Below, in pieces: positions 1 to 64,000 of a DNA stretch of 64,000 nt; the stretch's first letter is position 1; the number at the start of each line of letters is the position of its first letter. Source of the DNA: Neophaeotheca triangularis. Lineage: Eukaryota. The stretch covers positions 124,001-188,000 of the forward strand of contig BAAIJX010000014.1 of assembly GCA_054600435.1 (NCBI GenBank), in the 5' to 3' direction. A program made the translations under genes and the position numbers. The notes below the pieces were generated by a model. It saw only the letters and a program-made list of their open reading frames with translations. It did no database searches and had not been told where the DNA came from.

Positions 1-613
1 TGGTGACGTGGCCGCTATCCCCTCCAAAGAGATGAATGTATCTCTGCACCCATTCGAGGGCTTTACGCTGATCCTTGAGGCCATTGTTGACGCTTCCATC
101 GTTGAGAACTTCCTGGCTAGCTAGAAATCCATAGGGACCGACACGATAGTTGATAGTGACGACGATCAGCTCCTTGTCGCCAGCTTCAACCAGTCCGGTG
201 CCATTGTAGTTGGGATTGCTGTTCGCATTGAAGCCGCCACCCTGGATGAAGAAGAAGACGGGCAGTTTAGCATCCCAATTCGTCCCCGAGGGCGCGTACA
301 CATTCAAGAACAGACAGTCTTCTTGCATATCGTCCGTAGGGGGCCCGGCGTTGGTCGCCAGACAAATCGGTCCCGGAACGTCCGCTCCGACGACATTTTG
401 GTTGTAACCATGGCTTCCAGGCGGGTCTTGGGGCTCACGAAACCTCAAATCTCCCACGGGAGGCGCTGCGTAACGCACTCCGAGCCACTGCGTGATGCCA
501 TTCTGCAGGGGAGTACCACGGTACGAGGTGTATCCTAGATGTACCAGTGGATCGACGGCGTGGACAGTCTGCCAAGTGAGACAGCCAGCTAGGAGCAGGT
601 GAAGGGAATGCAT
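1..613 (-). CDS. Type-B carboxylesterase/lipase, secreted (5' part; gene runs off the window start)
   Basis: Manual minus-strand translation from ATG at 613: MHSLHLLLAGCLTWQTVHA (signal-like)...WLGVRYAAPPVGDLRF...EDCLFLNVYAP...FFIQGGGF...INYRVGPYGFL...NNGLKDQRKALEWVQRYIHLFGGDSGHVT. These are classic COesterase motifs. Absent from the ORF track because the stop lies outside the window. Confidence 0.92.
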   Translation of the reverse strand, partial: MHSLHLLLAGCLTWQTVHAVDPLVHLGYTSYRGTPLQNGITQWLGVRYAAPPVGDLRFREPQDPPGSHGYNQNVVGADVPGPICLATNAGPPTDDMQEDCLFLNVYAPSGTNWDAKLPVFFFIQGGGFNANSNPNYNGTGLVEAGDKELIVVTINYRVGPYGFLASQEVLNDGSVNNGLKDQRKALEWVQRYIHLFGGDSGHVT

Positions 614-2117
614 TGTGAGGGAGTGTACGATGCGCTATGCAAGGAGGGACGACGGTACAGTGACAACAGTGACAAGGGAGGGGGGGAAGGGTATTACCTT
701 GCTTTGATGTCCTGCGAACTTACTGCCCTTGCTCACCCTGTCCGTCTGAGACGGTCGCACTTGACCTACCGTCTCGTCTCACCATGACCCGTTATCCTCA
801 ACTGCCTCAAGAAGGAAACCTTGGAAGGCAATCGTGCAGCGAACGCGGTTGCCCGGCGGAGATGTGGCTCCCAAGTCATCTGTCCCACGCACGAATCGGA
901 GGACAAGTACGAGCTGACTAGGTAGGAAAAACGATGAGAACGAAGACAGATGCGCTGCCGTCGAGATGCGCGTGGTCATAGGTCATGGGGCGGCGATGGT
1001 CTCCGGAGATCTTCTCCAGATCTATGCGCGGAGGGGACAAGGGGAGGACGGATGCGTGCAAGCGGAGTGACGTTGGAGACAAGCAAGCGGTGTCGCTCGG
1101 CGGGGGCAAAGCCTAAACTGTTTAGGCTTCGGGGCTTTGTAAGATGGAGGTCTGTAGATATCGGGCAGCGAATCTGCTGGAGGTAAATTGACGACGACGT
1201 AAGTGCTTGCCGCTGGGTAGGGATTTGGAACCTGTGAAATAGAAACCTTTCAAAGGGAAGAGGATGGGCAAGCTCGTACGCTTGGCCAGCGCTTTGCCTC
1301 GCGTCAGTACTTGCGCCACTAGGTACCTAGCAGCATACCTAAGTACGTAGGTAAGTACCACTTTCAAAAGGAAGCAATCACAGCAGCCGAAAGAGCGAGA
1401 CCAAGAGCAAGAGCATGTGAAAGGGGCAGTCCCCTCGGCAAGCGTACTCCAAGTGGTGTTCAAGCCCAAAGCTCACGCAATCCTGTACTCTATCGATACA
1501 CTTGCTACAAGCCCTGCCCTTCCCTTCCCACGACCATCTCGTACAATAGTAATAACACGACCCTAAAAAATGCAATCCTACAAGCGTCTGAAACATCCCA
1601 ACCCGAAACCCAGAAATGTTGAGCACCCCTCACGCCCCATTGCAGCACCAGCCGTGATGCCGCCAGAAGCCGAGTCGCTTCCCGATACGCCGCGCTCGAC
1701 AGTCGGGCAGCCGGTAGACTACGTCGGAAACGCCGGAAATAAGAAGGATCGTCTCAGGCAGGATGCGCGCATTGCTTAGGAGTTGTTGCGAAATGCCGCC
1801 CGTGAGGTGAGGGTTGCTGCGACCTCGATGAAGCGAAGCCTAGGCAAGCTGCCGGAGAACGCGCCGAGGAAGCCGATAAGAAGAAAGTTGATGGAGGAGA
1901 TTGAGGACCATGGAGACGGTGTTGTGAGAGTTCGGGTTGGCGAAAGTAGAAGTGCAGGGTGACGAGGTTGGATGCGGTTGCATTTGGAGCGGGTGGTGGT
2001 GCGGATATGGTCCTGGAAAGCTTCTCGCTGTGAAGGCGTGTTGTTGGCTTCCAGACATGCGAAATCGTCCGCAATGCAAATAGCCGCCACGTATACCTAC
2101 AGTTCACCATGCCAAAT

Positions 2118-3044
2118 TCACGCAGCAGCTTGTGTAGCTTCCCTCAAAGGCTGCGCAGCTTCCTCGACGGACGGAGGAAACTGAACATCCGGCCACGGCT
2201 TCTTAATAGCATCCTGCAACTTGACAAGGCCGTTCTTCGGTCCCGGCACACACCCATGCACGACCACAATACCATTCTCCTTGTCCACCTTCAAAACCTT
2301 CAAACTCTGCACGGTATGCTGCTCACCCCCCATCCTCCCAGCCATCTTCTTCCCCGGCAACACACGCGAACCACTGCCCTGGCCACCACCAGACGAACCC
2401 ATAGAACGATGCGTCTTAGACACACCATGCGAAGCCGGCTGACCGGAGAATCCCCACCGCTTCATACCACCAGCAAACCCCATCCCCCTCGTCTGCGCCC
2501 TGACATCCACAAACTGGTCCTCCTTGAAAAGATCGGCAGTAATGACCTGCCCCGCCGGCAACAGCCCACTCTCATCCTTGACCCTAAACTCCGCCAGCTC
2601 CCGTTTCAATCCCACCTCATTGACAGCGTAATGGCCCCTCTCAGCCCTCGTCACATTGCGCGCCTCCTTGGTCCCCGTGCCCACCTGCAACGCCCAGTAG
2701 CCGTGCGTGTCCCGCCGCTTGTGGCTCACCACCTGACACCTGTCGAGCTGCAGCACGGTGCAGGGAATGCGCTTGGCCGTCGCCGGGTCGTAAATGGCCG
2801 TCATGCCCTTTTTGATGGCCAGGGCACCAGTGCGCAGCGGGAGATTGGGCTCTTTGCGCAGAAAAGCGGCTGTGTGGGAGGAACCCAGGACGGGGAGATT
2901 GGGGCCGTGGTTGAAGCGGCTGGGTTTGCGTGCTGGGCCGGCCGGGGTGATTGTGCGCAGGCTGCGGGCGAAGGTGCGCGGCACCGAGGGGCAGAGGAAG
3001 CGAGGCGGCAGCTTGAGGAGCAGAGGTGATGTGCGGGCGGCCAT
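2118..3044 (-). CDS. MRPL9: Mitochondrial large-subunit ribosomal protein L3 (uL3m)
   Basis: GALAIKKGMT, GMGFAGGMKRWGFSGQPASHGVSKTHRSMGS, PGKKMAGRMG, GCVPGPKNG motifs; Arg-rich N-terminal presequence. Confidence 0.95.
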   Translation of the reverse strand: MAARTSPLLLKLPPRFLCPSVPRTFARSLRTITPAGPARKPSRFNHGPNLPVLGSSHTAAFLRKEPNLPLRTGALAIKKGMTAIYDPATAKRIPCTVLQLDRCQVVSHKRRDTHGYWALQVGTGTKEARNVTRAERGHYAVNEVGLKRELAEFRVKDESGLLPAGQVITADLFKEDQFVDVRAQTRGMGFAGGMKRWGFSGQPASHGVSKTHRSMGSSGGGQGSGSRVLPGKKMAGRMGGEQHTVQSLKVLKVDKENGIVVVHGCVPGPKNGLVKLQDAIKKPWPDVQFPPSVEEAAQPLREATQAAA

Positions 3045-5180
3045 GGTGGGTGGGCGTATCGCTGGGCGGGTGTGATGGAAGTTCGAGGGCGTCTATGTGT
3101 AGAGTATCTAGAGTGTAGATGGTCGCTTTTGATGTTCACCGGCTGCAAAGCGATTGCTTGGCAGGATGATTTGGGAAGGTTAGCCGATAGTTATTACCAT
3201 CGGAGATACCACTATGTATGTACATTACTTTCCTTTACTCTATCTTTTACAACAATAAGAAGTACTCACCCTACCTTAGATGCAACGATGAGAAAAGTAG
3301 GCGCCTAATCGCTAGCCGATATGGAACTTCATACGATGATCTGTTAACGTGACCATCACAATCGGACGGCTTACGGCCGCCAGAGTCAGACCCCTCAGCT
3401 GGCGGCTAAGCGGTAAGAGAACGGTCAGATCGCATCCCATGTGCTGCAGCTACAAGGGAACAACCTTGCACTGGCAGAACGTACCGTGGCACGGCGCCTC
3501 CTGAGCCGATATAAAACGAGACAAGAGCCCCATACAAGGGTAGCAAGGCCCAAACATCAAAGAAGCGACCTTGCGTGTCGTTGGCCAAAGACGCGCCAGC
3601 CGCGCGAGAAAGTGCCGACTCGCTGCGAACCCCCACGGTCTTCCAGTAGCGGGCTACCTTGGTGGAACAGGGAATCGCATTTTGCAGGCCGCTTTGGTGT
3701 AACTGTGGCATTTGTACATGTAGTGGCGAGGCCACATGGGCGCTGTGCTGTGTCACTACTGTTGCTTCCCACTGTGGTCGTAGTGACCCGGGGTGGTGGT
3801 TGTAACTCGAAACTGTTGCCTCCCAGTCTGCTGGGATAGGGGAGACGAAAAGGTCAAATTGTGCCTTGATGTCTACCTATCGCTACCCGAGTGGCAGATT
3901 TTCGCGCAATGATTGGTGGTGTCCGCTGGGCCTGGACTGGGACTCGCAGACTATCGGCAGGCACGATATCGACAATCTAGAGCGGAGGGAATGAGCGTAT
4001 CCCTGCTTAGCCAATACGTAGCGATCCCTTGCTTGTTTTTTGAGGCAATCGTCCGTCAATGCAACAAGGCAAGGGTTTCCAGCAGGACCCTTACTTATGT
4101 ATGCGAACTCGCGACACAAAGTGGACCTGTCACTGGCCCATAATGACCGAAAGGGACCTCACGCATCGCTTGAAAGGCGCCCAAAAGTTTGGTCAGGAAT
4201 GCCATCGGTACCGACCCAAGAATGATGGCTCGGCTACTGCAGCAAAGGCATGATCTGGGCTGGAAGTGATGGTAGCTTGTGCAACTCGAGGTGGTCCTGA
4301 TAATTTTTCTTTGCCAAACTTTTTTCACATTGTGGCCTGACATCTAACACCAGCATTGCGAAGTTTTGACCAGGCTAGGGCTGTTGTTGTTGTCTTTTTT
4401 TTCCTTCGAGTGGAGTCTACAGTGACGCTCACTCGACAGACTATTGACGCAACTTTTAACAGTAGTCGACAGCAGACAGGCTAAGACAGAAGCCATCTGC
4501 GAGAAGCCCAAAGCGCAAACACTGTACAACAGTAGTACTCTTGATTCCATCCATTGTCTCGTCGCGTCCATTACACCGGAATTTGACAGGTCGCGCCTCC
4601 AACATGTAGGGTTACGCGACCCAAGCAGCTGCTACAACAGTAGGTAGTCTGTTCAGCCACTGAGTTGCCGTCAAACAAGAAAGACAGTAAACAGTAAATA
4701 AGTTAGTTTCCTAGTTCTCAACAGTCATCATCAGTGTTCGGCTACTGCGTGTTGGCACGGCAGATATTCTCTAGCGCACTGTGGACGGGTTCGGACGGCC
4801 TCGATCTGGTGTCCACAGTTGGAGCGTTAGGTTGGCGTTGGCAAGATTCGGCGATGACGCTATTTCCACACACACATACACACACACAAGACGACGATTA
4901 TGTAGAAAAGGAAAGAGTGCATACATGCATGAAAACACTAGCACTGCTCGGGGGTGCTTGTCACCTCGGATACAATAAGGAAAAGAGAATATCCATCATC
5001 ATTCCATTGCGATGGATGGCGTCGTCGCACCCGGGGTAATGTCGTGAGACAACCTAATGGAACGAACAGGGAGAAGAGGGAAGTGGCTGTAGTTCTATGG
5101 CACGGGTCGTTCCCCGCTTGGAGAGAGGCGAGGCGAGGCGAGGCGACGCTGCGTGCCGAAGGTCAAATGACAAGAATCTT

Positions 5181-5225
5181 AATTATTATTGTTATTGTTA
5201 TTATTATTATAATAATAATAATAAT
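5181..5225. repeat. (ATT)n/(AAT)n microsatellite forming a palindrome
   Basis: ttattattattat-aataataataataat, centred on TTATAA near 5210. Confidence 0.8.
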
Positions 5226-6042
5226 GTTGGTAAAGACGGGAGGGCCATAGGTTAAAGCCGACAAACCCAGTTGTCCATTCTTGCGCAATACGTTGGGGTT
5301 TACGGGACGGGAAGAAGCTAGAGACCCTCTGAAGCACGTCAACAAGGTCGGAACGAGGCATGTTTGGAGCGAAGACGCGAGCTGCCAGGTAGACTCTAGT
5401 AGTATCTTGCAGTTATTGTCATTGGCTCCCTCGCCTCTCTCTCTCTCCCTCTCTCTCTCTCGACTCTGCGCATGCCAACTCAAATGAGCCAAACAAATGC
5501 TACCGGGCAATGGCACGTCCCAGTGTGTGGCACCCGTACCGCCGTCTCTCACCTAAGGTAGCTAGGTAGCATGCTGCATGCGGCAACTTTCAACTCTTTT
5601 TCGCCAGTTCAGATAGTAGTATTAGAGAAGTGAGAAGTATTAGTGCGGCTTGTACGGGCTGTGCCTCCCGGAATCCATCCTACCTACATAAGCGCCTAAC
5701 CGACACTGCAGCGCCCACGGTGCACCACACCCGACCTTGAACAAGACCGACGCCCACCTAAAATCATGGCAACGTCGACCGTGACAGCGACAGATGCCAT
5801 TGGCTTCATCGTTGGCTTTTTACCGGTTCGAATAGGCGGGATACTACTACAACTACATACATAACAGTAGACGCAAAGTAGGTACTAGTTAATAAGGTAG
5901 CAGGCGCCCTTAAGCGCTACTCAAGCCAATGACACCCTTTCCACACCTCGACTGATGTTTAAAGTTATAGCGGGCCACATGTCCGAGCCTCACACGATGC
6001 TCCATTCATCATTGCTGTCTGTGTATTAGTACCTACTTACTT

Positions 6043-6084
6043 CTTACTACTAGGTACTTACTACTAGGTACTTACTACTAGTAG
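6043..6084. repeat. 14-bp tandem repeat (CTTACTACTAGGTA) x3
   Basis: cttactactaggta cttactactaggta cttactactagtag read directly. Confidence 0.8.
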
Positions 6085-6912
6085 TCTCCAGCTAGTAGAC
6101 GCGCCTGCAAGCCGCTGATCTGCCCTCTTCCGCCCACTTGCCTACTACCTTACCTACCTACCCACCCACCTATTGTACCTAGTCCTACAGTAGTCACTGC
6201 CATTCACTACTGTCCGCCGTCTTCGCCTTTCTCCTCACTCACCTTCACACCCGACTTCTTTCACCATTCTGCAGCCCAGCCGTCCTCACAATCACGTACC
6301 TCCAGTACTTACTCACTCACTGCCGTGCTTGCCATCTCTCCACACCACGCCCGCGCTTCGACTTGTTCCTTATATACATACACATACCTACCTTCCAATC
6401 TTCAACACCGGCCAGTGTCACAAGGCAGCCAGCCCATCGCCCGGCCAGCTTCTCGCGCCGCCAATCCCGCAAGCCCCGTTGATCCGCCCGCCCAACAACC
6501 GCGCCGCCAAACTGAATCGCTAGCTATTGCATACTTACCTTACCTCTGCACCTCTGAAAACACCTTTCTTCTGACCAGCAACTTCACTTTTCCGCAACGA
6601 GCTTTACTTTGGACTTTGATTGCTGCTGTCTATTCCTCTCCCTTACACGCGACAATTGCAGTATTGTCGTCCCCCAGCGCCTGTGATAAGCGACCTAAGC
6701 GCGGCTTGTGCAACTAGCCGGACAAGGCAGCTCTGGAGGGCAACAACAGCAAAGACTCGACAGTGGCTGCTACCCAGGTTTTAGGTCCGGCCTCGGAGAG
6801 GTCGGCCTCATCGTCGCTTGCACCGGGCTATACTTCAAGTCTCCAATGCTACGGTGAGCAACGATATCCGCCCAAGGCCAGAGGACCTTATCCCCCCCGC
6901 GCCGACTCTCCA

Positions 6913-9165
6913 ATGCGAGAAGAGCGGCACGATAGCAACAAGTCTCCCGCCCCCGCCACCAATGTGACGCAAGGACAGACTGCTTCAACCGACACCGCTG
7001 CCGGAGGCTTCACTGCCGTCAATGGAGAAGCTTCCAGACATGCGTCTTTCCGCCCAGAGAAGGTGTCGGAAAAGATTGCTTCGACGGTCGAGGATGCTTC
7101 ACGACCGCCGACGTGGACTTCATATGCAGACACCCGTCATGACATGGACGACTATTCCGCTTTTCGTGTTGGACGCTACCGTGAGACTTCAATCGATGGT
7201 GGGAAGCGAAAACGTACCGATCGCGAAGAGGGTGCCGATGATTCTCGCGCCTACACTCAATTGTCCAACGATGATGAAAGACCGACGAAACAGCGTCGCG
7301 CTGTTCCAGTGGACCCGGCAATAGAACACTATCCTTCTGATAGGGTGCTTCCGGATATGCAAAGAGGTTCGGCCGCGGCGCCGTCCACCGCTGGCGGCTT
7401 CTCCCGGTAAGTTAACAAGGTGATGCTTGCAAAATTTACTTGGCTAACAGCGTGCAAAAGTGAAATGACACCGGCTCGTAGAAAGAATGCTTCACAACCG
7501 CCGCCTAGACCGCACCCCGAGACTGAGGCCCGACTGGCAGAATCCCTGCAAAGAGAGCTGGGAACAGTGGCCTCCCCACGTCCAGTCGAACATAACAGTC
7601 CAACACATCAGTCGACGCCTTATGATGCTCGCCAGCCGCAGCATTACAGTCCCGACCAGTTCAATTCAGGTGAAGCTAGCGAGGGGAAGAAGGGTAAGAG
7701 AGACTATCGACCGCGCACGAAAACCGGATGTCATACATGCCGGCGTCGCAAGAAGAAGTGCGATGAAGGCCAGCCGTATTGCAACAATTGCTTCAGGGGC
7801 AATTTCCAGTGCGAGGGCTATGGTCCAAAGCCGCCAGGGGGTAGCAAGTCCAACGCGAACCGCAACAATGTGCCACTGCAAGCTAAGCATCCCTATGAGC
7901 CGTCCCATGGACCTATCGGCCACTACCCGATGCCGGAACACCCACAGCCACATCTTCCGCCTCCACCCCCTGGCACTTCATACTCCCATTGGGGTCGTGT
8001 AGAGCAGGGCCCTCCTCCTCGGTACAGCGAGCCGCACCCTGAAGACTCCCGACATGGAGGTCATCGCGAAAGCTACCCGCCAAGACCTGCATGGCCCGTG
8101 GCACACGAGCACCCAGCGTATGCGCCAGAGCAGTACATTCCGCCAGACTACAACAACACCATTCCCCCACTTCAGTCGATTGTCCGCGACGCGGTCCCTG
8201 ACGGCTGGGCTCACCCAACGGCAGCAATGACGCCCTACCGCGGTCCCCCGGGCCCAGAGCGCATGCTCAGCTCCCACGGTAGCGTCTCCTCAGATCGAAC
8301 CTCACACCATCAACGCGCCGCACAGCTGGCTCTCTCCTTCCCCAGCAGCGGCCAAATGTCAGAAAAGGACAAAATGCTCCTCGGCAAGCCCTACCTGCAC
8401 TACCTCGACACAATTCTCTGCGCCGACCGCGAAGCCTGCAAAAGCGCACTCGAACGCTACAACGACGCCGCGCGCCCCTCATCAGGCGTCAGTACCGAAG
8501 AGCGCGCGCGCCTCTCCCGCGCCATCGTGGACCCCTCGACACGCTTCCAAGCGCGCAACCCAGGCGCAAACCCTCTCAGCCTGAGCACCCACAACGGCCA
8601 CACGCCCTCAAACCGCCACCCACCTGCCCCTACCCCGCCACAAACCGACCCCATCGGCCGCATCGGCCACCGCACCCTCGTCGAAACCCCTTTTAATTGC
8701 GACTACGGCTACAACCTCCAAATCGGCGACGACAGCGTCATCGGCGCCAACTGCCACCTGCAAGACGCGGCGCCCATCATCATCGGCAACCGGTGCGTCA
8801 TCGGCCCCAACGTCAAATTCTACGCCATGACGACCTCCATCGCCTCCTCGGCGCGTCGCGGCAGCCAGGGCGCTTTCACCGCCGGCGCCATCGTCATCGA
8901 AGACGACGTCGTCATTGGCGGCGATGCCATTGTGCTTGCTTACCGCACCGTGGGCAAGGGTGCTTTTGTCGGTGCCGGGTGTGTTGTGAGCAAGGACGTC
9001 AAGCCCAATACCGTTGTCGTCGGGAATCCGATGCAGCTTGTCAGGGGCATTGGGGGCGAGGATATCGAGCGCCATCGCGAGCCGGTGCAGAGTGAGAATG
9101 AGGCCATGCTTGCTTGGATGCAGGGGCGGAGGGGGGTATATGGGAGGGAAGGTGAGGGGAGGTGA
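6913..9165 (+). CDS. Zn(II)2Cys6 transcription factor fused to a C-terminal maltose/galactoside O-acetyltransferase-like (Mac + hexapeptide beta-helix) domain; 2 exons, intron 7407-7460; start uncertain (first ATG 6913, open frame from 6718)
   Basis: RTKTGCHTCRRRKKKCDEGQPYCNNCFRGNFQCEGY (Cys residues 7729-7812); SEKDKMLLGKPY, ETPFNCDYGYNLQIG, IGPNV, VGAGCVVSKDV..VVGNP. Intron GTAAGT...GCTAAC...AAG joins the 6763 and 7420 ORFs in frame. Confidence 0.9.
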
Positions 9166-10150
9166 GGTGGAGCTTGCCTCGAGTCGGGGAATTTGGACAG
9201 TTATATGAGGGTGATTATGTGAGAGCGGGGGTTTGGAGGTCTTGTTGTTTGGGAGCGTCGACTGTTGCCGCATCGGCGCTTGGCTCGTGGCTCTCTCTAC
9301 CCCGCCGTGCCTTGTGCGAGTTGCGAAACTTTGGCCACGGCGCCGGGGCTGTGGCTTTTTAACGACCATCTCTTTTGACGAACGAACGCACGAACGAACA
9401 AACGAACGAACGAACGACGCCCGACTCCTTTTATGCCTTTTTTTTCTTTTGCTTTTTGGTAGTCTTTCACGACACGCATATGGGAAAACCACGACGAATA
9501 GCGCCCCGACAAGGACCATGGAACGAAATACATAGACCATGACACGTGGTTTTGGGGGGGGAAAGGAAAATAAAAATCCCAAAGGGGTTTTGGGGGGAAA
9601 GACGAGACGAAAGACTCGGACTCGTGTGTATGTATGTATGTAATTTTGGAATTTTTTAGATGGGCGATCCCTTGCCGTGCCGCTGGCCCTCTTTTTTGCT
9701 GCCTCCCTTTCGGGCAAGTTTAGGGAAAACGGTATTGACTTGATCGCGAGAGGGGGGTGGGGGGGATGAGCTGAAAGGGATTCTTGGCTTGATTCGCTCA
9801 AGGAGAGAGGAATTTGGATGGGTGAATGGGTTGTATGTTTGTGTGAATGTATGTAGATAGTTTGGGATCTTTCTCTCGGCCAGATGGGATGGATTAATCT
9901 TTTTGTGTACGTACGACTTTAGGTTTCTTATCGTTTTCGTGGACTTTTTGAGACATGAGCCGGTTTTCTTGGGGTAATCATTCATGTTAGCGATTCTTGT
10001 TGTTTTTTTTTTTTTTCTAAATCCCTCGTGCCCGTCCCAACGCCGACGCTGTGCATGCACTTTTCACGTTTCTTTCTTATTTTCCTTTTCCCATTGCCCC
10101 CGAGCCCCGCTGCTGACCACCCTTGCCTCCTCCTTGTTCAGGCCATCCCA

Positions 10151-11512
10151 TTAGCGCTGCCCGCCCTTACTCAAATCCCCCTGCGTCTCGGCCACGGGCA
10201 CCGTCGCCTTCAACGGCGGCAAACAGCCGCGCAAAGTCTGGCGGCTCGCCTGCGCCGCCACGGCATCCATGACCACCAACGCCGCCATGGCCTCGACAAT
10301 CGGCACGGCGCGCGGAATGACGCACGGATCGTGCCGGCCCTTGGCCTCGAGGACGCCGCTGCTCTCGTCGTACGTGGCCGTCTGCTGCGCTTGGCCGATG
10401 GTCGCCGGGGGTTTGAAACCGACGGTGAAGTAGATGGGGGCGCCGTTGGTGATGCCGCCTTGGATGCCGCCGGAGTTGTTGGTTTTGGTCGTGAGGCGCG
10501 GGCGGCGTTCGCCTGCGGGTCGGGTTTCGGAGGGGTTTTGGTTTTGGTCCGACGAGGCGACTACGAAAGCGTCGTTGTGGATCGATCCGGCCATTTCACA
10601 GCCCCCCTTGCCGCTGCCGATGTCGAAGGATTTGGTCGCTGGGATGCTCAGCATGGCGTGGCCCAGCGCGGCTTCGAGTTTGTCGAAACACGGCTCGCCT
10701 AGCCCGCTTGGGCAGTTGCGGATCACGCACGTGACGGTCCCGCCGATGCTGTCGTGGTTGTCGCGGAATTGGCCGATGAGCTTCTCCATGCGATCCGTGG
10801 CGTCGGTGTCGGGGCAACGGACGGGCAGGAAGGAATCCACCTTGTCGCGGGTGATGGTGTCGATGAGCTCGAGGAACTTGGGGTTGAGCGAGTCCGACTT
10901 ATTAACGGGAGCGGCCTCCTGCTGTTGCAAGTACTGCTTGAAAGCCTCCTCGGCCGAGCCGCCCGCTTCCTGGATCATCGAGTGCAAGTCCGCAGCCTTG
11001 GCCCTCTCCGGCGGGTACAAGTGCTCGCTGCCGACCGACGACGTGAAAGCGACTATCTCCACCCCGTACGCCTCGCGCAAGAACTTCTCAGCAATCGCGC
11101 CCGCCGCGACCCTCCCAATCGTCTCCCGCGCACTACTCCTACCTCCACCACTACTAGCCTTGACACCATACTTCTCCAAATACGTCCAATCCGCATGACT
11201 GGGCCGGGGGAACTTATCCATGGTACTGTTGCCATAGTCCTTGGGGCGCTGGTTCTCGTTGAGCACGAGCATGCCAATGGGCGTCCCCAGCGTGACCCCG
11301 AATTCCGTCCCCGACTGGATGTGCACTTTATCCTTCTCGTCGCGCGGCGTGCTGATGGCGCTCTGTCCCGGGCGCCGCCGTGTCATTTGCGGTTGGATGT
11401 CTTTCTCCTCCAATAGCATGCCCGGGGGCACGCCGTCGACAATGCATCCCACACTCGCGCAGTGCGATTCGCCGTACGTGGTGACGCGGAAATGGCGGCC
11501 AAAGGTCGACAT
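10151..11512 (-). CDS. ARO2: Chorismate synthase
   Basis: MSTFG..FRVTTYGESH, RPSHADWTY, GGRSSARETIGRVAAG, NNSGGIQGGITNG, GRHDPCVIPRAVPIVEAM; single exon. Confidence 0.98.
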   Translation of the reverse strand: MSTFGRHFRVTTYGESHCASVGCIVDGVPPGMLLEEKDIQPQMTRRRPGQSAISTPRDEKDKVHIQSGTEFGVTLGTPIGMLVLNENQRPKDYGNSTMDKFPRPSHADWTYLEKYGVKASSGGGRSSARETIGRVAAGAIAEKFLREAYGVEIVAFTSSVGSEHLYPPERAKAADLHSMIQEAGGSAEEAFKQYLQQQEAAPVNKSDSLNPKFLELIDTITRDKVDSFLPVRCPDTDATDRMEKLIGQFRDNHDSIGGTVTCVIRNCPSGLGEPCFDKLEAALGHAMLSIPATKSFDIGSGKGGCEMAGSIHNDAFVVASSDQNQNPSETRPAGERRPRLTTKTNNSGGIQGGITNGAPIYFTVGFKPPATIGQAQQTATYDESSGVLEAKGRHDPCVIPRAVPIVEAMAALVVMDAVAAQASRQTLRGCLPPLKATVPVAETQGDLSKGGQR

Positions 11513-12152
11513 TTTGCTTCAAATTCTGCTTGCCGTTACTCTGTATTCGTGTCTGTGGACAAGAGTGTGAGATTGGATCGCTGCGGTTGTTCGATATATG
11601 GGGGACATGAATCATTCATTCGCGCCGATTCCCAAACTTTTTTTGGGCATCTCGAAAGCTTGGGGAGCTTCGACCAAGCTCCAGACTTCACTTTTAACAT
11701 GCTCGCTTCTTATTGGTTCGGACAGTGGCACGCTAGCGGGCGTATTCGAAGTCTGTACGACGTCAGATGCACGTTGTCTGTGCTGTGGTAGAAAAGTACA
11801 ATACAAATGTCGATTGTCTAAGAAGGCCTACTCAAGCACATTTCAACGCTGTAAACGATTTGATTGGCAGATATGCCAGAAGTACCAGTGAAAATCCCAA
11901 CTGCGACTCACAAAACCCAGCTCAGAGGTTCGCCGTCAACAGGTCTAGCATAACCTCACACTATAATTGGCAAATGTCCAAGACCTAGTGTTCCCCTACC
12001 TATCGCTAAGCTACAAACATTTACAAATGACAAGACGACAAAAGTACAAAACGCCTACCGGGTATCAGACCTTCCCGCAGCCTCCAACCCTCGTGATTGC
12101 AAACATGTTCGAACCCACCAAAATCTCCCTTCCCACTCCCATAGGCGCTAGA

Positions 12153-13859
12153 TCAATTATGCGCCACAGGCTTCCGCTTGAACAACTTCCCCAACCCCCC
12201 ATGCTTCTTCTCCCCCTCCTTCCCATTACCACCATTTCCAGCATTGCTTTCTTGCGGTTGCAAATGCGGCTGCGCTTCCTTGTAAGGCCCGTAATGCTCC
12301 GGGGGCATCCCGCCGCCCGCGGGCCCGCCTGTGGTTGGAGGCTGTGGGTTCGCGGTTTGCGGCGGGCTTTGCTGTGGATTCTGGGACTGGGCGTATGGTA
12401 CGCCATATTCGGAAGGTTGAGGGCGGGAGTTTGGTGGAGATTGCGGAGGTGGTTGTTGCTGGGGGATCGGCGGTCGGCCCTGTTGGGGTTGAGGTTGGGT
12501 TTGGGGTACTGGAGGTTGGGGTTGTTGGGTTTGTTGTGGTGGTTGCATTAATGGTTTTTGGTCGTAGTAGCCGTAGTCATTGGGTGGGGGGCGGCTGGAG
12601 GGGTCGTAGCTTGGGGGAGCGCCGCCTCCATTTCCTCCTTGGTGAAATTGGTCGCGTTGGGCGGGATGAATGTTGGACTGGTTTTGTGGAGGTGGTGGTG
12701 GAGGAGAGGTGTTGAAATTGTCTGGAGGAGAGTGGGCGGGTTGTTGCTGGTCTTGTGGTGGTGGAGGATATCCTTGCTGCTGCTGATGGGGGCTGACGGA
12801 GGGCGCTAGACCGTTGCGAGCTCGCAAGCCTGCCATTTCTGTGCGCCCCTTCTCGAGGGCAGCTTGGTTTTTTGCGTCGGCTGCGGCGGCTTTTTTAGGG
12901 TTCGAGCGTGGCATTAGATGTCTGTCGCTTTCGCTGTTTAGGGTGCCTCGCAGAGTCTCCCCGACGCCCTGTTACTTGTTAGCAGGTGATACAAATGGTA
13001 CGCAGTTCTCGTGTCTCACATGTATTCCCATAGCGGCAGCTTTGAGGTTATGCATCGTGCCCCGGTTCCCAGCCTCATGCTCTGGCGGAGGGCCCCCAGT
13101 TGCCATGTTAGGTTGTGTCGGTGGGGGCTCCTGGCGATGGGGATAGCTAAAGTTGGTCTTTGCCGCTTGGCCTGCAGAGCCTTGCGACGCACTCTGCGCT
13201 GTGTGACCATAAGGACCTCCCGCAGGGGCCATCACTTGCTGGTTCTGGGGGCTCGTCTGTGATTGTGGGCTGACTGGGCTTTCCGCCGCGTCCATCGACC
13301 TCCTCCTTTGCGGGTTTCTCACAGGCACTGGCGGGCTGTCGTTTCCTCTACCCATCGGCGGCGCAGGAGATGGATTGGCAGGTAGCTCTTGTACTCCAGT
13401 ATTATTGCCTTGGCTAGCTGCGGTCGCAACAGGCTCCCCTCCATCCGTCTTTACTTCGGTCTTCAGCTCCTTCTTCCCTCCAGGCCTATGTGTGGTCGTA
13501 GTCGTCGTAGTCGTCGTAGTTGTGACGACCGTCTCGCCGGTATCCTCGTCAAAGACATCCCCCGTGGACTTGTTATACGCGAGACTGCGGTCCTCGTCCA
13601 CGCCGTCTATTTGGCCGGTATTATCCACATGGACGATATTTTCCCCAGAGGCGCCCTTGTTCGCACTCTCGCTACTTCCATAGGCCGAGTCGTGGTAGGA
13701 CTCTTGCGACGGACGCAGATACTGTGATTTCCCCTCATCGCCGCGACTGATGTGTTGGTCGGTCTTTTTGGGAGGTTCCTTACCCTCACTGCCAGAGCCG
13801 CCTGAGCCAAAGATGCGGCCTAGCTTGGACTTCTTCTCCTTTTCCTGAGTCGGGGACAT
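12153..13859 (-). CDS. Conserved fungal hypothetical protein with Pro/Gln-rich tail; 2 exons, intron 12969-13019
   Basis: ATG 13859 (MSPTQEKEKK). Intron GTGAGA...GCTAAC...CAG joins NLKAAAMGIH to GVGETLRGTLN...AKNQAALEKGR, a motif I recognise from uncharacterised ascomycete proteins. Confidence 0.8.
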
Positions 13860-14879
13860 GGTGAATGCTGAGCAGTGCTGAGAACGCTTGAAACAGGTGT
13901 CCGAGGAAAAGGGAAACTGGCAGTATATGGGAGAGTGGTCATCTTCACGACTCGTCACAAGATGTGGCCGGTCATAGTACGAACGCCATGCCATCAACCC
14001 TGCAACCCCTCGCTTGGAACTTGGAAGCTGGCTGCACATGACGTAGCTGGCCCCGAAACTTTACTGCCGCAAAGTGAATGTTGGCCTCAGTCATCCATCA
14101 TCGTCGCTTTCCACATCAACATCACATCCTGAGGAAGACTATGAGGCAATAACATTGCTATGGATCAGGACTATCGGGAAATTCGATTTTTTCAACATGG
14201 GTATGCCCGTCTGGAACTGGCAATGCAGAGCCTGTCGTGTACTTGGTTTGACGACACCCCGAGGTCTGGAAGGCTTGAGCAACTCTCCCTACCCGTGCCG
14301 ATGGTCTCCTCGAAGGGCCTGAATAGCATTTCCTGTCCACACATTTTTTCTTTTTCAGGCCCTGCCAATAGCAGCTGAAGTAGGCTGACGAAAAGCCTGC
14401 GTGGAAGACGTTATGCATCACATCAACTGGAGGAGCCTTCAAAGAGGCATCCACGTGGTGGAGACGCATTAACACGACACGTAGGGTCAAAGGGCTATAT
14501 TCCTTGAAGCATTCGTCTAGAATTATCATCCTGCGTTGAGGATTTAATGAGCCATCCTTTGCGGTCTCTATGCAGCTTGCGCAGACGGTATGACTTCAAG
14601 TAACCCACCATTATACTGCTGAAGGCGACGGCGTCCGCAGCCATTTTGGGGTCAAACATAAGGCAATGAAGCATAACTTGAGCGAATGGAAGAAGCTTAG
14701 TATAGTCTTCACCGGCTGCTTTTGCCTCAGTCACCAATCCTGCATCTGCATGTGACGATAAGCACTCGATTGGATGAGGATACCCATCGGTGGATCTGCG
14801 CGGACATAGAACAAAAGACACGAATCGATGTAGTGCAAATGCTATCACAGCGTCGAGTAACCCCTGGACTCTTGTTAAG

Positions 14880-15934
14880 GCCGTAAGATCGAATACTGGC
14901 TCTCGAAATTGGTGCCGGAAGGTTGTAAGCTGTAGATCATCGAAACCATCTTGATCGTCGTAGTTGTTTGCAACGCCACCAAGACGATTTGTATGCTCGT
15001 AGCTTTATGGATAGGCAAGACGCCTACTCTAGTCACTTCGGGAGACGCCGTTGCAGGCTACCTCGACCGACCAGACGAGCTGGCAAACCATCTGTGTTTG
15101 TCATCCAAAAGGGATGTCATCGCCGGTCGTATATCCAAACGACCAGACCATCAAACCTCCGGCCATCTGTATCACAACGTCAGACAACGCTGGCTCACCA
15201 CCGTCGGCTTGCGGCGCTGGTTATCAAGGCTAAGCCTTTGCATCCTGGCTCTGGTGACTGGTTTGTCGGTACTGGGAATTCCGGCTCTCCTCGCCCATGT
15301 TCTTTTGGCCAATCTGCCTCAGGCGATCGTATCTTTCCCGTACTTTTTGTATAACGGCGTTCTCACGAGCATGCTTTTGGCGCACGAGTGGAGCGCCTAC
15401 GCAGTCCATCGTAAAGGTCTGCGAGTTACCGTGGAGCGCGGCGCACAAAGAAGCACCTACTGGCTACAATTGCCCTACGAATACGGCGTTTCACTCATCA
15501 CAGCTATGACGGTCTTGCATACACTTATCTCGCAGGCGATTTCCCTCAATAAGATAGATCTGGGAAGGGAGGGATACAAGTATCCGGAACGGAGTCTCGT
15601 GGCGGCGGGCTTGAGTTCCGCAGCCATTCTTGCGTGTATCGTCATCGGCTCGATCATGCTCCTAGTATTGTTGGGCCTAGGTTTCCGCAAATTTCCAAGC
15701 GCCATGCCAGTCGCTGGATACTGCAGTTTCGCCATAGCAGCGGCTTGTCATCCACCGGTGGACGATGTCGATGCAGCTTTCCTGCCGGTCCAGTGGGGAG
15801 CTGTGAAGATCGGAGATAAAGACGGCCAGTGCTCTTTCACGTCACAAGAGGTCAGCGAACTTATACCGGGCCGACGATATGCTGGATGGAGCGGGGGCGA
15901 AGATGGGACCAGGGGAGCTAGGAGGCGGCGGTGA
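14880..15934 (+). pseudogene. Truncated/disrupted fungal multi-pass membrane protein gene (DUF6536-associated family)
   Basis: LLANLPQAIVSFPYFLYNGVLTSMLLAHEW..RKGLRVT..GAQRSTYWLQLPY and CSFAIAAACHPP..VQWG are family-typical. The upstream frame IEYWLS..EGCKL*II has an in-frame TAG at 14933-14935 and TAA at 14876-14878; no proper N-terminal part found. Confidence 0.65.
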
Positions 15935-16408
15935 ACGACGAGATTCCGAACGGTTTATATCTCACTTTCCTTTCGCATATCGTGACTGGGCGCTGTCTTA
16001 GGCACTTTCGTCATGGAGTGCTTATCAGAGCGCATATTAATCCAGGCGTCCAAAAGAGCGCGATGCCGGAATTTAATGTTGCTTTTGTACCGCACTGATT
16101 CTAGGTACTTGAAGACAGGCTCGTTTAGTTTTCAGTAAGGATAGGAGAGCTTTAAAGCCGTTCGCGCTTTGGCACTGATTGCTGTTTTTTCAAGGCAAGA
16201 TCTGTGGAAACATGTTGTCGAGGGAGCTTGTCTGCGATAGAGAATCGTGATGACCACACTGCCGCTCAAACACAGTCACGAAAATCAGCCCCTTGCTGTC
16301 CGTCGCATCAATAACCTATAGGGCAGCATGGTTAAATGATGGCAAACAACGTTATTGGTCTAGAGTATCTACACTTGCCAAAAGACACCCATCGCCACCC
16401 AGGCCCCC

Positions 16409-17648
16409 TTACTCACTCTTCATAACAGTCCGATTAGCCAACTCGGCAAACTGCTTAAACTCCACAACATCCCCCAAGCCCTTCCCCTTCTGTCCCCCAT
16501 CAACCGTCACACTCGCAGGCGCAACCATCTTCCCATCGGCCGCAAGCAGCGCCAACCTCGCCCCAGGCTCAGCCGCACTCTTCTTAAAAACAACCAACGG
16601 CTCCGTCAACCTAACCAATTGCTCATTGTACTCACCCTCAACCACCTTCCAAGGCCCCTGGTACACGATCCGCTTCCGGCTATCCGGCTCGCCAGGTCGA
16701 CGCATAAACCGCTTGTCGTAGACGACGTCATCCCACAACCTGCCCAGCACGCGGTCGCGCTTGATGAGTTCCTCGGAGCTCCAGCGGGACCAATCGACCT
16801 TGCGGTCCTCGGGCGTGATCTTCGCCGCGTGCACCAAACCTTGCCCGCTCTGCGAATCGTTCGCCACCACGCTTTGCACCGGGGGCACAAAAATGCCCTC
16901 CTCGATGCTTTTGCACAGAATTTCCGCGCCCATGGGTCCGAGAACTTGTAACAAGCTCTCCACGGTGCCTTCAGCGGGTACGGCGACTTCCTCGCGTTTC
17001 AGTACGGTCCCGCGGTCGAAAGCAACCTGGCTTAGTGTTTGCAGACTGACGCCGGAAGTTTGGCGGTCGGCTAGTAAGGTGCGATGGAGAGGCGCCGGGC
17101 CCCGGAAGTCGGGGAGTAGGGAAGGGTGGATGTTTAGACCGCCGTAGGTGGTGTTCTGGAGCAGGTTTGCGGGAATGAAGAGGCCGAAGGAGACGGCGAT
17201 GATGAGATTGATGGGTTTGTTATTCGGCAAGGGCGGGGTCCAGGAGGCAAAGGTGTCGAGGGTGTGGGTCAGGAGGGAGAGGGATTGGGAGAGGGGCTTT
17301 ATGGGGACTTTTGATTCATATGTTAGGGTGTTGTTTGTTTTGGTTTTGGGTTCCATGGCGAGTTCTCGCGTGGGATTTCGAACCTTCTTGCGTTTGTTTC
17401 AGTCCTCGACCGACGCGTTTGTCCGGCCGACAGACGACGTCTATGGACTCGATGATCTCGGGTCTGCGCTTTTGCAGGTCCGCGAGAGCGCGGAGAGAGT
17501 AGTTGCTGAATTCATCTGCACCGCAAAAGAGAATGCGCAGGGGTTCGAAAGACTTGTTAGAGCTGTAAAAGCGGGACTGTGTCTTAGGGACATTGCGCTG
17601 GAAAGACTGGACGACAAACAGACGGCTGCTTGCCCAGAGTAGTGACAT
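16409..17648 (-). CDS. FMT1: Mitochondrial methionyl-tRNA formyltransferase; 2 exons, intron 17308-17383
   Basis: LRILFCGADEFS, VVCRPDKRVGRGLK|VPIK, IIAVSFGLFIP, GGLNIHPSLLPDFRGPAPL, HAAKITPED. Intron GTTCGA...CCTAAC...AAG keeps the frame. Confidence 0.93.
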
Positions 17649-19001
17649 TGTTGGGGTTGGGCAATCGGCACGTGATGGGGTTTGGGGAGGTGAAGTTGGG
17701 GTTTGCGGGATTGGTGTGGAGAGCTTTTGGTGGCGGAGATGGCCCGTGCCCTTGGATATAATAGTGGTATCTTTGGCGTGGGCAAAATGGAGCCATGCCG
17801 ACGCCTTTGGGGCTTACATTACGCCTTTATAGAATACTGTTCTCATGGCGGTCGCTCCGTGAAGAACAAACGCCAAACACACCTCTCGTCAGTTTCGATT
17901 TCGAGTTTGCGTTGCACGAATACGTCGAGGGGAACTTGCCAAAGGCACTCCCTATGCCTGTCTACTTCGATCGCCATAATTTCTTTGATTTTCAGACTAT
18001 TGCCTACATGGAGTTATTGCAAATAGTCTCCAGCCGTGAAGGGCTATAGAGGGATTTTACTTAACTCAGAACTACCATGGACTCTCGTTCACAGAAAACC
18101 AAAAGAAAGCCCACCACTCAAACCTCGCAAACAGCAAACGGCAAATAGCAAACAACGAAACAAAAGGACACACACACATGACAAAAGTCGCATTGGGGAG
18201 CATCCAAAATGGTAATCGGCGCAATGGGTCATAGATTGGCTGCTTTGGGCTAGGTAGGTATGCTGCGTCTGGGAGTTCCGTATCCAATCTCTTTCCTCTC
18301 TCTCGGGCCGTACGGGCGCTATGGCTGGCTGGGTTCAATCGATCCAAAACATAAAGGAGCGTATCCGCTACAGTTGATGTAGACGTGCAAAATCGAATGG
18401 AATGATCAAAGGCACACGCACGCACGCACGCACGGTTGGTCGGTCGGTCGATCAAGAGAGATGGCGCGTGGTGGGGCGCACTTCTTCTGTGGCTGCTTTC
18501 TTCTTCTCTCGAGAGCCTGTTGGTAGGCCTGGTCGGCTGCTGCTGTAGTGTTTTAGCTTGCTTGTCTTTTGCTGCTGCGCCGCGGGCGTTTTTCTGGTTC
18601 TCTGGTCTAAAAGCTCTAAGAATCAATGCTCCCCTCTTTTCTCCCCTCCTCGCAGTATACCTCTAGTAGTGATGTAAATAGTCTAGCAAGCCCCCTTCAA
18701 GACGCCGTCCGTCCGCATGACTGTAGCATTACCGGCCGTCCCAGCTCTTTCGTCGTGTCCGATCTTGAGATGTATGCCCAGTGCCCCGATGATGCTTTTT
18801 CGCCTGCCAACCAGTAAAACGCCCTATCTCCAGTGTAAGCCCCCAAGTATCGCTAAAACGCTCGCCACAATATGCACAAAGTTGAGTTGGCTGAGAGTGG
18901 TCCAAAAGCACAATCAACCCAGACAACCCAGCAATCAAGCAATACAAGAGAGAGAAAGGAAATCGACAGCCCCTCCTCCACCACCCTCACCCCTCCCACT
19001 C

Positions 19002-19577
19002 CTAACGCGCCCCCATCTTCTCCCTCCTCGCCTGCTCCCTCTGCTCAGCAAAAACCTCACGACTAATGGCCAAAACCCTCTCAAACCCCTCCCTCCCCTT
19101 TGCCGCATTCTGCCTGAACCGCTCAACAGTAAAATCCTCAATCCCATTCTTAATCTTCTGCCACCCACCACAGAGGGCAATGATCTTGGCCGTCTGATCA
19201 AACCTCGTACAGCCGGCATTCAGCTTACTGGGACTGTAAGTGACCGTCTCCTGCACGCTGAGCAAATCATTCCACGTCATGTTCTGGGAGCACATTGTGA
19301 CTTTCTTGGCCGCCGGGTCGACGTAGCTGATTTCGTAGACGAGGCTCGTTTCGTCGCTGCCGAAGATGGAGCGCAGCCATTTCGGGGCGGATTGCTTGCA
19401 GGTTATGAGCCGCTCGGTGCGGAGGATGTTGGTGGCCGGGTCGAGGGCGCGGGAGAGTGTGTCAACGCCAATGACGTGCGTGGATTTGTCGTTCCACGGG
19501 CAGTATTTGCGCCAGTTTCCCGTGCTCACTTCTTCCCAAGAGTAGGCGAATTCGTGGTTGGAGGAGTAGAACTTCAT
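19002..19577 (-). CDS. UPS2: PRELI/MSF1-domain mitochondrial intermembrane lipid-transfer protein (Ups2-like)
   Basis: MKFYSSNHEFAYSWEEVSTGNWRKYCPWN..STHVIGVDTLSR..ILRTERLITCKQSAPKW..ERFRQNAAKGREGFERVL; ATG at 19577. Confidence 0.88.
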   Translation of the reverse strand: MKFYSSNHEFAYSWEEVSTGNWRKYCPWNDKSTHVIGVDTLSRALDPATNILRTERLITCKQSAPKWLRSIFGSDETSLVYEISYVDPAAKKVTMCSQNMTWNDLLSVQETVTYSPSKLNAGCTRFDQTAKIIALCGGWQKIKNGIEDFTVERFRQNAAKGREGFERVLAISREVFAEQREQARREKMGAR

Positions 19578-20665
19578 GGTGGCGTTTCGAGTGGGTGGTG
19601 GTGGTGTGGGTGTTGCTTTTGTTGGCCGAAGCGGCGAGGGTGCCCGTCTTCTTGTTGCAAAATGAGATGGCTTAGGGCCCTTGAATGAGATCAAAGGCCG
19701 GTGTCTCCGTTCGAGGTCGTGTGAGTTGCTCGTGTGAGGTCGGCGGTAGTGTTGGGAAGACGAACGAGAGCAGGAAAAAGGAAAGTTGATCTCAAGCAAG
19801 CTTCCCCTCTGCAATAATGCAAGGCAACGCTTAGCGCCTTGGGTGAATAGATGTAGATGTAACTAGGAGTTAGCAGGAGTTTAGTAGGTAGTTAGGTAGT
19901 AGGTAGTAGTGAAGCTGAAAGGCACAGGCACAGACGAGAGGCAATAATAATTCCACAAGTCGATTTCGCCTGCAAGGGGCCCGGAGCCTAGAAGCGAAGC
20001 AGCCGAAGCCAACCAACCCGGTTCTTTGCCGCGCCGAGATGCGCCACTTTTCTCCTCCCACCTCCTCCCGCTTTCAGCCTAGGTAAGGTACCTACCTTAT
20101 ACTCTAGGTTTTGTCTCAGAGTGACATCTTTGGATTTCTGTCACGTGCAACGGACGACACTCCGAGGCACACCCCAAACACCAGGGTAGACTTTACCTAA
20201 CACAGGCGACGGCAGCAAGGGCAATAGAGCGGACAAACTCTAGAGCTGGAAGACTTTCGTCCGTGATCGCAACGACATCGACGAATAATAATGCATCTCA
20301 ACCTACCCTTATTATTCTCGCGTCCAAGAGCCCCCACGCACCTGTAAAAGGGACCAAACTACTGGCGCAGGCAAATGGCTCGATGACCTGCATAAACGCC
20401 AAGGTACTGCATGTATACAAAGAACGCTTCACTCAAGCAGAAGCCGCTCTACCCGATGCCAGGACCGGCCAGACGCAATCCGTAGTACCGAGACATAAAA
20501 GATGTGACACTCAATCGTGAGACAATGCAAGATAGCATAGTAGCAAAATCTACTAGTAGCCATTTACTCGCGATACCAACTGCAGCAGTACAACTAGCTA
20601 CTCCACACCAACCCCCAATCCCTCCCGTTTCCTATCTTGTTCCACAATCACAATCAAAATCAAAA

Positions 20666-23600
20666 TCAACCGGCACTGGTATCCATCTCCTCCCCCTCCC
20701 CTCCCCTCTTCGCAGCCTTCCTCCCAGCAATCCACTCATCAATCCTCGCCTTCATCTCCACATCCGGCAACACGTCCTCAATCCGTAGAGGCGTACGATT
20801 AAAAGGGTCGGTAGGATCACTCAACAAGTGACTCCGAATCGTACTCCGATCGACCGTGTTGCGCGAACGCGGCAGGATGACGGGATCGCGCATGAGGTCC
20901 GAGAGGAGGGGGTCCAAGAACTCATCGGGCACCTCGCCCAAATCTTCTTCCTCTTGCTCTTCGGCGGCTTTGGTGGCGGCGACGTTGGAGGAAAGCTCCG
21001 ACCAGATGCGCAGCTCGTCGGGGGATTTGAGGGAGAAGCGCTTCATGATGGTTTTCGCGGCTTCGAAATTGGCCGGGCGGTAGGAGCGGCCGTCGCGTGC
21101 GATGGCCGTGGCGAAAGATTGCTTGGTGCTGAGGTTTTGGTAGACTTTCATAATGTCGCACAGAAGCATTTTGGGGTCGAAACCATAGTCGGACGGGTTT
21201 TCGACTTTGAGGTTGGAGCTTCGCGGCCCGACCATGATGTCGAGGTTGTAGTCGAGCATGTCGGCCAAGCGTGTCACGATTTCTGGCATTGTGAAGGCGT
21301 CGGCTAGGGCTTCAGTGAAGAGGATCAGCGTTTCCATGGATTCGCGCGCCAGGCCCATGTAGGATTTCGCTTGGCTTTTGGTTTGGTCGAGATTTTCTTG
21401 CTTTTCCTTGCGTTCTTCTTCGCGGAGTGAGCCTGGCATGCGGTTGGCGTCGCTGAGTTCTTTGGTCAGGTCGTGGATCTTGACAAAAGAGCTGAGGGCC
21501 TCGTCAAGGACAAAGGTCGCGTCGTTGACCAGCATGTTGACAAATTGCACGAAGAAGTCGGTGTTGACTCTCGCTTCCTTGGCCAGGTTGTCGCGATACA
21601 TGGTGTTTGGCCAGATGCACTTGATGACCATGAAAATCTCGTAGCGGATATTGAATTTGTCGTAGAATTGAGTATGAGTGCCGGTGCTTTCCGCCTCAAT
21701 ATAGAACCTCATGAGCGCGTGCAGTAGGTGTTTGTGTGCGAACTCGGACCCGTTCAGCAAATCACCCAGGACACCTCTTGACTGATTGTAAAAGGGCTGG
21801 ACACCGTAGAAGAGGATGGTGACGAGACCAGACTTGACACCAGGGTTCTTGACATACTCGGTGCAACGCAAAAAGGTAATGCAGACCTGCATAATTTCCT
21901 CGCACTGCGGTCCGGTGATGATCCAGGGCATGTGGCTGGTGATGAACTTGAAATTGTCGACAATGTCCTCGAGGAAATACTCCGGTAGATACTTGATCAT
22001 GTCGGGCTGCTCCTCGGGAAGAGGGAGTTGGAGTTTTTGACGTGGCAGATCTTGCTTGGAAGCCAGGCGCAAGATCCAGACAATTACATATCGCATAAAC
22101 TGCATCGAACGCGCTTGGTTCAGGTCATCCAGCAAAACACCAGTGATGGCGTGGATTGTGCTCCAGTTGTCGTCAATGGTCTTTTTCAGACGCTTGACGT
22201 GCTCCTCGAAGCGAGCCAGATAGCGCGGGTCGTTGATGTACTTGTGCCTCTCCGTTTCCACAGCCACCTCATCCTTCTCCATGCGCTTCACCGTCTTACG
22301 CAAAGTCTGCATGCGGGTCTGCGCCGACTCGGTGCCGTAGTGATGGGCTGCCACAGTCAAGAAGAAGACCTCGGAGATGAAATTACTCGTTCCTCCCGCC
22401 TTTTGAGAGTAAAACTCATCCGAAGCCGCCTGATCCACGTTGATCTTGGTCTCATCCGAGATGTCAACACGAGGGCTGCGGCGGAGATATTCAAAATCAA
22501 TTTTCTCGATCTTGCTGAAGGTGGCATCCATGAAGGGGTCGCACAGCTGGTCGAGTGTGTTGGTCAAGTTGACCATGAAGCCATCACTCGAGACCGTCTT
22601 GTAGTCCACGCGCATCGCCCGTCTCTTATGGTTCTTGTTCACGCACGCCGCCATCCAGTCCAGCATTCGACCTCGAGGCGCAGGACCTGCCTTGATGAAA
22701 GCGTCCGTGATGGTAAACAGGTCCAACTGATGTGTTCGAAGCGACATCCTCAGCGCATTTTGTGCGTTCGAGATATATGCCTTATCACGCGACCTAGGCA
22801 CCGAGAAGTAATTGACAGCGACATCCGTTTGCATTGGCGACAGTCGGAAGAAAGGACCGAGTATAGTAGCCGTCTCAACGTTTTGAGCTTCTATGCCGTC
22901 AGGCAACCAACTAGGGGACTGCGTGAGAGCTTCCACGATCTTCGGATACCGTACCAGATTCCGCAAGGCCAAGACGTAGCTTTGGTAATCGTCCAGCATG
23001 CTCTTCGCAGCCAGCTGCGCGCACAACTGCTCGGTCGAGTTGATAACAGTCTCCTTGATCGTAGTATCTTCATCATCAAACTGAGCAACAGCCTCATTCA
23101 AAAAGTCCGTATCAATGCCCAAGTCCGATTCCGGCTCTTTCAGCATGTGTTCGACCAGCGGATTCGTCGTGTGAACTCTATCTTCCCCATACATCTCCGA
23201 CATGGTGACAGAGAAGATGCAGTAGCTCATGCATAACCTCCTAGCCTCCTTCAGCATCTCCACCTTCTTCTCGTCCCCCTTCGCACTACGCAGATGTCTC
23301 GAGCACCTCTTGAAGCACGCGAGCAAATACTCAAAGGGCTTCCTACCAGGCTCCAGACCTGCAGCTTCTGGAATCGCCGTGTCCATCGCCGTGACCGAGA
23401 GTTTCAAAGGCGCATTCTGCTCCTCGAGATCCTCCCTTATGCTCTGAAGGTAAACCAGCTTATAATTGTGCGCATCTTGAGTCTGTTCGGGGTTGAGAGT
23501 GGCTCGGAGAATATTGCTCAGCACCCTATGCTGCCAATCTTCGAAGCTCTCCTGTGGCTTCTCAGCAGGTCGCGGTCTCTCTGCGCCATTCGCCTCTCTC

Positions 23601-23964
23601 TTTGGCGCATTGTTCGCCGGCCGCACATTAATCTTCACCGGCGCCTTCTCTTTCTTCTTCTCCCCTCCAGCACTGTTGTCTCGCAAAAGAGAGGATCCCT
23701 TGGAAGAAGCGGAAGGTGATTTCGGCGGTTCCGGTTCTTTGGGGGTGTCATTGGAAGCGGGAGCGGAATCTGAGGTTGATGGGGAACCGTTTGGCGCTGG
23801 AGAAGCAGAAGGGCTTCCTCCATTTTGCTGGTTAGGTATGAGGCCCAGCTTAGCCATGCGCTTCATGCGGATCTGCAATACAAGGTCAGAATTGGGGCGT
23901 TCGCGGTTTGTGAATGTGAGGTCTGTATGCTGACCTTGTCCGCGTCCGAAGTCTCGTCGCCCAT
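20666..23964 (-). CDS. UFD2: Ubiquitin conjugation factor E4 (U-box); 2 exons, intron 23873-23934
   Basis: Exon 1 MGDETSDADK + IRMKRMAKLG; core ESTGTHTQFYDKFNIRYEI; U-box VPDEFLDPLLSDLMRDPVILP..DRSTIRSHLLSDPTDPFNR; intron GTCAGC...CTGAC...CAG. Confidence 0.96.
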
Positions 23965-25020
23965 GCTTACTCTCGAGATAGAAAGTGCAATGGGAGAAAA
24001 TCAAGACACGCCTCAAAGACGTTGATGGTGTGCGTCAGGTCCTAGCCAGCCAGCAGTCGGCGATGTAATGTTGTCTCGTCGGTGGCGCCGTGCTTTCAAT
24101 AGTTGAACAAGATGGCGACAACGCTATGGTTGAACTCGGATAGTAACTTGGCGTTGTTGATATTCTCGTCTCCAGCCTCTGCCTTAGCTTGAAGATTGTG
24201 GACGGTGATAAAGTAAAGTAGAAGTATTAAGGTAGTAGATGGATGGAGCTGGAGTTCAACAAGGCGCACTGGCTTAAGGCATCATAGCTGCTCTTATCAG
24301 AGATAAGGATTTCTTGGCAAGAGTGGTAAGTGACCTCAGAAGAGTTATTATTAAGCCCAGAAAGAATCGATGAGTACGGTACCTACATAATCATCATCAA
24401 AAATTCGCTTACAGCGCTTTAGTAGGAATAGAACCCCGCCTCAACTAGCCCTCGAAAGGGACAGCGGCAGTAATAGTACAAGAGAAAACATTAAGCCACC
24501 CTCAGATAACAACGTCGCCAATGCCCTCATAGCACTACAACAACACTGGGCCGGCAACGATGCCACCCGTCTTCTCCTCTACTTTCCACTACTCCAAGCC
24601 ATTCCGTCTGCTCATGGAAGCTGCAAAAGAAAATTCCCAAGTCGCGTCCATGATCGAGTATGCACAAAGACGTGGCTCGAAACGAAATAAAAGAATCAAA
24701 AAGCAAACCCAACCACATGCACATCCATGTCTGTAAGACTTTCATACCCCACCAGAGATGAAGCAGTCAGGCCCGGCCGGCGACGCGCTGAAAGCTCCGA
24801 GATTTATTTGGAAGCCCCTCGAGCACGCCCCATGACAACGACGATGGTGATGGAATGTCTGTAACCCGAGCCCAAGTAGTGATTGATGTGAAAGAATGCG
24901 CCAGCCATGACCTCGTGAAAGTACCGATACGCCAGTAAGCTCGAATCTCCGCTTTGCGAACGAAAAGACCGCGAAAATTCAGCCAAAACGCTGGCGTATA
25001 GTCTTGCTTCGAGCTTTGCT

Positions 25021-27201
25021 TCAAACCCCCAGCAACCCCTTCTCCCTCATGTCCCAACTTGGTTTCAACTGCTGCTGCAGATTCTGCCTCGTATCCACAA
25101 CATCGGTCGGGATGCGACTGACCCTGTACGCACCCGCTCTGACCGCGTTGTGCTGCATCGCGCTGATACCTGAGCGGTTGCTGCGGATACTGCCGGCGTC
25201 GCTGTCGTTTTTGAATCCCGCACTCGGAGGTGCAAAATCCAGACTTGAGAAGGTGCCAGATTTGCGGAGTAGGTAGGGCGAAGGCATGGTGGGGAGGTCG
25301 TCGTGCGAGGCGGCTAAAGGAACGTGCGGCAGTACTGAGGGGGAGAAGGGTCGTGGTGTCCCGGCAGGAGAGTCTGGACGGCGACCCCACTGCTCGTTAC
25401 GGAAAGTGCTGGGCGGGGCGAAGTCGATCGGGTTGGTGATGTGGGCGTCCGCGCCGAGTTTGTGCGGTGTGGGGAGGGATTGCAAGGGCGCAGGCGGTGG
25501 CATGGGTTTTCGGGGTGGTGGTGTGCCGCGGTAACCGCTTGCGGACAATCCACGGGGTCTTCCAAAGGACTGCGCAGAGTTGTGGCCAGAGTAGGATCTT
25601 GGTCCGCTGTTACCGCTGAAGCGAGGGGCTCCGCGTGGTGGAGGTGTCATGGCGCGGCGGGTCATGGGCTGTGCCCAGGGTTTGGCAGGCCCTTGCGGCT
25701 TACCACCGGTGATGAAGCCGTTGGTTTCTGGGTCGTACATGGTCGTCTCGCGCAGGTAGTCGAGGTCGTATTCCTCCTGTTGATAAGCCCGAGCCTGAGG
25801 GGCCGAGTCGTCAAAATATTCCTTGTAGAACGACCTAATACGGTTGGCACGCTGTTCAGGGTTGTCGTCTGGAACTTTTGGTGGCAGTGGACGGAGTCCA
25901 ACGACAGACACCCTGTTGTTGCCAATCATAGATGCCCGCTGACCATTGACAGGCTGGGGTGCTTGTAATTTTGGTACCGGTACATCGGCCTTTTCGTCGA
26001 CGGCAATGGCCTGAGGAACGATATCGTAGGGTTCTGGCGTTGCAGAGGTGACGCGAATGTCGTCTCCGTAGTTACTCGATGCACGATTTACGTTCACGGC
26101 TGGGGCCGCGCTCTCACTCGGCATGGAGTCGCTACGCGGAGGTATCCGGGGGACGGCAGAAGATGTCCTTGAAGGGGGTACTCGGGCCTCTGGCTCAGGC
26201 TGTGGTGGTGAAGGTGGCATTGGCAGGTCCCTGGTACCAGCACTCTCCGTTACGTTGCCAAGGGCAGGGCGATCTCCGCTGCTGGATCTGCTCTTTCTGC
26301 TACTGCCTGGCGGTGAGCTTCGGTTGGCTGAACTGTGCATTTGTCGTGTTTGGAAACTCGCGTCGAAAGGCTTTGCATCTGCGGGTGATGTAGGCGACAT
26401 GGAATCGCCACGCTTTGGAATTGCTGGTACTGACACGGACATGCGAGATGCATTCGCCATGAGACCGGCTCGGTCATTGGAGGCCCCAGCCGTGGAAGCC
26501 GAATAGACTGAGCCACCGTCGCCAAATCGTTGGCCGGATCGCACAGATTCCGCATCTCCTTTAAGGAACGTAACAGGTCGGTAAGGATCGTGCTCGTCGG
26601 AGATTTTTCGAGACATGCTATGAATCGAAGCGTTGGAGCCTTGCAAGCCCGCCGGTAAAAGGTAAGGGCTGGTGATGTCAATGTCGAGCGACCTGCCTCT
26701 GGCGTCCCTGTTGCTGGGGTCGCCCATGTCCGTCACCGTCATTTCCGGGAGTTTCTTGTCCTTTTTCCCTTTCTTCCCCATCTTTGGACCCATGTCCATG
26801 CCAAAATCGAGCGAGCGGTGCTTGTCGTTGTCCTCCTTCTTTTGATTCCTCTTCATACGCTGGTGAAGGAAAATGAGGACTATGAGTGCGATACCAAGCG
26901 GGATCCTGCGAGATTGTCAGCTGCACTCTCACTCGTTGCATCAAGGTTCGTCTTACGCAGCGCCCAATGCTATTGCCAGCGTCTGCGCATTGCGAGCGTC
27001 GTTTGGTGTCTGACATCCGCTCTTGTCCTTGTTGCTTTCCTTGGAGCAATCGAGGCTCTCCTCGTCGTCGTCACTGGCCCTAGTTATCAAGCTCCTTGCG
27101 GCGAATTTGATCGCAGTACCAGCATGGTCGGCAAGCTGCGTGAAGTGACGATTGTGTGGTTTACTAAAGCCAAGCTCGCTGCCTTGAAGTGGAATTCTCA
27201 T
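25021..27201 (-). CDS. Conserved fungal single-pass membrane protein with long Ser/Pro-rich tail; 2 exons, intron 26906-26956
   Basis: Splicing GTAAGA...GCTGAC...CAG gives TLAIALGAAIPLGIALIVLIFLH (TM) followed by RSLDFGM, SPYLLP, PEQRANRIRSFYKEYF and AGAYRVSRIP blocks. Confidence 0.82.
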
Positions 27202-29431
27202 AGCCGCGAGAAACCAGCAAGTATCGCTTCAGGTGTGAAGGAAGCGAAGCACTTTGTTCGGTTCGTAGTCTTGGTATCGTTGATTGTTCGTAGCAGTCCA
27301 CAGGGTCTCCGGTAAGGGTAACGTTGATGCTGTTGACGAGGGTTTGGGCGTTTCAGGAGATTTGCTTGCTTTGGTAAAGAACGTTGGTGTCTCGGATTAG
27401 ACTTTGTCGTATGTACAACGAATGGATAGGGGTCAGTATGTAAGGAATGTTGGTGCAAGCAAACTAGACTGCGCGTGAAGAAGAAGAAACGACGATGCCG
27501 CGCCGACCGCGGGACTCGAGTGAAGCAACGGAGGAGGAAGAGGAGGAGGTGGTGGTGGTGGTGGTGGTGTGGGAGTAGGCGGTGGCCGTGGTCGTGGTCG
27601 TGAGGAGCGAGGCTGGAATGGAGCGGCCTGAGCGACGTGCACGGGGAAGGCGCCTAGCCCACACAGCACGTGCCCCTGATGAAGGAAGGAGAGGCTAAAG
27701 TTGATAAACACAAGCCACAAGCATGGGTGTCCCTTGATTTGATTCAACAAGACGTATTGACGTGTTATTACATAGTTAGACAGTAGTATGAGTGCGTTAC
27801 AATATTGTCTTCCCATCACCGTTGTGCAGTACCTAATTTACCCACTGTTGTTATTGCTGCAAAGGAATAATACCTACTCATGTTGAGTACCTAGTCTGAT
27901 GTCTCCTTAAAGCAGCGTACCTGAACCCAAGCATGCGGGTACATGTGGAGCTCATCTGCAAGCATTCATACGGGGTCTAGTCTCATGCAGGAACAGCATC
28001 TTCTCAGCCAATCACAGCTAATTATCCGATTTCTGTGCCGCTCTCTCATGTTAGACAATTCATCCCGTGCCGTGCTTCTTCTAACCCAAGGCGATGCTAC
28101 AACTCACAATAAATTCCTGATGAACACGCCTGAGTCTAGGAAATAGCGTCATGATACATCTCTTGAGCCAACGGCAATAACAGACTACGGTAGTAGTACC
28201 AAAATGGGATCTAATACTCTCTACAACTGCAGTATGAACAATGGCAGATAAAATATGACCACGAACAGATATCTATATCATCATCGTTGCTCTCGCTGTA
28301 ATCTCTAAGTTAACTACATCGACGGTACCTTAGATAAGCCTCACTTTACCGTATCTAAACCCAAACACTAGCCCTACAGATGCTCCTTACTAACATGTAG
28401 CTCCACCTAGGTCACGGATCTGGTCTAGTTATTTGTTCCAAGAGTTACCTTATGGATTCCAAGTTGTCGCAAAGATTGATGACACCTCCTCACAAGTCAC
28501 AACCTTAGATAAGATATACTGACTGGACGGCGCGAGTTCGTAGAGAGACAAAATCTGCGCATCTATTAAGAGTATCCCCGGTAGAACGCCCATTTCTTTC
28601 CTATAAAGACTCGCGGTCATATTGGAAAATTCTCTCGAGTCTCAAGAGCGATTCTGTATAGCTATTAGAACCATCGTTGGCGTTGCTGCGGTAAGAAAAG
28701 TATCTCCGAAAACATGGCGGTTGGCGATGTACTACATAGGGAAGGGAAGTATAATTACCAGCGTTCCTACCAACCACGTCTACAACTAGGAGGCTCATTG
28801 CTTCTGCTTTGTAGGTGCATTTTTCTTAATTTTAATGAGTGTATTAGATCAAACTTCCAGTGTTGTTTTTCGTCCGAGATTGTGTGGATGGAACCGCTAG
28901 TCCCAAAGGGGAAGTCATGATGTCGTTTCAACTTGCGGTATCGAGATCCATTGTTAGGTTGTTCGCAATATTTACCAACTCCGAACACTCTCTCATTAAT
29001 TTTTTCAGCATTGTCAGTGGCATATACAGGTTTCTTTCCTAGTCACTAAGGATAGACCGATAACGGTACCCATTCATACAGGGAGAGTCCCGTCTAGCGG
29101 AAGTTACTTGATCAAAAATCGACTAACGTTACCTTTGGCTGTCTCGACCAGCTACTCGACCAATGGATGACCGTCTATCCAACCCTCGAATGGAGTAACA
29201 ATAGACTGACATAGGCTGTCGATCAATACCCAAGGAAGCGTTCTACAACCAGCTTCACTGAAAGACAGCAACATCTTCCACACGATTACTCGTCCCGGAA
29301 GAGGAGCGTTTTGACGGCAGCGACGCCGCTCTAGAATTGTAAAATTCCAGGCTCTGGCTGGCATAACGACTCATCCGTCGCACGCTCTCGGGCAGTCCAG
29401 CATCTCTCATGCGTGGCAGACCAAGTCCACC

Positions 29432-31783
29432 ATGTCCCAAGGCCTTGTCATAACGAACCCATTGACAAAGTATCGCACTCTCGTCGCCACCGGCCGCATA
29501 CGCCGAGACAATTCCCAATTACGTCTCGCACTACACTTGCAGAAGTTATACGATAGACTGATAGATTACGAGCCGCGCAAAGAATACAGCCGGGAACTTG
29601 ATCGGCTCGCGAAGACTGTGGCATCCCAAGACGAATCCGAGGAGCAACAGACACCATCATCTCGGCGCAATTCGACATGGCGAACACTCATGGCCGCGAA
29701 GGAGCGGAGGGATTCGTTGGCGCTGACACGAAGACTTTCGTCCCATGAAGAGGCTCTGCAACTCACCTCGCCACGAGGTTTGATGCTACACGGAGAAGTT
29801 GGCACGGGCAAATCGATGCTCGTAGACCTTTTCGCTGATTGCTTGCCGAACCGCAAAAAGAGGCGCTGGCATTTCAACACATTTATGCTTGAGACTTTTG
29901 CGAAGCTTGAGGCTTTGAGGCGAACACGAAGTCAGATTCGGCCAGCTTCGCAGCCGCCACAACTCGACGACGAGGACCACAGCATGCTCCATCTTGCGAA
30001 AGACCTCATCGAGACTTCGCCGATTCTATTTCTGGACGAATTCCAACTGCCAGATAGAGCGGCCTCGAAGATTTTGACCAATTTGATGACCTCTTTTTTT
30101 CAGCTTGGAGGCGTGTTAATTGCCACGTCAAATCGTATGCCGGACGAGCTCGACAGAGCGGCGGGTATGCACTATGCCCCGCCCCCTAGCACAATGAGGA
30201 GTCTTGGGTGGAAGTTTGGTATGGGAAAGGGCAAAGGTGTGGGCAGCGGGACGCCTTTTGCTGGACCAGGGGAGTTTGCGCAGTTTCTCGATGTGTTGAA
30301 AGCGAGATGTGAGGTTTGGGAGATGGAGGGAGGGAGGGATTGGAGGAGGCTCGAGAGCGGCTCCGTCAAAGCGAGGGGCCTTCGAGATCAAGACGAAGCT
30401 TTGGAAGAGTGGCAACTTGATGGTCACGATGATTTGCAGTCGGCACCCGGTATGGCGGAGTTGGCGGAAGATAAGATTGCAGAGGAATCACAATCGAGCA
30501 CCGTCGCTCTGCCGATTAACTACCTCTTAGACGCCGATACCGAAGCTGTAAAGAAAGCCACCGAGCAACCATGGCAGCCCTCAACAATGACAGTCTACGG
30601 CCGCACCATCCCCGTCCCACGCACCAACGCCGGCACTGCCTACTGGACCTTTAACGAGCTCTGCACCACGACCCTTGGCCCGGCTGATTTCACAACAATC
30701 GCTTCAAAATACCACACAATAATCCTCACGGACGTACCCATCCTAACCTGGAACATGAAAAACGAAGCCCGGCGCTTCATAACCCTCCTCGACGCGCTCT
30801 ACGAATGCAAATGCAAACTGCTCATCCAAGCCGCCACGGGGCCCGACGACCTCTTCTTCCCCGACGCCAAGCAGCACGAAACCTCCGCCCAACACTCCGA
30901 AGACGCAGTCTACGCCGAGACCCTGGCCGAAGTCTACCAAGACCAAACCGCCCCCTTCCGACCCAACGTCCTCAGCGCAAACCCCGACTACGCCGAACCC
31001 GCCACGAGCCCGGAACCCGACTACACGCACGCGCGCCTCGCAGGCCTCCAAACAGCCAACGCCTGGCAGCTTGAAGACGACCCGCCCAATCGCCCCCACG
31101 GCTCTCCAGCCCCCGACCCCTTTTCCCGCTCCTTTGGCCGCACGGACTCGGAAATGCAACGCGCGCCTATCGACCCCGACGACGACTTGCGCGCTCGCAA
31201 CGGCAGCAGCGGCCGGCGCGGTCCCGATTTCGGCCGAACGAGCGCTTTCACCGGTGAAGACGAGCGTTTTGCTTACAAGCGTGCTGAGAGCAGGCTTTGG
31301 GAGATGACGGGCGCCAAGTGGTGGGCGCGCGAGGGGGAAGACTGGCACCGCCCTTTGCCAGCGGAAGTCCGCAAATGGGAACGTCCCATCGCCAGCACCA
31401 CCACCACCATTACAAACGACACGTCCCGCGCATCCTCCCAGGCAACCTCAGATGCGGCCATGGGACCGGCGACGCCAGACTCCAGCCGTTCGGAAGAGTC
31501 GTTCCGGCAGCCATCACCACCACGGCAGCCGCTTCGACAGTCACCCACGGGTTTGAAAGCTAGTGAGAATGACCCCGTCAATGCGCTGGATTCCAGCCCT
31601 TTCAGAACGGCCTCGGAGCCGCCGCCGAAATTCAGCTGGACGCATATCTGGGGGACGATGAAATGGGGACCGCGAGCCGGGGCTTGGGGGAAGGGGGTTG
31701 AGGGGTTGGAGGAGAAGGAAAAGGAGAAGGAGAGGGCTAGGCGGGAGGAGGAGGAAGAGGGAAGGAATAAAGGGCAAAGGTAG
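29432..31783 (+). CDS. AFG1: AFG1/LACE1 (ZapE-like) mitochondrial AAA+ ATPase
   Basis: PRGLMLHGEVGTGKSML (Walker A), ILFLDEFQ (Walker B), LIATSNRMP, NEARRFITLLDALYE, FTGEDERFAYKRAESRLWEM. Confidence 0.9.
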   Translation: MSQGLVITNPLTKYRTLVATGRIRRDNSQLRLALHLQKLYDRLIDYEPRKEYSRELDRLAKTVASQDESEEQQTPSSRRNSTWRTLMAAKERRDSLALTRRLSSHEEALQLTSPRGLMLHGEVGTGKSMLVDLFADCLPNRKKRRWHFNTFMLETFAKLEALRRTRSQIRPASQPPQLDDEDHSMLHLAKDLIETSPILFLDEFQLPDRAASKILTNLMTSFFQLGGVLIATSNRMPDELDRAAGMHYAPPPSTMRSLGWKFGMGKGKGVGSGTPFAGPGEFAQFLDVLKARCEVWEMEGGRDWRRLESGSVKARGLRDQDEALEEWQLDGHDDLQSAPGMAELAEDKIAEESQSSTVALPINYLLDADTEAVKKATEQPWQPSTMTVYGRTIPVPRTNAGTAYWTFNELCTTTLGPADFTTIASKYHTIILTDVPILTWNMKNEARRFITLLDALYECKCKLLIQAATGPDDLFFPDAKQHETSAQHSEDAVYAETLAEVYQDQTAPFRPNVLSANPDYAEPATSPEPDYTHARLAGLQTANAWQLEDDPPNRPHGSPAPDPFSRSFGRTDSEMQRAPIDPDDDLRARNGSSGRRGPDFGRTSAFTGEDERFAYKRAESRLWEMTGAKWWAREGEDWHRPLPAEVRKWERPIASTTTTITNDTSRASSQATSDAAMGPATPDSSRSEESFRQPSPPRQPLRQSPTGLKASENDPVNALDSSPFRTASEPPPKFSWTHIWGTMKWGPRAGAWGKGVEGLEEKEKEKERARREEEEEGRNKGQR

Positions 31784-32011
31784 GGTGCACTGGGTGTAAG
31801 TGGTTGAGCTTGGGTTGTTGCTGGATGCTTCCACCAAAGGGGTAGGCAGGGTGGAATGTTGATGAGTTCACGGCATGTTGCTCGGTCTGAAAGCTGAACC
31901 ACAAGTCCTCCTCCAAAACCAACGACATTCCCAACAACATCCCTTACCGCCCGCCCCTTCCCTCACCACTTCCCTTCCCCAACCCACTGGACCAACCCCC
32001 CAAAAACAACA

Positions 32012-32186
32012 TGTTGGTGTGATTGGCCTGATGGACAGTCGCGCTAAGCCAGGGCTGGATTGGGAGATGTTAGAGTTGTCACGTTGTGTCACATGACCAG
32101 CTTGGCAAAGCCAACACTGCACCTACTTCTCGGTTGTCTCGTAGCTACTACATACTTTTTCCAATACCATGACACTTTTACCAACT
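32012..32186 (+). repeat. 5' LTR (~175 bp)
   Basis: Bounded by TGTTGG at 32012 and ...TTACCAAC(T) directly before the PBS; its end is repeated at the element's 3' terminus. Confidence 0.8.
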
Positions 32187-32200
32187 GATTATGAGCCCGG
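32187..32200 (+). promoter_or_regulatory. Primer-binding site complementary to the initiator tRNA-Met anticodon arm (Ty5/copia type)
   Basis: GATTATGAGCCC differs by one base from the GGTTATGAGCCC PBS known from Ty5-like elements, and sits immediately after the LTR end. Confidence 0.75.
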
Positions 32201-32458
32201 GTTTTGCGCATTATTACGCGCGCTGAAGACCCTCATAGTGTTCATCAACTGATAACTGCATTGCGACGTGGCTACGTTGCGCAGTTACGACGGACGGATT
32301 GCTCGAGTCCCTTTCGTCCCATATTCAACCTTTCGAAACCTGCGCATCCCTACCCTCAACGGTGGTACGCATTCAGGGCCTGCAAAATCAACTGCAGTAG
32401 GCTCTTCAGTAGCTTCTTCACCGGTCGGTAGGTTACTACAACTAGAATTACCGCAAAC

Positions 32459-33112
32459 ATGGCCGAACTTGGAGTGTCTGGAGTAGATGTCAACCAGCTA
32501 TATAAGCTCCAAGGACGTGAGACCTTCGACAAATGGTATGATGCTGTTAGGGATCACCTCCTTGAGAGACGACTGTACAAGATCGTCACTGGCGAGAGGG
32601 CGCGGCCTCAGAAGGAGGACTTTGTGGAGGCTGGCAAGACAAGGTGGGAGCAAGATGAGGCTTTCGAAGAGGCGGACGAGACATGGTTGTCAAAGGACGC
32701 CTGGGCCAAGATCATACTGCGTACGACGGTGTCGAACAACGTCTACAGTGGCCTAAGGAGGAAGGAGACTGCACATGATATGTGGTCCTACCTGAGCTTC
32801 ATGTATAAGCCTGAAGGTCCTTCGCATGAGATGGGTGCTTGGCATCGATTCGTCGACTGCCGGTTCGACGGGGTGGACATTGCGGCCTTTTGCCGCTCCT
32901 ACCGGAAGTGTTTGAGGGACATGAAGGACATCGGTATCGAATTCGAGGAAAAGCTGGCCCTGTACCAGTTCGTCGACTGCATAGACGACTACTATCCACA
33001 GTTCACGGCCAACCTTCTAAACCAGCTCCGCACGGCCAAACGGAACAGCAATGAATGGTTCCCGGACCTGGACACGGTTATGCGAGATGTCTGCAGCAGT
33101 TCGAGTTCCTGA
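32459..33112 (+). CDS. Copia-type Gag (capsid-region) protein, 217 aa
   Basis: KLQGRETFDKW...L...LYKIVTGERARP...W..KDAWAKIILRTTVS...KETAHDMWSYL..MY matches the copia gag N-terminal pattern; lies between PBS and LTR remnant. Confidence 0.8.
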   Translation: MAELGVSGVDVNQLYKLQGRETFDKWYDAVRDHLLERRLYKIVTGERARPQKEDFVEAGKTRWEQDEAFEEADETWLSKDAWAKIILRTTVSNNVYSGLRRKETAHDMWSYLSFMYKPEGPSHEMGAWHRFVDCRFDGVDIAAFCRSYRKCLRDMKDIGIEFEEKLALYQFVDCIDDYYPQFTANLLNQLRTAKRNSNEWFPDLDTVMRDVCSSSSS

Positions 33113-33356
33113 CCCCATCAACGGGATAGGCAGGACTCCCGGAGGACAAATGGCACAAGACACGGGACATAGAAGGGGCAAATTCCAGACCACCCATCGC
33201 GGATTTACCCGCGATTTGGGCTGTAGGGGTAGCTTTAACCTCTACAGCCACTCCCAGAAGCCAAGTCCAAGAGAACCAAAAGATCCAGCAATTCGAGTTC
33301 CTCGGGCCCGAGACCCCATCAACGGGATAGGCAGGACTCCGGAGGACACATGACAC
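33094..33356 (+). repeat. Imperfect ~60-70 bp direct repeat (33094-33156 and 33286-33356)
   Basis: CAGCARTTCGAGTTCCT[CGGGCCCGA]GACCCCATCAACGGGATAGGCAGGACTCC(C)GGAGGACA present twice. Confidence 0.9.
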
Positions 33357-33512
33357 TTTTACCAACACAACAGCTGCAAAAATCACCCACAAAGCGCAAA
33401 GCAAACCCACCACCCGCAGCAAAACCACCCACCCGCAGCAAACCCACCTACCCACTCAATCAAACAAACCAACCGGGCACCAGCACATCCCCTAGCACAG
33501 TCCCCAAGCAAC

Positions 33513-33585
33513 CAAGTCAAGTCAAGAAAAAAGTCAAGGAAAAGTCAAGGAATAAGTCAAGAAAAAGGTCAAGAAGAAGTCGAGG
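33513..33585. repeat. Imperfect 11-12 bp minisatellite (AAGTCAAG core)
   Basis: aagtcaag/aggtcaag recurs about 7 times, separated by A-rich spacers. Confidence 0.7.
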
Positions 33586-34754
33586 GAAAAAAAAAAACAG
33601 AAAAATCGAGTCGCAATAATGCATAGTGTAGTAGCTACCTTACCTACCTTGCCTACCTACCTTATCACTCTTCCATCCATCCATCCATCAATCCATCCCC
33701 CATTCCATCCATAAGTAGAAAAAAGAGCTGTGAGAGAGATGCGCTTACATATATACATACATACATTCAAATATGTACATACGAGAGCCAGTCAGTCACG
33801 TGCGCACCGCACCCATCCACTCTCAACGGTTAAAGACAAAAAACGTAAAACCCACGACAGCACCTACCTGGAAGAAAGAAAGAAAGAAACAAGAAAACAC
33901 GCAAAAACCAACCGTCAAAGAGATAACAAAGGTACCACGTTCCACTCGTGCTCACGGCAAAAGTAGATACCTCTCCCCCCTGAGAAAAATAAAAAGATAG
34001 AAGAAAAAAATAATACACAATAGCTAAGCTCTATGAACAAACAAATGTCCAGCGACACGCCAAAGGCGTGACGCCAACAAAAGCCACCGCGCCCCCTCCT
34101 TTTCCCGCCCTCTAGCCCTCCATGGCCCATTTCCGGACCGCTCGCCGAACCGGGCGACGAGACCGAGCCGAGCCTGAGCTAGTCGGGTAGAATTGAAAGG
34201 ACAAGCGGGAGAGGGAAAAGGAGAGCGGTGCTAATACCGATACTCGTGGGGGGACAGTTGAATCTCGCGTAAGGGTATACATCAGAGCCGCCGGGTTGTG
34301 GTAATCCGCACACTGAGTGAGATGACAAGACAAGGCGATTGAAGGGGATAGGATGGGAAAAGTGTTGTGGCCGGTTGGAAGAACCTGGAGTGCTGGGGAA
34401 AAAATGCAGTGGGATGCGGTGCCATCGGTCGAGGGTGAAGGATGCGTTTTACATGAGGCACGCCCTAGTTGGGGGTTTTGTATTTTGTTTTTGGTTTCTT
34501 CATGGCTACCGCTTTGCGGCCTCGTGGGAGTCCTGTGCCGTGCCGTGGTCTTCGCTCATTCGCAGTACGCCATGAACTCGCTCGCTCGCTCGCTGTATGC
34601 TTTTTGCTAGTCGCGTCGGTGGAAGAGCGTGACGTCCTCGTAAGATTGGTTCGTTAGGTCGTGATTCGCGTAGAATTTGTACAAATGCAAGAAATGCCGG
34701 AAATGTGTTGTTGTTGTTGTTGTTGTCGTTGAGGGGTGGGAGGGGCAGAGTCCG

Positions 34755-36501
34755 TTAACGGCGAGAGCCCAGGGAGCCTCTTCCGAGCAGAGAAGCTGGG
34801 TCGGTGAAGAGACGGAGGAACTGCGTTCGCTTCGAGGGCTGGCGTTGTGCGCCGAACTTGGCGTATTGTACCATGGGGCCGACTATGTCCTTATCTTCCA
34901 TGACGGGAAACTTGCCTGATCGCTGTGGATCGTTAAGGGTAGGGATCTTAGTGAGTGGTGTGGGCTCAGCGAGAGGTTGAATCCTTCGAGACTGGAAGCC
35001 GGGCGTGTTATCCTCTTCTTTGTCGTTTGGTCCCGGGCTGGCTATGGCGTTCACCTGGGCGTGTTTGTCCCGCCAATCTTTCTCGATCCCGCTCCACTTT
35101 TGCTCGGTGAGCTTGTAAGTGTGAGATGTTGGACCGTAGTGTTCGGCGATGCGTGCCGCTTGGCGCATGTATTCCTGGCGGGCTGTTTGCCAGTCTTCGC
35201 GTAGCTTATTGCAGGCCTTGTAGTCAACAACATCTGGCATATAAGGTGCGGGTTTGATGTCAAAATTTGCGTGCCCAAGCTTGTGTGCCCAAGGGTCCAT
35301 CTCCTCTGAGATGGTCATTGAGGGAATCTCAGAAGACGGCACAATATTCGACGCTCTATTAGCCATGGTGAACGAAGCTACAGATGGCTTCGACGACAAC
35401 GGTGGCGTAGGCACACCAAGCATGTTCGGGGTGCCGGCCGGGGTGTTGTCAGCCGCGAAAGTAGTTGGGGCTCCCGCGACTGTGGGCGATTGGAGAGGTG
35501 ACTGGATCTGCTCTCGGGACTCATTGCGAGTGTCCATCATGGGAGGTAATAGGGGGGTCGCCGCAGCTCCCCTATGGGCAATAGGGTCTTCTTGATACGG
35601 TGCTTGCGTCTGAACAGGCGCGGGTGGACCCTTTGGGGTGCTCTGATGATCAAGATTCGAAGTACTGGCAACTGGCGTGATTGGGGGCGTCGAAGAGCTT
35701 GCGCTGCGATGATCGAATGGAGCTGGGTTGGGGTGTCTGATGGAAGTCGGGCGCGAAGTCGGTGCACTGCGCACAGAATCGGTGGGACCCTTGAGTTGAT
35801 CTTTCTTGCGCCTGGAAATCGAAGCCCATGGACGTGAAAGTCTCCGGAGAGGCTCTACAGATGGAGAGATTTCGCCTGATCGCCTACGCTTAGTAGAGCG
35901 AATGGACAGATCGATGTCGCTGAAGTTGTCGTCGCCCGGTGACCATTCAGACATGGGCGAGGTCACTGAGGGTTGTGAGTAGGACCTTGCGCGGTGCTCG
36001 CAAAACGATGTGTCACCTCGTTTCGGATTAGCAAACGCCATTGACAAACGAATGTCATGAATACTCACAGATGCACAGCGGGCCCTCGGAATCTCCAGCA
36101 AGCACGCTAAAGGGCCCATCTTCCAAATCACCATGGCTATCCATTGAACCGCGGGGGTCGTCGGACCATTCGCCGATCAAGTCGAATGGCTCGTATTGTT
36201 TCGAAGGTGTGCCATGGATGTGATCTTCCGTTTCGGCAGGATCTTCCACTAAGTCATGAAGAGGGGGTTTTGCAACATTGACAGGCGAATCGGGAGTCGA
36301 AGCAAGAGAAGAAGTCGAGCTAGGCCCGCGATTGTGACTCCTGGTAGAGAAAGTGGGCGTATTTGGCGATGAGGCGCTAGAGTTGCCCGAAGAGTCGCGC
36401 GAATGCCCGCCGAGAGTCAATTGTTGGGGTGAAGTGTTGCCGGCCATTGTGTCGTCGGATATATCGTCGAGGAAAGTGTTTTGAGTTGTAGAAGAGTGCA
36501 T
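34755..36501 (-). CDS. Conserved fungal Ser/Pro-rich hypothetical protein; 2 exons, intron 36017-36068
   Basis: ATG 36501. Intron GTGAGT...GCTAAT...GAG joins PLCIC to DTSFCEH. Conserved-looking blocks DPWAHKLGHANFDIKPAPY, EHYGPTSHTYKLTEQKW, KFP..EDKDIVGPM. Confidence 0.8.
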
Positions 36502-39500
36502 ATCTCTTTTCTTATGAGGCCGGCATTCGCTTCCACCGGTGGTCAGAGTATCAACCAAGACATGGTCAGCAGGCAGATGGTGTTTGGGCGAGATAGTTGT
36601 GGGTAATGGGACGCTGCACGCGCGCCAGTCGTTTTGAGTAGTATGGCTATGCGTAGATGGGTCGTATGAGGTGCCACGAAACAGACAAGGGCCGAGTTGG
36701 ATGTGATGCGCTTGCGCCGTTGGCTTGCCCTGTCGACGAGCTTTTGACAATTGGACAGCCGGTAGGTAGGTATTTGTAAAGTGGGTTGTTCTTGGCGGGC
36801 TGTGGCAGATTGGGGCGTTTGGTGGGGATAGCGAGGTATGGTGGTAGTGGTGGTAGTGGTGGTGGTGGTGGTGGTTGTAGTAGTAGTAGTAGTATCAGGT
36901 GCAAATAGGTGGTGGATGGTGGGATGCGAAAGAGGGGTGTGTGCGGGTGTGGGTGTGTAGTAGTAGTAGACTACTTGCGTAGTCAGTCAGCCAGTCTTGC
37001 CCGTTTGGAGGATGGAGGCACGCGACGCAACAGCAGCAGCAGCGAAAAGAAGAAGAATGTTTGAGTGGAGGAGGACGGGAAAAGCTAGGTAGACTGGGTG
37101 CGACGGGCGGCAGCGATTGGGCAAGGGTGATTTTTTTGGTGAATTGGATGAGTACCCAAGGTAGGTACCTGTAGCGCCGCCCGCCAGCGCGGTCCCTAAG
37201 CCTTTCTCGTCCCTGGCCCTGTCCCTGTCCTTGTAGCTTGTCACGGTAGACCTACCTGTGTACAAGTAAGTACTTCTGTCCCTTTTCCCCCTGGCTACCT
37301 CCTAATAAGGTAGCAGAAAAAGAAGAGCCGGTCGATGGCTTGCATATACTTGTGCTGTAGGAACTGCTTGCACGCAATTAATAACAGAATACAAATAATT
37401 AATATAATATTAATATTAATATTGATCCCCGCCGCTTCTGAATCGGACTCGTCACCCCCCTCACATGTTCTCTCCTTTTTTCCTACCATCCATTTCCCTT
37501 TTTCCGACCCACACCCATCACATTCAAATCTCCCGGAAAAATTGTGTACCTCGGTCGACTTGATCATGTCTTTACCTTATTCCCCCCTGGCAAGCCACCA
37601 ACGACAACAAGAGCCACACAACAGAACTTTCTGCAGTGCTTCACGGCTGAACACTGGCACTACTTCCGTTGCTGTATTTAATATTGGACTGCAGTGACAT
37701 TTCGACACATTAGTGTTCCAGAAAACCCTCCCAGTGATGGATGATGAGTGTGACCATGTCGTCCGTCGCCTCGCTTGCACTTGAAATGCTTCCACTACCT
37801 ATGCCAGGCTGGAATCTGGTTAAGTTGGGTACATGTAGGTAGATTGCTGTCCCACTTACAATTTACCCCTCCCTCTACAATGGGATGTACATGCAGGCAG
37901 TCTCAAAGCAAACCTTCGGACTACTTCGACTAAGACAGCAGAGACATAAGTATCCATCTGTCGGACAGTCGGACTTGGGTGAACGATCGACCGAAGCCGA
38001 GAGTGAGTAACTTTTACACGTACAAGCACCCTACATCCCTTGCCGAAGACATGATCATTATGGTCGTCGTGAAACTGCCATTATTATTATTGCAGCAGCC
38101 TTGCAGCTGTTGGCGGCGCCTCTCACGACATGTTCTCGTCTTGTCACAACCGCTCTGATGATGAAACGTCTGTGGCGCCACGGCCGTTGAAAGGTGTCCG
38201 GGAGCTGGGACAGGACAGCATCACAGGACAAGACAATGTCTTTTGCGCTGGCAGTTGGCTTGCATGTATCCTGCAGTATGACTGCCGTCGTGCACCCTGT
38301 AGCATAGGCTGTAGGCTCTTTCGCTGCTGCAGCCAGAGCCCTGTCAAGGATCATGATTGCGACCGGGTACCACTACTATGATCGTGATGATCGATCAGTA
38401 TCCCTGATTTTGCTTTCTAGGCACTCCGGTTCGAGAGTGAGACATCCAAAAAGGGTATCCCTCGCTAGGTAGACATTGAATGATGGAAGAGGGGATTCGG
38501 GGCGTCGGATCAGATCTTATTACTCACTCACCACTGTTCTGCCCTGTTATACGAGCGACCCGGCGAATCGAGCAAAGCAAACGGCTTAGGTTTCCCCTGG
38601 TAGGATACGTTAGTCGGTTTAGCTAGCAGGAGGAGAGACGGCGGCGTTGGCAGAATCCACAGCGAGAAGCAGCCCAGCCCGAGGATGAAAAGTGCGTAGC
38701 GTGGGCTCGTAGGTAGGGTAGGGTAGTTGGAGTTCTAGACGGGGGCGGTGGAGTTATCGCGGGGCATAGTACCTAGTTTGCGTACGCGTCAGCTCCCTCT
38801 GTACAAGGCACGGGCAGGTAACTCGGCCGAACAACATCGGCTCTTCTTCCAAGCTCTTAAACCCGATACATTCGGCTCCGGGCGAACTGGTTCCTGTAGC
38901 AGACGACGAGGTGAGGTATACTATGTAATGTTGATAATGATGATTGGCATCGCCACCAGCCAGCACATTAACACGTTGTTGTTATTGTTTGCACGTCGTC
39001 GCTGTCGCATACCGCTGCTCGCAAACGACAAAGACAAGAAAAACCAAGGCATAGCCAATCCCCAACGGCGGGACTGCAGCAAGCATTATTCATTTCATCT
39101 GCAGAAGGCCAGGCACCAGACACATGGGCGCCGGAAGGGCAACGTTGACGGTTGAATGGATTTTCTGGTACCTGGTCCAACCTGTCCTGTCTTCTAGGCG
39201 GAGCGTGCTGCGTGCGAAGCGCACCTACTACCCTAATTTATTATTGCCGACGAGCGGTTGCTAATCCTACTGGCGGACCAGACTTCCATTCACCGGCAAC
39301 TCTTGACGGGACCACGGGTGCCTGGCTACCTACTGTAGGTACAGTATACTACTGACTAGCCGCGCATCATCACGCTCCATTTCCCGTTTTTACAGTACCT
39401 ACTCTTGGTTCACGAGCTTTCTAGAACTTGGCGACTATCTCACTATCAATTGCTAGTACTATACCCATTACTGTACCTCCCGTAACCTCCGTCGTCCGAC

Positions 39501-41735
39501 TCTTGATCGCCGATTCGCTCTGCCGACGACCATCCTCCATCTCCTTCCTCTTTTGAAAGGAGTCGTTGCATTGGCTTTTCGTCCAACCTGGGGCGTGGGA
39601 CCGGGTGCGCCATGCCCATGCGTGACAATGATAATAATTTGACAAACAGACTGGCCCCATCGTCTTTTGCCTTTTGGTCTCGGGAAGTTGGCCTTTGTGC
39701 GACTTATCCATGGCCGGGTATGCGGTTTTGCTGAGACGGAGCACACGCATCTCTTCAGCCCTCAGTCGGCCGATGCCCGGTGAAAAATACCCAGGGTACC
39801 TAGGTAGTCTCAATTTCATCATCATCAATTTCATCATCATCATTGTGCGCTGCGACTGCAAGCCCGTTGCCAGAAATCCCGTCTTCCCCGAACAATGGCA
39901 CTTTCGCACGAGCTACTGCTTACCAGCCACGCAAAGTGTACATATTTTTCCATACCTAGGTACCCTCTTGATCTTCAGAATACTCAATGTATGAAAAAGG
40001 GAGAAAAAGAAAAAGAAAAACTACCCACAATAGCACGACAGGTCCATTGCTCCACCGCTACATGCATCATCGACAGCCAAACCCGGTCCACAAGCAAGAC
40101 TCTGCAATTACAAACCTGCAAGCATTCAGCGGCGCGCAGCACCCCAAAAAGTGCAATCTAACACCAAAGCACTACCACGAGTCACGACACACGCGGTGCA
40201 ACACGCCGCCACGCTTCCCCGGCGGCTTATAGACTGCAGTAGCTTCGAAACCCCCGTGAAAGCAGCCACCGACAACGAACCCCACGCACCGCGTCCCTCC
40301 TCGACCGTGGAAGTCCTTGCCAACGCCGCGAGTTACATATACATTGCTCCCACCCACCTCACACGACCGGGGTGCCGAAAGCGTAGGTCGAGTAGGTTGG
40401 TACTGTAACTTACACGGCGCTTTGTTGAGGCGACATCGACCAGCCCCTTCCTTTCTACACCTCCTTGATCCATCGAGGTTGCCATCACGTGGTGGGCTGT
40501 ATGATGTATCGCATCCCAGCTAGCCGTCGGAGTCCGGACGACGTCGGACATTCTGAACAACGAACAAGTCGTGCACAGCATTGTTGATTGCGTTGAGGTA
40601 GGAGGTAGACAGCAGGTAGACCGTGATACCCAGCGCTCAAGCCTTCTTTCTACGCAAAACCCACAGAAGAGGCACCACCACACGTGAGAGTCCATGTCGA
40701 ATTGACACGTCACGACCACGGCGCCCAACGCCCAAGAAAAAAACGCAGGCGTTCTCGCCGGTCGACCAGTCTTTCGCGCTTGCCACCTTTCGTTCGCAGC
40801 AATCCTCCCGCATCGTCGCTTCTGTTCAACGACTTCCAAGGTTCGCAGTGTCGCTCTCAATTGCCACCGCAGGCAGTCCACGACGCTGCCACGGCCACGG
40901 CAACGCGCCGCCACCGCTGGCCATCGCACTCGGCAATACCAGACAGCCAACAACACAAGCAAGGAAACGCATAGTCCAACAACAACGGAAACCACGCGCA
41001 GCCATCCATCCTTCCACCCAATCCATCTCAGGATGCCGCCGACCTCGCGCTCTTCCCGTTTCCAGCGGCGCCCTCGCCACAGTCGCAATTCCCAGCAGGC
41101 TCCTCCCCTCGACTACAGTGGCGAGGCAGCGCGCTGTCCCCGACTTCCATGCTCGCTCCCAGACGAGGAGCTAGAGCACTTCTCCGAAACCCCGGCGGCT
41201 GCTGCTGTCACGGTACCCCGGGGTTGGTTGTTGGTGAGGTGCTTGTACAGCGCTGAGGCTTGGCGGCAAAGTGACGGTTTTTTTGACGCGTTCCGGGAGT
41301 CGTCCCGGTTGATTGAGAAGTGCTTGGGGAGAGCAAAGGTAGGTAGGTATGTCAAAGTCGTAAAGTGTTGAGGAGTGGACGTGACTGTTGTTTGCGCGCT
41401 TCGCTGGGCTTTTTTTTTTTTTTTTTTTTATAAGGGGCAGTGACTTTGTGTCTCTGAGTGGGTTGACTGCTTGGACATTCTTCCAGTCTGAGGATACTTT
41501 TGGGGGAAGGGTCAAGTAGTTCTCGTAAATGGCCCGTTGCCGAATAATTGCCATTGTCATCCCGAAGATAACTTAGAAGAAGGTCATAGAGCAAGTCCTT
41601 GCTGCTCGCGAGTCTGTTTCATAAGCCTGGGTATCTCTGTCCTCGCTCTCGCATGAGGACTTGGCCAGCACATTTACGTTCACGTTCACATCAGGTCCCT
41701 GAACACCGTTCCCCCCCCCCCCCCCTTGTCGCGGC

Positions 41736-43130
41736 TCAAGAAACCCAAAACTTCCGCCATACCCGCTGCTGCTCCGGCGTGCCCTTGAAAGCAAAATCCA
41801 CGACAGTGATGTCCTCAAACCCCTCTTCGAGTGTCGGCTCCCGATATCTTGAAGCGAAACCCGAGAAAGCCATCTTGGGCAGCATCGTCCTGCTCTCCGG
41901 GTTCATCTGCGTCGATTGTCAGTGTACGTGCATCTTCACGGTAGAGTCTGTGCGACTCACCAGCGTCCCCGATAAAGCGCGGACGGTATCGTTGTGCTCG
42001 CACAATTTCGCCGGAGCGGTGAAGTGTACGAGACGAACGGGCAGGTCGAAAGATTTGGCTAGTTTGAGCCACGCGGCTCTGGTCTCCGCGTCCGCGTTGG
42101 TGTTGTCGACGACGACCGAGGTTTGGTCTTCGAGGAGCTGTTTGGCGGTTTTGAGGCACTTGTCGCGGGTTTTGAGAATGTCTTGGTTGACGCGCTCGAA
42201 ACCTAGGGGTTGGAGGTGGTGCCAGTAGAAAGTGGATTTGCCCGCGCCAGGGCTGCCGCAGAAGAGGACGAGCTCGCTGTCGTGTTTTTTGTTGAATTTG
42301 AGGGAGGCTTCGTGGTCGGTAGATAGTTCTTTGTCCATGTAGATGGCAGGGTCGAAAGCTCTCTCAAACGCCCTGGATTCTTCACCCAAGAAGAATTCTT
42401 CCGGCGTTTGAAACTGAACATCCACATTCGCCGCGAGATCGCGATCGGAGCAGGCATGATCCTTTTTAGTCTTGGTCACCTTATCTGCAGGTCTCCCCGC
42501 GGCGTCTCCCACAAACACACACTGAGCATGGTTAATCTCCCCCGGATCCTCTAGTCCATAATCCCTCAGCAACTGCTCCCACATCCCCGTTCGTGGTTTG
42601 CGAAACCCATCCTGTCCAGTAGCAGCATAAACGGTAATCGGCAAATCCAGCTGGCCCAACACGGCAGTGATCTTGCCCTTGATATTGTTCAAACTACGCA
42701 TCCCGGTTTTGGGCGTCTTCTCATCGTGGCGCAAACTCACAGCGCCTTGATTGCTCATGACGACGACCGCGTAGCCCTCGGCCGCGAGAGCTTTGAGCTT
42801 GCCCGGCACGCTGGCATCCCACCATTTCCAGTCGTTGGCGTCCTTGCCGAAGCGGTTCCCCGAAGCGGTTTTGACGATGGTGTCGTCGAAGTCGAAAGCG
42901 GCGATTTTGATGGGTTTGGGACGAGGAGTCGAGGTTGCGTTTTCATAGCGCGCTACTAGGAGCGTTTCGTGGAGGACTTCGAATTTGAGCTTTTCCGGCG
43001 GCTTTTCTGACGCGGGTTTGAAGAAGTTTGAAACGGCTTTGGTTGTGGTAGTTGCCACTACTTTGCGCTTGGCTGGTGGTGGGGAGATGTCTCGGTCGGT
43101 AGATGCTATGCGTTTTAGTGAGGGCGGCAT
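41736..43130 (-). CDS. PNK1: Bifunctional polynucleotide 3'-phosphatase/5'-kinase; 2 exons, intron 41907-41960
   Basis: IAAFDFDDT (HAD motif), FRKPRTGMW, FVGDAAGR, CGSPGAGKST (P-loop), VVDNTN. Exon 2 reads MNPESRTMLPKMAF..EPTLEEGF..WRKFWVS*. Confidence 0.94.
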
Positions 43131-43290
43131 GATGGTCTTCAATCTTCTGTTACGGATGTATCGACTGTATACAGCAGGCCTGATACCTTTTGTTTTTTCG
43201 AACATGCAGTGGGTTGCTAGGTATCTACTATCTACCTCGCTAATAGCGAAGTTCGAGGCAAGCGAAGACACGACGCGACGCCCTCGCGAT

Positions 43291-43300
43291 GTCACGTGAC
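43291..43300. promoter_or_regulatory. Palindromic GTCACGTGAC E-box (Cbf1/bHLH-type), next to ACGCG elements, upstream of PNK1
   Basis: Perfect 10-bp palindrome ~160 bp upstream of the PNK1 ATG; CGACGCGACG at 43271-43280. Confidence 0.45.
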
Positions 43301-44317
43301 CTTTGGAGTCGAATTTACGACTGACGCCCATTGATTGTGAACGACTACTACATAGTAGGTACCTACTGTAGGCATTCAGTATCCTAGTGGTCCGTACTAT
43401 CGCCCCCCCTTCCCCCTTCCCAATGCTGTACTACGCAGCTACCCTTTATAGTGAATAGTACGGACAACCGGCGGAGACATTCTCTACTACTAGGTAACTA
43501 CAGTGTAGAACCTGAGTTTCATGACTACCGCTGGTAGAACGAAGTGGCCATTAAGGTGTTTAGGCAGGCTACAAGCGTCTCCTCCAGCAATCAGTTCCTC
43601 TTAATCCGAGACCTGGCCGGACTGTGGTCGCAAGGGAAGCCGTAGACTCGTGATGGTCGCTTAGATCGTTTGCTAAGAGATGGGGACGCCCGTTGTGACT
43701 GAGAGGCTGAGATGTGTAGCATTTTCGCATCCACGGTGGGATACAAAATAGTCATTTCCGATCCAAAACGCTCCAATCCGACATTATCGTTTCTTGGAGG
43801 CCTGAGCACCGCGTCGAGATATCCCAGTACCGTTGACTGTGATGAATGTATCTAGGTGCCTATCATGTCCAGGTAAGATATTCTCTGCAAGTGGGCGTAG
43901 CATGGCTCGGGACTGGCATGCTAAACGAAGACTATATCAGCAGTCACTGGCATTGCTACCAACAGCGTCTTAGAAGCACGCACGATTGCGCCGTGACAGA
44001 ACACAAATGGCAGAGAACATGCTCCTGCCTCAGGACACCATCGACGTAATTGGTCTATGTCCTCCACGCTGCCTTTCTCGGTAATTTTAGACAATGTACA
44101 AGAAACATGAGATTCGCATTGGTGGGACAATGGCGCTGTAGTCATACCAGCATTGCCTAGAATTGACATTGAGTGTAAGCGCTGTCCGCAGCACTCATTA
44201 GATCTGCCTACTACGTCGGGTATCTCGAAGCACAAAGCGCTCCCTTCCCTTGGCCTTGGCCTTGCAGCACGCAGCACGGCAGCAGTCTTCCTACCACCGT
44301 TCCTCCCACGCACAACT

Positions 44318-44973
44318 CTATGCGGTGTCCTCGACAACAGAGGTCTGGAGACCCTTGGGGTTCTTGACGTTGACGGCCTGGACGTAGCTGTAGAGCTTCT
44401 CCTTGGCGTCCTCCTCGTCGTTACGCTTACGAGAGATGCGGACGCGGAGGCGGAAAGGAACGCCCTTGACACCGCACTCCCAGATCTTCTTGTTCAACTG
44501 GGGGTCGAGGCGGACGTCGTGGGTGCCCTGCGAAGAAAGACATGAAGGGTCAGCAAATCTTGTCCAAATCTTGTCTCGTGACCGTAGGTCGATAGCACCG
44601 GCCATCCAAGCCACTACTTCTGCTGCTGCCACAACCAATTTGGAGTGTTTGTACTTACCATGGCCTTCTCAGCGAACATGCGAACCTCTTTGATAGCCTT
44701 GGGGGCTCTCTTCTTGAAGGTCGCGCCGTGCACCTGTTAAATTTCACACAGATATAATCAGACACAGCTCTTTTATTTCAGTCTTCCGCCCGATGCCAGT
44801 ACTGCTTAGGAAAGCAGCCTGACCATCCGTGGACTTCATCAAACTGAACGTACCCGCTTGTGGAGGTGGATGGTGTATTCGCGGGCGACAACATCGTCAA
44901 TGGCCGTGCGAGTCTTGCCGGTGCCACCGGTCTTGCCAGCGGCGGGCTTGTTGGACTTGGTCTGGTTCGGCAT
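44318..44973 (-). CDS. RPL31: 60S ribosomal protein L31 (eL31); exons 44854-44973, 44659-44733, 44318-44527
   Basis: [75 protein letters not shown]; canonical GT-AG introns. Confidence 0.97.
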
Positions 44974-45290
44974 GGCGAAGGAGGGTCGGTGGGTGATGAG
45001 TCGACGGGGGTGGTTGGATGGGTCGGTTGTGGTCGCTGGTCGTCAGGTCGCTGAACAGGCTGTCGCAAAAGCTCAAAGTTCAAACTTCGAATTCGCCTGC
45101 TGGCTGCTCGGCTGTGGGCGGGCGGTAAAGTAGTCTTGGCAAGAATTTTCCACGCTAGTTCCGCTTTCGGCCTTCACCCGAGTCAGGACGGCGGCCGCCA
45201 ACACCCCATGCGACACTCTCGCTACTAGTACTGTTGACTCCACCCTTCTTCATCCAACACATTCCATCACTACCGTCAACCTCCTACCAA

Positions 45291-47171
45291 ATGCGGCGAG
45301 CCATAGTGCAGAACCTGCGCACCTTTCGCCGCCCAACTGCTGCCCGAAAAGCGATCAAGGTTCTCCGGATATCGACCCCGAACAATGCTTCATTCCAGCG
45401 CTCGATAGGCACTCGAAGCACGCAACAGCTGCAGTCTGCCATGCGTTTTAGGCGAACTTCAGCAGCCGCAGTCGTCGTTGCCGCTGGAGCAGGTTTCTGG
45501 GCTTACTCACAACGAGGAGCGTCCGACCAAGCGCTTGCGGGGAACGTGAACCCTTTGACTAGCAGTCAGAGCGCGAGTTACAGTACTGGTACTGGTGTCG
45601 CGTACTCGAAGCCAGCTAGTGCTGCTGCTGTAGCAGATGCGACTGCTGAAGGCGTACCTGAAGCTGTCAGGAAGGCTTTGATTGTGGAGCAAGGCCAGCT
45701 CTTTACTGCGCAAATACCGGCGGATCAGCCCATCAGCAAGGACACTGATAACTCGGGTCGCAAAGTACTGGAGATGCTGACGCCCGAACAAGCGGATGCT
45801 AAGCTGAGGACGAATGAGGAGAGTTATCTTGTAGGTAGGGGAGGAGGAGTTGTGCGGTATGATGTCGTGCAAATCCCCAGCAACGACCCTATCGAGGATG
45901 ACCATGTTGAGAAGATTGTGGAGGTTCCGAGCTCCACTGCAGCGACAGACGCTGGCAAGACGAGCAGCGATTGGATGTTTTGGGGAGTCTTTGATGGGCA
46001 TGCTGGTTGGACGACTTCTGCGAAGCTGAGACAAACGCTGGTATCCTACGTGGCGCGCGAGCTGAACCAAACGTACAAGTCTGCGCTTTCCGACCCTGCA
46101 CTCACCTTTCCCACGGCGGAATCTGTCGATGCGGCGATCAAGAAGGGGTTTGTCAATTTGGACAATGAAATAACACAAGAGTCCGTGCAGAAAGTTTTGA
46201 AGTCGCAGTCGAAGCGTGTCGCGGCTGAACTTCTCGCTCCTGCGTTGTCGGGATCTTGTGCTTTACTCAGCTTTTACGACAGTCGTTCCAAGGAACTTCG
46301 AGTAGCCTGTACAGGTGACAGCAGGGCAGTGCTCGGACGTAGAGGCGCGAGCGGGAAATGGACTGCGACTGCGCTCTCGGTGGATCAGACCGGTGGTACA
46401 GCTTCTGAAGATGCGCGACTACGCGCCGAGCACCCAAACGAGCCCTACGTGACGATGAACGGCCGCATTCTAGGGGGTCTCGAGCCCAGCAGGGCCTTTG
46501 GCGACGCTGTCTACAAATGGTCAAAGGAAACGCAGGAAAAGATGAAGAGCCAGTTCTTCGGCCGCTCTCCCTCTAAGCACCTCAAGACTCCTCCCTATGT
46601 CACAGCCGAGCCCGTCGTCACCACCACCAAGATCGACCCCGCCAAAGGCGATTTCGTAGTCATGGCCACTGACGGTTTGTGGGAGATGCTCACCAACGAG
46701 GAAGTAGTCGGTCTTGTAGGGCAATGGCTAGAGAAGCAGGCAACGAACGGGGGGCAAGCTAAGGCCTCCAGCTCCTCCCAAAGCTGGCTACAGTCTTGGT
46801 TCAGCACGCAAAAAGCCGCATCACTACCCATTGAACACCAGGGCCAAAACGACGAGAAGAACGGCCAACGTGCTCCCATCAGGCAACAACAGTGGGGACT
46901 ACCCTCTGGCCAGGACCAACGATTCGTAGTCGAGGACAAGAACGCCGCCACGCACCTTGTACGAAATGCGCTCGGCGGTAAGGACAAGGACATGATTTCA
47001 GCGCTGCTTACGTTGCCCTCGCCGTACAGTCGGAGGTACAGGGATGATTTGACGGTGCAGGTTCTGTTCTTTGGGACGGAGAAGGAAAGTTCGGGTAACG
47101 TGGAGTTGAATCGGGAGGCTAGCGCCACTGCTGCGAATGGGACGAGTGAGCAGGTTAAGGCGAAGCTCTGA
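45291..47171 (+). CDS. PTC5: Mitochondrial PP2C / pyruvate dehydrogenase phosphatase
   Basis: SNDPIEDD, FWGVFDGHAGW, VACTGDSRAVLG, GGLEPSRAFGD, TPPYVTAEP, MATDGLWE, RRYRDDLTV; Arg-rich presequence from ATG 45291. Confidence 0.92.
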   Translation: MRRAIVQNLRTFRRPTAARKAIKVLRISTPNNASFQRSIGTRSTQQLQSAMRFRRTSAAAVVVAAGAGFWAYSQRGASDQALAGNVNPLTSSQSASYSTGTGVAYSKPASAAAVADATAEGVPEAVRKALIVEQGQLFTAQIPADQPISKDTDNSGRKVLEMLTPEQADAKLRTNEESYLVGRGGGVVRYDVVQIPSNDPIEDDHVEKIVEVPSSTAATDAGKTSSDWMFWGVFDGHAGWTTSAKLRQTLVSYVARELNQTYKSALSDPALTFPTAESVDAAIKKGFVNLDNEITQESVQKVLKSQSKRVAAELLAPALSGSCALLSFYDSRSKELRVACTGDSRAVLGRRGASGKWTATALSVDQTGGTASEDARLRAEHPNEPYVTMNGRILGGLEPSRAFGDAVYKWSKETQEKMKSQFFGRSPSKHLKTPPYVTAEPVVTTTKIDPAKGDFVVMATDGLWEMLTNEEVVGLVGQWLEKQATNGGQAKASSSSQSWLQSWFSTQKAASLPIEHQGQNDEKNGQRAPIRQQQWGLPSGQDQRFVVEDKNAATHLVRNALGGKDKDMISALLTLPSPYSRRYRDDLTVQVLFFGTEKESSGNVELNREASATAANGTSEQVKAKL

Positions 47172-47949
47172 AGGTCGTGAGGAGGTGTTGTGTTGTTGAT
47201 TGCTTTTCGAAAGTCCCCCTTCTCGAGTTACGGGCACAAGGGGTGTGTACGCATAGCAAAGGCGTTTTAGGGGTTTTCTGTCGCTGAGATATACCAAGGG
47301 GGTCGCTGAAGGGCGGTTCTGTGTAGAATAAAGCTAGCTGGTCGATTCCTCGCTGTTTATGTAGTCATTACCGTCGTCTTTCGCAAGCAGTTGACTCTTT
47401 GTCTATGAAGGGGCTTAGGAATGAATTGAGTTGACCGCTTTCGGAAGTGAGCTTGCACAAATCTCTTCCGACCCGGGCATTGTTAGCATTAAACCAACTC
47501 TACAAAGTACCCAGCAAGTCATCATCCTTGATCTAAACCTCAGGCTATCCCCAGCAGATAACTTAGATTTTGTCGAGGCGCGAGGTCAGCCGCCAGACCG
47601 CAAGCTTGTTGGTCGGGTCGGCAAGCCGAGAGTCAGAGCACCGGGGAGACATCCAGAGATCATCAGCCGCCAAACCAACTTGGCGTCATCTTGCCTGCCT
47701 TTCGCTTCTACTTGCCAGCCACTGTCATCTACCCTACTACCTAACCTACTACCTACCAGTCGTTCATTCATTCCTTAATACTCACCTACCGCGACGCCAC
47801 TCCACCTATTGACTGCTACACTTTCTCTCACAAGCGCCGGCCCCAAGCGAACTGGCCGGTATTGAACGACCCTCTTCTCCGCCATCTCGAGTCTCTCACA
47901 AACAAGTGGCACAGTCACACCTACTAGTACCCCCGCCATTACAAGCGCC

Positions 47950-50900
47950 ATGAGCGCCGACCATGACGAGATGGTCTTCTCGCCCTTTGACGAAGACACC
48001 CAACTGGGCGACGCAACCGACGCAACCGACGATACCCTGACCACCGATCCCAACCCCAACCCCACTTCCCCCTTCGACAGCAACTTCCTCCCTACCCAAG
48101 ACAGTAGCAAACAGGGCTACGGACCCCCTCCCTACATAGCCGTCCGCCTCTACAAAGACACAGCCCTCATGCGCCGCAAGTCCTCCGCCGCCTCGTCCCG
48201 GCGCAACTCCCTCTCCTCAGCCCACAGCCGCGCCTCCTCTGCCGCCCACCGCCGCACTTCCACCGGCAGCTCCCAAAGCAACGCTGTCGCCCAACACCTC
48301 CGACGAGCCTCCATCATCGAGTCCCGCAAAGCGCGCCTAGCCGACCGTGCTGCGCACGCCGAAGAAGTGCGTTCACGAGCCGCGTTGGCAAAAGCGGCCC
48401 CCAGAGGCAGCAGCAGCGCGAGCGAGGAACGCGCTATTGCGGCGAGGCTGGCAAAGCAGAAGTATCTGGACAAGGTTGCTGCGGCTTGTGCGGAAGAGGT
48501 TGCGAGGGCGAAGCGCATTGCTGAGGAGGTCAGGGGGAGAAAGCAGGAGGAGGAGCGAAAGGCAAGGTTGGAGATGGAGGAGCGCCATGCCGAGGCTGAG
48601 AGGAGGAGGCTAGAGTATCAGAGGGGTTTGGGGGGGAGGAGGCAGTTGAGGGCTGACAGTTCGGGGAAACAGTTGGCGGTTGTGGAGGAGGATGTTTTTG
48701 TTGAGGATGAGGCGGTTGTGGATGAAGAGGTGGATGATGGTGAGGCAGAATTGGTTGTGGCTGGGGAGAATGATGGGGAGGATAGATGGGACGTTGAGGG
48801 GGACGTCATGGCTGGGTCTGAGCTGGACGAGGAAATGGCAAGTAGGAGGATTCAGAGGACTTTCAGACGGCATAGGAGGCGTGCGGTGCTTGAGGAGTAT
48901 GTTGGTATGGATCTGAATGCTCAGAAGGCTGGCAGACTGAATTTTGAGGAGATGACGGCTTTTGTCTCTGAGCCTGGCGTCATTTCCAAAGCTACGGCAA
49001 TGCTCACGCTTCTCGGGCTTCAGGAGAAGAACGATGACAAGGCTTCACTGAATACGCGCACGTTCCTCAGCGCGTATATGATTGTCGGACACCCTGTCGA
49101 GGTTCTTAACAAGACTAACGGCGCGCAGGAGCAGGATCTTGTCGCAAAGGCGCAAGAGCTTACCACTGGCTTTGAGGCCACGCTGAATCGACTTGCTCTT
49201 TGGAATGGATATACGCCAAATCCAACGCAGTTGGAAAGCTTGTCGCAGTCGTACACTGCATACACTTCGGCATTCGCAGCGTGGCGGTTGCAAGACTCTT
49301 CCGTCATGATTGAAGGCATGGTTGCGTCGTTTGTGGAGCTGGATGCCATCTGGCAGACCGTAAAAGACGATAGCAGGGGACAAGTTTCGAATGACTACCG
49401 CGAAGGTATCAGAGATAATCAAGTCATGCTTCTCAGTAGGATTCGCAAACTGGCCGGTCCGGACCGAGCAGATGCCCTGATCAAGAAAGCTATCAGGGAG
49501 AGCAGGAAGCGAAAGCCCAAGAGGCGAGCGCCCGCTGAGGTTCGACCAAGAGGTGTGGAAAGTAGTACTAGCCAGCAGGCTACTCCGTCGACAGAAGTTG
49601 AAGCTGCAAGTCTGGAAGCTACCACATCTTTTACACATCAACCTGATGTGCGGTCCGGCGAACTTTCGAGGCTCTTCACGCCCATGCCAAGTAATCGCAT
49701 CGTAACGCATGAGTTGGCAATCGACAAGGACTACAAGCTGGACGATGCAGCGAACGCTGAGCTCAGAGATCAAGTCTATCGCGCCATTTGCGACAACATG
49801 CGAGCGGGCTTCGAGGTCGGTCAGGGTGCAGCTTGGACTGTATCCGCGGCCGAGAATGTTCGCGAGAAGCTGCTGCGTATGCTTCCTCCAGGAAAACCCA
49901 TGCACAATCTAATCAGCGAGACCATAGACCTGGAAAGCGTCAACCGGCAATGCCAGCAAGGGGTGTTTTCCTACGACAATTTCTTCAGCTTCATGGCTAA
50001 CATACTCCCTAAACTCTGCGCCCCCTATCGTGACGCTGAAATCAAACAGCTATCAGACTTCCTTCTCGAACAATCCGGCGACCTGCACACCATGATCGAA
50101 AAACTCTTCCGTCTCCTCCGCGCAGTTGACCAGCTCTCCCTCGACTACTCCAACTTCATGCTCATGCAAGCCGCCCCAGGCCTAATTAAGGAATCAGGCA
50201 ATTACGAAGCCCGCCTCTTCGCCGCCGACCTCTCCACCGGCGCCACAACCCTCACTCGTACCCGCCGCTTCTGGGCCGAGGCAGCCAGCGCCCTACAAAC
50301 GGAGACCGACCGCCGCGACCCCGAAAGCGTCCGTCTCCAAGTCGACCGCCCAACCCCCCAAAAAATTTATGCACGCGGTCTTGTCGACATAGCAATCGCG
50401 CAAGACCCTCTCGACCTCTCTAACCTCCCAGAAACCCTACATCTCGATGCCCACCGCTTACAAACCTGCCGCAACGACGCCAAACGCATCGTCGTGATCG
50501 GCGGTATCCTGCTAACAGCCAAGAACCTCCTCAAACGCGACGTGCGCAGCCAGTGGAAACCGCAAGCCCAGCGTCTGTGGAGTCTGCTCGAAAATGACGT
50601 CTACACGACATCAACAAACACCCCCGACGACCCCTCCACCCCCGCAGCCAAAGCTCACGCCCTATTACAAACCTCCCACAACCTTCCCCCGCAAACTTCC
50701 CGCCAACTGCTCTCAGCCATAACCCGCTACTTCTCCCAAGCCACGGCGAGCCGCTTCGCAGACCCGGTGCTTAAAGTTCTCTTCCAACGCCTGAAATCGC
50801 ATGTTTTTGCTCGCCTTTCCGCCCGCACGGATGCTGAGAGAGTTCGGTTGGCGTCTGGTGCCACGGATGTTCTGGCGAGTTGTGGGCTTGTGGAGTTTGT

Positions 50901-51018
50901 CGGCAGGGTTGGTGGGGTTGTGGAAGTCTTGGAACGTGTGGGGCGCGTGGATTGGGAGGGGCATGGGTTTGTCTATGAGGGGTTGGAGAAGGAGAGGGGG
51001 GAGCCTGATGGGGTTTGA
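47950..51018 (+). CDS. T-complex 11 (Tcp11/SOK1-like) protein with IQ-like motif
   Basis: 1022-aa ORF; ASRRIQRTFR, RTFLSAYMI..HP, HELAID, LPKLCAPYRD, LDYSNF, LPETLHLDAHRL. Confidence 0.82.
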   Translation: MSADHDEMVFSPFDEDTQLGDATDATDDTLTTDPNPNPTSPFDSNFLPTQDSSKQGYGPPPYIAVRLYKDTALMRRKSSAASSRRNSLSSAHSRASSAAHRRTSTGSSQSNAVAQHLRRASIIESRKARLADRAAHAEEVRSRAALAKAAPRGSSSASEERAIAARLAKQKYLDKVAAACAEEVARAKRIAEEVRGRKQEEERKARLEMEERHAEAERRRLEYQRGLGGRRQLRADSSGKQLAVVEEDVFVEDEAVVDEEVDDGEAELVVAGENDGEDRWDVEGDVMAGSELDEEMASRRIQRTFRRHRRRAVLEEYVGMDLNAQKAGRLNFEEMTAFVSEPGVISKATAMLTLLGLQEKNDDKASLNTRTFLSAYMIVGHPVEVLNKTNGAQEQDLVAKAQELTTGFEATLNRLALWNGYTPNPTQLESLSQSYTAYTSAFAAWRLQDSSVMIEGMVASFVELDAIWQTVKDDSRGQVSNDYREGIRDNQVMLLSRIRKLAGPDRADALIKKAIRESRKRKPKRRAPAEVRPRGVESSTSQQATPSTEVEAASLEATTSFTHQPDVRSGELSRLFTPMPSNRIVTHELAIDKDYKLDDAANAELRDQVYRAICDNMRAGFEVGQGAAWTVSAAENVREKLLRMLPPGKPMHNLISETIDLESVNRQCQQGVFSYDNFFSFMANILPKLCAPYRDAEIKQLSDFLLEQSGDLHTMIEKLFRLLRAVDQLSLDYSNFMLMQAAPGLIKESGNYEARLFAADLSTGATTLTRTRRFWAEAASALQTETDRRDPESVRLQVDRPTPQKIYARGLVDIAIAQDPLDLSNLPETLHLDAHRLQTCRNDAKRIVVIGGILLTAKNLLKRDVRSQWKPQAQRLWSLLENDVYTTSTNTPDDPSTPAAKAHALLQTSHNLPPQTSRQLLSAITRYFSQATASRFADPVLKVLFQRLKSHVFARLSARTDAERVRLASGATDVLASCGLVEFVGRVGGVVEVLERVGRVDWEGHGFVYEGLEKERGEPDGV

Positions 51019-54000
51019 AGGGAAGGAGGGGTTTTCTGCTTTGTTCTGGTTAGTTTGGGGCGCTTTTTGCTTTTTTGCTTTTCAGGGACTGTGTTCAAGT
51101 GAACTGCGGGGACTTGGGGGGACACATTTTGCTGGTTGGGATTCGGTGGCTCACTGCCGGTGTTTCAGGGGCTTGACGATCGCTTACTGCTGACGAAGAC
51201 TATCCCACGTTGCTCTGCTAGCACATCTTCCTGGTGATACTACTATACTATCCTCCACCCGCATGCTACCGTTACTTGCAACTTAAGATGGCAAGTTGTG
51301 AAGTTTTCTGGTTCTCGCTGGCTCCTTGTCCGGTATCTAAAACATCAGTATCTGCTGAATTTGTAGCTACAGGAACTCCTGCAGGTCTTGTGGGCGGATA
51401 TTGGCCGTGAGCTGCGCGTGTCTCTCGTCGTTGTCTTGAATTGGCTGTTGTTTGTGCGGTGCCTTCTCCTGCTTTGCATTCCTTGTCCTGAGGGCCGAGC
51501 TGTGAAGTCTTGGGTTGGATGACTGTCTGCTGTTGCCGGCTCTCGTTTGCGGTTTTCTCGGTGTATTGAGTACGCCAACTAACATACGAAGATAATGGAA
51601 CAACTTCCAAAGGGCGAGGGAGGCAAATGGGCGCCTACAAAAGCAAAAGAGAAACTCCCAGTGGGAGAAGAGAAACCGGGGCACTTAACCCACACGCACC
51701 TTGAATATGTCAATTCAAGGCCGGTTTGCTTCTTTTTTTTTTTTTTTTTTGGAGACTAGGGGAGTCGGGGACTCGAACGTGCGCACTTTGTGGGTGGATT
51801 CTGTTTTGGGTCAGTGAGTCTGTATTAGGACATTTGGGGGTTAGGGGACATACCTTTGAGCCATCGCGCCACTTTCTGGAAGGGTTCATTGCTGAGTTGA
51901 ATATATAGTTAGAATTAATTTTGAGCTGTTAGCCTACTAGCTGCCTCATCTTGCTTGGTTATGAAGGGAGGAGTGAGCCGCATAGTGACGAAGGTAGCCA
52001 AGGCATGAGGTCGGAAGTGAATAGAATGGTGAGGGTATCAGTTTTACCTAGTAAGCAGGGGGATAAATGGCAGTGAAAGGAGTATGAAAAGGGGTGCGAA
52101 TAGAACAGTGATTATGAGAGTGTAGAGAGTCAACGTAGACATTGGGATAGCAATGATGCAACTGAGATAGATACAGACTGATAATAAGCTCGCATGAACT
52201 AGGCAGGATGTCTCTAAAACATCCTTCCCTCCTGCAGTGACCTATCCCATCTGATCAACGAACATGTCTGCCATATAACTATAGCCTCGCTATCTAAGCA
52301 TTCCTATGAGTCTTAGGCAATTATGATAGCATTTCGTGTCCCAGACCTCTCCTCTCAGATCTTGTTCGCAACACCGGCCGGGATCTCTCCACTCCGCGCA
52401 TCGTACTCCTCCTGGAACCACTCACTGCAAGACCTATCCGACGGCCGGAATAGTGACCCTGCCCTGCTTCTGATCCTTCAAGTCTCGAGCATTGATCAAG
52501 CGGCTGTGGTGGAAGCCTAGAGCGCTTGCAGGAGTAATATGCAGCTTAAGCGGGGTCTTAGGCTGGCCCGGGCCCATGCTGCAGTTGCGCATAACGACAA
52601 GTTTGGGGCGGAAGGCGAAGGCGAGGCGGACGACAAGGTCGGGCGAGCGCCCGTGGATGTCATGGTAGGCGCTGGGGCGACACAGTGACCGGCGATTCCG
52701 CGGATGAGTGGCATCACCTCCCTGCCGCTGTCGTTGGCTTCTTTGAGGAGGTAGATGAACCGGCGGTCTGCAAAGACTGGCTGCGGTGTTCGTGGATGGG
52801 AAAGGGGTCCTATGGCATTGATGCCGTTGCGGACGATACTGTGGCATAAGAGCTGCTGTCGCCTCGCCCATCCGTCGGCAGGTTGGCGCCGGTGGGGGTG
52901 TCCGCCATCATGGTGTGGTGCGGCGAAGAGTAGAAGGTGCTGGTTCGAGGTGGAAAGGTAGAAGATCGCTCACGAAGAGTTGCTCAGGAAGAGGTGTCTT
53001 AATACACGGACCGGCAACACGTAAGATTCATGGATGTCAATTCCACGTAAAGTTAATAGAGAGGGAAGTGAATGCCATAAGGGCGTGACATCCTCGACCT
53101 ACAATCTGGGTGGCTAGAATGAAGTCTTGTCTATCCCGCAGTCTCTTAGAACTAGCGCTGAGGCTTCTTGTCGACATCATGTAGTAGTGATAACACTGAT
53201 GGCCATTTACTTCTCCAACAATGGCGTCTGGCGTTGTCTTCGTTCGACGGAAAGGGCTAGCTACTTGAATCCCCGATGCTTGTACGCCGTGGTGTTCAAG
53301 CTGCGTAGCGAGACAGATGCAGATGCAGATGCAGATGGTGAATCCGACGCCCCTGGTCTCTTCTGAGAGGGCTCGACTGGGTGTTGTTTCATCTGCTGCG
53401 CCGGGAGTATGGAGTCTAGAGACTTTCTACTCAACGTGCTCAACGCCGTCGATGTCAGTGAAACCTTTGCATGGAGGTCTAGGACGTAAATGCGACGAAC
53501 GTCAATGGATGATGCCGATTTTGTTCTTCTGGCGACTTTTCAATACATGTGGCACTGCCCAGTTATGCTTTGCACGTTGTGTTGGGTCTCTGTCAAAAGA
53601 ATGGCCAGTCTACAAGAAGGGTTGGAGTTGCTTGTCTGGAAAAGGTCCGCTGTCTCCCGCCAGAATGGCCTTGGATGCCGAGGTTTCTCTTTGAGGCCTC
53701 ATATGCGCCTATTGTTGGATGTAAACATGCCAGGACCAATGCATGGCCAACATGGGATTTTCAAGAGCGATACATTGGCCGAAATGAGCTGCTGATGATG
53801 CCTCAAGGTACTGTTGAACGGTGGTGTCCTAGCAAGACGACTCAGACTCAAACTCTGACCCTGAATCAAAACCGGCCAATACCTTAAGGCAGGTGGTGCA
53901 TCGTCAGAGCTTGACAGCCCGATGTTAGCCTCTAACTTGCCCCAACCAGTAGTACGCTCCCAAGCCTTCGTTCCGAGGTCAGTAAGCCGAAATCGGTAGG

Positions 54001-54080
54001 CCAGGAAACTTCGACGGTTTGAGATATTTCTCTCTTCCCGCGTATTGAGCTCACCCTTGTTCTACATATCTGTAGACAAG

Positions 54081-56555
54081 ATGTTGACAGCAGCGAGGAG
54101 GAGCGCTACGGCGCGCAATGGTTCCATAAGTGGTACTAGACCATCTAACAACATCTTCGCCCTACCAGCGCCACTCCTTCAACTCCTACAAGACCAACGA
54201 CGAACTTTCGCGACCCCGTCAGAAACACCAGCAACCGCGGCAGCCTCAGACCTAGCAGCACGAACACCACCCTACCCCAAACTCCTCAAACGCCTTCATG
54301 AAGTCCGTCGCCTCCTTCCGACCCGACCGCTCACCCTCGCGGAAAAGATACTGTACTCCCATCTCGAATCCCCCGAAGAGAGCCTTCTTACCGGCACCCA
54401 AGATGGCAGGAGCATACGAGGGCAAGCAAACCTCAAGCTCAAGCCCGACAGAGTGGCGATGCAAGATGCGTCGGCGCAGATGGCGCTGTTGCAGTTCATG
54501 TCCTGCGGTCTCCCCTCCACAGCAGTACCCGCCAGCATTCACTGTGATCATATGATCGTGGGCGAGAGAGGAGCGGATACCGATTTGCCGAATAGTATCA
54601 CTGGGAACAAGGAGGTATACGATTTCTTGGAAAGTGCGGCCAAGAAGTATGGAATCGAATTCTGGCCGCCGGGAGCCGGTATCATTCATCAGACTGTTTT
54701 GGAGAACTATTCAGCCCCTGGATTGATGATGCTGGGTACTGACAGTCATACGCCGAACGCTGGTGGTCTGGGTGCTATTGCGATTGGTGTTGGTGGGGCG
54801 GACGCTGTCGATGCGCTCGTCGATGCTCCCTGGGAGCTGAAAGCGCCTCGCGTTTTGGGTGTGAAGCTCACTGGCCAGCTGAGTGGATGGAGCTCGCCCA
54901 AGGATGTGATTCTCAACCTCGCGGGCAAGTTGACGGTTAGGGGTGGCACCGGTTTCATTATCGAGTACTTTGGAGAAGGTCTACAGTCGCTTGGGTGCAC
55001 TGGCATGGCGACAGTGTGCAACATGGGTGCTGAGGTTGGAGCCACCACGTCTCTCTTCCCCTTCTCCCCAGCGCACATTCCCTATCTTGAAGCGACTCAC
55101 CGTGGGCCTATTGCACAGCAAGCTGCTACTATTGCTGGCTCTCCAGGCCCGCACAACCTGCTCAGGCCGGATGATGGCGCGGAGTACGATCAAGTTATTG
55201 AGATTAACCTCTCTGAGCTGGAGCCGCACATCAACGGACCTTTCACGCCCGATCTCTCGACCCCGCTGTCGATGTTCAGCAAAGCGGTCGAGTCCAACAA
55301 TTGGCCCGAGACCTTTGGAGCCGGTCTTATCGGCAGCTGCACCAACAGCTCGTACGCCGACATGACTCGGGCTGAAAGCCTCGTGAAACAGGCAAAGGCT
55401 GCTGGATTGAAGCCCAAGGCCGACTTTTTCATCACACCGGGAAGTGAGCAGATCAGGAGCACTCTTGAGAGGGACAATACCCTCTCAACCTTTGAGGACA
55501 GTGGCGGCATCGTCCTGGCCAACGCATGTGGTCCCTGCATTGGTCAGTGGAAGCGTACCGATGGCGTCGAGAAGGGTATGGAGAATGCCATCTTCAGCTC
55601 GTACAACCGCAACTTCAAGAGCCGAAACGATGGCAACGCAAAGACCATGAACTTTTTGGCTTCTCCAGAGCTGGTGACCGCTATGAGCTATGCCGGCTCG
55701 ACGACCTTCAACCCTATGACAGACACCGTCCCTGGCACCGATTTCCGCTTTGAGCCTCCCCAAGGCCAAGACCTGCCAGCTGCCGGTTTCGCTCAGGGCA
55801 ACCCCAACTTCGAACCTACTCCAGGTGTCCCCGACCCCAGTGTTCCTGTCGCAGTCTCACCCAAATCAGATCGTCTGGCACTCCTTGAGCCTTTCGAACC
55901 GTACCCAATGGAAGGCTCTGGCGAGCTGGAGGGCCTACGTGTACTCGTCAAGGTCAAGGGTCAGTGCACCACAGACACTATCTCTGCTGCGGGACCATGG
56001 CTCAAGTACAAGGGTCATCTTCCCAACATCAGCGAAAACACCCTTATTGGTGCTGTAAATGCCGAGACTGGAGAGACCAACCGTGTCTACGACGTGAAAG
56101 ATACGGAGAGAAAGGAAGGATTTGGAGTCCCAGAGCTAGGACGGCGTTGGAAGGAGCAGGGCCAGCAATGGCTGGTCGTTGCTGAGCACAACTACGGCGA
56201 GGGATCGGCAAGAGAGCACGCCGCTCTGCAGCCACGTTACCTCGGCGGGCGCATCATTCTTTCGAAGTCTTTTGCCCGCATCCACGAGACAAACCTCAAA
56301 AAGCAGGGTGTCGTACCGCTTACCTTTGCAGACGAGGCGGATTACGACAAGGTTGCAGCCTGCGACCAGGTGCGAACGGAGGGTCTAGGTGAGGTGTTGA
56401 AGAGCGGCGGCCAAGGCGAGGTCCATGTCGTTGTGACCAAGAGGGGCGGTGAGGAGGTCAAGATTCCCGTGAAGCATACTTTGTCGAAGGATCAGTGCGG
56501 GTTTATCGTGGCTGGGAGTGCGCTGAATTTGCTGGCCAAGAAAGGGGGAGTGTAG
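54081..56555 (+). CDS. ACO2: Mitochondrial aconitase-family protein, ACO2/AcoB type
   Basis: DRVAMQDASAQMALLQF, SIHCDH, GTDSHTPNAGG, IGSCTNSSY, ANACGPCIGQW, NYGEGSAREHAAL; KYKGHL where ACO1 has KYRGHL. Confidence 0.9.
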   Translation: MLTAARRSATARNGSISGTRPSNNIFALPAPLLQLLQDQRRTFATPSETPATAAASDLAARTPPYPKLLKRLHEVRRLLPTRPLTLAEKILYSHLESPEESLLTGTQDGRSIRGQANLKLKPDRVAMQDASAQMALLQFMSCGLPSTAVPASIHCDHMIVGERGADTDLPNSITGNKEVYDFLESAAKKYGIEFWPPGAGIIHQTVLENYSAPGLMMLGTDSHTPNAGGLGAIAIGVGGADAVDALVDAPWELKAPRVLGVKLTGQLSGWSSPKDVILNLAGKLTVRGGTGFIIEYFGEGLQSLGCTGMATVCNMGAEVGATTSLFPFSPAHIPYLEATHRGPIAQQAATIAGSPGPHNLLRPDDGAEYDQVIEINLSELEPHINGPFTPDLSTPLSMFSKAVESNNWPETFGAGLIGSCTNSSYADMTRAESLVKQAKAAGLKPKADFFITPGSEQIRSTLERDNTLSTFEDSGGIVLANACGPCIGQWKRTDGVEKGMENAIFSSYNRNFKSRNDGNAKTMNFLASPELVTAMSYAGSTTFNPMTDTVPGTDFRFEPPQGQDLPAAGFAQGNPNFEPTPGVPDPSVPVAVSPKSDRLALLEPFEPYPMEGSGELEGLRVLVKVKGQCTTDTISAAGPWLKYKGHLPNISENTLIGAVNAETGETNRVYDVKDTERKEGFGVPELGRRWKEQGQQWLVVAEHNYGEGSAREHAALQPRYLGGRIILSKSFARIHETNLKKQGVVPLTFADEADYDKVAACDQVRTEGLGEVLKSGGQGEVHVVVTKRGGEEVKIPVKHTLSKDQCGFIVAGSALNLLAKKGGV

Positions 56556-56902
56556 ATGAGGCATGTATTGTAAGTGTTATTTCAATAGGAAGGCCTGACT
56601 ATCTCCTACGACGCATATATTTACCTCAAGTGAGGTGTCGAAGAAGTGAGGTCAGTTTAGGCGCGAGGTCACCGGGTCTCGCGTTGTAGGCTGCAAGCAC
56701 CTGGGCGCCTTCCATTCCCAATCAAGCTTACCCACCCAGCAGCACCTTTATTTCGACCTCACACCACCTCCACTTCACCTCAGCTTTTCCCACTTTGCAA
56801 CCTCCACATCCACCAGCACGCTCCCTCTCTCACGCCATCCCTCACCTTCCAGAGCCCATCAGCCTGCGTTCATTGCGAGACAACCTCCACCATACCACAA
56901 CC

Positions 56903-58272
56903 ATGGCTACCCGGCGCTCTACCCGCGCTACAAAGCATGTAGTCACGTACGCCGAGCAATTTGGAGGAGATGGCGATGTCGACGTTCCCATGGAGGCGCC
57001 GGGTGCAACGAAAAAGAAAGAGACTGCCGCGAAGGTCGCTCCGAAGAAGGCTCCCACCAAGGCTAAACAGGTTGCCGCTGCAACCTTGCCATCAACAGAC
57101 TCAGAGATTGTGATGGAAGACGCCCCCGACTCTTCCGCCCCCAGCTCTTCCGCCCCCGACTCTTCCGACGAGAATGGAGAGCTATCTGAGCTTGGGCTCT
57201 CTTCTGATGGGTTGGGGTCCACTCCTGTCAACAAGAAGAAGGCGGCGGGCAAGAAGGCAGCCAGCAAGAAGGTAACTAGCAAGCAGCCTGGCGGCAGCGC
57301 ATCCACGATGAAAGAAGCCGCGCTTGAGCTATCAAAGACCGTCACTCTGTCTACTGGAGAAACGCGCGTTCCACCTCATGGCGTCCTCTACTTGCATTAC
57401 CTCAAGAATATGCCAAAGAAAGACAGTGTCGCCAAGCCTGTGAAGCTTGGCCCACCACCTGGGCCACGCGAGCCGCAGTGGATCGCAAGGGTCAAGCCGG
57501 GCAAATCTGAGACGCGTGCTGCAAGGTAAATTATTCTTCCTGTCGTCTAAGAAGGACCCTGCTAACTTGACGTAGGTACATAGACCAGCCGCCACAGGAG
57601 TACTACGCCTTCCTCGAGCGCGCCACCACCCAGAAGATGTTCATCCTCGAGCGCACCCGAAAGACTCACGAGAACTGCCATGCCGGTCACGACGACTGCC
57701 CTCGGGAGGATATTGAACTTGCCGGTAGCCGGGGAAACGTCTATACCGTCGTCATCTCCCACTTTTGTACTTGCAACTGCCCGGCTATGGTCTACGGTAC
57801 CAATAACAGCGGTACCGAGCAATGCAAGCACATTATCTACGTCCTACACCACGTCCTCAAGGCCAAGGACGACCTCAAGTACCAAGCCGCTTTCCTCACG
57901 TCGGAGTTAAGGGATATCTTCGCCAACGCCCCGAAGATTCTTTCCGAGGCCGTTGAGGAGGTCGAGGACAACGATGGCAATCGCAAGACTGTCGAGGAAG
58001 GGGATGAGTGTCCAATCTGCTGCGTGGAGTTCAAGGAGGAAGAGAAGGTCGTCTGGTGCAAGGCGGCGTGCGGCAACAATGTGCATGCCAAATGTTTCGA
58101 CATGTGGGCCAAGCAGAAGTCTCCCGTCAAATGTCCCTTCTGCCGTACCGATTGGGTGGGCGTTGAGGACGTCGGCAACGGGGAGAGGGCTTTCGTCACG
58201 AAGGTCAAGAAGCCGATTGCTGGTGTCACGTCTAGGTACTTGAACGTAAGGGACCAGCTGGCTTATGATTGA
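56903..58272 (+). CDS. SWIM zinc finger + RING finger protein; 2 exons, intron 57526-57575
   Basis: LAGSRGNVYTV..CTCNCP..QCKHIIYVL (SWIM); CPICC..WCKAACGNNVHAKCFDMW..CPFCR (RING). Intron GTAAAT...GCTAAC...TAG keeps the frame. Confidence 0.88.
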
Positions 58273-58489
58273 GCTTCTCGGCGTGAAAGGTAGAAGACTA
58301 TTTCGCAGAGGGTAAGAGGTAGCTATGATTTCGGGCATGGTGATGACCTCGATTGCTGAACGGGTGACAACGACTTCGCGAGATGGTTTTGCCGGGTAGC
58401 AAGATTTCATGGTAGCCCGTCTATCATGATCGTAAAAGCTAAAATGTTCTTCGAGATACTTCAAGTGGAACACTCATTGCCCAGCCCTT

Positions 58490-58900
58490 GGGTTTTTTTC
58501 AATGCCCAACCGACATGTATTTGTTCTATAGACGACTCCTTGTACTCAATGATACTCCAACCACTCAACGTATCGATGTGCTTGGGCGCCGACGTGCTTG
58601 AATGCCAAGAAAGCCTTCCAATCATTTCACCTGTCGATGTGCCTGAAGGCCGACGTGTCTCTGGTCATCAGTCTCGCCGATGGTTGTTTTCATTGCCCCA
58701 CGAACATGTATCTGTCAACAGACAACTCCTCATGCCCATCATTCCAAATATTCGAGCCATCAATGAGAATTTCGCAGACCTCTTCTCTCCAATGCCCAGA
58801 TAACACTTTCATTCGTAGATGCGTCGTCTGGCCAAAGGATTCTTCCAATCATTCCACCCTTCGATGTACCTATGGACGACAATGCGCTTGAATCCCGCCT
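58490..58900. repeat. Highly diverged tandem repeat, period ~95-100 bp, 4-5 units
   Basis: (C/G)AATGCC-like anchors near 58500, 58600, 58691, 58790, 58890. 58491-58540 resembles 58682-58730. CTTCCAATCATT..TCGATGT recurs at ~58615 and ~58843. Confidence 0.6.
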
Positions 58901-59299
58901 GTCTCGAGGCCATCTATGCGAGCACGCTGCGGGCAATGCCTCACGCATTAATCTTTCTAAACTCCCACCTCGCACCCACTTTATTCCTGCCAGAGGCTCA
59001 CTGCCTTGAAGATTATTGTGCAGAACCGCCTAACCTCGACAGAATGTCTATCAGCATTGCCATACTTTCCGGGAGATTGGACTCTTTACGCCGGCAGAAG
59101 CCATGGTGGATCCCATACAGCACAGGCCAATGTCAAAAAAGAGACGGACCGAATTCCAAGAACAGACTCCCGCACTTCATCGAAATTAATTACAGTGCTC
59201 AAATGAGAACTCTAGACGTCGGATATATGGACCAAAAACGCATAAAAAGCTCAAAAACATGAGTTGTCGCCTCTGTGGATCGAACACAGTACCTCTAGA

Positions 59300-62200
59300 T
59301 ACCGCACAGATGGCAATCAACCGAAGTGAACTTCAGTCTCTATATTGGAGTCAGACATATTCTGTCTTTGTTATTTCTCGGGAGTTACTAACAGCGCTCT
59401 CCCAATTGAGCTAAGGCGACAATTGATTGGACGCATTCAATATGCGCTAGTGATGGGCTGTATGGCGGTGAAAATCCATATATACCTACAATAACTAGGC
59501 GGTGCCCAACTAGCCGACTTGTCAAGAGGCTTACAAGCACTAGGGATGGCCTTAGCAGTGTGCAATTAAGTTCTTCTCTAGTCGCCCTAGCCTATCCGGC
59601 GCTTCAGTGTACGTTGAATGCTCAAAGAAACAAAACAAGAAGTATAGAAAGTTATATCATTGTTTAACTGTTACGACTAGGCTTGGGTAATCCCACTCGT
59701 AGGTAGACTACCAATCCAAACGGAGCTTTAAGCACGATAAGCATCCGTCCCACGAGACAACCTCCCCTAAACCGGCCAATGCTAATTGAACTTAGCGGCA
59801 AGACGTCCAACTTCCCAAACCGGGCCACACTTTCTTGCGATTCCACACCGTTCTACTAATAGGGAACGGAAAGACAGGAATAGAGCCTACTATTTGCCTC
59901 CTGACATTCTCCGTGCTATTACTGACCCCTCTAGCGAGGACAAGACCCATTACTCTAGACGTTTTCTAGGAAGTCCACTAGCTCTGTTCGGCCGAATAGA
60001 TCTAGAAACATGTCCACTATTGAGGGAACAACGACATGAACGTTGCTAGAAGCACTACTAGCCCCTATAACGATGCTCGATTGATATTCTCGCATCTCAT
60101 CCTTCCTTTTAATCGACAACTAGCGGGGTCGAAGCCGTTTCGACGAAGCTAACTTTCCTTTTGAATAGGTTTCGAAGTAGTGGAGATTTCAGTGACCTGA
60201 GCTATGCTCTCAACGCATGACGCTCGGGGATGATACCTAGCTTCGTGTCCGAAGACACCGGCTCCAGCATGTTAGACTGATGCTTTAGCACGACGGCTTT
60301 GCCTTAAGTCGTGTGCTTTGCAAGACATGCTAGCAACTTGGCGTTGGCCGGCACCATTAGGAAAACTTGTTAGCTTGTACGGGAACGAGTCGAGGGCCCG
60401 GGGGCACCTGGGCTTGCGAGACGTCGAGGGCCTAATTCTGGAATAGAAACTTTCTAGAGAGCTGACGATAGCAACGATCCTAACGACGACTCACGAGAAC
60501 GATTAAATTCGAGCTCTCTCCATCCGACTTGGACTTAACATAAAGGATTCCACTTAGCGCTTCTTCCGACTATTGAATCGATCTGTGTATTGACCACATA
60601 CCCCTCTCTAACGACATAGTCCCCATGAAGAAACCGGATTCGGGTTATGTCTTGGACTATTTCAAAAAGATACCCCTAGTAATGCTGAGTCTAAAGGATC
60701 TAACCCGTTTGCCCAACAAATAGCACCGGCTGTACTCGTCCGCCTTGCTATAGTTCTGACGAGGACCCCTAGAGCCGGGTTCCCCTTCTTGCGGACTTCT
60801 TTCCATCGGCTTGGCTGTGTCCTTTACGTCGCCCTATGTGTCCGCGGAGATTGTGGTTCAAAATCGCACCGGATATCCACGTAGCTTTTCGGCCAACTAG
60901 TACTGGACACTAGACAGCTGATACCTGTTCAGTCTTTAAATGGCTCCAAGGTTGATGAGCTCAAGGAGTGCAGGAAGGAAGTGTTCCTGTTTTCGTCGGT
61001 TAAGATTTTCCGAGCGCTTGTGGCTGATGACAATGCTTCGTGATCTTGTCTTTTCCGGCTTGTTCTTTTCCGGCTTGCTCGGAAGAATTCGAAAGCAATA
61101 CTGACGCGAGGAGCATCAAACATGATTGAAAAGTGGGTTTGTTGAATTCGAACCGTGCCGCAATAGGTTGTCGGAGTGTGCTCGCCTTACTATAGCATGA
61201 CTTGTAAGGAAACCAGTAATCAGGACAACGGTTTAGCCTTGCTACCGAGCCTCACGAGAGGTATACAAATCATTGACCGCGGTTCGAATGCAGGCTGCAC
61301 GTATCCTCATGGAAGCCGTAGAAGTCATCCAGCATTGTACGCTTGATAAGTGGCCGACAGGTCCCCATTCCAACGTGATCCGAAGTCTTGAACAGCTCTT
61401 AAAGGAGGAAGCACATGGTTCTCGACCCGGTAGAGAGGCGTCTCTTAGGAAAAGCCGAGCTCTCGTTGCCGGCGTGGGCGGCATTAATAATTCAGTTGAT
61501 AGAACCTTGCCGGTCACCTTGAAGCGGTACGCGAAATGCTGTTAGGGGCGTCTGTTAAGTGTTGATAAAGTTGCTGTAGCTTGGGATTATCAGTATAAAT
61601 CTTCGCGGGTGACGAGGCCCCAGGATAGAATCCGTAGTGATTTATCACGCACCGGTGGCCAAAGAAAAGTTCTATCCTCGGATGCCCGGTAAAGACGTTA
61701 CGCCGCGTCGTCAGCACGATGTCGATGGCCCGAGCGTGTCGACGTTATTCCGAAATCCTTTATCCCTTTCGCAACGTAAAGAACATATACAAAAACACTC
61801 GACCTACCTTATCAGTACAACAAATGGTCATATCAAAAGCCCATCTTGCAACTATCTTGCGACCTTAGCTCACTTGGGAGAGCGCCAGACTGAAGTTCAC
61901 TTCGGTTAAGCAATCATCTGTGCGGTATCTGGAGGTACTGTGTTCGATCCACAGAGGTCGCATCATCTTTTTGCTCTTTCATGTGCTTTATATGAACATC
62001 TTTGGTTGAATAATGGTCGAGATACACCCGAATTTCGATTCTTCATGCAATTTTGTACATCTGAAGGCAGTACCTATTTTTCAACGTCCACCCTAAATTC
62101 TTAATCGTCCGACAACACTCTCCTAGCAATTCTCTTTCTTTTAGTCCATCCGGCATCGTTACATCTTTATCTTTGCATTTTCTACAGCCGTTCTAAGATC

Positions 62201-64000
62201 TAGGGTCAAATTGAGTGCGATGTGGGGAAGATTCAGCACACAGTCAAGTCTAGCTGGCCCCTAAACGTGGGGAATATTCCAAGGATGATGCGGATGATAA
62301 TTGCCGAGCTTGTTTAGGGGAGATGCTCCCATTGATCATCGAGTATTGATCGAGGGGGTGGTAATAATTCGTATTATTCAAAAATATATTTTTACTGGCG
62401 ATAGTGAGGTCGAGGTTGAAGGCAATCGACGGCGTTGGATTGCTGGTTCGGTTGAGAGTTGGGGGTGTTGAACCAATATATTATTACGACTTCATATCGG
62501 CACAAAGACAACTCGGTAGTGATTGGTGAAGGATGGAAAACTGTCGAGAAAGTGGAAGAAGTGGAAGTGATAGGGGCAAGTATTGCACGGCTAACTAATG
62601 ATTTTATGGAGTACTTCTATGGAGTATGCTTGTCGTCTAGATCTGCCCATCGCTATCAACCTCGTCGTCGGCCCTCTAGCCAGCGGAATATCGAACTAAC
62701 CTTCGAGATTGACATGCAACGAGGGCCTGCTACGGGAGCACTTTGACATGACTGACGGGAATGGATCATAAACGGGCCTCGTTCTTCTACCGCATCGACG
62801 GAGCGATACATATCGGACAGTGATACGGGTTTGTACAAAGTAATTATATGTAGAAAGTGATTTACAGGGAGGTGAGGTCTGCCAGCACGCTGCGCGACTG
62901 CCTCATCAACATCCTACTAACACAGGGCACCTCCCATGTGAAAATCGTCCATCCCTTAGCTTGCGGGAGCTCCCGGCCACCGATGAGTTGTGGACATCGA
63001 CATACTCCAGCACAAGGTACATTGCGGGATCCGGATGCAGGAAATTCGCATTCGACTGAGGCGACCATAGTAGCTGTCTTAGAATGAGGGGAATTAGAAC
63101 AAAAGAAGGTCAAAACATCAATATCTCCCGAGCGCAGACTTCAAACCCAGTCAAAATCCCAAGTTCGAGTACTCGGACATTATTCAGTTGCGACATCGAT
63201 TCTGTTGCAACAGAACCCTCTTTGACGAGGGATACTGCGACGTCGTTGAGGTCCTGAGGTCATTAGTACATGCTGAAACCAGTGGAAGCAAACATTCATT
63301 GGCCTTCGTGCTAGCCTTCGAAGATCCTCGTTTGCGATTTTCGATCCACAAGGGTACTCGACTTTCCAGCCATTGCTTATAGCGTCGAAAGGACAGCTAA
63401 TAGTAAGCTAGAAAGCGCCAGCACTACACCCGCAAGTTCAACTAAGGCTCGGTCGAGAATGTACTAAACCAGGCAATCTGCACGCTAGTTTTCCTTCACA
63501 ATTCGATCAAAAGACTCCTTATTGCAGTCCAGATTCGTTGTAAGAATCAACTCTCGTTCTAAGACAGCTTTTATCGAGCCTTTTATCGAGCTATATGCCC
63601 CAGCCATGCTAAGAGACTCTGTTCAACCCGCTACCCTTGTACTTTCTGCTCATTTATAGTCGAATCGGAAAAGTCTTCTACAAGAACGAGCCTCTTTCAC
63701 TCGCAATCATCATCTTTCTCAACTCATACTTATAAACAAATAGTACACCACTTAATCGAGTCGCTATGGAGCTATGAGGATCAAAGCCTCGCAATCGGAT
63801 CCCCCTCCTCAATCTCAAGCAATTACTCATGACCACCAGCCGAGATATGAAGGCAAACAAAGTCTTACCAGGACCTTTTGGACAGACCCACTTCGACGGC
63901 CATTCTAGATCGTCGTCGCCGGAATGATGGAGCAAAACTGTGTCATCGACTTTTGAGCTTCCTTCTAGCCACTACCTACATTGATGAGCTTGTAACGCTC
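59300..64000. other. Gene-poor degenerate region with TAG/CTAG-rich, RIP-like composition
   Basis: No ORF of 100 aa or more and none recognisable; CTAG visibly dense at 59400-60900; lower GC than the genic part. Confidence 0.5.

Follow-up and report, generated by a model that had tools for sequence, protein, structure and literature searches.

Does a transcription factor that carries an acetyltransferase fold still transfer acetyl groups, and what may the fold do for the factor if it does not? This question is raised by a gene on the forward strand of a 64,000-nucleotide stretch of Neophaeotheca triangularis DNA, referred to here as the window, in which a Zn2Cys6 binuclear cluster is fused to a domain of the Maa/LacA type.

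Gene model and architecture of the fusion protein

The gene consists of two exons. Exon 1 (codons 1-165; 6913..7406, +) starts with an in-frame ATG at 6913, a 54-nt intron (7407..7460, +) bears the signals GTAAGT ... GCTAAC ... AG, and exon 2 (7461..9165, +) encodes the zinc cluster, the linker, the Mac cap, the β-helix and the stop in one frame. Removal of the intron joins both exons in the frame of the NCBI gene model P0001, labelled Neophaeotheca triangularis, and the resulting product of 732 aa is identical to that model. One exon codes for both the Zn2Cys6 cluster and the Mac cap plus β-helix, as an earlier note on this DNA had stated: the ORF 7411-9165 (+) stays open in a single frame for 584 codons, and both parts have Pfam matches. 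A scan of positions 7800-8700 for splice signals found one donor-like word and zero branch-site words.

The product of exon 1 (6913..7406, +) is predicted to be disordered (pLDDT ~40) and contains the family motifs FTAVN and KRKR. F33, N37 and R99-R101 are conserved at a level of at least 90% in the family alignment, and KRKR (7204-7215) is likely to be a nuclear localisation signal. An isolated short helix (residues 184-198; 7516..7560, +), predicted with a pLDDT of 70-80 within the disordered region, carries the motif LAESLQR, which is also found in the alignment consensus, and may be regarded as a candidate partner-binding or activation element. It is followed by the Zn2Cys6 cluster, which is of the FF7 type (residues 255-282; 7729..7812, +), has its first Cys at 7729 and matches the Pfam entry PF00172 (Zn_clus, E 1e-8, above cut-off). 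The six cluster Cys are all invariant across 110 aligned proteins, and the signature RTKTGCxTCRxRKKKCDE is present in the window protein in a central position; the arm upstream of the cluster is off consensus at two near-invariant positions, Y247 and P249. Downstream of the cluster lies a Pro-rich linker of 183 aa (21% Pro; 7813..8361, +) without a coiled coil, the median length of this linker in the family being 192 aa (n=129 measurable of 180). In the full-length predicted model the cluster (255-282) is folded, no helix is present between residues 278 and 445, and the folded domain begins at residue ~462. The window protein shares the CX2CX6CX6CX2CX6C cluster with canonical Gal4-type Zn2Cys6 factors, but differs from them in that it has neither a coiled coil nor a Fungal_trans domain and in that its cluster is central instead of N-terminal.

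The C-terminal part comprises a Mac helical cap (8371..8526, +; Pfam PF12464, E 8e-7, above cut-off), in which the column analysis identified C491, A494 and E512 as family-specific conserved residues, and a left-handed β-helix of the Maa/LacA type (residues 564-694; 8656..9048, +; Pfam Hexapep, E 3e-10, above cut-off). The model of the domain has a mean pLDDT of 89.9, and Foldseek aligns it to 3nz2 with an rmsd of 1.8 and a TM of 0.93 by target. The same cap and β-helix are present in E. coli Maa and LacA and in the MAT/GAT structures (1ocx, 1kqa, 3nz2 and 4isx), with TM values of 0.82-0.94 by target. Compared with Maa/LacA, the window protein keeps the fold residues and most of the CoA-side residues, but it is fused to a DNA-binding domain, and ~40 additional residues of low confidence separate the cap from the helix. 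The Mac_assoc linker (PF16628) has no Pfam match in the window protein and none at E 1e-5 in Bcin04g03490 from Botrytis cinerea; it is missing from most of the members listed and was not treated as defining.

This architecture is that of a known regulator. Bcin04g03490 has been described as a protein with a central GAL4-like cluster and a C-terminal LbH_MAT_GAT domain that is found in Pezizomycotina only and has FF-7 from Neurospora and FGSG_10069 from Fusarium as orthologues (PMC8079791). The window protein is 36% identical to Bcin04g03490 (P0385) over 493 columns, which include both domains (E 2e-78). In the reverse direction the window gene is the best match of Bcin04g03490 in the genome (E 9e-65), the next being a stand-alone Maa (E 1e-27), and it is the only one of the 19 genome matches listed that covers both domains. 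Neurospora crassa FF7 (NCU04001, female fertility-7), compared here by its published description, has the same architecture, its domain being called similar to maltose acetyltransferase and a 'putative O-acetyl transferase' (PMC4378982). The ESM Atlas confirmed the family as one of Ascomycota. Hence, N. triangularis has a single FF7 orthologue, namely this gene, which encodes a sequence-specific transcription factor.

As far as the accessible text of the papers goes, the orthologues bind an AAGCG-type motif, and the gene is needed for fruiting or sporulation (PMC8079791, PMC4378982). ChIP-seq of Neurospora FF7 yielded 2756 sites with one short motif, which is not a spaced repeat, and FF7 binds the GATA factor SUB1 weakly and acts in transactivation (PMC4378982). 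Nulls of Bcin04g03490 show no sporulation, sclerotia, light response or pathogenicity, point mutations in either domain lead to an identical null phenotype, and the two natural nulls Y633D and G722R indicate that the protein needs its β-helix domain (PMC8079791). For FF7/Bcin04g03490, ChIP-seq data as well as knockouts and natural mutants are published, so that the fusion itself is not new. New would be that the catalytic pair was lost across the family, that an apparently intact member exists in Orbilia and that the fate of the CoA side diverged; we found no published account of these three points in a search that included the text of PMC8079791, PMC4378982, PMC12027217 and PMC10219052, most subscription papers as well as figures and supplements being outside its scope. 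At the locus itself, AAGCGC occurs five times in the 3.8 kb upstream of the gene versus ~3 times expected from the window rate, which is not significant as a sign of autoregulation, and no match indicating synteny with chorismate synthase was found in the flanks (≤3 kb) of 13 related loci.

Catalytic positions in the protein and in its family

Residues were matched by pairwise alignments to solved Maa-type enzymes and by a multiple alignment with E. coli Maa and LacA. In the segment KFYAMTT, which begins at 8815, T623 (8833..8835, +) replaces the catalytic His (LacA His115, Maa His113), and in the segment DVVIGG, which begins at 8905, V649 (8911..8913, +) replaces the conserved Trp (LacA Trp139, Maa Trp137). 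P575 and T623 are 48 residues apart, as are P67 and H115 in LacA. Both replacements, which the earlier note had read from the sequence, are real, and its statement that the C-terminal region from GAG (8971) to GNP (9022) is kept holds as well. The multiple alignment also places G593 (8743..8745, +) on the oxyanion Asn (LacA Asn85, Maa Asn83), a third loss that had been overlooked.

In LacA, His115 acts as general base and Asn85 stabilises the tetrahedral intermediate, with the H115A variant losing ~90% of conversion and the N85A variant >20% (PMC12775004). The His/Trp pair is common to these enzymes, in which the Trp of one subunit lies opposite the His of its neighbour (PMC3046976). The stand-alone Maa encoded in the same genome keeps Asn, His and Trp. 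Bcin04g03490, like the window protein, is without the catalytic pair, as G646 lies on Asn85 and L676 on His115; unlike the window protein, however, it has retained the Trp (Trp702), and a His directly follows its catalytic column. Its natural null mutations are both located off the catalytic positions in the alignment: Y633, which is replaced by Asp in one of them and falls on the conserved CDYG motif, corresponds to Y580 of the window protein (8704..8706, +) and to Y72 of LacA, which is not catalytic, and G722 corresponds to G669, with which the GAG turn begins.

For the column counts across the family, the fused set consisted of P0001-P0123 minus P0004 (a fragment without cluster), P0009 (a fragment without β-helix) and P0010 (no cluster), i.e. 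of the best 120 of 188 proteins. To these were added the 50%-level representatives that carry the zinc motif from the best 150 of 726 strong matches, which resulted in a total of 180 fused proteins; P0159 (267 aa, stand-alone set) and the N-terminal fragments P0357 and P0363 were excluded. Ninety stand-alone homologues, mostly bacterial where named, served as comparison set, and a further homologue listing comprised the best 120 of 222. The basal classes are thinly sampled among the matches listed, which contain no named Pezizomycete.

Among the best 120 of 188 fused proteins the His is found in one, the Asn in none and the Trp in 72, versus 88, 88 and 90 of the 90 stand-alone homologues. All 180 fused proteins listed together have the His in five cases (with four gaps), the Asn in two and both in one. 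On these counts the domain looks catalytically dead in nearly the whole family, which extends what the earlier note had suspected for the window protein. Loss of the Trp, in contrast, is no family signature, as 95 of the 180 proteins listed keep it, Botrytis among them. Thinned to 70% identity and without two basal rows, the fused set has the His in 3/77, the Asn in 0/77 and the Trp in 20/77, as compared with 56/58, 56/58 and 58/58 in the stand-alone set thinned to the same level, and the two thinned sets are similarly diverse (mean identity 41% and 46%). With an entropy rank of 153/183, the column of the His is close to random and contains, depending on the lineage, Leu, Ala, Tyr, Met, Thr or Val, while the fold columns stay fixed (100% for G73, 99% for D92, P67 and C70).

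No conserved His replaces the lost one, the maximum in any column of the domain being 38/120 (best 120 of 188). In the same best 120 of 188, H478, which lies on Asp17 of LacA, is limited to 20, and a His one position later than the catalytic column is seen in 27, Botrytis included. Conservation gained in FF7 mostly concerns hydrophobic residues, Gly and positions of the cap, and no new conserved polar residue takes the place of His and Asn. A His in the column without the Asn is present in P0118, P0292 and P0303 as well as in P0366, which has no zinc motif; these scattered members are nested among neighbours that have Tyr, Leu or Pro, and 3/15 metagenome loci likewise show a His in or beside the column. 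A total of 73 representatives without zinc motif had been excluded; of the 71 that are covered at this position six have the His, and four of these are stand-alone-type repeats.

The replacement of the Trp follows the classes, which were assigned to the 95 named proteins from genus names by general knowledge: Phe is mostly found in Dothideomycetes and Tyr in Eurotiomycetes. In Sordariomycetes His and Asn are missing in 37/37 named members and the Trp is kept in 36/37, whereas the window protein has lost the Trp, too. The loss of His and Asn thus appears to be family-wide and that of the Trp lineage-specific, and we consider it likely, judging from the alignments, that the domain of the window protein has no physiological transferase activity.

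Coenzyme side, acceptor side and origin of the fusion

In the CoA-side segment (8971..9045, +) the window protein keeps the G669-A670-G671 turn, K676, G686-N687-P688 and R693, and as far as the sequence alone can tell, S675, Q690 and V649 are changed near the CoA side. The basic residues at LacA positions 166, 180 and 183, which we take to contact the CoA phosphates (our literature search found no citation for K166, R180 and R183 of LacA as CoA contacts), are present in 87/104, 73/94 and 90/98 of the non-Eurotiomycete fusions listed; the respective fractions in the enzymes are 0.96, 0.89 and 0.79, and column 123 is an example of a basic column that drifts (22/105). GAG, GNP and the basic residues are retained in Dothideo-, Leotio-, Sordario- and Lecanoromycetes (in Lecanoromycetes except 166), and that four classes kept the basic residues is more easily explained by a role in ligand binding than by a pure scaffold. 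In Eurotiomycetes the basic residues are all gone (0/15, 0/14) and A160 is replaced by Pro in 13/14, and the CoA site is also degenerate in several divergent members.

The GAG turn includes the Gly that is affected in the natural null G722R. In VioB the Gly that matches this turn is located 3.3 Å from CoA (PMC9271549), the equivalence being based on the motif and on the 19-residue spacing to a conserved Pro, not on superposition. Bulky or charged residues occur naturally at the G722 column in 17/180 listed members, so that an Arg at this position need not unfold the helix.

On the acceptor side, columns 83, 91, 115 and 127 hold ranks 140-167 of 183 in variability, which speaks against the sugar sensing that the earlier note had considered. 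An aromatic residue in column 83 is present in 86/90 enzymes versus 6/120 fusions (best 120 of 188). L91, E127, the His and the Asn have decayed in the fusions, D71 is partly kept (45/77), and the sugar-side residues have decayed in all five classes.

A protein from Orbilia brochopaga (P0290, KAK6359505.1) shares the FF7-type zinc cluster, the N-terminal motifs and the cap signature with the window protein, but keeps F83, N85, H115, P116, E127 and W139, and its active site is thus apparently intact. N, H and W are also kept in a metagenome contig that is 97% identical to it (L005), and two of its relatives, P0276 and P0380, have the His and the Trp but carry a Glu in place of the Asn. In fast trees on a de novo alignment P0290, P0276 and P0380 cluster together (0.94-0.99), and the window protein falls with Dothideomycete members. 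With every column included, the Orbilia group is the sister of the 31 remaining fusions (0.975); if 10 columns of the pocket are omitted, the deep branches have SH-aLRT values of 16-76, the root is unsupported and the Maa exon of the same genome is placed among the fusions. Orbiliomycetes are an early branch in the species tree, and it is this known tree together with the outgroup state, not the gene tree, that would place Orbilia at the base. As the stand-alone enzymes have Asn, His and Trp and Orbiliomycetes branched off early, the simplest history is that an active Maa-like enzyme was fused to a zinc-cluster factor and decayed afterwards. The fusion would then have arisen, probably, from a fungal Maa-like enzyme that was probably active at first, the order of events being drawn from one named protein.

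Possible functions of the domain

Probably the domain acts as a scaffold or a coenzyme A binder and not, as proposed earlier, as an acetylating enzyme. More specifically, we lean towards a model in which the pseudoenzyme domain trimerises the factor, serves as interaction hub and may bind CoA. The intact Maa fold makes trimerisation plausible and, with no coiled coil present, the β-helix is the obvious oligomerisation unit. The domain, which would no longer transfer acetyl groups, would join three chains, as in Maa and LacA, and the trimer would stand in for the coiled coil of Gal4-type factors. Three zinc clusters on flexible tethers could then each bind a short site, with a gain in avidity, and the trimer might dock partner proteins via its cap helices and the inter-subunit cleft. 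CoA may remain in this cleft in most classes and be dispensable in some. A trimeric Zn2Cys6 factor would, to our knowledge, be unusual for the Zn2Cys6 family. Pseudoenzyme regulators such as Gal3 and the non-catalytic β-helices in eIF2B and dynactin are precedents for such roles.

Alternatively, in line with the acyl-CoA sensor of the earlier note, the main job of the dead enzyme might be the binding of acetyl-CoA or CoA, by which the factor would be tuned to the metabolic state. This is rather unlikely in our opinion, although outside the Eurotiomycetes the basic residues 166, 180 and 183 remain near enzyme levels where other basic columns drift, all three were lost together in Eurotiomycetes along with the A160 to Pro exchange, and the Botrytis null G722R affects the Gly whose counterpart in VioB is close to CoA (PMC9271549). 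As the CoA site is degenerate in Eurotiomycetes and in several divergent members, CoA binding would not be a universal function; moreover, Trp139 is a Val in the window protein and is kept in just 20/77 thinned members, the Gly/Pro turns are also required by the fold, and the cleft might hold a peptide instead. The authors of the Botrytis study speculate that Bcin04g03490 acetylates substrates such as chromatin proteins, and an active, base-free N-acetyltransferase that modifies lysines or another amine of chromatin or of partner proteins would come near this proposal (PMC8079791). Loss of the His is no proof of inactivity, since the β-helix N-acetyltransferase ApmA keeps its function when the His is replaced by Ala (H135A retains resistance within two-fold; PMC7885111), and the need for the domain and the retention of its CoA side in four classes would also agree with such an activity. 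Nevertheless, we regard such an activity as quite improbable: besides the His the Asn is gone, with no new conserved polar residue in their place, the acceptor columns 83, 91, 115 and 127 are highly variable (140-167 of 183), the CoA side is lost, too, in Eurotiomycetes, and deletion of FF7 leaves light-induced nucleosome eviction unimpaired (PMC4378982). An acceptor pocket confined to certain lineages may nevertheless exist.

Descent from sugar O-acetyltransferases and the retention of D71 in 45/77 members would be in line with an old acceptor pocket that still accommodates maltose, glucose or another sugar of this kind, but with the aromatic residue in column 83, L91, E127, the His and the Asn all decayed such a sensor is very improbable. 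That the two parts belong to two genes, or that the fusion is mis-predicted, is hardly credible. The two RNA runs that contain part of the stretch gave eight contigs, which are too short to link the two domains or to span the intron and would be compatible with a split; yet the frame is single and open, 180 listed proteins have both parts, in 9/13 metagenome loci with a zinc-cluster frame the start of the β-helix is in-frame according to a motif test, and in Botrytis the null phenotype is identical whichever of the two domains carries the point mutation (PMC8079791). The model of a trimerising interaction hub could be taken further, in that the trimeric factor reads acetyl-CoA/CoA via its dead acetyltransferase and so links central metabolism to fruiting, sporulation and light response in filamentous ascomycetes, with the ancestral fusion surviving in Orbilia, its active site intact, and with a role as scaffold only in Eurotiomycetes, where the ligand site was dropped; in this extended form we consider it unlikely.

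The window gene is an ordinary orthologue, but its family plays a major part in the control of sexual development and of the light response as well as, in two crop fungi, of pathogenicity, and acetylation by the C-terminal domain is the sole mechanism proposed in the accessible text of the papers on FF7 and Bcin04g03490 (PMC8079791). The column analysis speaks against this mechanism, and the question becomes one of activity, oligomeric state and CoA binding. The family itself may provide natural controls for it, namely Orbilia with an apparently intact site, four classes that seem to have kept the CoA side alone, and Eurotiomycetes, which appear to have neither.

Neighbourhood and 3' flank of the FF7 gene

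The FF7 gene is surrounded by housekeeping genes recognised via Pfam (window 2118-56555), i.e. those for ribosomal L3, a formyltransferase, Ufd2/U-box, the AFG1 ATPase, polynucleotide kinase 3'-phosphatase, PP2C, Tcp11 and the aconitase family, and no gene cluster related to the FF7 gene was found among these Pfam-annotated neighbours. Tail to tail with it lies a chorismate synthase gene (Pfam; window 10151-11518, minus strand), in which 327 Pfam positions are stretched across 411 residues, so that it contains in-frame insertions or introns. Linkage of the two genes was found in none of 13 related loci, with flanks of at most 3 kb. A (GAAC)n repeat (window 9375-9420) is located 3' of the FF7 stop codon. 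A stop-free frame of 436 codons (window 8608-9918, minus strand) overlaps the FF7 gene in antisense at its 3' end and across its 3' UTR; this frame is of low complexity and probably a shadow frame.

Stand-alone, tandem and divergent relatives

As control for active-site scoring we used the stand-alone Maa gene of the same genome (L001; G000:C38:179323-182448, minus strand), which has introns and keeps Asn, His and Trp. Four homologues (P0271, P0305, P0345 and P0352) carry two or three tandem Maa domains per protein, retain the active-site residues in the scored domain and are possibly single-chain trimers. The 358-residue protein P0010 combines a fungal-type Mac and β-helix with a long N-terminus, lacks the zinc cluster as well as both catalytic His and Trp, and may be a derived paralogue, or else a fragment. 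FF7-like loci in metagenome contigs (L022, L024, L036, L050, L077, L078 and L082-L084) form two divergent groups, possibly paralogues; in the first the zinc-cluster frame is interrupted, and the second has a His close to the catalytic column and no Asn.

Insert and basic arm of the window protein

Between cap and β-helix (window 8533-8655, plus strand) the protein contains about 40 additional residues rich in Pro and His, with low pLDDT in the structure model; this stretch is spanned gap-free by one contig of an RNA run. In the basic arm upstream of the zinc cluster, window 7705-7713 (plus strand) encodes YRP, the family counterpart being a near-invariant F-S-N. F247 and N249 each reach at least 90% in the family alignment columns, and the window protein differs at both. 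The DNA specificity of this FF7 orthologue might diverge from that of FF7.

Follow-up and report, generated by a model that had tools for sequence, protein, structure and literature searches.

The locus at 32007-33372 of a 64,000-nucleotide stretch of Neophaeotheca triangularis DNA (GCA_054600435.1, BAAIJX010000014.1:124001-188000), the whole of which is called the window here, raises the question of why an open frame for a retroelement capsid lies between a long terminal repeat (LTR) and a scrap of a second one, and whether it belongs to a small mobile element, to a gene that has been kept, or to the debris of an ordinary insertion. The preliminary description, made from the sequence, had called it a miniature gag-only copia retroelement and had taken it for either a very recent event or a retained capsid-only gene. 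The reading preferred here, to which we give a probability of about 70%, is that of a single-copy, immobile, internally deleted Ty1/copia relic, an ordinary decayed insertion from a new and divergent lineage. The features on which this reading is built are collected in Table 1.

Table 1. Features of the relic, with positions counted from the first base of the window.
Feature	Position	Strand	Basis or remark
Left target-site duplication, CAACA	32007-32011	.	Read in sequence; ACAACA from 32006 if 6 bp
5' LTR, 174 bp	32012-32185	+	Begins TGTTGGT, ends CATGACACTTTTACCAAC; end repeated at the 3' side
Untranslated leader, 273 bp	32186-32458	+	Read in sequence
Candidate primer binding site, GATTATGAGCCCGG	32187-32200	+	Core TTATGAGCCC at 32189-32198
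gag ORF, 217 codons and TGA, capsid only	32459-33112	+	Pfam PF14223, AlphaFold2 model, structural matches
Capsid N-terminal domain, about residues 10-119	32486-32815	+	Structural match
Capsid C-terminal domain (CA-CTD), residues 120-217	32816-33109	+	Structural match
Direct repeat, copy A1	33094-33156	+	Overlaps the gag stop
Tail between gag and LTR stub, 236 bases	33113-33348	+	No pol or zinc-knuckle homology in any frame
Direct repeat, copy A2	33286-33356	+	Adjoins the LTR stub, whose opening bases, CATGACAC, double as the final 8 bases of A2
3' LTR remnant	33349-33367	+	Last 18 bases of the 5' LTR, plus terminal A
Right target-site duplication, CAACA	33368-33372	.	Read in sequence

Ends of the element and candidate primer binding site

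The relic, including its target duplications, reads CAACA, then TGTTGGT through to ACCAACA, then CAACA again. Its outer tips are TGTTGGT (32012-32018) and the reverse complement ACCAACA (33361-33367), and the 7-bp inverted repeat described earlier thus holds for the outer ends of the element, while the inverted repeat of the 5' LTR on its own matches at 6 of 7 positions. A matching 5-mer on the two sides would be expected by chance in these C/A-rich flanks with a probability of about 0.004, estimated from local composition, which agrees with the 5-bp duplication and the single insertion previously proposed; with ACCAAC taken as the end of the element, a 6-bp duplication, ACAACA, is possible as well. 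The neighbour is an AFG1-like ATPase gene, with the relic 229 bp downstream of it.

The 5' LTR was found to be 174 bp long, close to the 175 bp or so estimated before. Its end, CATGACACTTTTACCAAC at 32168-32185, is repeated exactly at 33349-33366 (18 of 18 bases; BLAST E 0.006 within the window), and a repeat search within the window found no recurrence of the rest of the 5' LTR at the 3' end. The two copies of this 18-mer are followed by different bases, T at 32186 after the 5' LTR and A at 33367 on the 3' side, and the preliminary description was accordingly right about a short 3' stub and one base too generous in counting its identity as 19 bp. Where a Ty1/copia element carries two LTRs, this locus therefore has a complete 5' LTR and a 3' LTR reduced to 18-19 bp.

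The core of the candidate primer binding site, TTATGAGCCC, equals over its 10 bases the complement of the anticodon arm of yeast tRNA-iMet, and with the preceding G the agreement is 11 of 12, the reference being the yeast tRNA and not that of the host. The yeast initiator tRNA-Met complement was taken from an oligonucleotide printed in PMC11230868. This would be the half-tRNA type of primer site that had been suggested for the locus, and a primer site complementary to an initiator tRNA-Met half molecule is described, together with the tips TGTTG/CAACA, as a hallmark of the Ty5 family (10.1101/2025.04.25.647736); the same tips and 5-bp duplications are described for Ty1-like elements (PMC4139406). 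Scans for tRNA genes and Rfam families gave none in the window. The leader holds an 11-codon upstream ORF (32191-32226), the ATG of which lies inside the primer site and is the sole other ATG upstream of gag.

The capsid reading frame

The gag frame opens with the ATG at 32459 and runs unbroken to the TGA at 33110-33112, giving the uninterrupted 217 codons noted from the sequence, and its product matches the Pfam family Retrotran_gag_2 (PF14223), the profile against which the preliminary description had proposed to check it, scoring 47.4 bits where the cut-off is 27 (E 2e-12). The match to PF17241, the Ty5 Gag N-terminal family, is below threshold (E 9.5e-4, 19.4 bits, cut-off 23.5). A HMMER scan of 1.84 billion representative proteins, at E 0.001 or better, returned 88 proteins including the window's own; the best other match, P0002, is 32% identical and is a 1373-aa gag-pol polyprotein with gag, Pol beta-barrel, integrase SH3 and RVT_2 domains, making it the closest full-length relative. 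Gag-only predicted proteins are commonplace among these relatives and an intact gag-only ORF appears in itself not unusual, because 81 of the 88 matched proteins, the window's own included, are shorter than 600 aa.

In an alignment of 37 sequences the ORF aligns from its N-terminus through the motif LDTVMRDV, after which the relatives go on with LLDE, and it keeps all five of the nearly invariant columns. The ORF reaches its stop where the capsid C-terminal domain is complete. Of 10 relatives inspected at this point, 8 have a CCHC zinc knuckle 30-50 residues further on. Among 66 candidates for closer relatives of near length only the window's own protein was recovered, and none of the 419 candidates for longer relatives scored. 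The single-protein query gave 69 pattern matches in metagenome contigs, none of them confirmed, and an exact 21-base pattern spanning the LTR end and primer binding site had no match in those contigs. A protein atlas search gave copia-gag clusters only.

The AlphaFold2 model of the gag protein, built with the family alignment, has eleven helices, a pLDDT of 93.2 and a pTM of 0.77. Foldseek returned one match at E 0.001 or better, the Drosophila Copia capsid, to which VIA-align (8vvw) superposed residues 10-217 with Z 13.6 and rmsd 5.1 over 177 aligned positions. With residues 120-217 alone, Z was 11.4 for the Ty1' CA-CTD, 10.9 for Ty1 p22 and 10.8 for Drt2, at rmsd 2.0-2.4 over 87-88 residues; helical models often gain Z values of this size from arrangement alone, and in this case the fold match is backed by the sequence profile. 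Searched against the sequences of solved structures, the gag family profile finds the Drosophila Copia VLP protein (E 2.4e-20), and the single gag protein finds nothing at E 1 or better. From the Pfam match, the family profile and the fold matches together, the ORF is predicted to encode a complete two-domain capsid and nothing further.

On its sequence characters the locus is thus a remnant of a Ty1/copia-type (Pseudoviridae) LTR element, apparently of the Ty5-like, half-tRNA-primed kind, because the gag profile scores above its cut-off, the predicted fold is that of a capsid, and the TG..CA tips, the 5-bp duplication and the tRNA-iMet-type primer core are all present; the copia assignment of the preliminary description is upheld on the same grounds. 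Chance origin of the whole feature was considered and rejected on the gag profile match, the exact repeat of the LTR end, the odds of the target duplication and the primer-site match taken jointly.

Missing parts, probable deletion junction and other copies

The seven polyproteins longer than 600 aa among the 88 matches were compared with the whole window by tblastn: five match it, only at 32483-33091, and the other two match nowhere. These matches are confined to gag, as expected from the earlier statement that protease, integrase and reverse transcriptase are missing, and the protease, integrase, reverse transcriptase and RNase H that Ty1/copia elements carry in this order are not found. Also absent ahead of the LTR stub are a polypurine tract and the start of U3, the nearest purine run being GGAGGA near the junction. 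The tail has no CCHC zinc knuckle in any frame, and no significant similarity in any frame to any of the 88 matched proteins; a nucleocapsid zinc knuckle would have been removed by the deletion, if the parent had one. Ty1 Gag itself is not known to carry a zinc knuckle. A +1 frame that is open over the tail (33021-33353, 110 codons) was considered as a frameshifted pol or a continuation of gag and was rejected: its best alignment has E 0.36, and one of the three frames stays open in 41% of 20,000 first-order Markov simulations with the composition of the tail.

Also present is a direct repeat of about 70 bp, absent from the preliminary description, in which copies A1 and A2 match in 59 of 72 columns with 29 bases exact. 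The gag TGA falls exactly where A1 is 9 bp short relative to A2, and the frame would stop again at 33170 even without this gap. With the junction left aside, about 57 bases can be compared between A1 and A2, and they hold one substitution and two indels; dating the locus from this internal repeat was rejected as too weak. A2 resembles A1 up to GGAGGACA and from CATGACAC onward is identical to the LTR end, with a patch, CATG.CAC, in which ATG and CAC are common to both sources. The deletion junction therefore probably lies where the end of A2 overlaps the start of the LTR stub, at an imperfect microhomology.

Under the standard model of LTR reverse transcription the copy cannot replicate in its present form and is immobile, because strand transfer requires a 3' R and plus-strand synthesis a primer, and both are missing. 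The designation as a miniature retroelement, so far as it implies that a gag-only element moves, is not supported for a copy that has no polypurine tract and no U3-R of the 3' LTR.

Other copies were sought by aligning contigs of the sequencing runs, a set from which contigs can be filtered out, to 30000-35500 at 85% identity or more. One run, probably the source of the window, contains 99% of the sampled words; its contigs cover the locus with zero differences, and one of them spans the neighbouring gene, the LTR and gag without interruption, its sole break being at the internal repeat of 29-30 bases. A 28.5-kb contig resembles 32010-32063 with 6 differences in 54 bases, its similarity beginning at the proposed LTR tip, and a 1.2-kb contig resembles the LTR end and primer site (32182-32224) with 4 differences in 43 bases; the loose ends of both run on as related, more diverged sequence. 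Among the source-run contigs there is no second copy of gag or of the tail at 85% or more, and no joint that skips the element. Of two further runs under the same organism label, which contain next to none of those words, one gave no aligned contig and the other only two pieces, of 45 and 51 bases, both in the neighbouring gene; neither covers the locus, and no empty-site allele emerged. The genome holds an older, diverged family, and a near-identical parent was not seen in the source-run contigs; single-copy status and the absence of a parent, coming from run contigs, are provisional. The very recent event envisaged earlier finds no gag match at 85% or more in the source-run contigs to stand on, the only other matches there being the two short LTR and primer-site fragments at about 10% divergence.

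In the preferred account of an internally deleted relic, an element would have integrated once, generating the CAACA duplication, and would have come from a family in which the anticodon arm of initiator tRNA-Met probably serves as primer for reverse transcription. A DNA-level deletion after integration may then have brought the final 18 bases of the 3' LTR up to a point just past where gag encodes the capsid, presumably in this order and presumably by illegitimate recombination at the imperfect microhomology (CATG.CAC) between the tail and the U5 of the 3' LTR. Such a deletion would have taken pol, the polypurine tract and the U3-R of the 3' LTR, and the remainder would be the 5' LTR, the primer site, the 273-bp leader and the intact two-domain capsid ORF, which may still be open since the copy escaped repeat-induced mutation and decay has not yet set in. 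As to its size, the deletion removed either some 4-5 kb of pol, or just a polypurine tract and 156 bp of LTR from a gag-only parent.

A gag-only parent of this kind, laid out as LTR, primer binding site, gag, tail, polypurine tract and LTR, would make the relic a damaged member of a family resembling the TR-GAG elements of plants, with the damage limited to a small deletion, of the polypurine tract and some 156 bp of 3' LTR; we consider this unlikely. The lack of pol or nucleocapsid coding homology in any frame of the tail (33113-33348) is consistent with it, as is the stop at 33170 regardless of the 9-bp gap, by which the parental gag may have ended here, and elements of such layout are known in plants (PMC4350172). 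It is opposed by the source-run contigs, in which neither gag nor tail recurs at 85% or more, by the absence of any relative of this layout in the protein and metagenome collections searched, and by P0002, the closest full-length relative, being a normal gag-pol polyprotein. TR-GAG elements are described as non-autonomous plant LTR elements with a gag-only ORF, two LTRs, a primer site and a polypurine tract, forming families that are mobilised in trans (PMC4350172). The relic is like them in being short and in having a single GAG-only ORF, an LTR and a primer site, and unlike them in having neither 3' LTR nor polypurine tract, in being a lone copy in the source-run contigs, and in being fungal.

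Persistence of the open frame and relation to known systems

Over the whole element TpA/ApT is 0.84, (CpA+TpG)/(ApC+GpT) is 1.09 and the composite index of repeat-induced point mutation (RIP) is -0.24, the usual thresholds for the two ratios being 0.89 and 1.03; for gag alone the composite index is -0.40. The LTR and leader give borderline composite values of -0.01 and +0.19, from only 174 and 273 bases. There is thus no repeat-induced point mutation in the element or in gag, and the negative indices match the earlier impression of an un-RIPed gag. The GC content at third codon positions (GC3) of gag is 0.679, within the 0.49-0.82 spanned by 15 long host ORFs. An open, un-RIPed ORF with host-like composition fits a copy made unique before mutation, and a retained gene would look alike.

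The neighbouring AFG1-like ATPase, identified by Pfam, has best matches that are 60-61% identical and named from Dothideomycetes (among them Salinomyces, Meristemomyces and Hortaea). Judged from these sequences the host lineage is poorly sampled, and the missing gag orthologue says little, because the neighbouring gene is itself no more than 61% identical to its best matches.

Some features sit awkwardly with an ordinary relic. The ORF is fully open, aligns end to end and folds confidently, yet no near-identical parent was seen, and some damage might be expected in a relic unless it is very young. Its GC3 of 0.679 lies inside the range of host ORFs, and the tail repeat has two indels whereas the 651-base ORF has no frameshift, in a sample too small to weigh. 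Under the ordinary-relic reading there is no sign that the host needs or uses the capsid ORF, and the ORF probably has no host function.

The same features are those to be expected of a capsid-only gene retained by the host or by the element family, in which a capsid driven by the LTR and lacking its RNA-binding part would co-assemble with particles of related active elements and poison them, as Ty1 p22 and Drt2 do in yeast; we judge this reading to be quite unlikely. The intact, confidently folded ORF includes a complete CA-CTD matching Ty1 p22 (Z 10.9, rmsd 2.4, 88 aligned) and Drt2 (Z 10.8); the copy has kept its 5' LTR and a leader in which the primer site supplies the only ATG; GC3 is host-like and RIP absent; and no near-identical parent was seen from which the copy could have been freshly made. 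Precedents are described in an exapted Ty1' relic (PMC10951436) and in copia-derived co-opted gag genes of Dothideomycetes (PMC8321522). Set against this, the whole capsid is encoded here, whereas a CTD fragment acts in Ty1; the source contigs contain no cognate element at 85% nucleotide identity or more to restrict; and intact gag-only ORFs are common by-products of decay (81 of 88 matches below 600 aa). That the locus might be a lineage-specific, LTR-driven gene for a complete capsid without a nucleic-acid-binding tail, kept for interfering with the assembly of related copia particles, is quite improbable. If this restriction-gene reading were true, the locus would be a filamentous-fungal counterpart of Ty1 p22 and Drt2 with its insertion scars still present.

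In standard LTR reverse transcription the first strand transfer precedes synthesis of the U3 of the 5' LTR, for which the 3' U3 is the template. It is very improbable that the truncation dates from reverse transcription, with the shortened cDNA integrating as now seen, despite the intact tips and duplication (integrase needs just the terminal bases of each end) and a junction with short homology of the template-switching kind, because the 5' LTR is complete from its TGTTGG tip and, had the minus strand passed directly from the first 18 bases of U5 to gag, no complete 5' LTR would be expected.

Read as an ordinary decayed insertion, the relic shares with Ty5/copia-type fungal elements its TGTTG...CAACA tips, 5-bp duplication, candidate primer site of the tRNA-iMet anticodon-arm type and copia-type gag, and departs from them in having neither pol nor polypurine tract and only 18-19 bp of 3' LTR. 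Its gag is at most 32% identical to any of the 1.84 billion representatives, and it represents a copia lineage, from poorly sampled fungi, whose nearest counterpart in very large protein collections does not exceed 32% identity. Truncated LTR retrotransposons with a surviving gag are routine genome debris, and the main use of this one is in correcting annotation, the 217-aa predicted protein being a transposon capsid and not a host gene. The copy is also a clean example of capsid-only survival that is datable in principle.

The co-opted copia gag genes Crtg12 and Crtg13 of Dothideomycetes were defined by cross-family synteny and selection, as described in PMC8321522. Unlike them, the relic is still flanked by its target duplication and retains LTR and primer site, and no orthologue could be detected, the nearest protein being 32% identical.

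Ty1 p22/p18 and Drt2 of Saccharomyces are capsid fragments consisting of the CTD only, for which restriction, expression and population-wide presence are reported as demonstrated (PMC10951436). The CA-CTD of the relic is predicted to have the same fold as p22 and Drt2 (PDB 7nlg and 9rxy; Z 10.8-10.9, rmsd 2.4, 88 residues), and Drt2, like the capsid here, is encoded by a relic, in its case of a Ty1-family element. The locus differs from them in encoding a whole capsid, at 11-14% sequence identity. Across both domains the best structural match is the capsid of Drosophila Copia (PDB 8vvw and 8s41), at 14% identity; the Copia protein extends past the capsid, whereas the ORF of the relic stops there.

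Leader and tail of the element

Any transcript initiated in the LTR would carry the 11-codon upstream ORF 5' of gag, the 217-codon capsid-only ORF of this truncated copia-type insertion, and the ATG of the upstream ORF is obligatory in any primer site that is complementary to a CAU anticodon.

The tail, which lies between the gag stop and the 3' LTR remnant, involves two further features. The first is an open +1 frame, whose conceptual product is a basic peptide with many R, G, P and T residues. This frame has no Pfam matches and no significant relatives in comparison with the 88 gag-homologue proteins, and simulation of the tail gave a 41% chance of one open frame among the three. The second is a direct repeat, the two copies of which are spaced by 192-201 bp and start in the same codon phase, the left copy having 9 bp fewer and 1 additional base relative to the right copy. 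This repeat may be a tandem duplication in the parent element or part of the rearrangement.

Features in and around the insertion (window coordinates)
Feature	Position	Strand	Remarks
Long ORF near element, 611 aa	25021-26856	-	
AFG1-like ATPase gene, 783 aa	29432-31783	+	3' end 229 bp before insertion
Upstream ORF, 11 codons	32191-32226	+	starts at ATG within primer site
Open frame, 110 codons	33021-33353	+	+1 relative to gag; spans whole tail
Direct repeat, ~70 bp	33094-33156, 33286-33356		inside element's tail
Tandem repeats, two tracts	33400-33453, 33519-33590		immediately right of insertion, A/C-rich intergenic stretch
Long ORF near element, 459 aa	34755-36134	-	

Related LTR pieces in the source genome

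Contigs of X1, probably the source sequencing run, contain two further loci with diverged pieces of the same LTR family (aligned to 32010-32063 and 32182-32224), one of which has the primer site. The loose ends of both pieces appear more A/T-rich than the window copy, an enrichment that might reflect RIP-like transitions.

Neighbouring genes and repeats

The top database matches of the AFG1-like ATPase, named from Dothideomycetes, are only 60-61% identical, and the host lineage is therefore poorly sampled. Neither minus-strand ORF has a Pfam family at E <=0.01. One of the two tandem tracts comprises 2.9 copies of a 19-bp unit, AGCAAACCCACCCACCCGC, and the other 3-5 copies of a 12- or 23-bp unit built on AAGTCAAG.
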